The translations under genes and the position numbers were made by a program. Source: an uncultured beta proteobacterium (GTDB taxonomy: Bacteria > Pseudomonadota > Gammaproteobacteria > Burkholderiales > SG8-39). From it: a stretch of 64,000 nt of DNA. Below are positions 1 to 64,000 of this stretch, in pieces. The notes below the pieces were generated by a model. That model saw only the letters and a list, made by a program, of their open reading frames with translations, ran no database searches and was not told the origin of the DNA. Every line of letters starts with the position of its first letter. Position 1 is the first letter of the stretch. Location: NCBI GenBank assembly GCA_963832685.1, contig CAWHUZ010000008.1:129638-193637 (forward strand). Direction: 5' to 3'.

Positions 1-75
1 CCTCCTTCAATGGTGTTTAGAAAACAACGCTTCGAGTCCTGGACGGCTTCCTTCGCGTCATGCAGACGCGCGACG

Positions 76-678
76 TCAGAACTGACCTCCGGGCTTTATG
101 ACTTTGGTGATGCCCGGCACCACAATCTCCCCGTAGGCGAACGACCCCGTCGAGGCCTTTTCATGGCAGTCATTGCAGTTCATGAGCACCTTGACCGCTT
201 CCGGGGGAAAGGGCCGCGAAGTATTGACCCGCGGAGCTGCCTTCTTGACGTACGCAGCCATGAAATGCTTTGCACGGAAGGTCGGCAGGTTCGTGATTCG
301 TAGCGGTGCGACATCTGTCCGCAGCCGGTACAGGATTGCCTGGGCGCCAAGGTATTCTGACTTGTCCGCCGCGTTCGATACGAGGTACTGCTCGATCTCC
401 CGCGCGACGTCTGGCGCCAGCAAGAGCGATTCTCCGAAGTGATCGCCGTTCGCCTTGGTCATCACGGCTTGCCACGAGCGCGCCGGCAGCATGCCGGGGA
501 GGTAAGTGAAATGGCAGGCGCCGCATTCGCTGAGATAGGTCGGATTGCTTGCCGGCGCAAATCCGCCCTTCTCGTACATGTGGGGATTGAAACGATCGTC
601 GACGGCAGCGGCAGGCCCAGCGCCTAGCACGGCCCAAATTGCAGAAGACAGCACCGCTATTTTCACCAAGTTCGGCAT
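76..678 (-). CDS. dihaem cytochrome c (DHC family), periplasmic
   Basis: Two CXXCH motifs (CGACH, CNDCH). Signal-peptide-like N-terminus MPNLVKIAVLSSAIWAVLGAGPAAA from the ATG at 678; the ORF track starts at a GTG at 708. Paralogous to the 781-1326 product (shared SW..VM...DHFGESA and PLRIT motifs). Confidence 0.8.
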   Translation of the reverse strand: MPNLVKIAVLSSAIWAVLGAGPAAAVDDRFNPHMYEKGGFAPASNPTYLSECGACHFTYLPGMLPARSWQAVMTKANGDHFGESLLLAPDVAREIEQYLVSNAADKSEYLGAQAILYRLRTDVAPLRITNLPTFRAKHFMAAYVKKAAPRVNTSRPFPPEAVKVLMNCNDCHEKASTGSFAYGEIVVPGITKVIKPGGQF

Positions 679-780
679 TGCATGGCTCCAGACAAAAGAT
701 TGGGGCACAACTTGGATGTAATGATAACCAAATCCTATCTCCCTGTTGCACCTTGGTACCCTATGCGGGATCGGAGCGTT

Positions 781-1326
781 TCACATACGCCGGAATCTTT
801 CGTCGTTGACGTGGAACGACTTGGTACGGTAGTCGCCGACCTTGATGTCTGGGTGGCACACGCCGCACTCGGTGAGGGTTTTGGGCCGTGGGGTGCCGTT
901 CCAGACCGGATCGAGCACTGCGGCGTGCAGCCCCGCGATATAGGGCACCTGGGTGATGCGAAGCGGCGCCTCGTTCGGGTGCAGCGATCGCATGATGGCG
1001 TGGGACTGATCATTTGTGGCCCGATCGGCCGCGTGCGCGACCAGGTACTGGGCGATGTTGTGCTGGGTGGGCGCATCGAGCTTGGCCGATTCGCCGAAAT
1101 GATCCTCCAGCCGCGCCATCACCTTGCGCCAGGACGCCGCCGGCAGCAGCTCGGGCGAGAACGCCATGTGGCAGGCCCCGCACTCCTTGATATAGGTGGC
1201 GTCGGTCGGCACCAGCACGCGTCCGGATGCCGCGAACACCGGCGCGCCAAGCGCGGCCCAGCCGCCGCACACGCTCGCCGCAGCGAGCGCGAGCGCGCCA
1301 ACCCCATGTTTCATCGTTCTCATCAT
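781..1326 (-). CDS. dihaem cytochrome c (DHC family), periplasmic
   Basis: Two CXXCH motifs (CGACH, CGVCH) and a signal peptide. GGGGAG Shine-Dalgarno directly upstream of tandem ATG ATG; the exact start (1326, 1323 or 1314) is uncertain. Lies 16 nt downstream of the DUF1924 gene. Confidence 0.8.
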   Translation of the reverse strand: MMRTMKHGVGALALAAASVCGGWAALGAPVFAASGRVLVPTDATYIKECGACHMAFSPELLPAASWRKVMARLEDHFGESAKLDAPTQHNIAQYLVAHAADRATNDQSHAIMRSLHPNEAPLRITQVPYIAGLHAAVLDPVWNGTPRPKTLTECGVCHPDIKVGDYRTKSFHVNDERFRRM

Positions 1327-1342
1327 CTCCCCTTTCGTTGTT

Positions 1343-1753
1343 TTATCGACTCCTGATCATCGTCAGCACGTCGCCCTTTTCCTGCGCCGTGCATTCCCGG
1401 CCCAGCGTCCACTTGCAATTGCGCGCAAGCCACTTCTCGATCTTCTTCTTGTCCGACAGGCGCTCCGGATTGACCGAGGGCGCCATCGGTTTGATGATCT
1501 TGCCGGTGGTCGCGTGCTTGCCCATCTTGCTCAGATCGGTCGTGTGGCACAGCGCACAGCGGCGCACCTGGCCGGTCTTGGGATTGATGACCTCGCGCTC
1601 CCAGAGCTGCTCGCCGGCGGCGACCGTGAACCCGCCCGCGCCCTGCCCCTGGAACTGCTGCAGCAGCTCGTCCACCGGACCGGCAAAGGCCCTGGCGTGC
1701 ATCCCCAGCAGCGCCAGCCCTGCCGCCAGCGCGATACTGCGTAAGCCTGGCAT
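1343..1753 (-). CDS. SHP-type (DUF1924) monohaem c-type cytochrome
   Basis: Internal ATG at 1753 gives the signal peptide MPGLRSIALAAGLALLGMHARAFA and a 112-aa mature protein. It has a single CALCH and an Asn-Cys...Cys segment (ARNCKWTLGREC). The size and the Asn88/disulfide arrangement match what I recall for sphaeroides haem protein. Gene context is DHC plus cytochrome b. Confidence 0.7.
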   Translation of the reverse strand: MPGLRSIALAAGLALLGMHARAFAGPVDELLQQFQGQGAGGFTVAAGEQLWEREVINPKTGQVRRCALCHTTDLSKMGKHATTGKIIKPMAPSVNPERLSDKKKIEKWLARNCKWTLGRECTAQEKGDVLTMIRSR

Positions 1754-1757
1754 GGGG

Positions 1758-2882
1758 TCAGTTTCCCTTTTGCCCCTGGGATCGGCCCAGGTCGATATCG
1801 ATCGCCCCGGGCGCGAAGCGCCCCGCCTCGGCGTCGCGGTGACACTTGCCGCAATCCGAGCGGTGCACGCGCTTCCAGATCGCCTCATCGAGCCGGGCGT
1901 GGCGCTGCACCCAGTAGGGCGTATCGCTGATGCGCAAGGGCGCCCCCGCCGCGGCAATCGTCGTTGCCATCTTCCAGGCCAGCGGCGAGGCCAGCGCCTC
2001 GGCGGCGTTGCGAGCCGCGTAGGCCTGCAGATGGCGCAAGGTCTGCCCGCTCAAGCCCAGGTCCTCGCCAAAGTGCGACTGTTGCTCGGCGAACATCTTC
2101 GACCATGAGCGCTCCGGCAGCAGCGAGGGGTGGTAGGCGAGGTGACAAGGGCCGCACTCGCTCTTCCATAGCGCGTCCAGCGCCAGGGCCGGGAGCCGAT
2201 CGCGCTGCGCTCGCCCCGCCAGGGGGTAGGCGCGGAAGTACGCGAGCGCTCCAAGGCCCAGGGCAAGCGCGAGCGCAAGGGCCACGCCGCGCCTTGGCTG
2301 CACCGGCGCGATCGCGCCCTCGGCGCGCTTGGAGCCGGTGAGCATCGAGGCCACCAGGTTCTGCCGGTCGGCCAGGCAGCCCACCAGCACTCCGAGGATA
2401 TGAACCCCCACCACCGCGAGCATCGCGTAGGCGAGCCACTGGTGAGCGGCGTGGGCGATGTCGCCCACCCGGTAGCCGAACCAGCCCGCGAGCATGCCTT
2501 GGCGCTTCTCGGCCCCGAGCGTGACAAGGCCCGTAACGACTTCCAGCCCCGCGAGCGTGAGAAGCACGTAGATCGACCAGCTGCCCGCGGGGTTGTGCCC
2601 GAGGTAGTGCCCCTGGCGGCCTCGCAAGAGCGCAGCGAGATAGCGCCAGGCAGAAAGGGGGGAGTAAGCGAAGCTCGCGAAGCGCGCCCAGTGCGTGCCG
2701 GCGAACCCCCACACCAGGCGAAACGCGACCAGCGCGCCGATCGCGTAGCCCAGGAATTCGTGAACATCGAGCTGGCCTGCGTCGCGCGTGAGCCAATCGC
2801 CCGCCACGCACCCAGCCAGCGTCCAGTGAAATACCCGCGTCGGCGCATCCCAGATGCGCACGCGGTGAGTAGCGTCGGCCAT
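1758..2882 (-). CDS. membrane cytochrome b561-like domain fused to a C-terminal dihaem cytochrome c domain
   Basis: The N-terminal half has 4 TM helices with conserved His residues (VFHWTLAG, HEFLGY, GHNPAGSW, HQWLAYAMLAVVGVH), typical of the Ni-hydrogenase-type cytochrome b family. The C-terminal half has CGPCH and CGKCH plus SWSKMF..HFGEDL and PLRIS motifs shared with the two DHC paralogs. Start taken at ATG 2882 (MADATHRVRIWD); no clear SD. Confidence 0.75.
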   Translation of the reverse strand: MADATHRVRIWDAPTRVFHWTLAGCVAGDWLTRDAGQLDVHEFLGYAIGALVAFRLVWGFAGTHWARFASFAYSPLSAWRYLAALLRGRQGHYLGHNPAGSWSIYVLLTLAGLEVVTGLVTLGAEKRQGMLAGWFGYRVGDIAHAAHQWLAYAMLAVVGVHILGVLVGCLADRQNLVASMLTGSKRAEGAIAPVQPRRGVALALALALGLGALAYFRAYPLAGRAQRDRLPALALDALWKSECGPCHLAYHPSLLPERSWSKMFAEQQSHFGEDLGLSGQTLRHLQAYAARNAAEALASPLAWKMATTIAAAGAPLRISDTPYWVQRHARLDEAIWKRVHRSDCGKCHRDAEAGRFAPGAIDIDLGRSQGQKGN

Positions 2883-2931
2883 GGCGACATCGGTCAATTC
2901 AGCTTGAAAAAGGTTACGCAGACTCAACAGC

Positions 2932-2984
2932 ACAAAAAATCTCCCCGGACAGAAGCCGCTCGCGCGGCCCCTGCGCGGGGAGAT
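2932..2984 (-). terminator. Rho-independent terminator after the Cyc2-like gene
   Basis: On the minus strand a 9-bp stem (ATCTCCCCG / CGGGGAGAT, 2939-2947 and 2976-2984) encloses an inner GCCGC/GCGGC hairpin and is followed by a U-run (plus-strand AAAAAA at 2934-2939). It lies 27 nt after the TAG stop at 3011-3013. Confidence 0.6.
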
Positions 2985-3010
2985 GGACTTTACGTCGATT
3001 GAACCGTCGT

Positions 3011-4432
3011 CTAGAAGCTGTACTCCATGCCGAGGTCCCAGCTCTTCGATTTCCTTTCCACGCCTGCGAAATTGCGCGTCGTCTGCTCCAGCGGCAAGAC
3101 CAAGTGCATGCTGAAGTTCATCGCAGGGTTCCACAACAGCGTGATACCAGTGCCAGTGCGATTGCCGAAATCGGTCGTCACCCCCGCCGGACTCGTGTAC
3201 TGGTACTTCGAGTCACGGTAGTAGAACGCCTCGATGCCGTAAGTGCGCTTGTAGAAATAGCGCCCTATGACGCCCATGACGTCGCGCTTCGCACTCGCTC
3301 CACTCTTGTAGTCCTGCTTGGTGCCGTCGAGTTTTCCCATCAGGACCCAGGAATGCGGTCCGCGATCGGCCACATCCCACTCGGCGCGGATGCTGTAGGT
3401 GTTGAACTTGTCCACCTCTTCCACCGGAGCGCCGCTGATCGAATACCCGCCGAGCGTGTTGCTGAACGACAGGCCGCCAGAGTCGCTTATCCCCGCAGGA
3501 CAGGTTCCCGTGCAGATGAAGCTGACCTTGGTCGGGGTCAGGATCGAGGCATTGTCGTTGCCGTTCGCGCCTTCGAACGCCACCCACAAGTCGTTGTCGG
3601 TCTTGCGGAAGAAGTCGTAGGCGACGTTGTAGTACACCTGCGAGCCGTCCGACCAGCTGTTGTTCGTCACCCCGGTGTTGGGTGCGATCTGCAGCCACAA
3701 GCGATCGTCGATCAGGGCGTGGAAGCTGATCGTCATCATGTCCAGCGACTTGCCCGAACCGCCCTGCCCCAGGCTGAAGAAGCGCGGGATCCCGAGCGGG
3801 AACACGAACTGGCTCACCACGTCGCCCGGCTCGTTGCCTATCGACATGCCGATGAAGCTGTTCTCGCCGACGTTGCGCGAGGTCGACAGACGGTACTCGT
3901 CGTAGGCGAACAGGTTAAGCCCCGTGGGCGTGCCCGCAACCGAGCCGTTGACCGCGCTCAGGTTGTTGTTGCCCAGGTAGCCGATCTCCGTCCACAGGCC
4001 CATCCAGTCGGTCACCGGCCCGGTGTAGAACAACGCCATGCGCGACAGCGGCTTGGAAGTCACATCGCCTTTCACTCCGTTTACCTCGGACTGCGAGGCG
4101 ATCGAGGACACCAAGCGCGCGGCGAAGAAGTCCGTCCAGTTGAGCGAGATGTAGTCCCCGCCGTACTGCGGCTCTCCGTCCACCGTCTGGCCGTCTCCGC
4201 GCAGCTTCTCGCGCACGATCGGCCGGGTGTAGCCGCGCATCGCGAACAGACGCCCGGTACGGGTGAAGTTCGGAACGTTGTCGGTGCCGATGTGGCAGGA
4301 ATTGCAGACCATGCCGGTCTGGCGTGCAAAGCTCGGCATCGCCTGCGAGTTGCTGGCCAGGAACGGCAACGCGCACACCAGCGCTCCCGCGGCCAGTTTG
4401 GTTGCACTTCTTGTACTGTTAAGCCACTTCAT
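3011..4432 (-). CDS. outer-membrane fused monohaem cytochrome-porin, Cyc2-like (candidate Fe(II) oxidase)
   Basis: Signal peptide ending SNSQA, then a single CNSCH at residues 43-47 in the context PSFARQTGMVCNSCH. About 420 aa follow of beta-barrel-like alternating sequence rich in G/Y/N/D/S, ending with the OMP signature ...GMEYSF. Strong SD GGGAGGAG lies 5 nt upstream of the ATG at 4432. Confidence 0.6.
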   Translation of the reverse strand: MKWLNSTRSATKLAAGALVCALPFLASNSQAMPSFARQTGMVCNSCHIGTDNVPNFTRTGRLFAMRGYTRPIVREKLRGDGQTVDGEPQYGGDYISLNWTDFFAARLVSSIASQSEVNGVKGDVTSKPLSRMALFYTGPVTDWMGLWTEIGYLGNNNLSAVNGSVAGTPTGLNLFAYDEYRLSTSRNVGENSFIGMSIGNEPGDVVSQFVFPLGIPRFFSLGQGGSGKSLDMMTISFHALIDDRLWLQIAPNTGVTNNSWSDGSQVYYNVAYDFFRKTDNDLWVAFEGANGNDNASILTPTKVSFICTGTCPAGISDSGGLSFSNTLGGYSISGAPVEEVDKFNTYSIRAEWDVADRGPHSWVLMGKLDGTKQDYKSGASAKRDVMGVIGRYFYKRTYGIEAFYYRDSKYQYTSPAGVTTDFGNRTGTGITLLWNPAMNFSMHLVLPLEQTTRNFAGVERKSKSWDLGMEYSF

Positions 4433-4481
4433 GATGCTCCTCCCAGCTGGTTCAAAAGGATTGGGTTAGCGCTGAGCACGG

Positions 4482-4961
4482 CTAGTGCTGCAGATCGGTC
4501 TTCAGGAAATTGACCAGCCCGTCCACGTCGAACACTGCCTCGGCGCCAAACGCGGGCATGTTCGGATACGACTCGTGGTAGAGCCGCTCCCTGCCGTTAC
4601 GACCCAGCCGGATGACCCTGATGATCGCGGCCGCCGGTGCGTGCTGCACGAAGGGATTGCCCTTCAGCGCCGGCGCCATATGCGGCCACTCGTGGTCGGT
4701 ACCTTCGCCGTTTGCGCCGTGACAAGAACCGCAGCGCAACCGGAACAGGTTGCGGAAGTTCTCGTGCTCGCCGACCACCGGATGGGTCGGGAAGACCGGC
4801 TCGGCCAAGGCGTATGTACTACTTGCCATGGCGCCAACGAAGACTCCTAGAGTTATCAATCTCAGTTTCGCCTTCACGTCATCTCTCCTTTGGTTGAAAG
4901 CCACCAAGTACCCGGGTACTTCACCTTCACCTGCACGCTGCCTGAAGCGATGCTTCGTCAT
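4482..4961 (-). CDS. monohaem class I c-type cytochrome, periplasmic
   Basis: Single CGSCH followed by GANGEG, with a distal Met region (YPNMPAF) and a hydrophobic signal/anchor LITLGVFVGAMASSTYALA. The ATG overlaps the upstream stop (ATGA at 4958-4961). Confidence 0.75.
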   Translation of the reverse strand: MTKHRFRQRAGEGEVPGYLVAFNQRRDDVKAKLRLITLGVFVGAMASSTYALAEPVFPTHPVVGEHENFRNLFRLRCGSCHGANGEGTDHEWPHMAPALKGNPFVQHAPAAAIIRVIRLGRNGRERLYHESYPNMPAFGAEAVFDVDGLVNFLKTDLQH

Positions 4962-5704
4962 CTGCCCGCAATCACCGTGATCTCCACCAGGGCGCCGCGC
5001 GGCAAGTGCCCGACCTCCACCACGGCGCGTGCCGGCGGCGTGCCCTTGAAGAAACCGTGATAGACCGCGTCCATGCTCCTGAATTGGCTGATGCTCGAGA
5101 GGTACACCGTGGCGTAGACCACGTTGGCCATCGTCAGGTGATTGCTCTCGAGGATGAGGCGGATGTTCTGCAGCGCCAGGTGCGTCTGCGCCTCGATGCT
5201 CTGGGTCGGATCGAAAGCGCCGCTGGCCTGATCGATGGCGATCTGCCCGGACACGAACAGCAAGTCGCCGTAGCGCGTGGCCTGGGTATAGCGGTTGAAC
5301 AGATCGCTCGAGGCGTCCGCCGAAGCCATCGCGCCGCTTGAAGAAGCTGCGCGCGGCGCAGCCTGCGCCATCGCGGTCCTGGGCGCTTCGCTCGGAGCCG
5401 TCGCCACCACGGGCGCCGCTTCGCGCGCGGGCATCACCGCAGCTTCATGCGCCGCAACGGGCGCTTGAACGCGCGCGGCCTGCGTGGGCTGCGCGCCGCC
5501 GGATGCGCGCTCGGGCTCGTCCTCGCGCTTGTACACGACGCCGCCCTTCTCTTCGATGCTCGAGGGCGCATCGCCCGGGCCCTGCTTGTACACCAGCGGC
5601 CGTCCGCCGAGCGTCGTAACCCCCATCCCAGAGCAACCCACGAGCACGGCACACAGCGCCGCACACGCGAGTCCCATCCAACGGAATGGAAGACATTCCG
5701 ACAT
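4958..5704 (-). CDS. lipoprotein with C-terminal RidA/YjgF/L-PSP (endoribonuclease/enamine deaminase) domain
   Basis: Lipobox LVGC|SG after MSECLPFRWMGLACAALCAV, a roughly 110-aa Ala/Pro-rich linker, then a canonical RidA domain (GDLLFVSGQIAID...VYLSSISQF..MDAVY..FF......PARAVVEV..LPRGALVEI). SD GGGAGGAG lies 7 nt upstream of ATG 5704. Confidence 0.7.
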   Translation of the reverse strand: MSECLPFRWMGLACAALCAVLVGCSGMGVTTLGGRPLVYKQGPGDAPSSIEEKGGVVYKREDEPERASGGAQPTQAARVQAPVAAHEAAVMPAREAAPVVATAPSEAPRTAMAQAAPRAASSSGAMASADASSDLFNRYTQATRYGDLLFVSGQIAIDQASGAFDPTQSIEAQTHLALQNIRLILESNHLTMANVVYATVYLSSISQFRSMDAVYHGFFKGTPPARAVVEVGHLPRGALVEITVIAGR

Positions 5705-5800
5705 CAACTTTCTCCTCCCTCTTCTTTGCCCGGCTGTCGGCTGCACTTGCGCGTGCATTGCCACCCAGCCGAGCCGCACCCTCATTTTTCTTGCAAAAAG

Positions 5801-5853
5801 TTGACGCTGAACATGACGTCAGCTTGACGTCAAGATGACAGCTAGACGTCAAG
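5801..5853. promoter_or_regulatory. array of TGACGTCA-type palindromes upstream of the RidA-lipoprotein/cyt c/Cyc2-like unit
   Basis: TGAC cores occur at 5802, 5814, 5825 and 5837, plus AGACGTCA at 5844, with 11-12 nt phasing. Two are perfect TGACGTCA, and there is a perfect 10-bp palindrome TTGACGTCAA at 5824-5833. The array is 100-150 nt upstream of ATG 5704. Confidence 0.35.
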
Positions 5854-6199
5854 TTGGCAACAGCTATGCCAAATCCAATGCGAAACTGGGCTCTGAAGCG
5901 GCGGCAGTAGTTTTCGAATTCAGCGCTTCACAGCCTCAGAGCCGCACGCGCTTGAGCGTCATAAGTTTGGCCATTCCGACCAATCTATGCTCAATCAAAA
6001 CAGTTCATTAAGAATCATATGCGTCTGGGGCGAACGACGAATTAGCGGTATTCCACAGCTGCCTTGGACGCTGTTGTATATGCGCAACAATTGCCTATCA
6101 GCCGCGCGTCCCTTCAAGCGCGAAGCCGTGGGTTCGCAATGAAGCGTTTACGGGACGCAGGGCCCGCGCGAAACGTCTTCCGCATTACATTCAGAGCGC

Positions 6200-6979
6200 A
6201 TGCGCCGTCGTCGCCGTTTCCGAACCCTCCGTCGCGCCCTGCGGGTGTTGCTGACCGCGCCTCGGGGAATTCGGGCCGTCATCGTCCTGGTCGCGCTTGT
6301 TGCGCTATCGCTCGCGGTGAACTGGACTTATCAGGTCATGCGCAAGCCGACCGAGTTGTTCTTTCCGGTGAGCGGTGCCCTCACCAAAACTCCGGCCGAG
6401 ACGTGGGAGCAATATGAGCCGATTTTCCACGAGCATTCCACGGCCACGATCACGCCGGAATTTCTCGCGGCGCTCGCCCAAGTCGAGGGCGCGGGCAATC
6501 CGGTTGCCCGAACCTATTGGCGCTGGCGCCTCACCCCGGAACCCTTCGATCTGTATCGTCCTGCATCAACCGCCGTCGGCATGTACCAGACGACCAATGC
6601 GACGTTCCGCGAAGCCAGGCGCTACTGCGTTCACGATCACAAAGTGGCACAGGAGGGCGCCTGGTACGACTTCAATTCATGCTGGTTCAACTTCCTGTAC
6701 ATGCGCATCGTTCCGAGCCATGCCGTCGAGATGACGGCGGCCTTGCTCGATCGCCGGGTCGCCCAAATCCTGTCAGGCCGGGCAGCCGCCACGCTGCAAC
6801 AGAAGCAGAATCTCGCCGCAGTGATCCATCTGTGCGGCGCCGCGGCTGGGGAATCCTACGCAAGGCGTGAGTTCCAGCTGACGCCGGGCCAGCGCTGCGG
6901 CGACCACGACGTCAGTCGATACCTGGTCCGACTCAACGCAACGAAGAGTATGTTTTTCCGATTGGCGAACGGTCGCTAA
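6200..6979 (+). CDS. membrane-anchored lytic transglycosylase (SLT domain)-like protein
   Basis: Arg-rich N-terminus plus a TM helix (AVIVLVALVALSLAV). SLT-like catalytic region LAQVEGAGNP ... STAVGMYQTTNATF. Confidence 0.55.
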   Translation: MRRRRRFRTLRRALRVLLTAPRGIRAVIVLVALVALSLAVNWTYQVMRKPTELFFPVSGALTKTPAETWEQYEPIFHEHSTATITPEFLAALAQVEGAGNPVARTYWRWRLTPEPFDLYRPASTAVGMYQTTNATFREARRYCVHDHKVAQEGAWYDFNSCWFNFLYMRIVPSHAVEMTAALLDRRVAQILSGRAAATLQQKQNLAAVIHLCGAAAGESYARREFQLTPGQRCGDHDVSRYLVRLNATKSMFFRLANGR

Positions 6980-7147
6980 GCTGATTCCGCGCGTCCCGCG
7001 GCGTGGGACGTGCCGATTGCGCCACCGGGGCGGCTGCGCAGTGGAGGGCCGGTGGATGCCCGGCCGACTTGCTGCGCGGACGGGATTGCGCCAAGCTTAC
7101 AATCGGTCAATTCGCCACACGGCCGCACGCCCGGAACCCAGCTAGCG

Positions 7148-8896
7148 ATGCCCCCCGAAACACTCGGCCGCTACCGCATTGTCGGTGAGCTCGGGCGCGG
7201 CGCCACAGGAACCGTGTACCGCGCGGTCGACCCGCTAATCGAGCGTACTGTGGCAATCAAGACGCTCAACCCCAGCCTGCCGGAAGACGTTCTGAACGAC
7301 GTACGGGAGCGCTTCCTGCGTGAGGCGAAATCGGCAGGCCGCCTCAGCCATCCCAATCTGGTGACCATATACGACGTCGGCGTGGAGGGCGAGATTGCGT
7401 TTATCGCGATGGAGCTGCTGGAAGGGCAGTCGCTGCAGCATATGCTGCGCCGCCAAGGAAGGCTCGATTTCGCGACCGCGGCGGACTTTGCGGCCCAAAT
7501 CGCGGAAGGACTCGAGCACGCGCATCGTCACGCGATCGTGCATCGCGACGTGAAGCCGGCAAACGTCATCGTTTCGTCGACCGGGCACGCCAAGCTCACG
7601 GATTTCGGCGTCGCCTATGTGCCGTCTTCGTCGATGACGCAGACTGGCGTTGCCCTTGGATCCCCGAAGTACATGTCGCCCGAGCAGGTGCTCGGCCAGC
7701 CCGCAGATCCTCGGTCGGACATCTTCTCGCTCGGCGTGATGCTGTACGAGATGCTGGTGCATCGCACGCCATTCGAGAGCGGCGGCGAGATCGCGATGTT
7801 CGAGCTGATGCGGAGGATCATGGTCGAGCCGCATCGCAACGTGTCCGAGCTCGACCGCACGCTTCCGGCTGAGTTCGATCGCATTCTCGCGCGCGCGCTG
7901 GCCAAGAAGCCCGAGGAGCGCTACCAGCGCGCCGGTGAGATGGCGGAGGCCCTGCGCAAGGTTCGCGGCGTTCCCGGCCCCCCCGGACGCATCGCGCAGC
8001 TTGACGAGTCCGTTGTCATGCGCACGGCGTCGATAGACCAGACGAGCGAGCTTCTGCTCGCCGAGTTCGATGAGTTCGCGCGCGGCCTCGAAGACCGCCA
8101 GCAGGCCGAATTGCACGCCGAGATCGAGGCGCGCAGGCGCAAGAAAGTCGAATTGCAACGCTGGGCCGAGACGCAGGCGCGCCTGCGCGAGGAATACGAG
8201 CGCCAGCGCCAGGGCGAGAGCGCGGACTCGCCGTTGGCCGCTACCGCGCGACACAATGCCGCGATCGAGATGCTCAGGAAACAGGCGGCTGACCGCGTCG
8301 CGGTGCCCAAGCCGGCGCCCAGGACGGAGGACGTCGAGCGTCTCGACCGCAGCCTTCGCGCCGCGTTCCGCTATCTGGCCGAATTCGCGCAGGAGGTCAA
8401 TGCGGCGAGCCCGATCCTGGGATTCCGCTACCGGATGATCTACATGGGCGAACTGCCGCTGCTTAAGTTGACCGACGCGTTCGCGGATTTCCGCATGCGC
8501 AAGATCGGAGACCGGGAATATCATGACTTCGTGACCCTGTCATGCCGCTTGCGGCCGACGCGCGATGCGACGGTGGATCTGTCGACGCTGGACATCACCC
8601 GCTTCCAGCAGGAGCTCGACACGCTTCAGATAGAGAGTACGCGAAGGGACTTGAAGAACGATTTCAAGCAGATTGCGCGAGCCACTTTCGCCCTTGGCGC
8701 GATCCCGTGCCACGTGCGCCTCCGGGCGGACTACGACGCGTTCAGCGTTTCGGTCGAGCTGCTGAACGTCGGCAATCTGGGCCGCTCGCGCCGAATGTTC
8801 CCCCTCGAGGCATTCAGCGAGGATTTGGTCGACGAGCTTGCGCAGTACGTGCTCGGCCTCGATCGAAGCTTCGAAAACCGCCTAGAGCGATCTTGA
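7148..8896 (+). CDS. Hanks-type serine/threonine protein kinase with coiled-coil and an uncharacterised C-terminal domain
   Basis: Contains GELGRGATGTVYRA (P-loop), VAIK, HRDVKPANV, DFGVA and SPEQ motifs. Start taken at ATG 7148 (MPPETLGRYRI). The Glu/Arg-rich coiled coil and the last ~230 aa have no recognisable motif or TM segment. Confidence 0.85.
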   Translation: MPPETLGRYRIVGELGRGATGTVYRAVDPLIERTVAIKTLNPSLPEDVLNDVRERFLREAKSAGRLSHPNLVTIYDVGVEGEIAFIAMELLEGQSLQHMLRRQGRLDFATAADFAAQIAEGLEHAHRHAIVHRDVKPANVIVSSTGHAKLTDFGVAYVPSSSMTQTGVALGSPKYMSPEQVLGQPADPRSDIFSLGVMLYEMLVHRTPFESGGEIAMFELMRRIMVEPHRNVSELDRTLPAEFDRILARALAKKPEERYQRAGEMAEALRKVRGVPGPPGRIAQLDESVVMRTASIDQTSELLLAEFDEFARGLEDRQQAELHAEIEARRRKKVELQRWAETQARLREEYERQRQGESADSPLAATARHNAAIEMLRKQAADRVAVPKPAPRTEDVERLDRSLRAAFRYLAEFAQEVNAASPILGFRYRMIYMGELPLLKLTDAFADFRMRKIGDREYHDFVTLSCRLRPTRDATVDLSTLDITRFQQELDTLQIESTRRDLKNDFKQIARATFALGAIPCHVRLRADYDAFSVSVELLNVGNLGRSRRMFPLEAFSEDLVDELAQYVLGLDRSFENRLERS

Positions 8897-9549
8897 CAGG
8901 CGCAGTCCGCGCGATTGCGGCACTGTTTGTCGCTTCTGCGATCGGCGTGCTCGGATGGTGGCTCTGGCCGCAGATGCCGGGCGCCCAGTCGGCAGTTCGC
9001 GAGGTCGAGAATCTGATCAGGTCCTGGGGCGCATGGGGCGTGCTCGGGTCCGTCGGCTTGATGGTCGCGCACTCGTTCCTGCCCTTTCCCTCGGAAATCA
9101 TCGCGCTGGCGAACGGCATGCTGTACGGCCCGCTGTGGGGATCGGTGATCACTTGGGTCGGTGCAATGCTCGGCGCATCGGCGGCGTTCGGCGTCGTGCG
9201 CTCGCTCGGCCGCCCGGTGCTTCGCGGTCTGCTTTCCGCGCCAATGCATGCCCACCTGTCACGCTGGTCGCGCGAGCGCGGCGGGCTCGCACTGCTGGTT
9301 GCGCGCCTGATTCCGGTGATTGCGTTCAATCTCATCAACTACGCGGCGGCACTTACCGAGATCACTTGGTGGACCTTTCTGTGGGCTACCGGGCTGGGCA
9401 TCCTGCCGTTGACGATTGTTCTCGCGGTGCTGGGCGATAACGTGCTCGATATGCCGGCGTGGGGCTGGGCGTTGCTGCTTGCAGGGGTAGTGGCCGCTTG
9501 GTTGCTGTTGCATCGTAGAGGTCGCGGCGGATCTGCGCCTGTTTATTGA
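8893..9549 (+). CDS. TVP38/TMEM64 (DedA-related) family membrane protein
   Basis: Multi-TM protein with the family-typical FLPFPSEIIALANGMLYG and LIPVIAFNLINYAA segments. The upstream part of the ORF overlaps the kinase gene. I chose the TTG at 8893, which overlaps the kinase TGA and preserves the first TM helix. GTG 8947 and ATG 8974 are alternatives. Confidence 0.65.
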   Translation: MTGAVRAIAALFVASAIGVLGWWLWPQMPGAQSAVREVENLIRSWGAWGVLGSVGLMVAHSFLPFPSEIIALANGMLYGPLWGSVITWVGAMLGASAAFGVVRSLGRPVLRGLLSAPMHAHLSRWSRERGGLALLVARLIPVIAFNLINYAAALTEITWWTFLWATGLGILPLTIVLAVLGDNVLDMPAWGWALLLAGVVAAWLLLHRRGRGGSAPVY

Positions 9550-9559
9550 TTTGTCTCAA
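9546..9559. promoter_or_regulatory. FNR/CRP-family-like box TTGATTTGTCTCAA
   Basis: Matches 9 of 10 positions of TTGAT-N4-ATCAA and is embedded in the larger inverted repeat TATTGA-N6-TCAATA. It lies about 170 nt upstream of the DsrE-like ATG. Confidence 0.3.
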
Positions 9560-9728
9560 TACCGCGCGCAGGAACGTTCCAGCATGATGTAAGGTTCGAA
9601 GCCTGGCCGCCGGGATTCGGTGGCGCGAATGGGGCCATTAACGAACTTGTTGGCGGGGACCGGCAGGTACTTCCATAATCGGTCGGCATCTTGCGGCGGG
9701 CGGGTCGCATCGGCAGTAAGAGGATGAC

Positions 9729-10118
9729 ATGTCGAATCGAATTAGTGTCATGGTGATTTCGGGCAGCCGTGAGAGGCTGCAGATGGCGGCAATGGTCGCG
9801 TCGGTGGGCGCGGTAAGCGGCAACGACGTCCATGTCTTCCTGTCGATGAATGCGCTGTCATATTTCATCAAAGGTGCCGCAAAGCAGCCCGATGCCGAGG
9901 GAGAAATCGGGACGCTGATGGCGGAAAAGAAGGTGCCCCCCTTCCGCGAACTGTTCGAGAACGCGGTCGACCTCGGTGAGGCGAAGATCTATCCTTGCTC
10001 CATGGCGATGGACGTGCTCGCGTTGGAGCAGAAGGATTTGGTGGATTTTCTCGGCGAGCCGATGGGACTTACGAAATTCCTAGACGAAGCCGCTTCAGGC
10101 CAGGTCTGGTCGTTCTGA
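9729..10118 (+). CDS. DsrE/DsrF-like family sulfur-relay protein
   Basis: 129 aa. N-terminal ISVMVISGS fold signature and a single Cys (Cys90) in KIYPCSMAMDV, typical of DsrE-like proteins. SD AAGAGGA upstream. Followed by tusA. Confidence 0.7.
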   Translation: MSNRISVMVISGSRERLQMAAMVASVGAVSGNDVHVFLSMNALSYFIKGAAKQPDAEGEIGTLMAEKKVPPFRELFENAVDLGEAKIYPCSMAMDVLALEQKDLVDFLGEPMGLTKFLDEAASGQVWSF

Positions 10119-10140
10119 CAACAGTGCGAGAGACACGCCG

Positions 10141-10371
10141 ATGATCACGAGAAAGCTGGTGGATGCGCGGGGCAGTTTCTGCCCGGGACCGCTCATGGAG
10201 CTGATCGCAGCAATGAAGGCGGCACAGGTTGGCGAGGAGCTGGAAGTGCTCTCCACCGACAAAGGGTCGGCGCACGACATTCCTGAGTGGATCAACAAGG
10301 TGAAGCACGTGCACGTCGAAACCCGCGAAGAGGAGGGGGTGTGGCACGTGATAGTTCGTAAGGCGAAGTAG
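10141..10371 (+). CDS. tusA: TusA/SirA family sulfurtransferase
   Basis: 76 aa with the canonical D.RG..CPGPLM active-site motif (Cys14). Confidence 0.85.
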   Translation: MITRKLVDARGSFCPGPLMELIAAMKAAQVGEELEVLSTDKGSAHDIPEWINKVKHVHVETREEEGVWHVIVRKAK

Positions 10372-10413
10372 GGAAGTTTCGTCCGATTACACGAGCGACA
10401 TGAGGAGGCGGCG

Positions 10414-11547
10414 ATGAGAATTCTAGTCGTAGGCGGGGGAATGGGCGGCACGATCCTGGCGAACAATCTGGCGAGACGTCTCGTCGGCGAGTTGCGTGCG
10501 GGGAAGGCGCGGATAACGATGCTTTCCGCGTCCGACAAGCACATGTATCAGCCGGGGCTGCTATATCTGGCGATCGGGAGGATGACGCCCGACGAGCTCT
10601 ACCGCGACCAGCGTAGCCTGCTCGAGCCGGGCATCGAATTTCACGCCGATCCGGTCGAAGAATTTCAGTTGGACAAGAACCAGGTCAAGACCAAGAGCGG
10701 CAAGATCCACAGCTACGACCTGATCGTGATCGCAACCGGGTCGCGACCGGTGGCGGAGGAAATCCCGGGCCTGGCCGAGAACGCCGAGCAGTTCTACACC
10801 GAAGAGTCGGCGCTCAAGATGTTCAAGCGCCTGCAGGCGTTCCAGGGCGGCAGGGTGGTGATCACGGTCGGGGTGCCGCACAAGTGCCCGATGGCGCCGC
10901 TCGAGATCACGTTCATGCTGTACGACTACTTCAAGGACCGCGGGATCCTGGACAAGACCAAGCTTCACTACACCTACCCGATCGGGCGCACGCATTCGCT
11001 GGAGAACGTTGCCAAGTGGGCGACCCCCGAGATGGATCGACTCGGCATCACCTACGAGACGCTGTTCAACATGAAGGAGGTCGACGGCGCGAAGAAGGTG
11101 GTGCGCAGCGAGGAAGGTACGGAAGCGCCGTTCGACCTGCTGATCACTATTCCGGCCCACAGGGGCATGGAGGTGATCGAGAAGAACGGTCTTGGACAGC
11201 GTGGCTTCATTCCCACGCACCGGCATCGCTTGAATATGGAGGGGCGCGAAAACGTCTTCGTGGTCGGCGACACCACCAACTTGCCCATAAGCAAGGCGGG
11301 TTCGACGGCTCACTTTGAGGCCGAGGCACTGGCCGAGAACATCGCGGCGATGGTCAAGATGGGTACGCCGGTGCGCGACTACGACGGCAAGGTGTTCTGC
11401 TTCATCGAGGCGGGCAAGGACCGGGCGACATATGCCATGTTCAACTATCAGAATCCGCCCGATCCGAAGGCGCCCACGCGCGCGGTCCACTGGTTCAAGG
11501 TCGCGTACAACAAGCTCTATTGGGCGTCCGCCCGCGGTCTGCTCTGA
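10414..11547 (+). CDS. FAD-dependent pyridine nucleotide-disulfide oxidoreductase, sulfide:quinone oxidoreductase-like
   Basis: N-terminal Rossmann motif ILVVGGGMGG, a second dinucleotide motif VVITVG, HKCPMAPLE (Cys158) and a second Cys (Cys329) at positions comparable to SQR redox cysteines, and VVGD near the C-terminus. SD GAGGAGG. At 377 aa it lacks a long C-terminal amphipathic tail. Confidence 0.7.
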   Translation: MRILVVGGGMGGTILANNLARRLVGELRAGKARITMLSASDKHMYQPGLLYLAIGRMTPDELYRDQRSLLEPGIEFHADPVEEFQLDKNQVKTKSGKIHSYDLIVIATGSRPVAEEIPGLAENAEQFYTEESALKMFKRLQAFQGGRVVITVGVPHKCPMAPLEITFMLYDYFKDRGILDKTKLHYTYPIGRTHSLENVAKWATPEMDRLGITYETLFNMKEVDGAKKVVRSEEGTEAPFDLLITIPAHRGMEVIEKNGLGQRGFIPTHRHRLNMEGRENVFVVGDTTNLPISKAGSTAHFEAEALAENIAAMVKMGTPVRDYDGKVFCFIEAGKDRATYAMFNYQNPPDPKAPTRAVHWFKVAYNKLYWASARGLL

Positions 11548-11557
11548 GGAGACGACG

Positions 11558-12160
11558 ATGAGCACCTCAAACGAGGCGATTTCGACCGAGCTCGAGGTCC
11601 AGCGCGTAGTCGAGGCCGCGCGCGACGCGCTAACCGACGAAATGGTGGGACGCCTGACCGAAGCGGTGGGCGAGGGCCTGAGTCTGCTCGACCAGGTCAA
11701 CCGTTCCGGGCTGGAAAAGGCGCTACCTTCGATTGCCAGGATGGTTCGTGACGGCGACCTGGAGCGGCTGGTTCAACTGGCGCGCGTCTATGGATCCGCA
11801 GAAGATGCGCTGAGCGACGAGATGATCGGGCGCCTGGCGGAAACGATGGCGGAGGGGCTTTCCTTGATGGACCGCCTGAGCCGCGGCGGCGCACTGCATC
11901 TTGTCTTGATGCTCGAGAAGATGCAGGCGTCCGGCGCGCTGGAGCGCATCGCAGTGACGCTGCCGAAGGTCATGGAACGGCTCGAGCACATCGAGCACGT
12001 GCTCGGAAGCCTGGAGTCGGCGGTCGTGGAGACCGAAAAGATGTCTGCGCCGCAAGGCGGGCTTGGCGGACTGTGGCAAATCGCGCGCGACCCGGAGACG
12101 CAGCGCGGCATGCAGTTGCTGCAGAGCTTCAACAGGAATCTGCGAAGCCAGGCAAAGTGA
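11558..12160 (+). CDS. DUF1641 domain-containing protein
   Basis: Internally duplicated helical repeats (DALTDEMVGRLTEAVGEGLSLLD / DALSDEMIGRLAETMAEGLSLMD) characteristic of DUF1641. SD GAGGA. Located immediately after the SQR-like gene, as is commonly seen for this family. Confidence 0.7.
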   Translation: MSTSNEAISTELEVQRVVEAARDALTDEMVGRLTEAVGEGLSLLDQVNRSGLEKALPSIARMVRDGDLERLVQLARVYGSAEDALSDEMIGRLAETMAEGLSLMDRLSRGGALHLVLMLEKMQASGALERIAVTLPKVMERLEHIEHVLGSLESAVVETEKMSAPQGGLGGLWQIARDPETQRGMQLLQSFNRNLRSQAK

Positions 12161-12218
12161 CCGTCTGCTGACCGGAACGGCCGGACCTACCGGCCGCGAT
12201 CGGGCTCCTTGCGCAATC

Positions 12219-12237
12219 TAATGAGAATGGTTATCAT
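12219..12237 (+). promoter_or_regulatory. Fur-box-like operator upstream of the FTR1 permease
   Basis: TAATGAGAATGGTTATCAT matches 14 of 17 aligned positions of the Fur consensus (GA)TAATGATAATCATTATC. It sits in a low-GC spacer 160 nt upstream of the iron permease ATG. Confidence 0.5.
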
Positions 12238-12397
12238 CGGAGAACCTATCTCACATTGAACCGGTTTCCATTCTGTCCCTATTCTCTATCCGTTTGAATA
12301 GAAATGTGAAAAATGACAGAGAGGTCCACTTTGCCTGAGGCTCGCTTGTTCAGCCGAATCTCCGGGGGGTAGGGCGGGACGCCGTAGGAGTTCGAGA

Positions 12398-13243
12398 ATG
12401 CTCGGGTCTGCAGTCGTCGTATTTCGCGAGACGCTGGAAGCTGCGTTGATCGTCGCGATCGTGATGGGCGCGAGTCGTGGCGTGGCGTCGCGCGGGCGCT
12501 GGATCGCGGGCGGGGTTGTGCTCGGAATCGTCGGCGCGCTGGTCGTCGCCGCGTTCGCTGGCGCGATTTCGGACGCCGTGCAGGGGCGCGGCCAGGAATT
12601 GTTCAATGCCGGCGTGCTGCTGGTCGCGGTGGCGATGCTCGCCTGGCACAACGTCTGGATGAGCTCGCATGCGCGCAAGCACGTCGAGGAGATGCGACAT
12701 CTCGGCCACGACGTGAGCGTCGGCGCGAAACCGCTTTCCGCAATGCTTGCCGTCACCGCGCTGGCGGTGCTGCGCGAAGGCGCCGAGACGGTGCTGTTTC
12801 TGTACGGCCTGATGGCGTCCGGCGGAAGCGCCGGACTGGCGCTTGGTGCAATCCTGGGGCTGGTGGGCGGAACGGGGATCGGCGTGCTGCTCTATTTCGG
12901 CCTGCTGCGCGTGCCGCTGCGGCACTTCTTTACTGTCACGGGCGTGATCGTCCTGCTGCTCGCGGCGGGACTCGCGGCGAGCGCTGCCGGCTTCCTGGTC
13001 CAGGCGGGACTGCTGCCTGCCATCGTCAACCAGGTCTGGGACACGTCAGGCATTCTGAGCGTCGGAAGCATCGCGGGCCGCATGTTGCACGTGCTGGTCG
13101 GCTACAACGACCGTCCCACGGGCGTAGAACTGCTGTTCTACATTGTGACGCTGGGGACGATCCTCGCCCTGATGCGCATTGTCGGCGTCCGCACGACTCG
13201 CGCCGCGCGCGCCCAGGCCGCGAAGGAAGGCGCACCCGCGTAG
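12398..13243 (+). CDS. FTR1/EfeU family high-affinity iron permease
   Basis: Seven-TM protein with two REXXE motifs (FRETLEA near the N-terminus and LREGAET in the middle). SD AGGAG. Confidence 0.85.
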
Positions 13244-13271
13244 ACGGCCGATCGCGCGCTACACTGCGCGC

Positions 13272-14966
13272 GTGCCTATCCGCAAGCTTCGGTCGCGCAT
13301 TACGGTCGAGGGCCTCGACCGTGCGCCGCATCGCGCCTTCCTGCGCGCGCTTGGGCTTTCCGACCTCGATCTGGACAAGCCTTTTGTAGGCGTGGCCTCG
13401 ACCGACGGTCGCGTCACGCCCTGCAACGCGCTGTTGGGTGGATTCGCCAGCGCGGCCTGCGCCGCGATACGCGAGGCCGGGGGAATCCCGTTCGATTTCG
13501 CGTCCATATCGGTCGCGGATTCGATGTCCATGGGCCATGGCGGGATGCGCTATTCCCTGGTCTCGCGCGAAATCATCGCCGACGGCGTCGAGGCGGTCGT
13601 CCGCGGGCATGCTTACGATGCATTGGTGACATTTGCAGGTTGCGACAAGACATTGCCGGGGATGATGATGGCGATGGTGCGCCTCAACCTGCCGTCGACA
13701 TTCGTCTACGGCGGTGCGGCCCTGCCCGGGGTCTGGCGCGGGCACGACGTCACCGTGCTCGACACCTACGAAGCGGTTGGTGCGGTGATGGCTGGCGATA
13801 TGGAGCGCGCAGATCTCGATCAGCTAGAGCACGTGTGCCTGCCGACGCTGGGTTCTTGCCCCGGGCAGTTCACCGCCAACACCATGGCGATGGTCTCGGA
13901 GACGCTCGGTCTGGCGCTACCAGGATCCGCCACGATGCCGGCGGTGGCGCCTGAGAGGCAGGGCCAGGCCCGGGAAGCGGGGCGCATCGCGTTGGACCTG
14001 CTGCGCAGCGGCGGACCGCTGCCCCTCGACCTCGTGACGCGCAAGAGCCTGGAGAACGCCTGCGCCGCGGTCGCCGCGACCGGCGGTTCGACCAACGCGG
14101 GGCTGCACATTCCCGCAATCGCGCACGAAGCCGGCATTCGATTCTCGCTCGATGATTTCGCGCGCGTATCCAAGCGCACGCCGCTGATTGCCGACATGAA
14201 GCCGGGCGGGCGCTTTCTTGCCAAGGATCTGCACGCGGTGGGCGGAGTCTATGCGGTGCTGAAGGAGCTGTTGCGGCGCGGCGTGCTGCACGGCGACTGT
14301 CTTACGATCTTCGGCACGACGCTCGAGCAGGAGCTCAAAGGTCACCCCGGCGCCGACGGTGAGGTGGTGCGTCGCAAACCGCTTGGCGGGAGCGGCGGCA
14401 TCGTGGTCCTGAAAGGCAACCTGTGTCCCGACGGGGCGCTGATCAAGATAGCCGGACTGAGCTCGCTCACGTTCGAGGGCGTTGCGCGCGTGTTCGATTC
14501 CGAGGAGGCGTGCGCGGACGTAGTGCGCAGGCGCGGCTACAAGGCCGGTGACGTGCTCGTTATTCGCTACGAAGGCCCAAGGGGCGGGCCGGGAATGCGC
14601 GAGATGCTCGGCGTCACGGCGTTGATCTACGGTCAGGGGATGGGCGAGAAGGTGGCGCTCGTTACCGACGGGAGATTTTCCGGTGCGACGCGCGGGATGA
14701 TGATCGGCTACCTGTCGCCGGAGGCCGCCGTGGGCGGCCCGCTCGCGCTCGTCAATGACGGCGATCGCGTAAAGATCGACGCGGGAAAGGGCGAGCTCTC
14801 GTTGCTCGTGTCGGCGGCTGAGCTGGTGCGCCGACGTCGATCGTGGAAGCCGCCGCATCGTGCGCCGCCCGCGGGTGCGCTGGAGAAGTATGCGGCGCAG
14901 GTGGGATCGGCATTCCGGGGCGCGGTCACCCACAGCGGGGGCGCCAGCAAGAGACGGAGGAAGTAG
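13272..14966 (+). CDS. ilvD: dihydroxy-acid dehydratase (IlvD/Edd family)
   Basis: Family motifs LRS....[15 protein letters not shown]...[16 protein letters not shown] and TDGRFSG. Start set at GTG 13272 because the longer ORF overlaps the FTR1 gene. Confidence 0.8.
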
Positions 14967-14976
14967 ACGGCCGACG

Positions 14977-16566
14977 TCAAGCCGGCAGCATGGACTCGGC
15001 CAGCGCGCGAAGTCTGCCCTTCTGGATTTTAGTGGCGTTCGCACCCGGCGTGACCGGGAATTCTTCCACCGCGAAGGCGCGCACTGGAACCTTGTAGGCT
15101 GCGAGCCTGCCCGCCACGAACGCCAGCAGCGCCGCTTCATCCAGCGCAGCCTGCGGCTCGAGCACGACGAAAGCGACCGGCTGCAGGCGGTCGCGGCGCG
15201 GCACGCCGACCACCTGGCAGGCGGAAACACCCGGGAACGCTTGAACCACTACCTCGATTTCCGGCGGGCTCACTAGAAATCCGCCCAGACGCAGGGCGTC
15301 GCCGATGCGGGCAAGAAAGGCGAAGCGTCCGTCGGCATGCGTGCAGCCAAGGTCGCCGGAGCGGTAGTACCCGTCGTCGGTGAGCGCACGTGCGCTTGCC
15401 TCCGGGTCGCCGAAATAGCCGACCATGCGGCTGTCCGGCGCGTAGAACTCGAGCTCACCCGCGGCGCCATGCGCAAGAATTTCGCCGCTCTCCGGGTCGC
15501 GCGCCCGCACTTTGGCGGCCGCGCTTACCGGCCTGCCGCCGGCTGGCGCGCGCTCCTCCAGTGGCGCGTTCTCGTCCTGGCGCGCGAACAGCGCCTGGAT
15601 CTCGCTCATGCCGTATAGACCAACTAGCCTGAGGCCGCGCGCTTGCGCCCGAGCGGCGATGTCGCCGTGCGCGGGGCTGAACGCCGCATAGCCGAAGAAT
15701 CGAACGCCCGGAAACGGTTGTCGCGCCGCACTCTGCTCTAGAAGCTGGGCGACGGCCTCGTCGGTGCCGTTCGCGTGCGTCACGCGATGTATCGCGATGT
15801 CATTCGCCGCCTGCGCCGCGTTCCACGCCGGGCGCATGACGAGGGGCCGCCCGGCAGCGACGGCGGCCATCGCGCTGCAAAAGCCGTACACCCCGCAGAG
15901 CGGGGGAGCGAGCAGCATTACCGAATCTTCGTCCAACCCGAATACGTGCGCGACGTTGGTCGCGTGCGCGATCACTCCGTGCTGGTCATGCAGGACGAAT
16001 TTCGGGGTGCTCGTCGTGCCCGACGTGGTGAAAATGACACAACCCGCCTCGGGCGTTGCCGCGCTTTCAACCAAGGCGGCGCCCGACGCAAGTGTCTCGT
16101 AACCGACGGCAGATTTGCCGACAACGGCTCGGGGCGGTCGAGCGCCATCTTCCGAATAGACGACAATGGACTCGAGACGCTCCAGCGCGGCCGGGTCGCA
16201 TTGCGCGAGAATCGACGCGAAATCAATACCTTTGAACCCCGGCCAAAGCACGAGCACGCGCGCGCCGGAGCGCTCCACGATGTCGGCGACTTCATGGCTC
16301 CGGAAGCGCGTATTGACCGAGACCGCGATCGCGCCGAGCTGCGCGCAGGCAAAAAATGTCGCAAGCCATGCGGGGACGTTGGGCAGCCACAGCGCGACCC
16401 GGTCGCCGGGTCCGACGCCGAGCCGCTCGAGACCGTGCGCGACCCGGCGGCTCTCTTCCGCCAGCTCGCGAAAGCCCACCGGCCGCCCGCGATCGATCAA
16501 CATCGGACCGGCAAGCGCCGCGCGTCGGGCCAGAAGCTGCTCAAGCGTATGTGGAGGGAAATTCAT
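14977..16566 (-). CDS. AMP-dependent synthetase/ligase (acyl-CoA synthetase family)
   Basis: AMP-binding motif FTTSGTTSTPKFV, YGMSE, the YRSGDLG hinge and a C-terminal KIQK. Confidence 0.8.
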   Translation of the reverse strand: MNFPPHTLEQLLARRAALAGPMLIDRGRPVGFRELAEESRRVAHGLERLGVGPGDRVALWLPNVPAWLATFFACAQLGAIAVSVNTRFRSHEVADIVERSGARVLVLWPGFKGIDFASILAQCDPAALERLESIVVYSEDGARPPRAVVGKSAVGYETLASGAALVESAATPEAGCVIFTTSGTTSTPKFVLHDQHGVIAHATNVAHVFGLDEDSVMLLAPPLCGVYGFCSAMAAVAAGRPLVMRPAWNAAQAANDIAIHRVTHANGTDEAVAQLLEQSAARQPFPGVRFFGYAAFSPAHGDIAARAQARGLRLVGLYGMSEIQALFARQDENAPLEERAPAGGRPVSAAAKVRARDPESGEILAHGAAGELEFYAPDSRMVGYFGDPEASARALTDDGYYRSGDLGCTHADGRFAFLARIGDALRLGGFLVSPPEIEVVVQAFPGVSACQVVGVPRRDRLQPVAFVVLEPQAALDEAALLAFVAGRLAAYKVPVRAFAVEEFPVTPGANATKIQKGRLRALAESMLPA

Positions 16567-16760
16567 TTACGATCGCATCGCGCAACGTGCGCGCGACTCA
16601 ATGCAATCATAAATGTTTGCGAATCGTCGTGTGCAAAGTCACGCTTGCGCGTTGTATTCCGCGAATGGATTCGCTACGATGCACGCTCGCTAGCGCCGCT
16701 CGCGGCGCGACTGCGGCTTGGGAGATGTCCGGGACGACATCGGACAGACAAGGAGAACCT

Positions 16761-17051
16761 ATGCCATCTGTGGTCACCAAGTCGGACCTCGTGCAGGCGG
16801 CAGCCAAGGCCGGCAACCTAAGCAGGACAGCCGCGGGCGACGCCGTGAACGCGGTTTTCGAGGCAATCGTGACGAGTGTCGCAAAGGGCAATCGAGTCAC
16901 GGTCGTGGGTTTTGGTACCTTTCTGCCGCGCAAGCGCAAGGCGCGCGCCGGGCGCAGCCCGGCAAACGGCAAGGAAATAAAGATTCCGTCCAAGACCATC
17001 CCGGCCTTCGCCGCCGGTCAGGGCTTCAAGGACGCGGTCGGCAGGCGCTAG
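16761..17051 (+). CDS. hupB: HU family DNA-binding protein
   Basis: 96 aa with KSDLV..AA......R.AAGDAVNAVFEAI and GFGTF..R.R.AR.GR.P..G..I.IP. SD AGGAGA lies 5 nt upstream of ATG 16761. Confidence 0.9.
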   Translation: MPSVVTKSDLVQAAAKAGNLSRTAAGDAVNAVFEAIVTSVAKGNRVTVVGFGTFLPRKRKARAGRSPANGKEIKIPSKTIPAFAAGQGFKDAVGRR

Positions 17052-17186
17052 AGCTGATTCGCGATTCTTGCGGCGCGGTGAAGCTGACACCTTGCCGCAA
17101 CAAGAGCACCTAAGGGTGCGGAAAGACGTGGCATTGCAAAGCACAAGAAGGCTTGGCAGAATTCTTGCGGAAACAAGCTTCGTGCC

Positions 17187-17765
17187 ATGAACAATCCGCT
17201 CATCCTCTCGCTGGACAGCCACGGCGTGCCGCATCGCTGGATCAGCTGGCAGCAGGCGTGCTTTTATTACGCCAAGAACCTGGTCGCGTGGACCATGGGC
17301 GAGCGCACATTCACGTTTTATGGCGGGATCAGCCGCCTGACGGGGGAGCGCTCCAGCATCACGGCGCATTCGATCATTGCCATCCGCGGACGCGCGCTGG
17401 CGGCGCGCGGGTTCAATCAGGTTCCGCCACTCAATAACCGCGAGCTTTTCCGCCGCGACCGCCACGTCTGCGCTTACTGTGGAGGCGAGTACAACTACTT
17501 CAAACTGACGCGTGATCACATTACTCCGTTGTCGCGCGGCGGGCGGGACACCTGGATGAACGTGGTCACCGCGTGCAGGCAGTGCAATGGCCACAAGCGC
17601 AATCGTCAGCCCCAGGAAGCGGGGATGGAACTGCTCTATGCGCCGTACATTCCGAACAAAGCGGAATACCTGATCCTGACCAACCGCCGGATCTTCGCCG
17701 ACCAGATGGAGTTCCTGCGGCAGCACGTGTCGGCACATTCGCGTCTGGGACTCGCGCCGGCCTAG
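17187..17765 (+). CDS. HNH endonuclease family protein
   Basis: CAYCGG...LTRDHITPLSRGG..TWMNVVTACRQCNGHK: an HNH motif with zinc-binding Cys pairs. Confidence 0.8.
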   Translation: MNNPLILSLDSHGVPHRWISWQQACFYYAKNLVAWTMGERTFTFYGGISRLTGERSSITAHSIIAIRGRALAARGFNQVPPLNNRELFRRDRHVCAYCGGEYNYFKLTRDHITPLSRGGRDTWMNVVTACRQCNGHKRNRQPQEAGMELLYAPYIPNKAEYLILTNRRIFADQMEFLRQHVSAHSRLGLAPA

Positions 17766-17790
17766 CCGGTGCCGCCGCCGCGGAACCGCT

Positions 17791-18798
17791 GTGTCCGACT
17801 TCTGGCGCAGTAGCGGCTTTCATCTGCTGCGACGCGACGCCGAAGGCCGCCTGCGGGTGACCGACGATTTTCTGCGCGCGTATTTCCTGAGGCCGGAAAT
17901 CCTTCCGGTCGAGGAGTCTACTGACGCGGAGCTTCGGCTCCACGCCGCCCTGATGGACAATCCGCGGCGCATCGTCATGCCGCAGGAAATAGACGATATT
18001 GCGGACGAGGACGCGCGCGACAACTACCGCGTTCTGCTTCGCTTCCGCCAGCGTCTGCTCGAAGCCGGAACGGTCGAAGGTTGTTACATGAATCTGTTCA
18101 AGGGCAGCGTCGATATACCGCCGCTGTTCGTCGAGCAGCTCGCGCATGTCATCTTGCGCAATCTCCTGGACGGTTGCGAAGATCCGCTTCAATTGCGCGC
18201 GGCGGAACTGATGTTTCGCGAGCAGAAGGCGACGCTTCGCGATGGGCACGTGCTGGTCGCAGACCTGGAGATGATCGAGATGCATGCCGCCGGGACACAA
18301 TATGGCGGGATCGGCAGGCTCATCGTGGAAGCCCAGGGAGCGCTCGGCAAAGTCGATCTGGATGTGCTCGACCGGCGCAATGGCGCGATCTATTGGGAGC
18401 GCGAATCGCGCTTCGACACCGTGCTCAGCCTCGACCACGGACAGGCGGGCCTGGACGCACTGTGCCACGTGATCGAGGCTTGGGTGACGCACTTCTTCGG
18501 CGTACGCACGGAGGTCAGGTCGATCAGGAGCATAGAGGAGCAGAGGTGGGCCTGGCACGTCGGGCTCGACGCCGAATCCAGCGCCATATTGAACGAGCTG
18601 TGGAACGGCGGCGAAGTCGAGCAAGGGCGAATGCGCCGTATCCTCGCGCTCATGCGCATGGATATCCGCGGACCGGGAGGGCTGCGGCCGGAGTTGGCTG
18701 GACGGCCGGTGTATCTCGCCTTGTCGTGCGACGAGAACGAAGTCGTTCGCATGAAGCCGCAGAACCTGCTTATCAACCTGCCGCTCGCTCAGACGTGA
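17791..18798 (+). CDS. conserved hypothetical protein (no motif recognised)
   Basis: 335-aa ORF with a GTG start, 25 nt after the HNH gene. Its stop overlaps the start of the glycosylase gene (GTGA). Acidic, soluble-looking, with coding-like composition. Confidence 0.55.
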   Translation: MSDFWRSSGFHLLRRDAEGRLRVTDDFLRAYFLRPEILPVEESTDAELRLHAALMDNPRRIVMPQEIDDIADEDARDNYRVLLRFRQRLLEAGTVEGCYMNLFKGSVDIPPLFVEQLAHVILRNLLDGCEDPLQLRAAELMFREQKATLRDGHVLVADLEMIEMHAAGTQYGGIGRLIVEAQGALGKVDLDVLDRRNGAIYWERESRFDTVLSLDHGQAGLDALCHVIEAWVTHFFGVRTEVRSIRSIEEQRWAWHVGLDAESSAILNELWNGGEVEQGRMRRILALMRMDIRGPGGLRPELAGRPVYLALSCDENEVVRMKPQNLLINLPLAQT

Positions 18799-19412
18799 AG
18801 CCCGAATATTGGGACAGGGCCAAGCGCGAGCTGGCACGCGCGGATCCGGTGCTGGGCGCGATCATCCGGCGCCATCCGAGAATTCATCTTGTGGCGCGGG
18901 GGGATCCGTTCCACACGCTCGCGCGATCCATCGTGGGGCAGCAGATTTCGGTGAAGGCGGCTCAGGCCGTCTGGACCAGACTGCTCCAGGCGCTTCCGGC
19001 GGTGACCCCGCAGCATGTGCTCGCGGCTGGCACCGAGACGCTGCTCCACTGCGGACTGTCGCGGCGGAAAGTCGAATACTTGGTCGATCTCGCGGGACAC
19101 TTCGCTTCCGGGCGCATGGTGCCGACGAGATGGAAATCGATGGACGACGAGGAGGTCATCGCCGAGCTGGTGGAGGTAAGAGGGATCGGACGCTGGACCG
19201 CCGAGATGCTGCTGATCTTCAACCTGCTGCGGCCGGACGTGTTGCCGCTCGACGATCTAGGATTACAGCGCGGGGTGAGCCTCGGCTATCGCAATGGGCG
19301 CAAGGTAAGCGAGACGGGCATCCGCCGAATCGCCAAGGCTTGGGCGCCGTGGCGATCGGTCGCGACCTGGTATCTGTGGCGCTCGCTCGATCCCGTGCCG
19401 GTGGAGTACTAG
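18795..19412 (+). CDS. DNA-3-methyladenine glycosylase II (AlkA-type, HhH-GPD superfamily)
   Basis: Contains FHTLARSIVGQQISVKAA, the HhH-GPD segment L.EVRGIGRWTAEMLLIF and the catalytic-Asp context LPLDDLGL. GTG 18795 overlaps the upstream stop. Confidence 0.8.
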   Translation: MKPEYWDRAKRELARADPVLGAIIRRHPRIHLVARGDPFHTLARSIVGQQISVKAAQAVWTRLLQALPAVTPQHVLAAGTETLLHCGLSRRKVEYLVDLAGHFASGRMVPTRWKSMDDEEVIAELVEVRGIGRWTAEMLLIFNLLRPDVLPLDDLGLQRGVSLGYRNGRKVSETGIRRIAKAWAPWRSVATWYLWRSLDPVPVEY

Positions 19413-19443
19413 CCCGTTGGCTTGGGCGTAGAATGCCGCACGG

Positions 19444-20412
19444 ATGAAGACTACTTTCCTCGATTTCGAGCAGCCGATTGCCGAGCTGGAGCAGCGCATC
19501 GAAGAGCTGCGTTTCGTCCAGGACGACTCCGCGGTCGACATTTCCGAGGAGATCGGGCGACTGACAAAAAAGAGTCAGTCGCTCACCAAGGAAATCTACG
19601 CCAAGCTCAATCCATGGCAGGTCGCGCAGGTGGCACGCCACCCCCAGCGCCCCTATACGCTTGACTACGTCGGGATGCTGTTCACCCATTTCGAGGAGTT
19701 GCACGGCGATCGGGCGTTCGCGGACGACGCGTCGATCGTCGGAGGACTGGCTCGCTTCAACGGCGAGCCATGCATGGTGATCGGGCACCAGAAGGGACGC
19801 GACACCAAGGAGAAGATTCTGCGCAACTTCGGTATGCCCAAGCCGGAGGGCTACCGCAAGGCGCTGCGTCTGATGCAGCTCGCCGAAAAATTCCGCCTGC
19901 CGGTGTTCACCTTCGTCGACACTCCGGGCGCGTATCCGGGAATCGACGCTGAAGAGCGCGGCCAGTCCGAGGCGATCGGCCGCAACTTATACGTCATGGC
20001 GGGGCTCAAGACCCCCATCATCGTCACGGTGATCGGCGAGGGTGGTTCCGGCGGCGCGCTCGCCATCGCCGTCGGCGACGTGGTGTTCATGCTGCAATAT
20101 GCGACCTACTCGGTGATCTCGCCGGAGGGTTGTGCCTCCATTTTGTGGCGCAGCGCGGAGCGCGCGCCGGACGCGGCCGAGGCGCTTGGCATCACGGCCA
20201 ATCGCCTCAAGACTCTGGGCTTGATCGACAAGATCGTCAGCGAACCCCTCGGCGGCGCGCATCGGGACCCCACGGCTACCGCACAAGCCCTGAAGAAGGC
20301 GCTCACCGAGGCCGTGAAGCAGGTCCAAGGGAAGAAGCCGAAAGAGCTCGTCGAGGAGCGCCTCGAGCGTCTCATGGGCCATGGCAAGTTCAAGGAAGTC
20401 GTCGAGCGCTGA
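19444..20412 (+). CDS. accA: acetyl-CoA carboxylase carboxyltransferase subunit alpha
   Basis: Full-length AccA similarity ([54 protein letters not shown]). Confidence 0.95.
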
Positions 20413-21736
20413 TCGCGCCTCAAGTCCGCTTGTCGCTGCGCAGCGTCTGTTGCGCACGCTAGACTTGAGCGGCAGGAAGATCGCGGTCGGTCTTTCGGGC
20501 GGCGTCGACTCGACAGTGCTGCTGCACGTGCTGCGCTCGCTCGCTCCTTGCCACGGTTATGCGCTGCGCGCCGTGCACGTGCATCACGGCATCAGTCCCA
20601 ATGCCGACCGCTGGGCGCGCTACTGCCGCAGGGTATGCCGCGAGTGGGGGGTGCCGTTGAGCATCCGGCGGGTGAACGTCGGATCGCGACGGGGCAAGGG
20701 GCTGGAAGAAGCCGCGAGGGTGGCTCGCCGCGCCGCCCTGACTCGAGTGCGGGCCGACGCGATTGCCTTTGCACACCAGCTCGATGACCAGGCCGAGACG
20801 GTCTTGCTGAGCTTGCTGCGCGGCGCGGGGGTACGGGGCGCGAGCGGGATGCCGGCGGTCGGAACGCTTGGCGCAAAGCTGTTGATCCGCCCGCTGCTCG
20901 AGGTGCCGCGCGCCGACCTTCTGGGGTACGCGCGGGCCGAGGGACTTCAGTGGGTCGAGGACGAATCGAACCGAGACCCGGCGTACGCGCGCGGCTTCCT
21001 GCGCTTGCGGGTCACTCCGCTGCTCGAGGAACGCTATCCGCGCTGGCGACAGGCGCTCGCGCGCGCCGCGGGTCATTTCGCCGAAGCGGACGCGCTGATT
21101 CGGGAATTGGCGGGCACGTCCGAGGCGACGCACCTTCGGCTGGAGGATCTTCGAAACAGACGTGCGCCGGCGGCCAGGGTGCTGCTGCGCGAGCATCTGG
21201 CCGCACACGGCCTGCGTCCGCCGCCAACGCGACGATTGGACGAAATGCTTCGTCAGCTGACGAGCCCGGCTCCCGGCGCGCGAATGGAGATCTCGCACGA
21301 CGGATTCGTACTACGCGCCTATCGTGGCGAACTGCGCCTGGAATGCCCGCGTGCCGCGCCGGTCGCGCTAGAGCCGGTGCGATGGAACGGCGAGCGACGG
21401 ATCGCGCTGCCGTCGCTCGGCGGTGAAATGCGTTTCAGGCGCGTGCGCGGCGCGGGTCTCGCGCTGTCAAAGCTTCTGGGCCACCCCGTCCAACTGCGCC
21501 TGCGCCGTGGGGGCGAGCGTCTGCAACCGGATTCTCACCGGCCCCGCCGCACATTGAAGAATCTGTTCCAGGAGGCGGGGGTGCCGTCGTGGCGGCGCGA
21601 TCGCCTGCCGCTGCTGTTCTGCGGCGATGACCTCATTTGGGTGCCGGGACTGGGCGTTGACGTGCGTTACCGCGCCGCCGCCGGAGCTGCGGGTCTGCTA
21701 CCGCAATGGCACGACAGCGCTGACGCAACTCATTGA
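20381..21736 (+). CDS. tilS: tRNA(Ile)-lysidine synthase
   Basis: PP-loop motif [19 protein letters not shown] and the [10 protein letters not shown] motif. The ATG at 20381 overlaps accA by 32 nt; TTG 20447 and TTG 20462 are alternative starts. Confidence 0.85.
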
Positions 21737-21810
21737 ATTTACGCGGTTCAGAACCGCTCCGTGATAGAATTTGCGCTTCACTTTTTCAAGTTTGCCAGGG
21801 AGAACGTGGA

Positions 21811-22236
21811 ATGGCGGTCGAAAGGACCCTGTCCATCATCAAGCCGGACGCCGTGAAGAAGAATGTGATCGGCCGGATTTGCGCGCGTTTCGAGGCTGCG
21901 GGTCTTAAGATCATCGCTGCGCGCATGATGCATTTGTCGCGTGCGGAGGCCGAGGGATTCTACGCGGTGCACCGCGAACGTCCGTTCTTTCGCGACCTGG
22001 TCGCGTTCATGATCTCGGGTCCGGTACTGGTGCAGGTGCTGGAAGGCGACGACGCGATCGCTAAGAACCGCGAACTGATGGGCGCGACCGATCCCAAGAA
22101 CGCCGCCAAGGGAACAATTCGCGCCGATTTCGCGGAATCGATCGATGCAAACGCGGTGCATGGATCGGACGGACCGGATACTGCGCGGACCGAAATCGCA
22201 TATTTCTTCCCCGCGTGCGAGATCTTTTCCGGCTGA
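21811..22236 (+). CDS. ndk: nucleoside-diphosphate kinase
   Basis: [15 protein letters not shown], the active-site NAVHGSD, 141 aa. Confidence 0.95.
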
Positions 22237-22255
22237 GGCGAGTCATGGTGGCGAA

Positions 22256-23350
22256 ATGACAGACAACCTGCTCGATTTCGACGCGCAAGCGATGGAGCGC
22301 CGCTTCGCTGAACTTGGCGAGAAGGCGTTTCGCTCGCGCCAGGTGCTGCGCTGGATACACCAGTACGGGGAGTCGGACTTCGCGCGAATGAGCGACCTCG
22401 CCAAGGATCTACGCGCCAAGCTCTCGCTTTCGGCGCGAATCGAGGCGCCCGCGGTCGTCGCCGACAACGTGGCACCGGACGGCACGCGCAAGTGGCTGCT
22501 CAAGGTCGATGCAACGAACGCGATCGAGTCGGTATACATACCGGAAGCCGGTCGCGGCACGCTGTGCGTGTCGAGCCAGGCAGGTTGCGTGCTCGACTGT
22601 GCCTTCTGCTCCACAGGGAAGCAGGGATTCAACCGCAACTTGACGACCGCGGAGATCGTGGCTCAACTCTGGATTGCGAACCGGCTGCTCGGGCGCGACC
22701 CGAAGGGCCAGCGCGTCATCACCAACGTCGTTCTGATGGGCATGGGCGAACCGCTGCTCAATCTCGACGCCGTCATTCCCGCGCTGCGCCTGATGCTCGA
22801 CGACAACGCCTACGGGCTTTCGCGGCGGCGAGTGACGGTGTCGACCTCGGGGGTCGTTCCCGGCATGGACCGGCTGCGCGACGAATGTCCGGTCGCGCTG
22901 GCGGTATCGCTGCATGCGCCGAACGACGCCTTGCGCGATCGCCTGGTTCCGGTAAATCGCAAGTATCCCCTGCGCGAGCTGATCAAGGCCTGCAATCGCT
23001 ACCTTGACAAGGCGCCCCGCGATTTCGTCACGTTCGAGTACGTGATGCTCGACGGCGTGAACGACACGGATGGACATGCGCGCGAGCTTGCGACCATCGC
23101 CGGACGCGTGCGCTGCAAGTTCAATCTCATTCCGTTCAATCCGTTTCCAGACACGGAATTTCGGCGCTCCAGTCCCGACAGGATCAGGCGCTTCGCCGAA
23201 ATCGTCCGGCGCGACGGAATGACCGTGACGATACGCAAGACGCGCGGAGACGGCATCGAAGCCGCGTGTGGCCAGCTCGCGGGCGATGTTGCCGACCGCA
23301 CGCGCCGCCGCGGGCGCAAAGTTCACAGGATCACGGAGCTGCGCGCATGA
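22256..23350 (+). CDS. rlmN: 23S rRNA/tRNA (adenine-C2)-methyltransferase RlmN (radical SAM)
   Basis: Radical-SAM cluster motif [29 protein letters not shown] and a C-terminal AACGQL. Confidence 0.95.
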
Positions 23351-24141
23351 AGGCATACATGTTCGGCCTCGTTGCCGGTGCGTTCTTGGTGCTGGCCGCG
23401 GGTTGCGCAACTCGGCCCCCGGAATCGACATCCGGCGTCGACACGGGGGTCATCGTGGGGGAAATCGGCGACCCGCGAAACAGGGCCCGGATCCACACGG
23501 AGCTGGCGGCGGCCTATTACAGCCGCGGCAGCATGGCGGTCGCGCTGGAGGAATTGCGCACCGCGGCTTCGGCCGATCCCAACTACGCTGCTACCTACAG
23601 CATGTTCGGCCTGGTATACATGGAGCTCCGCGAAACCAAGCTCGCGCAGCAGAATTTCGAGCATGGACTCCAGCTCTCGCCGAACGATCCGGACATCAAT
23701 CACAACTATGGCTGGTTCCTTTGCCAGACCGGCCACGAATCCGAATCGATCCGGTATTTCCTGCGCGCGATCGGCAACCCCCTCTATCCGACCCCGTGGC
23801 GCTCCTACAACGCGGCCGGGTTGTGCTCCCTGCGCAAGGACAAGGTCAAGGATGCCGAGCAGTTCTTCCAGCGCGCGCTCCGACTGCAGCCAGACGATCA
23901 GATGGCGTTGCTGCAGATGGGCGAAATTCGCTACCGCGAAGGAAACTTGAGCGAGGCACGCAAGTACGTGTCGCGCTGTAACCGCGTCGGCCCTCCCAAT
24001 GCGGAATCTCTGTGGCTCGCCCTGCGCGTCGAGCGAAAACTCGGCGAGCGGCTCGCCGAGGTCAAGCTTGCCAACCAGTTGCGGCGGCGTTTTCCCGGCT
24101 CGCGCGAGAGCCAGGCACTGCAACGCGGGGACTATGAGTGA
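23347..24141 (+). CDS. pilW: type IV pilus biogenesis/stability TPR lipoprotein PilW (PilF)
   Basis: Lipobox LAAGC|A and TPR repeats. Conserved position between rlmN and rodZ. ATGA overlap with the rlmN stop. Confidence 0.75.
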
Positions 24142-25034
24142 GTAGCGAAACGGTCCATGGACCGGTGTTCGACGATAGGTCGGCGGAGGTCGCCGTCGAG
24201 TCGCCGCGGCAGGAGCACGTAGGTGAGATTCTCGCGCGGGCGCGCGCCGCGCAGGGGCTCACGCTGGACGACGTTGCGCAACAACTCAAGTTCGGCTCGC
24301 GACAGATCGCCGCGCTCGAGCAGGGGCACTTCGAGAGCTTGCCAGGAAGCACATTTGCGCGCGGCATGGTCCGCAGCTACGCGCGGCTGCTGAAGCTCGA
24401 CGCGGAAGCGCTGCTCGGGCAGGTGGAGGGCAAGTTCGAAGTCCCGGACGCAGACCGCCTCGCCACGCGCTACCGGGAACCGGTGCCGTTCTCCGATGGT
24501 TCGCGGCGCTCGAACATAACCTACGCCGTGCTTTCGGTGGCGATCCTGCTGGTCGTTGCTGGCGTGCTATACGGCTGGCAGCAGGAGCGTTCCGGCGCCG
24601 CGCGATTGAGCTTCGTGCCGGCGGCGCGGGCGCCGCTCGAGGCGCCGCGCGCGACGCCGGTCAATCCTCCTCGGACGCCTGCGGTGCAGCAGGCCGGTGC
24701 CGCAAGCGCAAGCGCAAGCGTCGCGAGCGTCGCCGGCCCGACGTCCCCCGTGGAATCCGTGAACGCAACGCCACCCGCGCCTGCGTCGGCGCCCGGCGCG
24801 GGGCGCATCGCACTGAGTTTCGACGCCGAATCGTGGGTCGAGATTCGGGACGGATCGGGCAAGGTTCTAATGTCGCAACTCAATCCCGCCGGCAGCGAAA
24901 AACTGATCCGCGGCAGTCCGCCATTCTCGGTCGTGATCGGCAATGCGCAACACGTTCGGGTAAGCTACGACGACGAGCCATTCGACCTCACCCCCCACAT
25001 CAGGGTCGAGGTCGCGCGCTTCACGCTCAAATGA
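24138..25034 (+). CDS. rodZ: RodZ-like cytoskeleton protein (HTH + TM + DUF4115)
   Basis: XRE-type HTH ([23 protein letters not shown]), a single TM helix ([17 protein letters not shown]), an Ala/Pro linker and a C-terminal DUF4115-like beta domain. GTGA overlap with the pilW stop. Confidence 0.7.
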
Positions 25035-26323
25035 GTGCCGATCTGCCTGCGGCGAGGCGCCGCGACGCGACACAGGTGCTGGTCGGCGGCGTGGCGATCG
25101 GCGGCGGCGCGCCGATCGTCGTGCAATCGATGACGAATACCGACACCGCGGATGTCGACGCCACGGTCAGGCAGGTATCCGAGCTCGCGCAGGCGGGTTC
25201 CGAACTGGTAAGAATCACGGTAAACAGCCCCGAAGCGGCGGCCCAAGTGGCCTTGATCCGTGAGCGCCTAGACGCCTTGGGCTGCGCCGTACCGCTCGTG
25301 GGCGATTTCCATTTCAACGGACACAAGCTGTTGACGCAATACCCGGAATGCGCGCGGGCGCTGGCGAAGTTCCGCATCAATCCCGGCAACGTCGGCAAGG
25401 GCGTGAAACGCGACGAGCAATTCGCCATCATGATCGAGTGCGCGATCCGGTTCGGCAAGCCGGTGCGCATCGGGGTCAACTGGGGCAGCCTGGATCAGGA
25501 CTTGCTGGCGAAGCTGATGGACGAGAACGCCGCGCGCACCGAGCCGCTGGACGCCACGGCTGTGATGCACGAAGCCGTCGTGCGTTCCGCTCTCGATTCC
25601 GCGCACCAAGCTGAAACCTGGGGATTGCCCGCGGACCGCATCGTCATTTCCTGCAAGATGAGCCAGGTTCAGGACTTGGTGGCGGTCTACCGAAATCTCG
25701 CCCGCCGCTGCGACTACGCGCTGCACCTCGGCCTCACGGAGGCCGGGATGGGTTCGAAAGGGATCGTCGCGTCCGCCGCCGCGCTCGCAGTTCTGCTGCA
25801 GGAGGGAATCGGCGACACGATCCGGGTTTCGCTCACGCCAGAGCCCGGGGGTGATCGAACGCGCGAAGTGCGGGTAGCGCAGGAAATCCTGCAGACGATG
25901 GGCCTGCGCAGCTTTGCTCCGATGGTGAGCGCGTGTCCGGGCTGCGGCCGCACGACCAGCACCTACTTCCAGGAGCTGGCTGGGCGAATCGAGTCATATC
26001 TGCGGGCGCAGATGCCGGTTTGGCGCGAACGCTATCCTGGCGTCGAGGAAATGCGGGTCGCGGTGATGGGATGCGTAGTGAATGGGCCGGGCGAGTCCAA
26101 GCACGCCGACATCGGCATCAGCTTGCCCGGGACCAACGAATTTCCGGTCGCTCCGGTGTACGTGGACGGCGAAAAGACGGTGACGCTCAAGGGCGAGCGC
26201 ATTGCGGAGGAATTCCAGCAATTGGTCGAGGAATACGTGCGCGCGAACTTCAGCTCCGACGGCAGGCGCCGCCGGCCGCGCGCGGCGCGACCCAAAGCGA
26301 TTCCTGTCAAGGCAGTTTCCTGA
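25031..26323 (+). CDS. ispG: 4-hydroxy-3-methylbut-2-en-1-yl diphosphate synthase (flavodoxin)
   Basis: [25 protein letters not shown] and [10 protein letters not shown] motifs. ATGA overlap with the rodZ stop. Confidence 0.95.
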
Positions 26324-26337
26324 CCGCCGCCGCGAGT

Positions 26338-27618
26338 ATGAGCGCCAATATTCAAGCCGTCCGAGGCATGAACGACGTGTTGCCCGACGAGGCCGCATGG
26401 TGGCGCCAGTTCGAGGCTACGGTCGAAGCGTGGCTGGAGCGCTACGGTTACCGCAACATCCGCATGCCGCTGGTCGAGCATACGCAGTTGTTCCGCCGCG
26501 CGATCGGAGAGGTGACGGATATCGTCGAGAAGGAGATGTATTCCTGGCGCGATGAGCTCAACGGCGAGGACTTGACGCTGCGCCCGGAAGGCACGGCGTC
26601 ATGCGTTCGCGCCGCCATCGAGCATAACCTGCTCTACGACGGACCCAAGCGCCTCTGGTACGAAGGGCCGATGTACCGCCACGAACGACCACAGAAGGGG
26701 CGCTACCGGCAATTCCACCAGTTCGGGGTGGAGGCGCTCGGACTCCAAGGCCCGGACATCGACGCCGAGCACATCGTCATGTGCGCGGCGTTGTGGCGAG
26801 AACTCGGTCTGGACGGTATCCGCCTCGAGCTCAATACCATCGGCACGTCGGAGGAGCGTGCGCGCTATCGGTCGGATCTAGTACGGCACCTAGAGGCAAA
26901 CATCGACCGGCTCGATGCGGACGCCAGGCGACGCATGCATACGAATCCGCTTCGGGTGCTCGATTCGAAGAACCCGATGGTGCAGGAAGTGATAGCCGCG
27001 GCGCCCGCCATGATGGGCTACCTGGGCGCGGAGTCGATTTCGCACTTCGACGGATTGCGCCGTTTGCTCGCGGCCGCTGGCGTGCAGTACACGATCAACC
27101 CGCGCCTGGTGCGAGGACTCGATTACTACAATTTGACCGTGTTCGAGTGGATCTCGGACGCGCTCGGCGCGCAAGGCACGGTGTGCGGCGGCGGCCGCTA
27201 CGACGGATTGTTCGCGCAGCTCGGCGGTAAGCCCGCGCCGGGGACGGGCTTCGCAATGGGCAACGAACGATTGATCGAGTTGCTGCGAGACTCGGGCGGT
27301 ACGCCGGTCAGACGGCTGCCCGATGCTTACCTCCTGTCGCAAGGCGAGGGAACGCAGGAATATGCCTTCACCCTGGCCGAGGCGCTGCGCGGGGCGGGCT
27401 TTTCAATCGTGCAGCACGCGGGGGGCGGAAGCTTCAAATCCCAGATGAAAAAGGCGGACGCCAGCGGCGCGTGGACCGCGCTTATCGTCGGCGCCGATGA
27501 GGTGCGCGACGGGGAGGTTTCGGTCAAGTTCTTGCGCAAGACCGAACTTCAATATCGAATTCGCAGAGCGGGCGTCGTCGCGGCGTTCGCGGATGCTTTG
27601 CAGAGGGCAAGGACATAG
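26338..27618 (+). CDS. hisS: histidine--tRNA ligase
   Basis: [30 protein letters not shown] and GGGRYDGL motifs. Confidence 0.95.
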
Positions 27619-27619
27619 C

Positions 27620-28252
27620 ATGGCACTGGATCACGAAGAGCAGGAGCAGCTGGCGGCGCTGAAGGGCTGGTGGCAAGAGCACGGTAACCTGGTGGTAACG
27701 GTGCTGGTGGCCGTCGCGCTAGCGGCCGCAGGTTGGCGGGGCTGGAATTGGTACCAGACCAAGAAATCGCTTGAGGCGAGCACTCTTTACGAAATGCTCA
27801 CCAGAGCGGTTCAGGCTGGCGACCCCAAAACGATGCGCGACGCGAGCGGAGCGCTCGCCGAGGATTATCCTCGCACGCTCTACGCGTCGATGGGAGCGCT
27901 GGTCTCCGCCCGCTACTACTTCGACCATCGCGAACTGAAGGATGCAAAGGCGCAGCTCGAGTGGGTGATCGAGCGCTCGCGGTCCGACGACTTGAAGGAT
28001 CTTGCGCGGCTGCGGCTTGCCGCGATCCTGCTGGACGAAAAGGCGTATGACGAAGCGCTGAAGCAGCTCGACGCGGAGCACGGAGACGCGTATGCAGCGC
28101 AGTACGCGGCGATGCGGGGCGACGTGCTGGTGGCCAAACGGCAGGCGAAGGAAGCGAAGGCGGCTTACCAGGTGGCGCTCGATAAAGCAGGAAAGGGCGA
28201 CAGCGCGTTTCGCGAAAGCGTTCGGATCCGCCTCGAGGCGCTCGGCGGGTGA
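27620..28252 (+). CDS. YfgM-like TPR membrane protein (ancillary SecYEG subunit family)
   Basis: N-terminal EEQEQLAALKGWWQEHGN plus a single TM helix, then a TPR-like C-terminal part. Conserved position between hisS and bamB. Confidence 0.7.
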   Translation: MALDHEEQEQLAALKGWWQEHGNLVVTVLVAVALAAAGWRGWNWYQTKKSLEASTLYEMLTRAVQAGDPKTMRDASGALAEDYPRTLYASMGALVSARYYFDHRELKDAKAQLEWVIERSRSDDLKDLARLRLAAILLDEKAYDEALKQLDAEHGDAYAAQYAAMRGDVLVAKRQAKEAKAAYQVALDKAGKGDSAFRESVRIRLEALGG

Positions 28253-28257
28253 CGAAG

Positions 28258-29388
28258 ATGCGGCGACTCCTCGCAGTGCTCGTTGCGGCCACCGCGCTGG
28301 GCGGCTGCGCGAGCTGGTTCAGCAGTCCGGCAGGCCCGAGGCCCGCGCCGCTGACGGCGATCAACAACGCGCGCACCGTGCGGGTGCTCTGGTCGACGAG
28401 CGTGTCGCCCGCGGAAAATTTTGTCTTCAGCCCCGCGCTCGCGGGGGATAGCGTATACGTTGCGGGGCGCGACGGCGCGGTCGAGCGGCTGAACGTGCGC
28501 GACGGCCGGTCGCGCTGGCGCGTCACGCTGGATTCGCGGCTTTCCGGCGGTGTAGGGAGCGACGGGCGGCTGGTCGTTGTCGCAACCGACGAAGGCGTCG
28601 TTTTCGCGCTGAATGCGAGCAATGGCAGTGTTCTCTGGCGCGCGCGCGTGTCGAGCGAGGTGCTGGCGGCACCGGTCGTCGGCGATGGGCTCGTACTGGT
28701 ACGGAGCGGCGACAGCCGCGTGTTCGCGTTCGGCGTCGACGATGGAAAGCGCCGCTGGGTCTACCAGCGCGCCGCGGCGTCGCTCATCGTTCGGTCTCCG
28801 GCCGGGCTTAGCATCGACGGAGACACGGCGTACGCGGGCTTTTCCGGCGGCAAGCTGGTCGCGATCTCGATGGAGAGCGGCGGATTGCGATGGGAAGCGA
28901 CGGTGGCCCTACCGCACGGCGCGACCGAGCTCGAACGGGTCACGGATGTCGAAGGCGAACCGGTCGTGCAAGGCCGCGAAGTGTGCGCCGCGGCTTACCA
29001 GGGGCGGGTGGCGTGCTTCGATGCGCGCAACGGCAATCCGATCTGGACACACGAGATTTCATCTCTCACTGGCGTTAGTCTGGACGCGCGCTACGCGTAC
29101 GTGAGCGACGAAAGGGGAGCAGTCTATGCGTTCGATCGCACTGATGGTCGCAGCGTATGGAAGCAGAGCAAGCTTGCGAATCGCCGGACCTCGCTGCCGT
29201 TGCCGCTCGGCAATGAGATCGCCGTCGGTGACCTGGAAGGTTACGTCCATTTCCTCTCGCGCGAGTCTGGCGCCTTCGTCGCGCGATTCGCCACTGACGG
29301 CGGACCGATCCGCGCCGCGCCGATCAAGTTGCCGTCCGGGTTCCTGGTACAGACCTTGAGCGGCAGACTCTTCGCGCTTTCGCTTTGA
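28258..29388 (+). CDS. bamB: outer membrane protein assembly factor BamB
   Basis: Lipoprotein signal [17 protein letters not shown] and repeated PQQ-like beta-propeller blades (G.V.A....G...W). A GTG at 28249 overlapping the yfgM stop is an alternative start. Confidence 0.85.
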
Positions 29389-30728
29389 AATCGGTTATCG
29401 CGCTTGTCGGGCGCCCGAACGTCGGCAAGTCGACGCTGTTCAATCGCATCACGCAGAGCCGCGATGCGATCGTGGTCGACGTCCCGGGGGTCACCCGCGA
29501 CCGGCACTATGGCGAAGCGCGGTTCGGTGAGCGCTCGTTCATCGTTATCGACACCGGAGGGCTGGAGCCCGGAACGAGCGACGGGATTTTCGTTGAGATG
29601 GCGCGCCAGGCCGAGCAGGCCCTGGCCGAGGCGGACGCCGTGGTGTTCGTGGTCGACGGCCGGAGCGGTCTCTTGCCGGCGGATCGCGAGATCGCTGCGC
29701 GCCTGCGAAAGCTGAAGAAGCGCATCTGGATCGCGGTCAACAAGTGCGAAGGTCTGGCCGCGGACTCGGCAACGGCGGAGTTCCATGAGCTGGGACTCGG
29801 TGCGCCGGCCGCGATTTCCGCGGCGCACGGGGAAGGAGTGCGGGACCTGGTCGAGGCGGTGGTCGAGAGTCTGCCCGCTGACGCCGAAGCCGAGGTGGCA
29901 GATGAGGGACACCCGCGGGTCGCGATCGTGGGACGCCCGAACGTGGGAAAGTCCACCCTCGTCAACGCCTTGGTGGGCGAGCAGCGGGTCATCGAGTTCG
30001 ATCAGCCCGGAACCACGCGCGACCCGATCGAAGTGCCGTTCGAGCGCGCCGGCCGGCGCTATACATTGATCGACACTGCCGGGCTGCGGCGGCGCGGCAA
30101 GGCAGGGGAGGCGGTGGAGCGGTTCTCGATCATCAAGACGCTGCAGGCGATCGAAGCGGCTAACGTCTCGGTGCTCATGCTGGACGCGGCTCAGGGGGTG
30201 ACCGAGCAGGACGCCCACGTCGCCAGCTACATCCTGGAGCGCGGCCGTGCGGTCGTGGTGGCGGTAAACAAGTGGGACGCAGTGGGCAAGGAGGGACGCG
30301 ATAGAGTCAAGCAGGACCTTGCCTGGAAAGCGGGCTTTCTCAGTTTTGCCGAAACCCACTTCATTTCGGCGCGCAACGGCAAGGGGCTCGGTGAGCTCAT
30401 GCGCTCGGTGGACGCGGCGTACGCCGCGGCGATGGCCAAGCTTTCGACGCCGAAGCTGACGCGGGCGTTGATCGCGGCAGTGGAGCAGCAGGCGCCGCCG
30501 CGCAAGGGCTTGGTGCGGCCGAAGCTGCGGTATGCCCATCAGGGCGGAATGAATCCCCCCCGCATCATTATTCACGGCAACGCGCTCGATTACGTGCCGG
30601 ACACCTACCGGCGCTACCTCGAAGGCAGATTCCGCAGCGCGTTTGGTCTGCGGGGGACACCCCTGGCGGTCGAGTTCCGCACGCGCGGCAATCCCTACGC
30701 CCGCCGCCTGGCTTCGAAGAAACGCTGA
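29385..30728 (+). CDS. der: ribosome biogenesis GTPase Der (EngA)
   Basis: Two G domains ([24 protein letters not shown]; DTGG/DTAG; NKCE/NKWD) and a KH-like C-terminus. The TTG start overlaps the bamB TGA, and the N-terminus [16 protein letters not shown] matches the usual Der start. Confidence 0.95.
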
Positions 30729-30762
30729 ACCGCCCTCAGTTGCCCAAAGTGATCGGGAGTGA

Positions 30763-30783
30763 TATGTTGTCACTGAAAACATA
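30763..30783. promoter_or_regulatory. inverted repeat TATGTT-N9-AACATA upstream of the TetR gene (possible operator)
   Basis: Perfect 6-bp arms 23 nt upstream of the GTG start at 30806, in a low-GC spacer. Confidence 0.25.
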
Positions 30784-30805
30784 ACTCCGAGAGGATATGT
30801 AGTCG

Positions 30806-31399
30806 GTGGAAACATCTAGCGGGCGAAGCTACCATCACGGTGACCTGCGCGCCGAGCTGGTGCGCGTGGCCGGCGAAATGCTGGATCAGGTCGGACCGGC
30901 CGCTCTCAGCTTGCGCGCGGCGGCGCGGCGCGCGGGCGTCTCCCATGGCGCCCCGTACCGGCACTTTGCGGACCGCGAAGCCCTTCTTGCCGAGGTGGTC
31001 GCAAAAGGCTTTGCGCAGCTAGGCGCCGCGCTGCAGGCAGCATCCGCCGCGGGCGGGGCCGAAGTGGCTCGCGCCTACCTGCGCTTTGCGCTCGAGCATC
31101 CGCGGCGCTACGAGCTCATGTACCGGGGCGATCCGACATCGCTCACCCGCCGCGTGGCGCTAAGCGACCAGGCGCAGGTCGTATTGCACGTGCTGACCGA
31201 ATCCATTCCTGGCGTGGGGGACGCGGAGCACGCGCGCCGCGCGGGGATTGCCGCATGGTCGCTGCTGCACGGTCTGGCCGCGTTGCAGCTGAACGGGTAC
31301 CTGGGGCCGGTCGGTGCGGGTGGCGACGACGCAGACCGACTCGCGCGCGAAGTCGTGAGCATGATGCGCTTCGCGGCCAAGCCTGCCGCTGCCGCCTGA
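30806..31399 (+). CDS. TetR/AcrR family transcriptional regulator
   Basis: N-terminal HTH LSLRAAARRAGVSHGAPYRHFADREAL. GTG start. Confidence 0.85.
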   Translation: METSSGRSYHHGDLRAELVRVAGEMLDQVGPAALSLRAAARRAGVSHGAPYRHFADREALLAEVVAKGFAQLGAALQAASAAGGAEVARAYLRFALEHPRRYELMYRGDPTSLTRRVALSDQAQVVLHVLTESIPGVGDAEHARRAGIAAWSLLHGLAALQLNGYLGPVGAGGDDADRLAREVVSMMRFAAKPAAAA

Positions 31400-31410
31400 A
31401 TCCGCGGCGC

Positions 31411-32568
31411 ATGCCCGTCGCGCTGCGTCTCGCCGCCTTCTACCTGGCCTACTTCGCCTACATCGGGGCTTTCACGCCCTACTTTCCGGTCTATCTGGCC
31501 GGCCGCGGCCTGGGCTCGACCGAGATCGCGGCGGTTCTCTCGATGCCTCAGCTGGCCCGTATCTTCGCTCCCGCATTCTGGGGCTGGCTGGCGGACCGTA
31601 CCGGTGCCCGGCGCGCGGTGGTGGTCACGTCGTGCTTCGCGCTGGCGGCGGGGTTCGCGGCGATGCCGTACGTGCCGGGGTTCGCGGGCATCACCGCGCT
31701 GGTGGCGGCGACGAGCATCATCGCCGCCGGAGGCCTGCCCCTGGTCGAGGCGATCACGCTGTCGACGCTCGCCGGGCGCAGCGGGCACTACGGCCCGATT
31801 CGCCTCTGGGGATCGGTCGGTTTCATCGTTACCGTGCTGCTCGTCGGCGTCTGGCTGGACCACCATGGATCCAGCAGCCTGCCCGCGATATTTCTCGCGC
31901 TCGCGGTCGCGGCGCTGGTGGCCTCCGTAGCGTTGCCGGAGGGCGGCGCTGCGCCGCGTCCGAACGCGGACACGGTCTCCTCACCGGACCGCACGACAGC
32001 AGCGGTCCGGGCCTTGATCGGGGCGGGATTCTGCATGGCCGTCGCGCATGGCGCCTTGTACGCCTTCTTCACCTTGCACCTTCAGCGGCTGGGATATAGC
32101 GGCAAGGCGATCGGCGCGCTGTGGACCCTCGGAGTATTCGCCGAAATCGGCGTCTTCTTCTGGCTTCCCGCCTTGTTCCGGCGGTTTTCGCTCTCGGCCA
32201 TCCTCGTCGCCAGCCTCCTCGCCGCGGTCCTGCGCTTTGCCGCGATCGGCTGGGCCGCCGGCTATCTCGGAGTGCTGCTGGTCGCGCAACTGCTGCACGG
32301 CGCGACGTTTGGCGCCTTTCACGCCGCGTCCGTCGCTGCGGTGCACCGCCTCTATCCCGCGGCGGCGCAGGCGCGCGGTCAGGCTTTGTTCTCGAGTCTC
32401 GCCTACGGTGGCGGCGGCGCCGCCGGAACGTTGCTGGCGGGCTGGGCATGGGGGGTGGGCGGCCCGGCGCTGACGTTTTCGCTCGCTGCCGTCAGCGCGG
32501 CCGTCGGCGCATCGCTGACCGCATGGTTGCGCCCGCTGAAGCTCAACGAGCCTTCTCGTATGCGATAA
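31411..32568 (+). CDS. MFS transporter (MFS_1_like / PPP family)
   Basis: Twelve hydrophobic segments. N-terminus LAAFYLAYFAYIGAFTPYFPVYL and WGWLADRTG are typical of the HcaT-like subfamily. Confidence 0.8.
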   Translation: MPVALRLAAFYLAYFAYIGAFTPYFPVYLAGRGLGSTEIAAVLSMPQLARIFAPAFWGWLADRTGARRAVVVTSCFALAAGFAAMPYVPGFAGITALVAATSIIAAGGLPLVEAITLSTLAGRSGHYGPIRLWGSVGFIVTVLLVGVWLDHHGSSSLPAIFLALAVAALVASVALPEGGAAPRPNADTVSSPDRTTAAVRALIGAGFCMAVAHGALYAFFTLHLQRLGYSGKAIGALWTLGVFAEIGVFFWLPALFRRFSLSAILVASLLAAVLRFAAIGWAAGYLGVLLVAQLLHGATFGAFHAASVAAVHRLYPAAAQARGQALFSSLAYGGGGAAGTLLAGWAWGVGGPALTFSLAAVSAAVGASLTAWLRPLKLNEPSRMR

Positions 32569-32607
32569 TTTCAAGCTTCGACGGGAAACGGTCGCGCGCT
32601 CAAACGC

Positions 32608-34023
32608 ATGGCACAAACGCTCTACGACAAGCTCTGGAACAGTCACGTGGTGCATGTCGACGCCGACGGCACCGCATTGCTGTACATTGACCGTCATCTG
32701 GTGCACGAGGTGACGAGCCCGCAGGCCTACGAAGGCCTCAAATTGGCGGGACGCAAGCCGTGGCGCGTCAGCTCGGTGGTGGCGACCGCCGACCACAACA
32801 CGCCCACGACCGGCTGGGAGCAGGGCATAGAAGGAATTCGCGACCCGATTGCGCGGCTGCAGGTCGAAACGCTCGACAAGAACATGCGCGAGTTCGGCGC
32901 CAAAGTCTATTTTCCTTTTCTCGACCGACGCCAGGGCATCGTCCACGTCATCGGGCCGGAGAACGGCGCAACCCTTCCCGGCATGACCGTGGTCTGCGGT
33001 GATTCGCACACCAGCACTCATGGCGCTTTCGGCTGCCTTGCGCACGGCATCGGAACCTCCGAAGTCGAGCACGTGCTGGCGACGCAATGCCTGATCACCA
33101 AGAAGATGAAGAACATGCGTGTGCGGGTCGACGGCGAGCTGGCACGCGGCGTCACGGCGAAGGATGTTGCGCTTGCAGTGATCGGGCGCATCGGAACCGC
33201 GGGCGGGACGGGTTGCGCGATCGAGTTCGCCGGAAGCGCTATCCGCTCGCTGTCGATGGAAGGAAGGATGACTCTTTGCAACATGGCGATCGAAGCGGGC
33301 GCCCGCGCCGGCATGGTCGCGGTCGACGACACGACCATCCAGTACCTCAAGGGGAGACCGTTTTCTCCTTCCGGACCGGAGTGGGACCAGGCGGTCGCTT
33401 GCTGGAGCATGCTGCACAGCGACCCGGACGCCAAGTTCGATCGCGAGGTCTCGCTCGAAGCGCGAGCGATCAGCCCGCAAGTCACTTGGGGCACGTCGCC
33501 TGAAATGGTGGTGCCGGTGGACGAGTCGGTGCCCGATCCGGACAAGGAGAAGGACCCGGTAAGGCGCGAGGGCTTTGAGCGCGCGCTCGTCTACATGGGA
33601 CTGAAGCCCCGCACCCGAATAAGCGACATCAGGCTGGACAAGGTGTTCATCGGGTCGTGCACGAACTCGCGCATCGAAGATCTGCGCAGCGCGGCGGCGG
33701 TCGTGAAGGGGCGCCGGGTCGCGCAAAGCGTGCGCTTGGCGCTGGTCGTGCCGGGCTCCGGCCAGGTGAAGGCCCAGGCGGAACGCGAGGGACTGCACCG
33801 CATTTTCCTCGACGCCGGGTTCGAATGGCGCGAGCCGGGCTGCTCGATGTGCCTGGCGATGAACGCCGACCGCCTGGAGCCTGGAGAACGCTGCGCTTCG
33901 ACATCGAACCGGAATTTCGAGGGTCGGCAGGGCGACGGAGGCCGTACGCATCTGGTGAGCCCCGCGATGGCCGCGGCCGCCGCGATTGCCGGCCATTTCG
34001 TAGATGTGCGCTCTGGATTCTAA
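32608..34023 (+). CDS. leuC: 3-isopropylmalate dehydratase large subunit
   Basis: [23 protein letters not shown]-like, CGDSHT and GSCTNSR motifs. Confidence 0.95.
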
Positions 34024-34053
34024 AGAGAAAGCGGACGGGAAAAGGTGAGTGCG

Positions 34054-34695
34054 ATGCAGAAATTCATCCGCCTCGATGGCCTCGTCGCGCCGCTGGACCG
34101 GGCGAACGTCGACACGGACGCCATGATCCCGAAGCAATTCCTCAAGTCGATCAAGCGCACCGGTTTCGGGCCCAACCTGTTCGACGCCTGGCGCTATCTC
34201 GACCACGGCGAGCCGGGAATGGACTCCTCGCAGCGCCCGATCAACCCGGATTTCGTCCTCAATCAGGCGCGCTACAAGGGGGCGGAGATACTTCTTGCGC
34301 GCGAGAACTTCGGCTGCGGATCGTCGCGCGAGCACGCGCCCTGGGCGCTGATCGATTACGGCTTTCGCTGCGTGATCGCGCCGTCGTTCGCCGACATCTT
34401 CTTCGGCAACTGCTACAAGAACGGGCTGCTCCCGGTGGTGCTGACTGACGCCGAAGTCGATGCGCTGTTCTACGAGTGCGCGTCGTTTCCGGGCTTTCGC
34501 CTCGTGGTCGACCTCGAGCGGCAAATGGTGTCGAGCACCGATGGTTCGCGCCAGTACCGGTTCGAGGTCGATCCGTTCCGCAAGCATTCGCTTCTGAACG
34601 GACTCGACGAGATCGGGCTGACTCTGCAGCATGCGGACGAGATCCGCGCGTTCGAAGCCGCGCGACGCGAGCAGTTTCCCTGGCTCTTCAGGTAG
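34054..34695 (+). CDS. leuD: 3-isopropylmalate dehydratase small subunit
   Basis: [45 protein letters not shown]. The ATG at 34054 is preferred over the GTG at 34045 on N-terminal homology. Confidence 0.95.
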
Positions 34696-34701
34696 GTCGC
34701 G

Positions 34702-35766
34702 ATGAAGATCGCGGTTTTGCCGGGCGATGGGATTGGCAGCGAGATCATTGCGCAGGCCCTGAAGGTGCTCCACCGGCTGGGCGAGGACGGTCTGCGCCTC
34801 GAACTCGAGCAGGCGCCGGTTGGCGGCGCCGGCTATGAGGCGGCGGGCGATCCCTTGCCCGAGGCGACGCTCGAGCTCGCGAGGCAAGCGGACGCAATCC
34901 TGTTCGGCGCGATCGGCGGGCCCAAATACGATGCGCTGCCCCGCGAAAAGCGCCCGGAGCGCGGGTTGCTGCGCCTGCGCAAGCAACTCGGGTTGTTCGC
35001 AAATCTTCGCCCCGCGATCGTCTACCCGGAGCTCGCCGAGGCTTCCTCCCTCAAGGCGGAGATTGTCGCGGGTCTGGACGTGCTGATCGTGCGTGAGCTG
35101 ACGGGTGACATCTATTTCGGCGAGCCGCGCGGGATCTCCACTTTGTCCGGGGGCGAGCGCGAGGGCGTCAATACCATGCGCTATGGGGAGAGCGAGATCC
35201 GGCGCATCGCCCAGGTCGCATTCCAGGCGGCGCGCAGGCGTGGCAAGCGGCTATGCTCGGTCGACAAGGCGAACGTACTGGAAACGACCGAATTGTGGAA
35301 GCAAGTCGTCACGGAGACGGGCAAGTCCTATCCGGATGTCGACTTGTCCCACATGTATGTGGACAATTGCGCAATGCAACTGGTGCGCAATCCGAAGCAG
35401 TTCGACGTCATCGTCACCGGCAACCTGTTCGGCGACATCCTGTCCGACGAGGCCTCGATGCTCACCGGTTCGATCGGTATGCTGCCTTCGGCGTCGCTCG
35501 ACGCGAACAACAAGGGGCTGTACGAGCCGATTCACGGATCCGCGCCGGACATCGCCGGTAAGGACTTGGCCAATCCGCTTGCGACGATCCTGTCGACGGC
35601 GATGATGCTGCGCTACTCGCTGAGCAACGAGGAGTCGGCAAGCCGTATCGAGCGCGCCGTTCAGCGGGTGCTGCGCGAGGGCTGCCGCACTGCCGATATC
35701 CATACCGCGGGAACCCGAAAGCTGGGCACGCAGGAAATGGGTGACGCCGTGGTCGCCGCCCTATAG
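34702..35766 (+). CDS. leuB: 3-isopropylmalate dehydrogenase
   Basis: [48 protein letters not shown]. Confidence 0.95.
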
Positions 35767-35776
35767 GAAAGAAAGC

Positions 35777-36901
35777 ATGCCGAGGATCGGTATCGTCGGT
35801 TGGCGGGGTATGGTGGGCTCGGTGCTCGTTGAGCGAATGCGCGAAGAGCGCGACTTCGACCACTTCGAGCCGGCATTCTTTTCGACTTCGCAGGCGGGCG
35901 GCGTCGGCCCGAAGATCGGCCGCGACACGGGCCCGGTGCTGGACGCGAACGACGTCGAGGCGCTCAAGTCGCTTCCCGTGATCGTATCCTGCCAGGGGGG
36001 CGACTACACCAACGACATCTACCCGAGGCTGCGCGGAGCGGGCTGGAATGGCTACTGGATCGATGCCGCGAGCGCGTTGCGGATGAACGACGATTCGGTG
36101 ATCGTGCTCGATCCCGTCAACATGCCGCTGGTCAAGGATGCCCTCGCCAAAGGCGGGAGGAACTTCATCGGCGGAAACTGCACCGTGAGCCTGATGCTGA
36201 TGGGCATCGCCGGACTGTTTCAGCACGATCTGGTGGAGTGGATGACGAGCATGACCTATCAGGCTGCATCCGGCGCCGGCGCCGCGAACATGCGCGAGCT
36301 CGCACAACAGATGGTCCGCGTCGGCGACAGCGCGAAGGCGCTTCTCGCCGACCCCGCATCGAGTGCGCTCGATGTCGACCGGCAAGTCACCGAGGCGATA
36401 CGCTCGCCGGGACTGCCGAAGTCGAGCTTCGGCTACCCGCTCGCGGCAAGCCTGCTGCCGTGGATCGACAAGGACCTCGGCAACGGACAGAGCCGCGAGG
36501 AGTGGAAAGGGCAGGCCGAGACAAACAAGATCCTCGGCCGCAGCGACAGGCCGGTTCCGGTCGACGGCATCTGCGTGCGTATCAGCGCGATGCGTTGCCA
36601 CAGCCAGGCCCTCACGATCAAGTTGCGCAAGAACGTGCCGCTGGACGAGGTGGAAGGCATGCTCGCCGAGGCGAACGAATGGGTGAAAGTGGTTCCCAAC
36701 CGGCGCGACGAATCGCTCGCGGAGCTGACGCCCGCAGCGGTGACCGGCAAGCTTTCGGTGCCGGTCGGCCGCCTGCGCAAGCTGCCGATGGGCGGCGACT
36801 ACTTGGCGGCCTTTACGGTGGGGGACCAGCTCCTGTGGGGCGCGGCCGAGCCCCTGCGGCGTATGCTGCGCATCGCGCTGGAATCGGGCGCAGGGCGCTA
36901 A
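35777..36901 (+). CDS. asd: aspartate-semialdehyde dehydrogenase
   Basis: [25 protein letters not shown] (active-site Cys), [18 protein letters not shown]. Confidence 0.95.
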
Positions 36902-37071
36902 GGCCGGCAGCTTTGATCAATGGGCCGAAGCGGCAAAATTTGATAGCAAGTTCCGGCGCAAAGGTGAAACAATCGAGAAAATCTCTCAGCTTGCAAGCCT
37001 AACACCATGATGTTATTTTACTTGGGGACCGCAAATTGAGTCAGGGTGGGACCGTGGGCAAATCCATCGCA

Positions 37072-39696
37072 ATGAGAATTTTCGCCGCGGCACTACTGGC
37101 CATGCCGTTGCTCGCGCATGCCGTGGGACTTGGGAGTATGCGTGTGCTGTCGGCGCTCGGACAGCCCTTGAACGCGGAGATCCAGATCGTCTCGGAGCAG
37201 GCCGGCGAGATGGCCTCGGTGAACGCGCGACTGGCGTCTCGAGACGCCTTCAATCAAGCCGGCATCCAATTCAATCCGGTTCTGCTTGGTCTGCAGTTCA
37301 ACGTCGAGCAGCGCAACGGCAAGCCGGTGCTCAGGCTGACCACCACGCAGCCGGTCAACGAGCCGTTCCTCGACGTTCTGGTCGAACTGCAATGGTCGAG
37401 TGGGCGGCTCGTGCGCGAGTACACCTTCCTGCTCGATCCGCCGAACTACAACGTTTCCCAGGCCGTGACCCCTGCGCCCTCGGCCATGCCGATGGAAAAG
37501 CCGGCGCAAGCCCCGGCTGTAACCGCGCCCGAACCCGTGCAAGAGCGTCCGCTCGAGGCTGCTCCCGCGCCGGAAGTGACCACCCCGGCCCCGCCGCCCC
37601 CGGCCCCAATGCCGATGCACGCGGGCGCGTACGAGGTCAAGAAAGGCGACACGCTGGGCGCGATCGCGCGCGAGAACTTGCCGAGTGGGGTCACGTATAA
37701 CCAGATGCTCATCGCGCTCTATCGCGCGAATCGGAAGGCGTTCATCCACGACAACATCAATCTGGTGCGCGCCGGGCGAATCCTCGATATACCGGATCAC
37801 GAAGCAGTGGCGGCCATCGATCCGGACGACGCCAGGCGACTCGTCCGCTCGCAAATGGCGGACTTCGCGGCGTACCGCCGCAAGCTCGCCGCGGCCGCTC
37901 CCGCCACGAGCACTGCCACGGGCGAGCGGGCGGTGAGCGGACGTATCGGCGCGACAGCGCAGGAATCAGCGCCCGCGGAGCAGAAAGACCAACTCAAGCT
38001 GTCGAAGGCCGAACCTGCCAGTCCGTCCGGGCCGGTTTCGAGCGCGGCGAAAGGGGACGACCTGGCTGCGCGCGAACGCGCGCTGCAGGAGGCGCAATCT
38101 CGCGTTGCCGAGCTCGAGAGGAACGTCAGCGATCTGCAAAAGCTAGTCGAACTGAAGGACAAGGCGAACAAGGCGCTTGAACTGAAGAACAAGGAGCTGG
38201 CGGAAATGCAGCAGAGGGCCACCGCCGCGCCTTCAAACGCGCCGGCGATGCCCGCCGTCCCCGCAGCTCAAAAGCCTGCGACGGAGCCTGCAAAGATGGC
38301 GGAAGCGCCCAAACCGCCGGCGCCGAAGCCCGCCGCGGCACCGGCAGCCAAGCCCGAGGCGCCCAAAGCGGCGCCCAAGCCCGCGGCTAAACCCAAGCCC
38401 AGGCCGAAGGCGCCTCCTCCCCCGCCGCCGAGCATGCTCGACGACCTGCTCGACAATCCCGTCGCGCTGGGCGGCTTGGCCGCGGTGCTGGTCCTGCTCG
38501 TCGGCTATGGTGCGTGGGCGTGGCGGCGAAAGAAGAAAACGGCGGCCTCGCTTCAGAACGGTTCCTTCGGGGCGACGGCCGGCGCTAGCGGAGCCTCCTC
38601 GGTATTGAGCGCTGCCGGAGCGCTCTCCGTCGGTGCAGATATCGGCAGCCAGGCGTCGGTGAGTCAGTCTAGCGTCGGCGGCATGGAAGCGGATGAGGTC
38701 GATCCGATCGCCGAGGCTGATGTCTATATGGCTTACGGACGCGACGCGCAGGCTGAGGAAATTCTCAAGGAGGCGCTGCAGAAGGACGCGAAGCGTCCTG
38801 CGATCCACGCCAAGCTGCTGGAGATCTATGCCACGCGGCACGACGCGAAATCGTTCGAGGAGGCCGCGCGAAAGCTGCAGACGCTCACCGGTGGCGCCGG
38901 GCCGGAGTGGGAAAAGGCCGCCGCGCTCGGGCGCTCCGTCGACCCGCACAACGCAATGTACGGCGGCACTGCGGAGGCGGCAGCAGGGGGCACGGACTTC
39001 TCCGTCCGGGAGGCCGCCACGGCAGAGCCTGCGCACGCGCCTGCGCCCAACCTGGATTTTGATCTCGACGCAGCATCTGCGCCCGCAGCGAGTGCGGACA
39101 TCCCCCTGGACATGGGCGAGGACGCGGCCAAGGAGCCGGCCGGTGCCGGGCTCGACTTCGACATAGGCGCCAGCACGAACACCATGCAGGCGAGCGATTT
39201 CGCCAAGGGCGGCACCCTGATCATGGATAAGAAGGCCGAGGCTCAGCCGGAGCCGGCGGGTCTTGATTTCGACCTGGGAATGGGTGGCGGGGCGGCGCAA
39301 AAGCCGGCCGAGTCCGGCACGGTGAATTTCGATGTGCCCGCCGCGACGACGGAGCCGGCGACGGCCCCTGCGGACACGCTGGGCTCGATGGATTTCAACA
39401 TCGATCTCGACATGGGTGATAGCAAGACCACTCCGACGCCAAGTCCGTCCGCCGAGCCGACGCCGCTTGACCTGTCGTCGATCAGTTTGGATCTCGGAAC
39501 CCCTGGCGAAAGCGCCGGACCGAGCACGAGTACCGATCCGAAGTGGCAAGAAGTTGCCACCAAGCTGGACTTGGCCAAGGCCTACGAGGAAATGGGCGAC
39601 AAGGACGGCGCGCGCGAGTTGCTGAACGAGGTTGTAAAGGAGGGTGACAGCGCGCAGCAGAGCCAAGCCAGAGAGATGCTTTCCAGCCTAGGCTGA
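37072..39696 (+). CDS. fimV: FimV/HubP family polar landmark protein (LysM peptidoglycan-binding)
   Basis: Signal peptide MRIFAAALLAMPLLAHA, an N-terminal FimV domain (LGQPLNAEI), a LysM motif (YEVKKGDTLGAIAR...NLVRAGRILDIP), a coiled coil, a Pro/Ala/Lys-rich stretch, a TM helix, an acidic repeat region and the FimV C-terminal motif LDLAKAYEEMGDKDGARELL. Longer TTG/GTG starts are possible. Confidence 0.8.
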   Translation: MRIFAAALLAMPLLAHAVGLGSMRVLSALGQPLNAEIQIVSEQAGEMASVNARLASRDAFNQAGIQFNPVLLGLQFNVEQRNGKPVLRLTTTQPVNEPFLDVLVELQWSSGRLVREYTFLLDPPNYNVSQAVTPAPSAMPMEKPAQAPAVTAPEPVQERPLEAAPAPEVTTPAPPPPAPMPMHAGAYEVKKGDTLGAIARENLPSGVTYNQMLIALYRANRKAFIHDNINLVRAGRILDIPDHEAVAAIDPDDARRLVRSQMADFAAYRRKLAAAAPATSTATGERAVSGRIGATAQESAPAEQKDQLKLSKAEPASPSGPVSSAAKGDDLAARERALQEAQSRVAELERNVSDLQKLVELKDKANKALELKNKELAEMQQRATAAPSNAPAMPAVPAAQKPATEPAKMAEAPKPPAPKPAAAPAAKPEAPKAAPKPAAKPKPRPKAPPPPPPSMLDDLLDNPVALGGLAAVLVLLVGYGAWAWRRKKKTAASLQNGSFGATAGASGASSVLSAAGALSVGADIGSQASVSQSSVGGMEADEVDPIAEADVYMAYGRDAQAEEILKEALQKDAKRPAIHAKLLEIYATRHDAKSFEEAARKLQTLTGGAGPEWEKAAALGRSVDPHNAMYGGTAEAAAGGTDFSVREAATAEPAHAPAPNLDFDLDAASAPAASADIPLDMGEDAAKEPAGAGLDFDIGASTNTMQASDFAKGGTLIMDKKAEAQPEPAGLDFDLGMGGGAAQKPAESGTVNFDVPAATTEPATAPADTLGSMDFNIDLDMGDSKTTPTPSPSAEPTPLDLSSISLDLGTPGESAGPSTSTDPKWQEVATKLDLAKAYEEMGDKDGARELLNEVVKEGDSAQQSQAREMLSSLG

Positions 39697-39767
39697 GCGC
39701 GGACCCCTCTCCCACGAATTGCCACGGACTGCGCCCCGCGCGGCACCGTGGCCAGGCCTTTTCCGCC

Positions 39768-40559
39768 ATGCGACTCGCGCTCGGCATTGAATACGACGGC
39801 AGCCGCTTCCTCGGCTGGCAAACGCAGCCCGGCGGAGGGACGGTGCAGGACGTCCTGCAGGCGGCGCTAGTCGCAATTGCGGGGGAGGAGGTCAGGGTCA
39901 CCTGTGCGGGCCGAACCGACCGGGGAGTGCATGCGTGCGAGCAGGTCGTTCACTTCGACCCGCCGGCGGCGCGCCCGCTTGGCGCGTGGGTGCGGGGCGT
40001 CAACGCCATGCTGCCGGATTCGGTCGCCGTTCTTTGGGCGCAGCCGGTCGACGATGCATTCCATGCACGTTTCAGCGCCGTCGCCCGCAGCTACCGATAC
40101 GTACTCCTCAATCGGGACGTGCGTCCCGCACTGGCCGCGCGCCATGCGGGCTGGTTCCATCGAACGCTCGACGTGCAGGCAATGCGTAGCGCGGCGCAGT
40201 TCCTCGTCGGAGAACACGACTTCTCCGCCTTTCGCTCAGCCGAATGTCAGGCAAAAACTCCGGTGCGAAACGTGAATCGACTCGAGATTGCGCGCGACGG
40301 CGACCGAATCGATCTTGGAATCACGGCGAATGCGTTCCTGCACCACATGGTGCGCAACATCGTCGGCACGCTGGTGTACGTGGGGATGGGGAAACACCCT
40401 CCCGCTTGGGTGCGCGAAGTCCTGTCGTCGCGCGAACGTGCGCGCGCCGCGCCGACCTTCGGTCCCGAAGGCCTCTATCTCGAGGCGGTCGACTACGCTG
40501 CGCACTGGGGCCTGCGCACCGGGCAGCGTGGACCGGTTGCATTGCCGCTCGAGCTCTGA
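39768..40559 (+). CDS. truA: tRNA pseudouridine(38-40) synthase
   Basis: RLALGIEYDGS.F.GWQ.Q, GRTDRGVHA (catalytic Asp), FLHHMVRNIVG. Confidence 0.95.
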   Translation: MRLALGIEYDGSRFLGWQTQPGGGTVQDVLQAALVAIAGEEVRVTCAGRTDRGVHACEQVVHFDPPAARPLGAWVRGVNAMLPDSVAVLWAQPVDDAFHARFSAVARSYRYVLLNRDVRPALAARHAGWFHRTLDVQAMRSAAQFLVGEHDFSAFRSAECQAKTPVRNVNRLEIARDGDRIDLGITANAFLHHMVRNIVGTLVYVGMGKHPPAWVREVLSSRERARAAPTFGPEGLYLEAVDYAAHWGLRTGQRGPVALPLEL

Positions 40560-40562
40560 TCC

Positions 40563-41183
40563 ATGCGTACCAGGGTAAAGATCTGCGGCGTGACGCGCAT
40601 CCAGGACGCCCAGGCCGCCTGTGAGGCGGGCGCGGACGCAATAGGGTTGGTGTTCTATCCCGCCAGTCCGCGATACCTGTCCTGCGAGCGGGCCAGGTCG
40701 TTGCGCGACTCGCTCCCGCCGTTCGTCACGCCGGTAGCATTGTTCGTCGACCCCAGCCTGGACGAGGTGGAGCGCGTGCTCGACCAGGTGCGCCCGGGCG
40801 CGCTGCAGTTCCACGGCGACGAGCCCCCCGAATTCTGCGAGCGTTTCGGCCTGCCCTATCTCAAGGCCTGTCGCGTGAGGGAAGGAGTTGATTTGCTAGA
40901 ATACCTGCAGCCTTACATGCGCGCGAGCGGCTGGTTGGCGGACGCCTACGTGGAAGCGTACGGCGGTGTCGGAAAGAGCTTCGACTGGACCGTCGTTCCG
41001 CGCCAGCGACCCCGCCCACTGATCCTTTCGGGTGGCTTGACGATCGAGAACGTGCGTGACGCGATCCGTCGCGTGCGCCCTTGGGGGGTTGATGTTTCGA
41101 GCGGCGTCGAGTCCGGCAAGGGCATCAAGGACCCGGCCAAGATTGCGGCCTTCATTGCAGAGGTCAGAAATGCAGATGGATGA
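40563..41183 (+). CDS. trpF: phosphoribosylanthranilate isomerase
   Basis: VKICG.T, DAIGLVF...[24 protein letters not shown]. Confidence 0.9.
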
Positions 41184-42369
41184 GCTCCCCGACGCGCGCG
41201 GACACTTCGGTCCGTATGGCGGCGTGTTCGTGGCGGAAACCCTGATTCACGCGCTCGACGAGCTGCGGGAGGCCTACGAGCGCTGCCGCAAAGATCCGGC
41301 GTTCATGGCGGAATTTCGCTACGAATTGAAGCACTACGTGGGACGCCCGAGCCCGGTCTATCACGCGAAGCGTCTTTCACAGAAATACGGCGGGGCTCAG
41401 ATCTATCTGAAGCGCGAGGACCTCAATCACACCGGCGCGCACAAGATCAACAACACGATCGGACAGGCGATGCTTGCGCGCCACATGCGAAAGCCTCGCG
41501 TGATCGCGGAAACCGGCGCCGGGCAGCACGGCGTCGCGAGCGCCACGGTCGCAGCGCGCTACGGCATGGAGTGCGTTGTTTACATGGGGTCCGAGGACAT
41601 CAAGCGCCAGGCGGCGAACGTGTATCGCATGAAGCTGCTTGGGGCCACCGTGGTACCGGTTGAATCGGGCTCCAAGACGCTCAAGGACGCTCTGAACGAA
41701 GCGATGCGCGATTGGGTCACAAACGTCGAAAACACTTTCTACATCATCGGCACGGTCGCGGGACCGCATCCGTATCCGACGATGGTGCGCGATTTCCAGG
41801 CGGTGATCGGAGAAGAGTGCCTGCAGCAGATGCCCGAGCTTGCGGGGCGCCAGCCGGACGCGGTGATCGCGTGCGTGGGCGGCGGCTCGAACGCGATGGG
41901 CATCTTCCACGCCTACCTGCCGGACGAATCGGTGCGCCTGATCGGAGTCGAGGCCGCGGGCGAAGGACTCGCCACAGGCAGGCACGCGGCATCGCTGTGC
42001 GCGGGCAGGCCTGGCGTGCTTCACGGCAATCGCACCTACCTGCTGCAGGACGCCAACGGTCAGATCATCGAAACGCACTCGATTTCCGCGGGACTCGATT
42101 ACCCCGGGGTGGGGCCCGAGCACGCATGGTTGAAGGATACGGGACGGGCGGAGTACGTCGCGGTGACGGATGATGAGGCGCTGCAGGCGTTCCACGAGCT
42201 GTGCCGTCTGGAAGGCATCATTCCCGCGCTCGAGTCGAGCCACGCCGTCGCGCATGCGACCAAGATCGCGCCGACGCTCGGTCGCGACGCGATTCTGCTG
42301 GTCAACCTGTCCGGACGCGGCGACAAGGACATGCACACCGTGGCGCAGCGCTCGGGGATAGTGTTCTAG
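41170..42369 (+). CDS. trpB: tryptophan synthase beta chain
   Basis: [27 protein letters not shown] (PLP Lys), GGGSNAMG. Overlaps trpF by 14 nt. Confidence 0.95.
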
Positions 42370-42371
42370 CG

Positions 42372-43169
42372 ATGTCGCGCATTTCATCGCGCTTCGCCTC
42401 GCTTCGCAAGCAGGCTCGCAAAGCGCTGATTCCCTACATCATGGCCGGCGACCCGTCCGCGGCGTCGACCGTGCCGCTGATGCGAGCTCTGGTCGATGCC
42501 GGGGCCGACATTATCGAGCTCGGGGTGCCCTTTTCCGACCCCATGGCCGACGGCCCGGTGATCCAGCGCTCGGCCGAGCGCGCGCTGGCGAACGGCGTCG
42601 GACTATCCGATGTCATCGGCATGGTAGGCGCGTTCCGCGAGCAGGACCCCGACACGCCGATCGTGCTGATGGGGTATGCCAATCCGATCGAGGCGATGGG
42701 CGGCGAAGGGTTTCTCGACGCGGCGGCGAAGGCGGGCGTAGACGGCGTGATCGTCGTGGACTATCCGCCGGAGGAGGCGGCGCCGTTTGCGGCGCTTGCC
42801 AAGCGCAACGGCATAGACCCGATCTTCCTGCTTGCGCCGACCTCTACCGAGAGCCGCATAAAAGAGGTGGCGCGGATGGGCGCCGGATACCTGTACTACG
42901 TTTCGCTCAAGGGCGTAACCGGTGCGGCGAGCCTCGATCTCACGGACGTCGCAAGCCGCATTCCCTTGCTTCGGGCGGCAACTCAGTTGCCCATCGGCGT
43001 CGGCTTCGGCATACGCGATGCGCAGTCCGCGCGTCGCGTCGCCGAGATCGCTGACGCCGTGGTAATCGGCAGCCGGATCGTCCAGGAAATCGAGGCCGCC
43101 GGCCCCGATCGGGCGGCCGCTCGCCTTCGGGAACTGGTCGGGCCGATCAGAGCCGCGTTGGATGCCTGA
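42372..43169 (+). CDS. trpA: tryptophan synthase alpha chain
   Basis: [44 protein letters not shown]. Confidence 0.95.
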
Positions 43170-43194
43170 AAGGGATCGACGGGACTAGGCACGC

Positions 43195-44067
43195 ATGAGC
43201 TGGCTACAAAAACTCCTTCCGCCGAAGATCCAGCGCACCGAACGCGGAGCGCGCAAGACCGTGCCCGAAGGCCTGTGGACAAAGTGCCCGTCGTGCGATG
43301 CGGTCCTCTACAGCACGGATCTCGAGAAGAATCTGAACGTGTGCCCGAAATGCGGTCACCATGAACGGCTCGACGCCAGGGCGCGGCTCGACGCCCTGCT
43401 CGACGCGGACGGACGGTACGAGATCGGCGCCGAGGTGCTGCCGGTCGACAGCCTGAAGTTCAAGGATTCTCGGAAGTATCCCGAGCGCCTGTCCGAGGCG
43501 CAGGAGCAGACGGGGGAGACCGACGCGCTCGTCGTGATGCAGGGGTCGATCAAGGAAATCGGCGTGATCTGCGCCGCTTTCGAATTTGAGTTCATGGGCG
43601 GATCGATGGGCTCGGTGGTGGGCGAACGCTTCGTGCGCGGCGTGCGCGTCGCGATCGAGCAGAAGCTGCCGTTCATTTGCGTTTCGTCCTCCGGCGGTGC
43701 CCGGATGCAGGAGGGTTTGCTGTCGCTGATGCAGATGGCCAAGACGACTGCCGCGCTGACCGACCTTGCGGAACGCAGACTGCCGTTCATATCCATACTG
43801 TCCGATCCGACCATGGGTGGCGTGTCGGCGAGCTTCGCCATGATCGGAGACATCGTCATCGCCGAGCCCAAGGCGCTGATCGGTTTTGCCGGGCCGCGCG
43901 TCATCGAGCAGACAGTGCGGCAAAAGCTTCCGGAAGGGTTCCAGCGCGCGGAGTTCCTGCTCGAGAAGGGCGCAATCGACATGATCGTGGACCGGCGGCA
44001 ACTGCGCGACAAGCTCGCCTCGCTACTGGGGATGTTGCAGGGCCTGCAGGCCGAGCAGGCGTCCTGA
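43195..44067 (+). CDS. accD: acetyl-CoA carboxylase carboxyltransferase subunit beta
   Basis: Zinc ribbon CPSC...[28 protein letters not shown]. Confidence 0.95.
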
Positions 44068-44093
44068 TCTCCAACTCCGCCTTGAGCTCCGTC

Positions 44094-45383
44094 GTGGCGT
44101 CCCGTACGCTCGCCGAGTGGTTGCGCTACGTCGAGCGGCAGCATCCGCAGGCCATTGCATTGGGGCTCGACCGCGTCACGCGGGTACTCGCGCGCCTGGA
44201 TGTCAGACTCGAGTGCCCCGTCTTCACCGTGGGCGGAACGAACGGCAAAGGGTCGACTTGCGCGATGCTCGAGGCGATGCTGCAAGCTTCGGGATTCAGA
44301 ACGGGCCTCTACACGTCGCCGCACCTCGTGCGCTACAACGAGCGAGTGCGCGTCGACGGGCGCGAGGCGCGAGATGAGGAATTGTGCGAAGCATTTGGCG
44401 CGGTCGAATCGGCGCGAGGCGACGTTCCTCTGACGTATTTCGAGTTCGGGACCCTGGCGGCGCTGTGGCTGTTCGGGCGGGCGGACCTGGAAGCGGTCGT
44501 CCTCGAGGTGGGCTTGGGCGGCCGCCTGGATGCCGTCAACGCAATCGATGCCGACTGTGCCGTGCTGACGAGCATCGGCATCGACCACGTCGATTTTCTC
44601 GGCGCCACGCGGGAATCGATCGGATTCGAGAAAGCCGGCATATTCCGCCGCGACCGGACGGCGGTCGTTGCCGAGCCCTCGCCGCCGCGCTCGGTTCTGA
44701 ATGCCGCGCAGGCCGTCGGCGCCCGCATGCTTCTGCTCGGGCGAGACTTCGGCTACGCGCGGGAACAAGCGCAGTGGCGCTACTGGGGACCCGCCGGAAC
44801 GCGCGCAGGCCTCGCCTATCCCGCGCTGCGAGGCGGCATGCAACTGCGCAACGCTGCAGCCGCGATGTGCGCGCTCGATAGCCTGCGCGAGCGTCTGCCG
44901 GTCGGCATGCAGCACGTGCGCCAAGGGCTGGCGCGAGTCACCCTTCCGGGCAGGTTCCAGGTGCTTCCGGGGCGGCCGCAGGTGATCCTCGACGTGGCCC
45001 ACAACCCCCAGGCGGCGCAGGGCTTGGCGCGGGACTTGGCGGGGAGCGGCTATGCGCGGGAGACCATCGCCATTCTCGGCATGCTCCGGGACAAGGACAT
45101 CGCAGGGGTTGTGCGCGAGCTTGCGCCACGTGTCACGCGCTGGCACCTGGCCACGCTCGGCGGCGAGCGCGGCGCAAGCGCGGTCGAGCTGGCGGCAATC
45201 CTCGCGTCCGTGAAACCGTCTGCCCCTGCCGTGCAGCACGCCTCGGTGGCGCAGGCATTCGCTGCGGCGCGGAAAGAGGCGACCGAGAATGATAAAATTC
45301 TCGCCTTTGGATCCTTTCTCACGGTCGGCGAAGTGATTTCGTATCTCGAAGCGGGCCGAAACGGCGTACGCGCCCATGGCTGA
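44094..45383 (+). CDS. folC: bifunctional folylpolyglutamate synthase/dihydrofolate synthase
   Basis: TLAEWLRYVE..H...I.LGLDRV, P-loop VGGTNGKGST, SPHLVRYNERV. GTG 44094 was chosen because the longer ORF overlaps accD. Confidence 0.9.
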   Translation: MASRTLAEWLRYVERQHPQAIALGLDRVTRVLARLDVRLECPVFTVGGTNGKGSTCAMLEAMLQASGFRTGLYTSPHLVRYNERVRVDGREARDEELCEAFGAVESARGDVPLTYFEFGTLAALWLFGRADLEAVVLEVGLGGRLDAVNAIDADCAVLTSIGIDHVDFLGATRESIGFEKAGIFRRDRTAVVAEPSPPRSVLNAAQAVGARMLLLGRDFGYAREQAQWRYWGPAGTRAGLAYPALRGGMQLRNAAAAMCALDSLRERLPVGMQHVRQGLARVTLPGRFQVLPGRPQVILDVAHNPQAAQGLARDLAGSGYARETIAILGMLRDKDIAGVVRELAPRVTRWHLATLGGERGASAVELAAILASVKPSAPAVQHASVAQAFAAARKEATENDKILAFGSFLTVGEVISYLEAGRNGVRAHG

Positions 45384-45969
45384 GGCGCAGGACGTCAATA
45401 CGCTGAAGCGTCGCGGGCGCCGGCGCCTGGTCGGGGCTATCGCGCTGGTATTGCTCGCCGTCATCCTGTTGCCGATGGTGTTCGATTCCGAACCCCGACA
45501 ATCCGCTACGTCGGTCGACGTGCGCATCCCGAGCGAGGATACGAAGTTCGCGCCCAAGCTTCCGCCTCAGCCCGCGGCCGAAACGCCGCGCAGCGCGCCG
45601 GCTGCGCCCAAGAGCGACAAGCCCTCTGCGACGCAAGCTCCGGCGACGCCGCACAAGGCGGTCACGGGCAGTCACAAGGCGGCACCCGATCCCAGTGCGG
45701 CCGAACGCGCGCGGGCCGAAGCGGCGTTGGCAGGTATCGAGTACGTCGTACCGGTCGCGGCGCTCGCCGACCCCGAGGGGGTGAAGGAACTCACTTCCCG
45801 CCTGGCAGCCGCAAAGCTCCCCTATTACACCGAGCGAATTGCCACTGATAAGGGTCGGGTGACCCGAGTGCGCGCAGGGCCATTCGCCAGTCGCGAGGCC
45901 GCCGAGAAGGCGCACGCAAAGCTCAAGGGCCTTGGACTCAAGCCCGGAAACGTCACCACCAAGTCCTGA
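45376..45969 (+). CDS. dedD: SPOR domain-containing cell-division protein (DedD-like)
   Basis: N-terminal TM anchor, a Pro/Ala-rich linker and a C-terminal SPOR domain (TRVRAGPFASREAAEKAHAKLK). Conserved folC-dedD-cvpA-purF order. Confidence 0.7.
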   Translation: MAEAQDVNTLKRRGRRRLVGAIALVLLAVILLPMVFDSEPRQSATSVDVRIPSEDTKFAPKLPPQPAAETPRSAPAAPKSDKPSATQAPATPHKAVTGSHKAAPDPSAAERARAEAALAGIEYVVPVAALADPEGVKELTSRLAAAKLPYYTERIATDKGRVTRVRAGPFASREAAEKAHAKLKGLGLKPGNVTTKS

Positions 45970-46460
45970 TGACTTGGCTGGACTACGCCGTGCTCGGCGT
46001 GATCGGGATCTCGGTGATCTGGGGCCTGTGGCGCGGGCTGGTGCGCGAAGTCATCTCGATCGGCGGATGGGTGCTCGCGTTTGTCGCCGCAAATCTGTTC
46101 GCGGCACCGCTTGCGGGCGTCTTGCCGCACGCGATTCCCACGCTGGAGCTGCGCCTGCTGACGGCTTTCATGGGCGTCTTCATTGCCGCGCTCGTCGTTG
46201 CGACTCTGTGCGGGGCGTTGCTGTCAAAATTGGTCAAGGCAGCGGGCCTGGGCGGGCTCGACCGCCTGCTCGGCGCGTTCTTCGGGTTGGCGCGCGGACT
46301 GCTTATCGCGCTTGCTTTCGCGCTCGTGGCGGGTCTGACGACCGCCCCGAGGCAACCATACTGGCGCGACTCCTTCAGCGGGGCGCCGCTCGCCCGCGCC
46401 GCCCTGGCGCTTCGGCCGTGGCTGCCGCAATCGTTCGCCTCGCGCCTGCGCTATCATTAG
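45969..46460 (+). CDS. cvpA: CvpA family (colicin V production) membrane protein
   Basis: MTWLDYAVLGVIGISVIWGLWRGLVRE plus four TM segments. TGATG overlap with dedD. Confidence 0.85.
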   Translation: MTWLDYAVLGVIGISVIWGLWRGLVREVISIGGWVLAFVAANLFAAPLAGVLPHAIPTLELRLLTAFMGVFIAALVVATLCGALLSKLVKAAGLGGLDRLLGAFFGLARGLLIALAFALVAGLTTAPRQPYWRDSFSGAPLARAALALRPWLPQSFASRLRYH

Positions 46461-46486
46461 GGTCCGGTCACCGGTAGGCGGTCCCC

Positions 46487-48007
46487 ATGTGTGGCATTCT
46501 CGGAATCGTCGCGCGTTCGCCCGTCAATCAGCTGCTCTATGACGGGCTGCTGCTGCTGCAGCACCGCGGCCAGGACGCCGCTGGCATCGTTACCAGCGAA
46601 GGCAAGACGTTTCACATGCAGAAGGGCAATGGCATGGTGCGCGACGTGTTCCGCACCCGCAACATGCGCTCGTTGCCGGGAAACCTGGGAATTGCGCATT
46701 GCCGTTACCCGACCGCAGGTTCGGCCCACAACTCGGCCGAAGCGCAGCCGCTCTACGTCAACTCGCCGTTCGGGATCGTTCTCGGGCACAACGGCAACCT
46801 GACCAATGCCGATCAGCTCAAGGAAGAGATGTTCCGACAGGACCTTCGGCACATCAATACGAACTCGGACTCGGAGGTACTGCTCAACGTGCTCGCCCAC
46901 GAGCTGGAGAAGACCTCGGTCAAGTTGCGGCTGGATCCCCAGACCATTTTCGCCGCCGTGTCCAATGTCCACCGGCGCTGCCGCGGCGCGTACGCCGTCA
47001 TCGCGATGATCTCGGGCTACGGGGTGCTCGCGTTCAGGGATCCCTACGGAATCCGCCCTGCAGTGATCGGATACAGGGAAACGGAACGCGGCACGGAATA
47101 CATGATCGCCTCGGAGTCGGTCGCGATCGATTCGCTCGGCTTCAGGGTATTGCGCGACGTCGCGCCCGGCGAGGCCGTTCTGATAGACGAAGACGGAAAC
47201 TTCTTCAGCCAGCAGTGTGCGCCGCGGACCAGCCTCAATCCATGCATCTTCGAGTACGTCTATCTCGCGCGACCCGATTCGCTGATCGACGGTGCTTCCG
47301 TGTATGAAACGCGGCTCGCCATGGGCGAGAAGCTGGCCGAGAAGATCCGGCGCGAATTTCACCACCTCGACGTCGACGTCGTGATTCCGATTCCGGATTC
47401 CAGCCGTCCCTCCGCGCTGCAGCTGGCGCTCGGTTTGGGTGTTCCCTATCGCGAAGGCTTCGTCAAGAATCGCTACATAGGCCGCACCTTCATCATGCCA
47501 GGGCACTCGGTTCGCCGCAGGTCCGTGCGGCAGAAGCTGAATGCAATATCGATGGAATTCAAGGGCAAGAATGTGCTGCTGGTGGACGATTCCATTGTCC
47601 GCGGCACGACGAGCCGGGAAATCGTGCAGATGGCGCGCGAAGCGGGAGCCCGAAAAGTCTTCTTTGCTTCGGCGGCGCCGCCAGTACGGTTTCCGAACGT
47701 GTACGGCATCGACATGCCTACTCGTGCGGAGCTTATCGCCGCACACCGCAGCGAGGAGGAGGTTGCCGCCGAGCTCGGCGCGGATGCGTTGATTTACCAG
47801 GATCTCGAAGCACTGAAAGGCGCAGTGCAGCAGATCAACCCCAAGCTCGCGCGTTTCGAGACTTCCTGCTTCGACGGTATATACATCACGGGCGACGTCA
47901 CGAGCGACTACCTGCGTGCAATCGAGACCCGGCGTGACGCGGCGCGCGATTCGGGAGAGGACGCCGAAGGCGCGCAGCTGGACCTGAATCTGGTCACGAC
48001 GGACTAG
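46487..48007 (+). CDS. purF: amidophosphoribosyltransferase
   Basis: MCGI.GIV N-terminal nucleophile, HRGQD, RYPTAG, the PRPP motif [13 protein letters not shown]. Confidence 0.95.
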
Positions 48008-48061
48008 CCGGGGCGGAGCGCACACCGTCTTTACGGCGGGTTTCGTTCGCGGTACCATGGC

Positions 48062-48120
48062 ACCTGCGCCGATTTGAAACGACAGCTTGCGGGCGCGTTA
48101 AAAATGCTGCTAAAGCGTGC
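48062..48120 (+). promoter_or_regulatory. candidate SAM-II-like riboswitch aptamer in the metZ leader
   Basis: The GCGCC(48066-70)/GGCGC(48092-96) hairpin has a loop containing GAUUUGAAACGACAGCUUGC. The A-rich 3' tail AAAAAUGCUGCUAAAGCG (48100-17) can pair with that loop (GCUU/AAGC, CAGC/GCUG), giving an H-type pseudoknot. It lies upstream of a methionine-biosynthesis gene and just before a terminator. The resemblance to the SAM-II consensus is from memory only. Confidence 0.35.
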
Positions 48121-48124
48121 CGCC

Positions 48125-48153
48125 AAACCCGGTTCGCGCAGCCGGGTTTTTTT
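48125..48153 (+). terminator. Rho-independent terminator/attenuator between purF and metZ
   Basis: AAACCCGG-ttcgcgcag-CCGGGTTT stem-loop followed by a T-run (7 T ending at 48153). It lies 28 nt upstream of the metZ ATG. Confidence 0.7.
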
Positions 48154-48180
48154 GTGCCCGCAAGCGAAGGATGTGAGGTC

Positions 48181-49350
48181 ATGAAAGACACATTCGAGCT
48201 TGCCACACTGGGTGTGCGCGCCGGGCAGGCGCGCACGGAGTTCAAGGAGCACTCGGAGGCGCTGTTCCTGACCTCCAGCTTCGTGTTCGACAACGCGCAG
48301 CAGGCGGCTGCGAGGTTTAGCGGCGGCGAGGAGGGCTTCATCTACTCGCGCTTCACCAATCCCACCGTAAGCATGATGCAGGATCGGCTCGCCGCGATGG
48401 AAGGCGGCGAGTCGTGCGTCGCGACCGCATCCGGAATGTCGGCCATCCTGGCCATGTCGATGGCTTTGTTGAGGGCCGGAGATCACGTCATATGCTCCAA
48501 GGCGGTGTTCGGCGCCACGGTGCAACTGTACGCAGGGATACTCGCGCGCTTCGGCGTCGAAACGAGCTTCGTTTCGCCTCTGGACGCAGGGGAGTGGGAG
48601 CGCGCGCTGCGGCCGCGCACCAAGCTATTCTTCCTCGAGACGCCGTCAAACCCGCTAACCGAGATCTCCGACATCGCCGCGATCGCCGCTGTGGCCAAGC
48701 GCGCCGGCGCGCTGCTTGCGGTCGACAACTGCTTCTGCTCGCCTGCCCTGCAACGCCCGCTCGCGCTCGGCGCCGATCTGGTCATTCATTCCGCGACCAA
48801 GTACCTGGACGGCCAGGGCAGGGTGCTCGGAGGGGCGATCGTCGGTCCCCGCAAGCTGGTCATGGAGGGAATCTTCGGTTTCTTGCGCACCGCCGGCCCG
48901 TCTTTATCGCCTTTCAACGCCTGGGTCATTCTGAAGGGCCTCGAGACCCTCGAGCTGAGGATGATCGCGCAGTCCGCTTCAGCGCTCGAGCTCGCGCGCT
49001 GGCTGGAGGAGCAACCGGGTGTTGCGCGCGTGCACTATCCGTGGCTGGCGTCCCATCCTCAGCATGCGCTGGCCAAGAGGCAGCAGCGCGCGGGCGGCGC
49101 AGTCGTCTCCTTCGAGCTCGCGGGCGGGCGCGCCGCCGCCTGGAAGCTGATCGACGCCACGCGAATGATCTCGATCACCGCCAACCTCGGCGATACGAAG
49201 TCCACCATCACGCATCCCGCCACCACCACGCATGGGCGCATTTCGCCCGAAGCGCGCGCCGCGGCGGGGATCACGGACGGACTGGTGCGCGTCGCAGTGG
49301 GCCTCGAAAGCCAGGCCGACCTGCGCGAGGACCTTGCGCGAGGCCTCTAG
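48181..49350 (+). CDS. metZ: O-succinylhomoserine sulfhydrylase (Cys/Met metabolism PLP enzyme)
   Basis: YSRFTNPTV, the SGMSAI, SATKYLDGQG PLP-lysine motif, LGDTKS.ITHPA.TTH. The ATG at 48181 is preferred over the GTG at 48154, which lies inside the terminator tail. Confidence 0.8.
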   Translation: MKDTFELATLGVRAGQARTEFKEHSEALFLTSSFVFDNAQQAAARFSGGEEGFIYSRFTNPTVSMMQDRLAAMEGGESCVATASGMSAILAMSMALLRAGDHVICSKAVFGATVQLYAGILARFGVETSFVSPLDAGEWERALRPRTKLFFLETPSNPLTEISDIAAIAAVAKRAGALLAVDNCFCSPALQRPLALGADLVIHSATKYLDGQGRVLGGAIVGPRKLVMEGIFGFLRTAGPSLSPFNAWVILKGLETLELRMIAQSASALELARWLEEQPGVARVHYPWLASHPQHALAKRQQRAGGAVVSFELAGGRAAAWKLIDATRMISITANLGDTKSTITHPATTTHGRISPEARAAAGITDGLVRVAVGLESQADLREDLARGL

Positions 49351-50096
49351 CCCGACGGAGGAGAGAAGTCCAACAAGCGAATCGCGCCGTCCTCCGCGCG
49401 GAGGTAGCCGCCGGCCTGGTACCAGTCCGGCAGCACCCAGCGTTCGCAAGGCCTGCCGTCCAGCTCGATATCGTGATGTCCGGGACGATGGGTATGGCCA
49501 TGGATCAGGCGCGTGACGCCGTGACTGCGCAACGCCTCGCGCACTGCGCGGGGATTGACGTCCATGACGGCCGCGCTCTTGCTTCGCTTGCGGGCCTCGC
49601 TCTCGGTTCGAAGCGCACGGGAACGGGCGCGCCGTTCCGAGATCGGCGCCGCGAGAAAGTCCGCCTGCCAGGATGCCGAGCGCGCGGTGCCGCGCCAGGC
49701 CAGGTAGTCAGCGTCGTCGGTGCACAACGTGTCGCCGTGCATGAGCAGGGTCTTCACGCCGCCGATATCCGCGACCGTCGGATCGGCAAGCGCTAGCGCA
49801 TCGCAGGCAGCAAGGAATTCGTGGCCGAGCAGGAAGTCGCGGTTGCCCTGCATCACGTACACCGCTGTCCCGGCGCGCGCAAGCGTGCGCAGCGCGGCGG
49901 TGACATCCCGTGCGAGGGAGTCGTCGTCCGGCGCGGTCAGCGTGTCGTCGCCGACCCAGTAGTCGAACAGGTCTCCCAGGACATACAGCGTCCGCGACCG
50001 CGTTGCCTCGCCTTTCAGGAATTCGAAGAACAGGCTCGTGATGGACGGTCGCTCGTCCGACAGATGCAGGTCGGAAATGAGCAGGTCGCGTCCCAC
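49347..50096 (-). CDS. lpxH: UDP-2,3-diacylglucosamine diphosphatase
   Basis: LLISDLHL, YVLGDLFDYWVGDD, MQGNRDFL, LMHGDTLCTDD, IHGHTHRP metallophosphoesterase motifs. GTG start. Confidence 0.9.
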   Translation of the reverse strand: MGRDLLISDLHLSDERPSITSLFFEFLKGEATRSRTLYVLGDLFDYWVGDDTLTAPDDDSLARDVTAALRTLARAGTAVYVMQGNRDFLLGHEFLAACDALALADPTVADIGGVKTLLMHGDTLCTDDADYLAWRGTARSASWQADFLAAPISERRARSRALRTESEARKRSKSAAVMDVNPRAVREALRSHGVTRLIHGHTHRPGHHDIELDGRPCERWVLPDWYQAGGYLRAEDGAIRLLDFSPPSG

Positions 50097-50104
50097 GCCG
50101 CGGG

Positions 50105-50695
50105 CTAGTTGCCGTCGACCATTGTCATCGACTCGATCACAATCGCGTCGCGCGGCACGTCGCTGGCGAAGGGTCCGCCGCGCCCCGTGGGCGTCTTGGC
50201 GATCTTGGTCACGACGTCCAAGCCCGAAACGACCTTGCCAAACGCCGCGTAGCCGTTTCCATCGCCGTGCGGGTCGCCCCAGTTCAGGAACGCGTTGTCC
50301 GCGAGGTTGACAAAGAACTGCGCGGTCGCGGAGTTCGGGTTTGCGGTACGTGCCATGGCGATCGTTCCCGCGACGTTCTTGAGGCCGGCCTCGACCCCCG
50401 CTCGCGCCTCATTCGGGATGGGCGCGCGCGTCGGCTTCTGCTCGTAGCTTCGATCAAATCCGCCTCCCTGAATCATGAAACCGTCGATAACCCGGTGGAA
50501 GATCGTGCCATCGTAATGGTGTTCGCGAACGTACTGCAGGAAGTTGGCGACCGTCTTCGGCGCTTTCGACGGATACAGTTCGAGGCGGAACGTGCCGAGG
50601 CTGGTCTTCACGTCGATTTGCGGAGCGGCGGCGGCGGCAGACGAGGCGGCGGCGGAAAGAACGAGGAGGGATTTCCAGAGCTTGAGAAGTTTCAT
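50105..50695 (-). CDS. ppiA: periplasmic peptidyl-prolyl cis-trans isomerase (cyclophilin type)
   Basis: Signal peptide MKLLKLWKSLLVLSAAASSAAAAA. Cyclophilin motifs KTVANF, FHRVIDGFMIQGGGF, SATAQFFVN. Confidence 0.9.
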   Translation of the reverse strand: MKLLKLWKSLLVLSAAASSAAAAAPQIDVKTSLGTFRLELYPSKAPKTVANFLQYVREHHYDGTIFHRVIDGFMIQGGGFDRSYEQKPTRAPIPNEARAGVEAGLKNVAGTIAMARTANPNSATAQFFVNLADNAFLNWGDPHGDGNGYAAFGKVVSGLDVVTKIAKTPTGRGGPFASDVPRDAIVIESMTMVDGN

Positions 50696-50738
50696 GGGTG
50701 GTTTCGCTGAATGACGCCATCTCGGGCGCCGGTGGGAC

Positions 50739-51929
50739 TCAGCCGGCGCCCTCGTAGAGGATCTTCCAGCTGCCGTTTTCCTTCGACCAGTACTGCACCT
50801 TTCGCATCGCATTCGAAAGGTTGTTCGAGCGGTAGTTCTGCGCGAAGCTCACCACAGCGAAGTCGCGCTCGCGCGGATATCGAAACATGGCGAAGTCCGA
50901 AATTCCGACCTTGATCCATGTCTTGTTCGAATTGATCTTGCGCTTGCGCGCAGCCCACACCGCGAAGTCTTGCCGGTCGGAGCGGAAGCGCGCTGAATAG
51001 TGGCTCAGGTAACGCGCCGTGTCGCGGCTTTCCCAGTCGGAGCGCCAGCCTTCGATCGCCTGGGCGAGGGACTTTCTGTCCGCATCGATGGCGGCGGGGC
51101 TGCTCCATTGGATCTCGTCGGCGATGATGACCGGCGTCAGCCCGATCTGCACGTAGCGCCCCACCGACTCGAGGTCCGGATTTGCGAGCACGATGCAACC
51201 ATCGCTTGCGCGCGGCGGACGGCTGTAGGTATTGGACGGAGTGCCGTGCAGCCATATGCCGTGGCCATTGCGGCCCATCAACTTGTCCCACGCATTCGGA
51301 TAGTCGATGGGGAAAGCGCCCGCGCCGTAGAAGTCGGTCAGCTTCTTGCGCGGCAGGTTCGCAATGACATGGTAGACACCGATGGGGGTCTTCTGGTCGC
51401 CTTCGCGCGTCTTTTCCATGCCGCGCTTGCCGAGCGTTACGTAGTAATCCCCGACGTATTTCGGTCGACCGTCGACGTTCCTGAAAAGATAGAGCCGCGA
51501 CATGCGCGAGTCGACCACGATCGCGTACTTCTGCTCGGAATTGAGTTGCAGGACGTCGCGTGGGAGCCGGTCCATGGAGTGACGCGTGCGGAGGGCGCGC
51601 AGGCGCGCGAGCGCTTCTTCGCGCAGTCCCTCGACCTTCGCGCGCGGAACCGTCTTTGCAACGTCGCCGAACGTTTGCAAAGGTCGCGTACGCGCGAGAA
51701 GCAAGTCACCGCGGATCAGGTGAGCGAGACGAAACGTCGGGTGAGCCGCGATCAGTGCCTCGACGCGTCGCAGCGCCACGTCGGGCCGGTCGCCTTCGAT
51801 TGCCTGAATGACGCCGGACAGTCCGTGCTCGAGCTCCGCGTCCCGAGAGCCCGCTTGGCTGGCGCTGGGAAGGAATGACGCGCAGATGATTGACAGCGCG
51901 AGAACGAGCCGCGATGCGGGCCTCGTCAT
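50739..51929 (-). CDS. L,D-transpeptidase (YkuD) family protein with C-terminal NTF2/SnoaL-like domain
   Basis: Signal peptide from the ATG at 51929. YkuD catalytic region GIWLHGTPSNTYSRPPRASDGCIVLAN. The C-terminal ~110 aa are homologous to the C-terminus of the upstream gene product. Confidence 0.8.
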   Translation of the reverse strand: MTRPASRLVLALSIICASFLPSASQAGSRDAELEHGLSGVIQAIEGDRPDVALRRVEALIAAHPTFRLAHLIRGDLLLARTRPLQTFGDVAKTVPRAKVEGLREEALARLRALRTRHSMDRLPRDVLQLNSEQKYAIVVDSRMSRLYLFRNVDGRPKYVGDYYVTLGKRGMEKTREGDQKTPIGVYHVIANLPRKKLTDFYGAGAFPIDYPNAWDKLMGRNGHGIWLHGTPSNTYSRPPRASDGCIVLANPDLESVGRYVQIGLTPVIIADEIQWSSPAAIDADRKSLAQAIEGWRSDWESRDTARYLSHYSARFRSDRQDFAVWAARKRKINSNKTWIKVGISDFAMFRYPRERDFAVVSFAQNYRSNNLSNAMRKVQYWSKENGSWKILYEGAG

Positions 51930-52984
51930 TAGCCGCCTACCTGCTCCCGCCGGATCAGCCAATGCCCGCCGATTTTCACCATGTCGAGCGTCTTGTCGCC
52001 CGTGCCGTTGAAGCGGTCGGATCGGTATATCTGGCGGAAGGTGACGTGAGCCTTCGAGTCACCTTCCAGGGCTACCTTGGGATGCGTGACCTCGACTGAG
52101 ATCCGCTCGGGGCCGCCAACACGGCGACGGCGGAGGTCCTCCCATGCGTTGCGCGGCTCGCCATTCGGTGTCTTGAAATCCGGCGCGTAGTGCGAAAGGT
52201 AGGCGTTGACGTTTCGGCTTGACCACGCGCTCGCCCACGCGGCGACCGCCGCCAGCACTTCGCCGCGGGGATCCGTCGACCGCGTTGAGGCGGAAACCGG
52301 CGCGGCCGGCTGCTCGGCCGCGACCTCGACCGGAGGTTTGACGGCCGCCACGGGCTTGGCCGGCGCCGGCGCTGGCGCCGCTGCCATTGCCGGAGGCGGA
52401 GGAGGGGCGGGGGACGCGGAGGCCGCCGCGACCGCGACGGGCTTCGCGCCGCCTCCTTGCGCTGCGGGGCGCGGTTCGGGGGCAGCGCCGACGAGGCTGC
52501 GCACCAGCATCAGCTTGTTTTGCGCCGTAGAGTTGGACGAGTCCAGTTGCAACGCCTTGTCGTAGGCCTGGCTCGCGAGACGCGCGTAGACATCGCCCAA
52601 GTTCTCGTAGGCCGTTGCATAGCTGGAATGAGTCCGGATCGACTTCTCGAGCGCGGCGCGTGCTTTCTCGTACTCTCCTTGCCCGGCGTAGATCACGGCG
52701 AGATTGTTATAGGGCTCCGGCAGGTCCGGATAGTCCTTCGTAAGCCTCTGGAACACTTCGATCGCTTCCTTGGTATTGCCCTGCTCGGTCAGTATGAGCC
52801 CCTTGAGGAAGCGCGCCTGCGGATCCTGAGGCTTGGCGGCGATCGCCTTGTCGACGTGCTCGAGCGCTTGCGGGTAGCGGCCGGTCTTGAGCAGCGCGTT
52901 TGCTTCCTGCATGTCGTCGGCATGCGCGCAAGACGCGCCCACCACCGCGCCGAGCAGGAGCGCCTGGAAGAACCGGCGAAACAT
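51929..52984 (-). CDS. TPR repeat protein with C-terminal NTF2/SnoaL-like domain
   Basis: Signal peptide MFRRFFQALLLGAVVGASCAHA, 3-4 TPRs, an Ala/Pro linker, and a C-terminal domain W.S.W.SR....YLSHY shared with the L,D-transpeptidase. Its TAA overlaps the downstream ATG by 1 nt. Confidence 0.7.
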   Translation of the reverse strand: MFRRFFQALLLGAVVGASCAHADDMQEANALLKTGRYPQALEHVDKAIAAKPQDPQARFLKGLILTEQGNTKEAIEVFQRLTKDYPDLPEPYNNLAVIYAGQGEYEKARAALEKSIRTHSSYATAYENLGDVYARLASQAYDKALQLDSSNSTAQNKLMLVRSLVGAAPEPRPAAQGGGAKPVAVAAASASPAPPPPPAMAAAPAPAPAKPVAAVKPPVEVAAEQPAAPVSASTRSTDPRGEVLAAVAAWASAWSSRNVNAYLSHYAPDFKTPNGEPRNAWEDLRRRRVGGPERISVEVTHPKVALEGDSKAHVTFRQIYRSDRFNGTGDKTLDMVKIGGHWLIRREQVGG

Positions 52985-53189
52985 CGTGCCGCGGCGAACG
53001 AAATAGACCATTGTGTTATACTTTTCAAGGCCCTACGAAACAGCGCATTCTAGACCAACCCCCGCCTCGCGACAACTTCAAACGACTCTTTTTTTGCACC
53101 GCACCGTGCGGTTCCCGAGGTTTTGAATGGCCGCGCTGCGCGTAGTTCCCTCGGCCGGCGGCGAAACGCGGCGAGCACAGTGGCGCCCG

Positions 53190-54554
53190 ATGCTCACGAT
53201 CTACAACACGCTCGGTAGAAAGAAGCAGGTTTTCGCGCCGATCCGCGAGGGCGAAGTGCGCATGTACGTTTGCGGCATGACGGTCTACGACTACTGTCAT
53301 CTGGGACATGCGCGGGTGATGGTGGCGTTCGACGTCGTTCGCAGGTGGCTGCGCGAAAGCGACTATCGCGTGACCTACGCGCGCAACATCACCGACATCG
53401 ACGACAAGATCATCCGGCGCGCGGTAGAGAACGGCGAGACCATCGGCGAGCTCACGGCACGTTTCGTCCGCTATATGGAGGAAGACGCGACGGCACTTGG
53501 CGTCGAGGCGCCGGACCACGAGCCGCGGGCGACCCGCTACGTGCCGCAGATGCTCGACATGATCGCCACGCTCGAGCGCCGCGGTTTGGCGTATCGGGCG
53601 ACCGGCGGCGACGTCAATTTCGCGGTCCGCAAGTTCGCGGGCTACGGAAAGCTGTCTGGCAAGTCCCTCGATGAGCTACGGGCCGGCGAACGCGTCTCGG
53701 TCGATGCGTCGAAGCAGGACCCTCTCGACTTCGTGCTCTGGAAGCGCTCCAAGCCGGACGAGCCGAAGTGGCTGTCGATCTGGGGGGAAGGCCGCCCGGG
53801 ATGGCATATCGAGTGTTCGGCCATGAGCTGCGCGCTGCTCGGCGAGCACTTCGACATCCACGGCGGCGGCGAGGACTTGCAGTTTCCCCACCACGAGAAC
53901 GAAATCGCCCAATCCGAAGGCGCGAGCGGCAAGACTTTCGTGAATTTCTGGATGCACAACGGTTTCGTGCGCGTGGACGAAGAGAAGATGTCGAAGTCGC
54001 TCGGCAATTTTCGCACCGTGCGCGACATCCTGGCCTCGTTCGACGCCGAAGTGGTGCGGTTCTTCATCGTGCGCGCGCACTACCGCAGTCCGCTGAACTA
54101 CTCGGACGCGCACATGCAGGACGCGAAGGCGGCGTTGACGCGCCTTTATACCGCGCTGAGAGGAAGTGCGGTTGCGCCGGCACCGGTGGACTGGAACGAG
54201 TCCCACGCCAGGCGTTTCAAGGCGGCAATGGATGACGATTTCGGCACGCCCGAGGCGATTGCCGTGCTGTTCGATCTGGCGAACGAAGTGAACCGAGGCG
54301 CCACGGGCCTTGCACCGCAGCTGCGCGCTCTGGGGGGGCTGCTCGGAATTCTTCAGCGCGATGCGCAGGATTATCTGCGCGCCGGACCCGGCACGAGGCT
54401 CGACGACGCGGAGATAGAGCGTCGAATCGCGCGCCGCACCGAGTTCAAGAAGGCGCGCAACTACGCCGCGGCGGACGCCGAGCGCGAGGCGCTGGCGCAA
54501 GCCGGCATCATTCTCGAGGACGGACCCGAAGGCACGACCTGGCGCCGCGGCTGA
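53190..54554 (+). CDS. cysS: cysteine--tRNA ligase
   Basis: [18 protein letters not shown] (HIGH-type motif), [15 protein letters not shown], and the KMSKS motif. Confidence 0.95.
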
Positions 54555-54563
54555 GCGGGCCGC

Positions 54564-55703
54564 TCAGTCCTTGAATCCGCCATCCCGGCCGATGATCGTC
54601 AGGTCGACGTACATCGAGCCATTGTGATTCTTCGGCGAGTAGTTCACCGCGAATCCGCCGAAGTCGACGTCGTTCATCGAATTCAGCGCGTCGGTGAATC
54701 TTTCCCGCGTCAGCGTCTTGCCCGCGCGCCGCAGCCCTTCTACCGTGACCTTGGCCACCAGGAAGCCTTCGAGGCTGGAGAAGTTGACGTCAACCTTCGC
54801 CTTCTTGGCCAGCTCGTTGAACTCCTCTACGACCGGCACTTTGAGGCTCCAGGGGAAAGGCACCACCTGCGAGATGGCGACGCCGACGCCGTCCTTCCCG
54901 AGCTCGTTGGCGAGCGCCGTCGAGCCTACGAACGAGACGTTGTAGAACTGGCCGTCGTACCCCTCCTTCTTCGCCTGCTTGATGAACGCGGCGATCGACT
55001 TGTACGCGCTGATCATGATCACGGCGTCGGGTCGCTTCGGCAGGATTTCCTTGATGGCCTTGGCCACGTCGACGGTATTGCGCTCGACCGTTCCGGTCGC
55101 GACGATCTCGCCGCCGCGCTTCTGGATCGCGAGCTGGACGCCGGTCAGGCCGGCCTGGCCGTAGCTGTCGTTCTGGTAGAACACCGCAAAGCGCTTGTTT
55201 CCCGTCGTGAGAAGCTGCTCGACGATCTGATCGGTCTCGTTGTAGTAGCTCGCGCGCACGTTGAACACGTACGGATTGACGGGCGTACGAAGCAACTCGG
55301 CGCCGGTGAACGGGCCGACGAACGGAACCCTGGCCTTGGTGAAGACCGGCAACGCCGCCTTGCTGGTCGGCGTGCCGACGTATCCCACCAGCGCGAACAC
55401 CCTGTCGTCTTCGATCAGTTTGCGCGTGTCTTCCGCCGCGCGGTCGGATTCGTAGCCGTCGTCGCGAGTCGTGAGGCGAATGGTGCGCCCATGGACGCCA
55501 CCTTGCGCGTTGATGTGATTGAACCAGAGCAACATGCCGTCGCGCATCTGGATTCCGAGCTGTTGCGCGGGGCCCGTGAAGGCCGCGGATTGGCCCAGAA
55601 GGATCGTGGTCGGCGTCACGCCCGGAACCTGCTGGGCGCAGGCGGCATTCATCGCCAGGCCAAGAACCCCGGCGCAGGCAAGTCGAGTCAGCAATGTTTT
55701 CAT
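54564..55703 (-). CDS. ABC transporter substrate-binding protein (branched-chain amino acid / LivK-like, Peripla_BP_6)
   Basis: Signal peptide, then ILLGQSAAFTGPAQQLG..M..G and a type I periplasmic binding fold pattern. Confidence 0.8.
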   Translation of the reverse strand: MKTLLTRLACAGVLGLAMNAACAQQVPGVTPTTILLGQSAAFTGPAQQLGIQMRDGMLLWFNHINAQGGVHGRTIRLTTRDDGYESDRAAEDTRKLIEDDRVFALVGYVGTPTSKAALPVFTKARVPFVGPFTGAELLRTPVNPYVFNVRASYYNETDQIVEQLLTTGNKRFAVFYQNDSYGQAGLTGVQLAIQKRGGEIVATGTVERNTVDVAKAIKEILPKRPDAVIMISAYKSIAAFIKQAKKEGYDGQFYNVSFVGSTALANELGKDGVGVAISQVVPFPWSLKVPVVEEFNELAKKAKVDVNFSSLEGFLVAKVTVEGLRRAGKTLTRERFTDALNSMNDVDFGGFAVNYSPKNHNGSMYVDLTIIGRDGGFKD

Positions 55704-55773
55704 GGTGCGACCGTCATATTGCAGAAGTTTTCATCTAAGCACAACGGACGAGACGCTGCGCGGAACTATTCCC

Positions 55774-57798
55774 TTACAGATCGAACGACGAGGGCGGCAG
55801 CCCTGCTTTGTGGCGGCGCCACATTTGAACGAACCCGGCTTCGAGCTCGCGAACGCGGCCGGCCGTGTCAAACAGGGGCGCGCTCGACCGGTTTGCGCTC
55901 AGCCTGGCCTTCAGTGCGCCGAGTGCAGCGCGGTTGGCGCCGAGGTCCGTGGCTGCTCGTACGAAGGCCTCGGAATCGGCGGCAACGAGATCCGGTAGTC
56001 CCGCGGCGCGCAACAGGCTCTCGCCGGCGCGTGAGGCGAAGGTCTCGCCCCTGAGGGTCAATACCGGCAGGCCGGCACCGAGGGCGTCGCATGCGGTGGA
56101 TATGGCGTCGTGATGGACGGCATCGAGCAGCAGGTCGCCGAGCCGCTGACGGGCGAGGTAGCGTTCGCGCGGATCGAGGGGCGCGCAAATGAGGCGCCGG
56201 GCGTCGACGCCGCGCGCAGCCGCCTCGCGTCGCAGATTTTCGATACCCGCGGGCGGCAAGGCGTTCAGCCACAGAACGGATCCCGGAACGCGCGTGAGCG
56301 CGCGCATCCACAGGTCGAACGCGTCGGGGGTGATCTTCTCGGGCTTGTGGCTGGCGCAAAACACGACGGCGTTCACTGGCAGGCCGTAGTCGGCTCTGGC
56401 GATGGAGCGCGGCGGTGCCGACTCCCGAAAGTCGTAGAGAAAGTAGGTATTGGGCAGACGCACGAGCGCTTCCGACCAGCGCGTTTGAGATTCCGGGGGG
56501 GCGACGACGCTGTCGACGATCGCGTAGTCCACCCGCTCCGACCCGAGCGTCGCGGGGAACACCAAGTAGAGCACCTGCAGGACGGCCGGGCGGTACGCGA
56601 CAATCTCGAATCGGCCGCCCGCGGCGTGGCCTGCCGCATCGACGAGAATGTCGACCTCGTCGCGCCGGATTGCTTCGGCGGCGGCGCGGTCGCCGAATCC
56701 GGCGAGGTCGCGGAACCGGTCCGCGGCCTGGCGCAGCCTGGTGCGGACCGGACTTCCATCGTCCGCAGTCAGCGAATAGGCGAAAACCTCGAAGCGCGCG
56801 CGGTCGATCAGCTCGAACAGGGGCAGCAACAGGTAGGCATGCAAGTGCGCGCGAAAGTCCGGCGACACGATCCCGATGCGGATGCGGTCGTGCGTGCGTT
56901 CCGCACACTGCGGCATGGGAACGACCTTACGTTCGATGCGGGCAGCGATCGCGCGAGCGAGGTGGAACCGCTCGCCCTCGTCGAGCGGCAGATGCAGCGC
57001 GGTGAACGCAAGCGCACGGTCGAGCTGCAACGCCGGGTCGCGGATCGCCCGCCGGAACTCGGCCAGGTAGTCCTCCCATCCGCTCCAGTCGCACGCGCCC
57101 TGCGCGACGTAACGCCGCCAGAGAAAGATGTTCTCGGGCGCCAGCATCGCTTCCGGCTCGGAATGCGGCGCCACAGACTGAATGAAGCGCATGACCGCGG
57201 GGCGGTCGGCGGAGAGCGCCGCGGCGATCGCCGCGCGCGACTCCTCGAAACGCCGCAGCGAGGCGAGCGCGATCCCGCGTTTGAGCAACGCGAGTGAATC
57301 GCGCGGCACCCGCGCAATGATCCAATCGAACTCAGTAAGTGCTTCCTCGTACCTGCCGAGCGCGAGCAGGACCTCGGCGAGGTCGCCGCGCGCGCGCGGC
57401 GAATCCGGATGCAGGCCGGCATAGCCGCGGTGGCTGCGTTCCGCCTCGCCCAGCCGTCCCATCCGGGCCAGAAGCAGACCGCGATTGTGCAGGGCGTCTT
57501 CGTGCGCGGGAGCCCGCTGCAGCGCGGTTTCGTAGCGCGCGAGCGCGTCGTCCGGCCGACCGAGGTCCTCGAGCGCGACGGCGCTGGCGTAGATTGCGTT
57601 GGCATTGGGCGAAAGCGTGAGCGAGCGCTCGAACGCCTCGAGCGCGCCCGCCGCGTCGCTCAACTGATGCCGGCAGGCGCCGAGCAGAAACCAGCCTCTC
57701 GCATCAGACGCGTCGGCAGCGACTTGCGCTTCGAGAAGCGGCAACGCCGCGCGCGGGTCGCCCGCGCGCAGCCGCTCGAGTGCCGCGTCCAGCGACAA
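55774..57798 (-). CDS. TPR repeat protein fused to GT41 (O-GlcNAc transferase / SPINDLY-like) glycosyltransferase domain
   Basis: The N-terminal ~230 aa are TPRs. The C-terminal part has RIGIVSPDFRAHLHAYLLLPLFE..DR..FEVFAYS, typical of bacterial OGT-like GT41 proteins. The TTG start lies 6 nt after the FecR-domain gene's stop. No signal peptide. Confidence 0.7.
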   Translation of the reverse strand: MSLDAALERLRAGDPRAALPLLEAQVAADASDARGWFLLGACRHQLSDAAGALEAFERSLTLSPNANAIYASAVALEDLGRPDDALARYETALQRAPAHEDALHNRGLLLARMGRLGEAERSHRGYAGLHPDSPRARGDLAEVLLALGRYEEALTEFDWIIARVPRDSLALLKRGIALASLRRFEESRAAIAAALSADRPAVMRFIQSVAPHSEPEAMLAPENIFLWRRYVAQGACDWSGWEDYLAEFRRAIRDPALQLDRALAFTALHLPLDEGERFHLARAIAARIERKVVPMPQCAERTHDRIRIGIVSPDFRAHLHAYLLLPLFELIDRARFEVFAYSLTADDGSPVRTRLRQAADRFRDLAGFGDRAAAEAIRRDEVDILVDAAGHAAGGRFEIVAYRPAVLQVLYLVFPATLGSERVDYAIVDSVVAPPESQTRWSEALVRLPNTYFLYDFRESAPPRSIARADYGLPVNAVVFCASHKPEKITPDAFDLWMRALTRVPGSVLWLNALPPAGIENLRREAAARGVDARRLICAPLDPRERYLARQRLGDLLLDAVHHDAISTACDALGAGLPVLTLRGETFASRAGESLLRAAGLPDLVAADSEAFVRAATDLGANRAALGALKARLSANRSSAPLFDTAGRVRELEAGFVQMWRRHKAGLPPSSFDL

Positions 57799-57804
57799 CC
57801 GCGG

Positions 57805-59232
57805 TTATGGCACCGGCACGCCGGTGTTCTTGAACGCCGCAGCGCCGACGATGTCTGCGGAGTAGCTGTCGTTGATGTGGTATGCCACGCCGGCGCGCGC
57901 GGCGTTTGCGCCCGAGAAGAATCCCTGGACGTCTGAAAAGCAGCCCGACCCGGCGCACGCATTTCCGCCGGCTCCGGTGACGCTCAAGCTCGAGGACGAG
58001 AACAGCGCTCCGGAATAGTTGTCCGCCATTCCGTTCAACAGGTATTTGTTGCCGTCCGGCATCGCGACGCTGAATGCCATTGTGACGGTGGGATTACTCG
58101 GGCCGAACAGGACTTCGAGTGAACCGGCGAAGCTGCCCGGCGCCGAGCGTCCATCGACATAGGTCGGGCTGGTGGCACCGAGCAGGGTAAATATCGCGCT
58201 TCCGGTGGTCGGCATCACCGGGGTTGGCATGCCGATCACGTAATGCAGGCCCCGTTTCGCATCGTAGGTCACGAGCGAGGAGCAATCGCATCCCTGATTC
58301 GTGACATCGCCGATCCAGCGTCCCCAGGCGAGAATGCCGTCAGTACCGAAATCGACGTTCGATCCGCCAGGTTGGAGCGTGAATTGTCCGTCCGATGCCG
58401 ACACGTCGGTCAGCTGGCCGGACGCGTCGAACACGGCATCGACGGGTGTGGAAGCGAACACGTACGGTGGTCCGTAACCCGAGCTGTCGAATACGACCGC
58501 TGTCGCGTACCCGCTGCCGCTCTTCAGCGGAACGATCGGAACGATCGGAACGATCGTCGGCACGATGGGATCGCCGCTGTCGGTGCGCTCGTCGCCGTAG
58601 ATGAAGGTGGGGGGCGGCGCGGGCGGGACTTGGGGGATGCCGTTGGTTTCCTGCGGCGGCTGGCTCGGATCGGCGGGGGCAAGGCCGCTGGAGCCCGCCG
58701 GGACGTCGATCGATCCCGCGGCGTTGCTGAGCGACCAGATGCCGCTGCTGCCGCGGATGAGCGTCGACCCGTCAGGAAGTACCGCGATCAGGCCGCCGGT
58801 GCCGCGGATGCCGACGGTCGCGGTCGGGGTCGTGATCTGGAAGGTGTTGCGGTTGACGCGGCCGATGAGGCCGGTCACCGCGCGCATGGCGCCCTTGAGG
58901 AGCGAGAAGAAGCCGCGCTCGCTGCCGTCGGGTTTGCCGTCGTACTTGTACTCGTTGACTCCGAACACGGTGTTCGGCTGCAGCGAAACGTAGGCGCCAT
59001 CGGGGAACCGGATCTGTGCCCGGCCGTCATTGGTGCGGATGGTGTCGCCGCTTTCGAGCTCGGCGCCCTTGAGCAGAGGTCGCTGCTGGCCGTTTGGCCG
59101 GGTCGCGACGACGCCGCCTGTGCTGAAGTCGATGCGGCCGGCACTGCCCTCGGCGTTGCCGGCGAATGCCGCGGAAATGAGTGCGAGCGTCAGCGCGCTC
59201 CTGTTCATCCGAAACGGTGCTGTCCTGTTCAT
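57805..59232 (-). CDS. secreted FecR-domain protein with TbpB-like C-terminal beta-barrel (candidate Slam cargo)
   Basis: Sec signal without a lipobox Cys (ALTLALISAAFAGNA|EG). FecR domain (GRIDFSTGGVVATRP......L..G..L..GD.I.T..G.A.I.F.DG). Pro-rich/IVP-repeat linker. The C-terminal ~190 aa show the pattern of the 8-stranded barrel of TbpB/fHbp/HpuA-type proteins (A.FTL.GAT......G.F.GSL.V.F.......M.F.V......Y.L.G........F......V.GFF.G..A...G..Y........IVGAAAFK). SD GGGGGA lies 5 nt upstream of ATG 59232. Confidence 0.55.
   Translation of the reverse strand: MNRTAPFRMNRSALTLALISAAFAGNAEGSAGRIDFSTGGVVATRPNGQQRPLLKGAELESGDTIRTNDGRAQIRFPDGAYVSLQPNTVFGVNEYKYDGKPDGSERGFFSLLKGAMRAVTGLIGRVNRNTFQITTPTATVGIRGTGGLIAVLPDGSTLIRGSSGIWSLSNAAGSIDVPAGSSGLAPADPSQPPQETNGIPQVPPAPPPTFIYGDERTDSGDPIVPTIVPIVPIVPLKSGSGYATAVVFDSSGYGPPYVFASTPVDAVFDASGQLTDVSASDGQFTLQPGGSNVDFGTDGILAWGRWIGDVTNQGCDCSSLVTYDAKRGLHYVIGMPTPVMPTTGSAIFTLLGATSPTYVDGRSAPGSFAGSLEVLFGPSNPTVTMAFSVAMPDGNKYLLNGMADNYSGALFSSSSLSVTGAGGNACAGSGCFSDVQGFFSGANAARAGVAYHINDSYSADIVGAAAFKNTGVPVP
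58529..58555. repeat. perfect 9-bp tandem repeat (GGAACGATC x3) inside the FecR-domain gene
   Basis: Three exact head-to-tail copies at 58529-37, 58538-46 and 58547-55, plus a degenerate fourth. In frame they encode (IVP)n in the inter-domain linker. Confidence 0.9.
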
Positions 59233-59328
59233 TTCGTCCCCCAAATTCCGAGCCGGCCCTCGGGACGTTGAGGCGCCCCCAGGGGCCGCGGTACCAGCAA
59301 ATATGTCACGTTACTGGCCCCGAGACTG

Positions 59329-60657
59329 TCAAAAATCGAAACGGATCGAGACCGTGCCCACCGTGCGGCGGAAGCGGTAAAGGTCGATATTCGACTCGTT
59401 GTCCGTATGCGTGGCTTGCAAGATGAGCGTCGTTCCCGCGCGCATCAGATAGCTGGCCCCGAGGCGCACGTCGGTCTGCTTGTCTTTGCGCGTGACGAGG
59501 AAGATCGGCTCGGGACCGCCGTAACGGCGCTCCTCGTAGTTGACCCCCCCGAACACGGTCCAGCCTTGCGCCGGTTTGATCTGCCCGCCAATGCGCAGGC
59601 CGGCCGGCTTGTGCCCCAGGTGCGGCACTCCATCGGCGAGCTCGGACTCCTCGCCGCCGTAGACGCTGAGAAAGAGCACTGGCGAGAGCCCGCCCGAGAA
59701 CGCCTGCGCCCAGGCAGCGCCGACGATGCCGCGGTTGGCGTCGCGGATCTGCTGAGTGGGATAGCGCAGCTGGGCGTACTGCACATAGCCGGTAAGCTGG
59801 CGCCGCTCGTCGAGGTTGTGCTGCCATTGCGCGATCAGGCCGCGCGAATCGCGGTAGCGGGAATTGTCCAGTTCGAAACTCTGCATCTGAGCCGCGAGGG
59901 TCAGCGCGTCGGTGTCCACTGCCCAGCGCGCGCCGAGGTTGCCTTCGATCGTGTCGGTATCGAACTGGTCCTCGTTGCGGTTGAATTTTCCGTTGCCCGC
60001 GACGCTTCCGACCACGGCCCAGCGATCGCCCAGCTTGCGGGTGAAGTTGATTCCGCCCGCCACGCTGGCGAAGCTGTCGCTCTTGCTCGTCGCCGCAGAG
60101 TTCAAGGTCGCAATCAGCCCGCCGAAAGCGGGCAGGGCGATCTGCGAATTGGCGGTCGCGCTGTTCACGTTGCTGTCCGAGCCCAACCCCAGCTCGACGT
60201 AACCCTGAACCTGGGTCGTTTCCGCTGCCGTGATCGCCGACAGGTAGCGGTCGATCGTGGCCCTTGCCTCGGCCGGAATCGGCTGGCGCTTGACGTTCTC
60301 GAACTCGCGCCGCGCGGTGTCCTTCTCGCCGACGAACAAGTAGGCGCGCGCGATCTCCGCGCGCGCAAGCGCATTATCGGGCTGCACCGCGAGCACCCTC
60401 TCGAGCGCGAACACCGCCCGCTCTCCGTGGCCGGAATCGAGCGCCGCGATCCCCAGCAGGTAGTCGAATTCTGGATCGCCGGCGCGCTGGGCCTCGAGCG
60501 GCAGCAGCAGCTCGTAGGCCTGCGACGGCTGCTTTTGGGCGAGCAATTGCTTGGCTCGATCGAGCGCCTGGTCGGCGAGCGCAGTCAGGCTCAGGGCGGC
60601 CATCGCCAGCCCGAGGATTAAAGAAATCCGAGCGGCGGCGCGCGGTATCCCTATCAT
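59329..60657 (-). CDS. outer-membrane TPR + beta-barrel protein, Slam (surface lipoprotein assembly modulator / DUF560)-like
   Basis: Signal peptide, N-terminal TPRs (about residues 30-130), then GYVELGLGSDSNVNSA and about 290 aa of amphipathic beta strands ending NESNIDLYRFRRTVGTVSIRFDF (terminal Phe). Purine-rich SD upstream of ATG 60657. Confidence 0.55.
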   Translation of the reverse strand: MIGIPRAAARISLILGLAMAALSLTALADQALDRAKQLLAQKQPSQAYELLLPLEAQRAGDPEFDYLLGIAALDSGHGERAVFALERVLAVQPDNALARAEIARAYLFVGEKDTARREFENVKRQPIPAEARATIDRYLSAITAAETTQVQGYVELGLGSDSNVNSATANSQIALPAFGGLIATLNSAATSKSDSFASVAGGINFTRKLGDRWAVVGSVAGNGKFNRNEDQFDTDTIEGNLGARWAVDTDALTLAAQMQSFELDNSRYRDSRGLIAQWQHNLDERRQLTGYVQYAQLRYPTQQIRDANRGIVGAAWAQAFSGGLSPVLFLSVYGGEESELADGVPHLGHKPAGLRIGGQIKPAQGWTVFGGVNYEERRYGGPEPIFLVTRKDKQTDVRLGASYLMRAGTTLILQATHTDNESNIDLYRFRRTVGTVSIRFDF

Positions 60658-60721
60658 CTTCCCACCCCCCTTTGCGAGACGGGAACGAGTCTAACACCAG
60701 AGGAAATACGGGGCGGCCGAG

Positions 60722-61915
60722 TCAGCCCGCGAGCTCGGCGATGCGCGCCGCGATGCGCGCACTGACGGCCTCCGGGTCGTCGCCGGCGTAGCGGTCCGCA
60801 AATGCCTGCGCACGGCGCCGCGGGGCCGGGTCCTTTATCGCTGCGTCCAGCGCGGCGCGCAGGCGCACGGAATCCGGCGGGCCGTCGCCGGGCGTGACCG
60901 CGACGCCGAGGTCGAACGCGTTGCGCGCCGTCACCGCCTGCTCGGCGTGGGCGGGCAGCAGGACCATGGGTTTGCCCGCGCGCAACACCATGGCGACAGA
61001 GCCGTGGCCCGCCGCGAGCAGCGCCGCGTCGCATTGCGCCGCCGCGGTCGCGATGTCGAGCGGCGCTGCGGCGAAGGAAAAGCGCGCCGCGGGGCGGCGG
61101 TCGCGCTCGAGTTGTGAAATACCGGGCGCGTAGACAAGCGCGCGCAGCCCGAGCGCGTCGATCGCGTCGAGGGCGGCGGGCAGCCATGCGTGCATCCCAT
61201 CGAGGTAAACCAGTACGCGCGCCGCGTCGCCGGCCGGCCAGTCGGCGCGCGAATCCCGCCGCAGGGAATCGGCGAGCACGCCCCAGTAGCGCGCCTCGGG
61301 GCGTGCGCGGTAGTGGTCAAGCTCCGGCACGGTGGTCAGGAACTGCTCGTTCACCCGGAACAGGTCTGCAAGGCGTTGCAACGGAGCGTCCCCCAGCGCG
61401 CCGAGCACCGCATTCGCGTTCGCCAGCACGCGTGCTTCGGCGTCGGCCAGACGCGCCTCGAGGCCGGCCGCGCGAGGGAAGAAACTGGGCATGGGCGAGA
61501 GCGCCGGCGGGATGAAGAATCCGGTCCCGATGGTCGCAACACGCACGTCCCTGCCGCGCGCCGCTAGCATCGCGCCGGGCGCGTAATCCGCCACCAAGAC
61601 GCGCGGCGTCAACTGCTCGATCAGGCTGCGCCATCCGCGCACGATGCCCTCGAGATATCCGGGCTCCAGGTAGCCGTTGCGCAGCAGCAGATCGGGGTAG
61701 CTGACCGGCGGTTCCGGCAGGCCGCGCGTCTGGTGCAGCCAGGTCGGTGCCTGCCAGAGGGTGAACTCGGCGGGAGAAAAGGCCTCGTGGACACGCGCCA
61801 GGTCGCGCACCGCCCACGCCACGTCGATGCCCTGCGCCGCGAGCTTGCGCGCGACCGGGAGAAAGCGCGCGAGATGCCCGAGTCCGCCGCCGTATTCCCA
61901 GCAAAAGAGAATCAT
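60722..61915 (-). CDS. GT1-family (MGT/UDP-glycosyltransferase-like, GT-B fold) glycosyltransferase
   Basis: N-terminus EYGGGLGHLARFLPVARKL and C-terminal nucleotide-sugar motif GHGSVAMVLRAGKPMVLLPAHAEQ, typical of GT1/GT28-C enzymes. No signal peptide. The ATG is 19 nt after the dnaJ stop. Confidence 0.65.
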   Translation of the reverse strand: MILFCWEYGGGLGHLARFLPVARKLAAQGIDVAWAVRDLARVHEAFSPAEFTLWQAPTWLHQTRGLPEPPVSYPDLLLRNGYLEPGYLEGIVRGWRSLIEQLTPRVLVADYAPGAMLAARGRDVRVATIGTGFFIPPALSPMPSFFPRAAGLEARLADAEARVLANANAVLGALGDAPLQRLADLFRVNEQFLTTVPELDHYRARPEARYWGVLADSLRRDSRADWPAGDAARVLVYLDGMHAWLPAALDAIDALGLRALVYAPGISQLERDRRPAARFSFAAAPLDIATAAAQCDAALLAAGHGSVAMVLRAGKPMVLLPAHAEQAVTARNAFDLGVAVTPGDGPPDSVRLRAALDAAIKDPAPRRRAQAFADRYAGDDPEAVSARIAARIAELAG

Positions 61916-61934
61916 CTGGCAGCGGTCGGCATTT

Positions 61935-63044
61935 TTAGCCTTCGAAGAACTCCTTCACCTTCTCCAGCCAGGACTTGCTGCGGGGATTGTGGCGCGCCGA
62001 ATCTTCCAGGCTGATCGACTCGAACTCGCGCAAGAGCTCTTTTTGACGCTCGGTGAGCTTGACCGGCGTCTCCACCACGACGTGGCAGAACAGGTCTCCG
62101 GCCGTGCGGCTGCGCACGCCGACGATGCCTTTGCCGCGCAGGCGAAACACCTTGCCGCTCTGCGTTTCCGAGGGGACCTTAATCCGGGCGGACCCGTCGA
62201 GCGTGGGAATCTCGATCTCGCCCCCGAGTGCCGCGGCGGCGAACGAGACCGGCATCTCGCAGTGCAGGTCGTCGTGATCGCGCTGGAACACCGGGTGCTG
62301 CTTGATCTGGACCTGGACGTAAAGGTCGCCCGCCGGACCGCCGTTCACGCCGGGCTCGCCTTCGCCCGACAGGCGCACGCGGTCGCCTTCGTCGACGCCT
62401 GCCGGGATCTTCACCGACAGGGTTTTCTGCAGCTTGACGCGGCCCGAACCGCCGCAGGTGCCGCAGGGATGCGGAATGATCTTGCCGCTGCCGTGGCAGC
62501 GCGGGCAGGTCTGCGCGATCGAGAACGGGCCCTGCGAGATGCGAACCTGGCCCGCGCCGTGGCAGGTGGGGCAGGTCTGGGCCTGGGTGCCCTTGCGCGC
62601 GCCGCTGCCGCCGCAGGTTTCGCACTCGGCAACGCCGGGAATGCGGATCTTGGTCTCGAACCCGTGCGCCGCCTGCTCGAGCGTGATCTGCAGGTTGTAG
62701 CGCAGGTCCGCGCCGCGGTACACGGTGGAGCGCCCGCCGCGCTGGCCGCCGAAGATCTCGCCGAAGATATCGCTGAAGATGTCGCCGAATCCGGCTGGGC
62801 CGCCCGCGCCGCCCTGCGGATGAACGCCCGCGTGCCCGAACTGGTCGTAGGCGGCGCGCTTCTCGGCGCTGGTCAGGATCTCGTAGGCCTCGTTGGCTTC
62901 CTTGAAGTGTTCCTCGGCCTTCGGATTGTCCGGATTTCTGTCCGGGTGCCACTTCATGGCGAGCCTGCGGTAGGCCTTCTTGATCTCTTCTTCGCTTGCG
63001 TCGCGGTTGACGCCGAGGACTTCGTAGTAGTCGCGTTTCGCCAT
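61935..63044 (-). CDS. dnaJ: molecular chaperone DnaJ
   Basis: J domain with HPD (KWHPDRN), a G/F region and four CxxCxGxG zinc-finger repeats. Confidence 0.95.
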
Positions 63045-63115
63045 TTCCCTTCCCAGACGCCGAACGGGCGGCAGGCTTGCGCCGCCGCCCGTCTGCGCTT
63101 AACCGCGGCCGATGC

Positions 63116-64000
63116 TCAGCCGGCCTTCTTGTCCTTGACTTCGGTGAACTCCGCGTCGACGACGTTGCTGTCGTCCTTCTTCTCGCCTTGCGCCTGCTCG
63201 CCGCCCGCTTCCGCTGCGCCCTGCGCCGCCTGCGCGTCGGCATACATCTTCTCGCCGAGCTTCTGCGACGCCTGTGCCAGCGCCTGCGACTTGGCCTCGA
63301 TCTGCGTCTTGTCGCCTGACTTGACCGCTTCCTCGGCTTCCTTCAGCGCGGCTTCGATCTTTTCCTTCTCGCCGCCGTCGAGCTTGTCGCCGTAGTCGGC
63401 GAGCGATTTCTTGACCGAGTGTACCAGCGCCTCGCACTGGTTGCGCGCGTTGACGAGCTCGAGCGCCTTCTTGTCTTCCTCGGCGTGCACTTCGGCGTCC
63501 TTCACCATGCGCTGGATCTCGTCTTCGTTCAGCCCGGAGCTGGCCTGGATCTTGATCTTGGCTTCCTTACCGGTCGCCTTGTCCTTGGCCGAGACGTGCA
63601 GGATGCCGTTGGCGTCGATGTCGAAGGTGACCTCGATCTGCGGCAAGCCGCGCGGCGCGGGCGCAATGTCGGTCAGGTTGAACTGGCCCAGGCTCTTGTT
63701 GCCCGAAGCGACGTCGCGTTCGCCCTGAAGCACGTGGATCGTGACCGCGGTCTGATTGTCGTCCGCAGTCGAGAACACCTGGTTCGCCTTGGTCGGAACC
63801 GTGGTGTTCTTGTTGATCAGCTTGGTCATCACGCCACCGAGCGTCTCGATGCCGAGCGACAGCGGAGTGACGTCGAGCAGCAAAACATCCTTGACGTCGC
63901 CCTTGAGCACGCCGGCCTGGATCGCGGCGCCGACCGCGACCGCCTCGTCGGGGTTGACGTCCTTCCTCGGCTCCTTGCCGAAGAATTCGCGTACCTTGTC
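63116..64000 (-). CDS. dnaK: molecular chaperone DnaK (C-terminal part; gene continues beyond the window edge)
   Basis: The open frame runs to position 64000 and reads ...[24 protein letters not shown]...[18 protein letters not shown]...[15 protein letters not shown]...VVDAEFTEV. Confidence 0.95.

Follow-up and report, generated by a model that had tools for sequence, protein, structure and literature searches.

The window, a stretch of 64,000 nucleotides, belongs to a soil/environmental Burkholderiales bacterium. On its minus strand, 3' of dnaJ, lies a run of 4 genes encoding a GT1-like glycosyltransferase, an outer-membrane protein (OMP) with TPRs and a beta-barrel, a FecR-domain protein (hereafter the cargo), and a TPR-GT41 protein. 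The spacers within this run are 64, 96 (counted from the cargo ATG), and 6 nt. This arrangement of 4 same-strand open reading frames, with its coordinates and spacers, agrees throughout with the preliminary description, and the strings quoted there were all found: GYVELGLGSDSNVN in the OMP, NIDLYRFRRTVGTVSIRFDF at the OMP C-terminus, and IVGAAAFK at the end of the cargo. The genes and their parts are as follows.

61935-63044: dnaJ, 19 nt upstream of the GT1-like gene
60722-61915, minus strand: GT1-like gene between dnaJ and the OMP gene, 397 aa; cytoplasmic GT-B glycosyltransferase
59329-60657, minus strand: OMP gene, 442 aa
60574-60657, minus strand: OMP signal peptide, residues 1-28, ending in LTALA before DQ; read from the sequence, a helix in the model
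60217-60573, minus strand: OMP periplasmic TPR domain, residues 29-147, about 3 TPRs (TPR_19 and AlphaFold2)
59329-60216, minus strand: OMP beta-barrel of DUF560/SlipAM type, residues 148-442 and stop codon; C-terminal SIRFDF
57805-59244, minus strand: open reading frame of the FecR cargo gene, start ATG at 59232, 475 aa from that ATG
59146-59232, minus strand: cargo start (ATG 59232) and signal peptidase I-type signal peptide, no lipobox; n-region PFRMNRS conserved
58633-59145, minus strand: cargo FecR-type beta domain, residues 34-204 (ORF numbering), from Pfam and Foldseek
58519-58632, minus strand: cargo Pro-rich disordered linker, residues 205-242, 26% Pro
58210-58518, minus strand: cargo handle (pedestal) beta-sheet, residues 243-345; AlphaFold2 strands 243-338, pLDDT mostly >90
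57805-58209, minus strand: cargo 8-stranded barrel, residues 346-473, with a short tail and stop; last strand ADIVGAAAFK
55774-57798, minus strand: TPR-GT41 gene, 674 aa, starting 6 nt after the cargo stop codon

The Slam/DUF560 layout that had been proposed for the OMP holds up. Among Pfam models, SlipAM (PF04575) is the sole barrel family to exceed its own cut-off (E 9e-8, 32.4 bits against a gathering threshold of 22), aligning residues 156-437 with profile positions 7-283 of 288, and TPR_19 also passes (29.5 bits, cut-off 25). In the AlphaFold2 model (pLDDT 84), TPR helices at 44-146 form the predicted periplasmic part and DSSP assigns 14 barrel strands; Foldseek superimposes the barrel on 14-stranded OmpG with target-normalised TM-scores of 0.62-0.69. 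PF04575 is also the precomputed annotation on nearly all of the 120 OMP homologues listed, one of which carries the NCBI name "surface lipoprotein assembly modifier". The score for SlipAM is modest, PF24575, the TPR model specific to Slam, gave no match to the OMP in the Pfam search, and the PDB holds no Slam structure for comparison.

The cargo start at ATG 59232 is preceded by a Shine-Dalgarno sequence, GGGGGA, and homologues align from the same Met. As had been read from the sequence, its signal peptide has no lipobox, and none of 87 homologues has one at the cleavage site. The assignment of the N-terminal half to FecR is borne out both by Pfam (PF04773, E 2e-11) and by fold, with a Foldseek match to the FecR-type anti-sigma domain 4m0h (3.0 A rmsd over 138 columns). 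This domain is followed by the Pro-rich linker, where AlphaFold2 pLDDT falls below 50 at residues 209-220 and 226-235.

The presence of a FecR domain, found by Pfam and by fold, raises the possibility that the protein is a periplasmic sensor through which the OMP is coupled to a regulator such as an ECF sigma factor, as in FecA-FecR-FecI, and in papers on the type 11 secretion system (T11SS) FecR appears solely as a regulator encoded nearby. We consider this very improbable. The domain begins directly after a cleavable signal peptide, and neither a cytoplasmic anti-sigma domain nor a transmembrane helix was found in the cargo; binding, not sigma regulation, would thus be the role of the FecR domain. 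Neither in the window nor in annotated relatives does an ECF sigma factor or TonB-dependent transducer lie next to the pair, and half of the cargo is a module of Slam-substrate type, of which relatives carry up to several copies.

That module is the C-terminal half. The AlphaFold2 model of the cargo (pLDDT 86 overall, mostly >90 across the beta half, 243-473) places the barrel strands at 349-473. The preliminary description had proposed a Slam-recognition barrel of about 190 residues starting near residue 290; a small barrel with the fold of Slam substrates is indeed predicted, but its extent is revised to a handle at 243-345 and a barrel at 346-473. The top PDB matches of this half in Foldseek are almost exclusively known Slam substrates, with HphA (8gm3, 5.3e-5) and the TbpB C-lobe (5kkx, 6.1e-5) joined by full-length TbpB, hemophilin (7re4 from A. 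baumannii, and 6om5), and fHbp; these E-values are moderate (~1e-4), with TM-scores of 0.4-0.5 after normalisation to the target. Alignments to the handle and barrel proteins HphA and TbpB C-lobe span 245-273 columns, in an output that gives no query coordinates. No Pfam model, including TbpB_B_D (PF01298, which had been suggested as a check), and no PDB sequence profile matched the C-terminal half, so the likeness to known substrates is one of fold, and homology to known cargo rests on the predicted structure. In the barrel, all homologues keep C435 and nearly all keep C430, which fits an extracytoplasmic protein. Longer family members repeat the handle-barrel lobe 2 to 3 times, as in bilobed TbpB; related loci have 1 to 3 lobes, and the wider family up to 3-6 matched stretches.

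The OMP and the cargo form a conserved pair. Of the related loci, 73 extend far enough upstream to be informative, and each of the 73 has an OMP homologue directly upstream of the cargo gene. The pair is seen in several settings that are unrelated to one another: next to dnaJ, with APH/SelR (L083, L084), in L051, in Moraxellaceae, and in Variovorax. In Moraxellaceae the pairs occur in tandem and their cargos have 2-3 lobes; here both OMPs and cargos resemble their orthologues more than their paralogues, which indicates cognate OMP-cargo pairs. The predicted class of cargo with FecR and handle-barrel parts is widespread in environmental bacteria.

Within the cargo, mean pairwise identity is highest in the FecR domain (71%) and lower in the handle-barrel module (48-53%), while in the OMP the TPR domain is the best conserved part (72.5%, against 58% for the barrel). 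Conservation is thus stronger in the presumed passenger than in the putative targeting part, whereas a simple division into effector and targeting parts predicts the reverse. This pattern could be accommodated if the cargo were not released at all: the N-terminal FecR domain would fold and stay in the periplasm, perhaps docked on the OMP TPRs, the linker would thread the 14-stranded barrel, and the handle-barrel lobes alone would be exposed as variable effectors, making FecR a lipid-free anchor analogous to the N-terminal plug of LapA/MpIBP. Consistent with such pore-tethered display, lobe number varies while a single FecR domain directly follows the signal peptide throughout the family, and the 38-residue disordered linker is long enough to cross the barrel. 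In FecR-type regulators the FecR domain acts in the periplasm on the periplasmic domain of an OMP (FecR-FecA). Weak matches were found to the LapA retention module (NF033682, 1.6e-4) and MpIBP region I (5ix9, E 0.07), but these lie below any threshold and are missing from the best 50 Foldseek matches. Every characterised T11SS cargo is fully exported, and the conservation alone could be explained otherwise, for example by a conserved ligand. We regard retention in the pore as unlikely, although it is the most likely of the alternatives.

The 2 glycosyltransferases differ in their association with this pair. The last gene product, previously described as GT41, does contain Glyco_transf_41 (Pfam, E 9.4e-77) and TPRs, the latter at about residues 1-215 ahead of the catalytic domain. 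It matches human OGT (3e-85), XcOGT (1e-64), and SPINDLY, with a match to NGT of only 1.5e-4, and is predicted from these similarities to be a cytoplasmic OGT-like protein glycosyltransferase. Of 56 loci, 26 have it next to the cargo, in several genomic contexts, and 32 have it within 8 kb; in the other 24, including the close relative L085, GT41 was not found within the flank. OMP, cargo, and GT41 also transfer as a 3-gene cassette into an unrelated context. The GT1-like protein reaches EryCIII-like_C at 1.2e-6 and 29 bits, below the Pfam cut-off of 31.7, with weak matches to the MGT subfamily (2.5e-7) and to GtfA/GtfB/OleD in the PDB. Of 82 related loci, 3 have a homologue of it (L003, L072, and L057), and the gene is an accessory, lineage-specific insertion between dnaJ and the OMP gene. 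Of the 2 glycosyltransferases reported with the module, GT41 alone is thus a recurrent neighbour. No direct sign of cargo glycosylation emerged from either comparison made: NxS/T sequons number 4.2 against 3.6 expected, which is no enrichment, and the Ser/Thr content of the linker does not differ with the presence of GT41 at the locus (p = 0.39).

Glycosyltransferases on both sides of the pair, with further GT4 and GT1-like genes recurring in the L051 and L057 loci, could also suggest polysaccharide export, in which the OMP would be a PelB/BcsC/PgaA-like porin, the glycosyltransferases would make the polymer, and the FecR protein would be a periplasmic accessory or regulator. The best structural match of the OMP is in fact the polysaccharide exporter PelB (PelBC 9h80, 9e-13; Foldseek), BcsC also ranks high, and weak NCBIfam matches include EpsL, PEP-CTERM-associated OMPs, PgaA, and BcsC. 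The barrels of PelB, BcsC, and PgaA have 16 strands, against 14 in the OMP model. DUF560 models in a published sequence similarity network did pick up PgaA sequences (PMC8406197), but among barrel families SlipAM alone passes its cut-off here. The locus has no processive synthase, inner-membrane transporter, Wzx, Wzy, or Wza, and GT41 is a protein-modifying family. The pair is invariant where the glycosyltransferases are optional, and the cargo has a Slam-substrate fold. Polymer export is accordingly a highly doubtful explanation.

Taken together, the domain identities, predicted folds, and gene linkage confirm what the preliminary description observed and support how it was interpreted: the OMP scores to DUF560, the cargo ends in a confidently predicted small barrel on a handle, and the 2 genes are co-localised across genomes. 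The conserved Slam-like secretion module, with a soluble cargo of new architecture, is real. The locus is probably a 2-gene Slam/T11SS module with an accessory protein glycosyltransferase, in which the OMP would be the outer-membrane translocon and the cargo a soluble, non-lipidated, Sec-exported protein composed of a FecR passenger, a Pro-rich linker, and a handle-barrel module. Judging from the models, this last part corresponds in structure to the module by which TbpB, fHbp, and hemophilin are targeted to Slam. Slam translocates its cargo unfolded, Skp serving as the holdase, and specificity depends on a C-terminal motif (PMC9090332). The pre-protein would be exported by Sec and cleaved by signal peptidase I, then kept unfolded in the periplasm, by analogy with TbpB through a Skp-type holdase; the cognate OMP would bind the C-terminal barrel and move the cargo across the outer membrane, where it would be displayed or released like hemophilin. 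Hemophilin is a precedent for soluble, non-lipidated Slam cargo. The FecR domain may serve as a binding module, as in the Leptospira surface adhesin Lsa33. Given the 6-nt spacing and the recurrent linkage, the most likely target of TPR-GT41 is the cargo or a factor from its pathway, glycosylated in the cytoplasm ahead of export, by analogy with HMW1C acting on HMW1; this is the weakest step of the scheme.

HMW1A-HMW1B-HMW1C is a two-partner secretion system with a cytoplasmic GT41 N-glycosyltransferase, and flagellin glycosyltransferases with TPRs exist as well. The HMW1 operon resembles the present one in that a cytoplasmic protein glycosyltransferase of the GT41 family is encoded together with an outer-membrane transporter and the substrate that it secretes. 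Here, however, the transporter is DUF560 rather than Omp85/TpsB, the enzyme is of OGT type with TPRs, and glycosylation of the cargo, whose sequons are unenriched, is putative.

FecR/PupR-type anti-sigma regulators share the PF04773 beta domain by sequence and fold, but the cargo lacks their anti-sigma domain, transmembrane helix, partner ECF sigma factor, and TonB-dependent transducer, and its FecR domain is fused to a secretion-targeting module. Non-regulatory extracytoplasmic FecR proteins are also known, the Leptospira surface lipoproteins Lsa33 and LipL45 (weak NCBIfam matches to the cargo at 3.7e-5 and 5.4e-5) and the Burkholderia LysM-FecR proteins paired with CHASE2 kinases (PMC3444417, PMC5192318), where FecR likewise follows a signal peptide outside the FecI/FecR pathway; these are lipoproteins or periplasmic, and have neither a handle-barrel module nor a Slam partner.

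With TbpB/LbpB/fHbp and Slam1/Slam2 of Neisseria, the locus shares the handle-barrel lobe as a unit, multi-lobe relatives comparable to bilobed TbpB, and cognate OMP-cargo pairs after duplication, but the cargo differs in its N-terminal domain and in lacking a lipid anchor, a host-iron context, and sequence similarity. Unlike in classical Slam loci, no TonB-dependent receptor, iron, or haem gene was found near the pair. Among the closest known systems is also hemophilin-type Slam (HphA of Acinetobacter baumannii; Hpl, HrpC), with a DUF560 OMP bearing periplasmic TPRs and a 14-stranded barrel, an adjoining cargo gene, and a Sec-dependent cargo that has no lipobox and ends in a handle and 8-stranded barrel; HphA is also the top Foldseek match. 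There the N-terminus is a haem-binding clamp, whereas here a FecR domain takes that place, attached through a Pro-rich linker; the lobe is unseen by TbpB_B_D or other Pfam models, no TonB-dependent receptor or haem oxygenase is nearby, and the host is an environmental Burkholderiales with an OGT-like GT41 often linked. No description of a FecR-domain Slam cargo was found in the searchable literature, in agreement with the preliminary description. The combination of FecR with a handle-barrel is a new soluble cargo architecture, the absence of lipidation itself being already known from hemophilin.

Directly downstream of dnaK-dnaJ, four minus-strand ORFs could be read in the window. The middle two probably encode a secretion pair of the type 11 secretion system (T11SS), in which a Slam-type outer membrane protein (the OMP) would export a FecR-domain protein (the cargo), as judged from homology, predicted fold and genetic linkage.

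60722–61915, minus strand: GT1-like gene (GT1), 397 aa
59329–60657, minus strand: OMP, TPR plus barrel, 442 aa
57805–59244 as an ORF, minus strand: cargo, FecR-domain protein, with its true start at the ATG at 59232
55774–57798, minus strand: TPR-GT41 protein (GT41), 674 aa

The cargo start at 59232 has a GGGGGA Shine-Dalgarno sequence upstream, and the alignment of the homologues begins at the same methionine. Counted from this ATG, the spacers between the genes are the 64, 96 and 6 nt given in the preliminary description, and every peptide string quoted there was found in the window proteins. GC content stays at 65–72% with no break anywhere across the locus. Around the cargo gene stand dnaJ, the GT1-like gene, the OMP and GT41, together with a gene for a periplasmic binding protein and cysS. 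A scan of the operon in this 65–70% GC DNA gave 0 promoter-like sites, and terminator-like sites were not above their frequency in shuffled sequence. In one lineage (the window and the related loci L001 and L085), the module sits immediately 3′ of the hrcA-grpE-dnaK-dnaJ heat-shock cluster. The dnaJ-GT1 gap in the window is 19 nt (61916–61934), with no terminator-like site found in it on the coding strand, and the dnaJ-OMP gap in the relatives is about 60 nt; co-transcription of the module with dnaKJ is possible. Elsewhere in the window (48056–48134, plus strand), a SAM_alpha (SAM-II) riboswitch (RF00521) scored 37.1 bits against a gathering score of 36, in an apparently betaproteobacterial genome.

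The assignment of the OMP to the Slam/DUF560 type held up in both sequence and model. The SlipAM/DUF560 profile PF04575 matched at 32.4 bits against a gathering score of 22 (E = 9e-8), with OMP residues 156–437 covering profile positions 7–283 of 288, and the same family was present in nearly all of the 120 OMP homologs listed. TPR_19 matched at 29.5 bits (cut-off 25), and the Slam-specific TPR model PF24575 gave no match to the OMP in Pfam. An AlphaFold2 model (pLDDT 84) shows about three TPRs (helices at 44–146) after a signal helix, and a predicted barrel of exactly 14 strands by DSSP, which aligns to the 14-stranded OmpG with TM-scores of 0.62–0.69. No solved Slam structure was returned from the PDB for comparison with this model; its best PDB matches were the TPR plus barrel exporters PelBC and BcsC and the 14-stranded FadL and OmpG. 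Porins of the PelB/BcsC/PgaA type serve polysaccharide export, have a 16-stranded barrel and are encoded alongside a polysaccharide synthase and inner-membrane machinery. That the locus exports a polysaccharide through such a porin is contradicted by several tests: the OMP model has 14 strands, PgaA and BcsC score far below their cut-offs in NCBIfam, neither the locus nor its relatives yielded a synthase or transporter, and the OMP-cargo pair is invariant while the glycosyltransferases are optional.

The cargo combines an N-terminal FecR domain (PF04773, E = 2e-11; score 44.6 bits, cut-off 24) with a C-terminal half in which neither TbpB_B_D (PF01298) nor any other Pfam model matched at E ≤ 1, in the window protein or in nine diverse relatives. 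An AlphaFold2 model built on an alignment of 63 sequences (mean pLDDT 86) divides the mature protein into four parts (residues in ORF numbering).

Residues 34 to about 200–204: FecR domain, beta-rich
Residues about 205–242: Pro-rich linker, disordered
Residues 243–338: handle, an eight-strand sheet, pLDDT mostly above 90
Residues 349–473: small C-terminal barrel, 8-stranded, pLDDT mostly above 90

Searched against the PDB with Foldseek, the cargo model retrieved solved Slam substrates at probability 1.00 and E-values of 5e-5 to 2e-3. These included Vibrio HphA (8gm3, 5.3e-5) and the TbpB C-lobe (5kkx, 6.1e-5), followed by full-length TbpBs, the hemophilins of A. baumannii (7re4) and H. haemolyticus (6om5) and many fHbp entries, so that the predicted C-terminal barrel would be of the Slam-substrate type that the preliminary description had proposed. 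Neither the single cargo sequence nor a family profile found TbpB, HphA or fHbp among PDB sequences, and the relation to known cargo is accordingly one of fold level only. Two cysteines, Cys430 and Cys435, are conserved in a barrel loop.

The cargo begins with a signal peptide of the SPase-I type, and the FecR domain comes immediately after it, an arrangement seen in all 87 of the N-termini inspected. The lack of a lipobox at the cleavage site, pointed out earlier for the window protein, extends to 87 homologs. By sequence, this places the putative cargo in the soluble class of T11SS substrates, like hemophilin. The n-region of the signal peptide, PFR(L/M)N(R/K)S (59190–59232, minus strand), is unusually conserved, and the signal region, at 65% mean pairwise identity, stands above the mature handle and barrel. 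Its NxS is the sole recurrent sequon, present in 44 of 63 sequences and without correlation to the presence of GT41. Cargo residues 34–99 (about 58948–59145, minus strand) weakly resemble the LapA-type retention module NF033682 of NCBIfam (E = 1.6e-4) and Marinomonas MpIBP region I (PDB 5ix9, E = 0.07).

The N-terminal half of the cargo model superposes on the anti-sigma FecR-type domain 4m0h with an rmsd of 3.0 Å in Foldseek. A role for the cargo as a FecR regulator of cell-surface signaling is nonetheless contradicted by several tests. The FecR domain starts right after a cleavable signal peptide, with no anti-sigma cytoplasmic domain and no transmembrane helix, and the gene adjoins neither an ECF sigma factor gene nor one for a TonB-dependent transducer; without these parts and partners it cannot act as an anti-sigma factor. 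The window and the annotated loci L001, L002 and L083–L086 likewise showed no TonB-dependent receptor or metal-uptake gene at distances up to about 8 kb; linkage to such genes is typical of T11SS cargo and is not obligatory. In NCBIfam, the cargo's N-terminal part also weakly matches Lsa33 and LipL45, two FecR-domain surface proteins of Leptospira. FecR domains serve as extracytoplasmic binding modules in Lsa33 (PMC3444417) and in LysM-FecR proteins that have CHASE2 kinases as partners (PMC5192318).

The cargo belongs to a large family. Among the scored candidates, 1215 proteins had E < 1e-3, and 430 cargo loci were confirmed in species-representative genomes, almost all of them metagenome bins of Burkholderiales and other Betaproteobacteria, with further carriers in Gallionella, Rhodocyclaceae, Variovorax, Rhodoferax and Moraxellaceae/Agitococcus. 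The hits in Variovorax, Rhodoferax and Brachymonas all come from metagenome bins, and Moraxellaceae bacterium AER2_44_116 (L076) is the one record without a MAG label. For neighborhood comparison, 82 loci (numbered with the prefix L) were fetched, their ORFs called and searched with the window proteins. A homologous OMP gene lay immediately upstream of the cargo gene on the same strand in all 73 loci where the upstream DNA extended to 1.4 kb or more, which confirms the expected co-localization of the two genes, in different contexts. Single-linkage clustering of the loci by common flanking ORFs over-merged these contexts and was used qualitatively only.

After dnaJ: L001, L002 and L085
Between an APH kinase gene and a His_Phos gene: L083 and L084
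Beside wax-ester synthase and patatin genes: L051
In tandem OMPa-cargo_a-OMPb-cargo_b arrays of Moraxellaceae/Agitococcus: L071 (6484–15117), L076 (2427–11225), L077 (2538–11189), L074 and L070

The cargos of the tandem arrays are 830 and about 1050 aa long, each with one FecR domain and two to three handle-barrel lobes. Orthologs from different arrays are closer to each other than paralogs within the arrays for both genes (OMPs, 58%–74% for OMPa and 53%–80% for OMPb versus 45%–60% between paralogs; cargos, 53%–64% for cargo a and 53%–71% for cargo b versus 44%–51%), indicating that the pair was duplicated as a unit and that each OMP kept its own cargo. On sequence identity, such a pattern is the one expected of cognate transporter-substrate pairs. 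In L002 (8001–10811), two paralogous FecR-handle-barrel cargo genes stand in tandem after one OMP and are followed by a TPR-GT41 gene; two cargo copies also occur in L009 and L014.

Domain HMMs derived from the alignment gave the same architecture for the longer cargos generally (780–1050 aa), a single N-terminal FecR domain and then two or three lobes. An exhaustive search with the cargo's C-terminal half alone against 1.84 billion representatives returned, at E ≤ 1e-3, 764 clusters (50% identity level), and no Pfam model covered the lobe in the lobe-family proteins recovered. The family (P0241–P0389, for example P0243, P0251 and P0280) includes proteins 1000–2462 aa long with three to six matched stretches, and one giant multi-lobe protein carries long Pro-Thr repeats. 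Lobe proteins without FecR were considered as independent architectures and rejected, as most are N-terminally truncated metagenomic fragments; the multi-lobe giants are the exception.

The last gene of the window module matches Glyco_transf_41 (PF13844, 9.4e-77) together with many TPR families, and its sequence is related to human OGT (3e-85), Xanthomonas XcOGT (1e-64) and SPINDLY. No hydrophobic signal was found at its N-terminus, and its product is, by sequence, a predicted OGT-type protein glycosyltransferase. Of the 56 loci whose downstream DNA was long enough, 26 have TPR-GT41 as the next gene after the cargo and 32 have it within 8 kb. Its linkage in the dnaJ context is 16/21, and elsewhere 8 of 27 are adjacent and 12 nearby. 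OMP, cargo and GT41 occur together as a cassette in the unrelated context of L083 and L084, while GT41 is missing from the close relative L085. The GT1-like protein has a sub-threshold Pfam match to EryCIII-like_C only, weak similarity to GtfA, GtfB and OleD, and a counterpart in just 3 of the 82 loci. GT41 thus often accompanies the pair without being essential to it, and GT1 is a lineage-specific addition, so that of the two glycosyltransferases with which the module had been paired in the preliminary description, only the former recurs. No indirect sign of the cargo as a GT41 substrate was found in its sequons or linker Ser/Thr: the cargos show no enrichment of NxS/T sequons (4.2 observed versus 3.6 expected), and the linker has the same Ser/Thr content whether or not GT41 is present (Mann-Whitney p = 0.39).

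In another lineage, two loci carry other enzymes behind the pair.

L051, 9376–15305: OMP-cargo pair, then one or two PaaK/F390-synthetase-like adenylating enzymes
L057, 9468–13962: OMP-cargo pair, then one or two PaaK/F390-synthetase-like adenylating enzymes

Beyond these lies a GT4 gene or a homolog of the window GT1, and in L051 also TPR-GT41. The two 460-aa genes after the L051 cargo have no Pfam family, and the L057 counterpart has an AMP-binding match. The two L051 genes were considered as extra cargos and rejected, because their sequences read like those of what we take to be adenylate-forming enzymes of the PaaK/F390-synthetase type. The presence of such enzymes may reflect a linked pathway, for a small molecule or for modification.

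For the secretion pair, we infer the export steps from homology, predicted fold and linkage. The cargo would be exported by Sec and then kept unfolded, its C-terminal barrel would be the part recognized by the OMP, and it would pass through the 14-stranded OMP as in TbpB-Slam1, for which translocation has been reconstituted with Skp as a holdase (PMC9090332). Having no lipid anchor, it would then be released or remain loosely associated, as with hemophilin.

A different topology, in which the FecR domain is a periplasmic docking and retention module and the handle-barrel lobes are displayed, could account for the distribution of conservation within both proteins. Mean pairwise identity in the cargo is 71% for FecR, far above the 53% of the barrel and the 48% of the handle, and in the OMP the periplasmic TPR domain (72.5%) likewise exceeds the barrel (58%). 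The length of the Pro-rich linker, the differing lobe counts and the faint likeness to the LapA/MpIBP retention modules point the same way. We nevertheless regard this topology as unlikely. It can be joined with the glycosyltransferase into one scheme, in which FecR folds in the periplasm and binds the TPRs of its cognate OMP, the linker threads the barrel, the lobes are surface-displayed without lipid, and the OGT-like enzyme modifies the pre-protein before export; this, too, appears improbable. If true, retention would be a third T11SS cargo topology beside the lipid-anchored and released ones, and the FecR fold would have gained a new role.

Taken together, these results support the preliminary description in both observation and interpretation: the module is real, conserved and Slam-like, with a soluble FecR-linker-handle-barrel cargo of previously undescribed architecture and a recurrent OGT-like partner. 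No paper treating DUF560 and FecR together was found in the searchable literature, nor one linking T11SS with GT41 or OGT. A survey of T11SS cargo recognizes about ten architectures, none with FecR, which is confined there to a supplementary table of co-occurrence, where it stands with Sigma-70 families (PMC12282271), in keeping with the earlier suggestion that a FecR-domain Slam cargo had not been described. The present family would add a FecR-domain architecture to these. A neighboring FecR was treated as an iron regulator in two hemophilin papers, and the same reading of a nearby "FecR" in T11SS surveys would be wrong for members like the window cargo.

Experimentally verified T11SS/Slam cargos all come from OMP cluster 1, mostly animal-associated, and the nine other OMP clusters, mostly of soil and water bacteria, have no characterized member (PMC8406197). 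One environmental cluster, marine cluster 3, has been analyzed, and the C-terminal barrel is rare there (PMC12282271). For Betaproteobacteria of the environment, the locus supplies a specific OMP-cargo pair that can be tested, and it suggests that the handle-barrel targeting module persists there in a form invisible to Pfam models. Glycosylation of T11SS cargo has been raised in the T11SS literature only as a possibility, and the recurrent GT41 provides a way to test it.

Set against known systems, the cargo shares its FecR domain with the FecR-type anti-sigma factors but has no anti-sigma domain, transmembrane helix or sigma neighbor. With its Sec signal peptide and no lipobox it is hemophilin-like, and the multi-lobe members of its family recall the bilobed TbpB.
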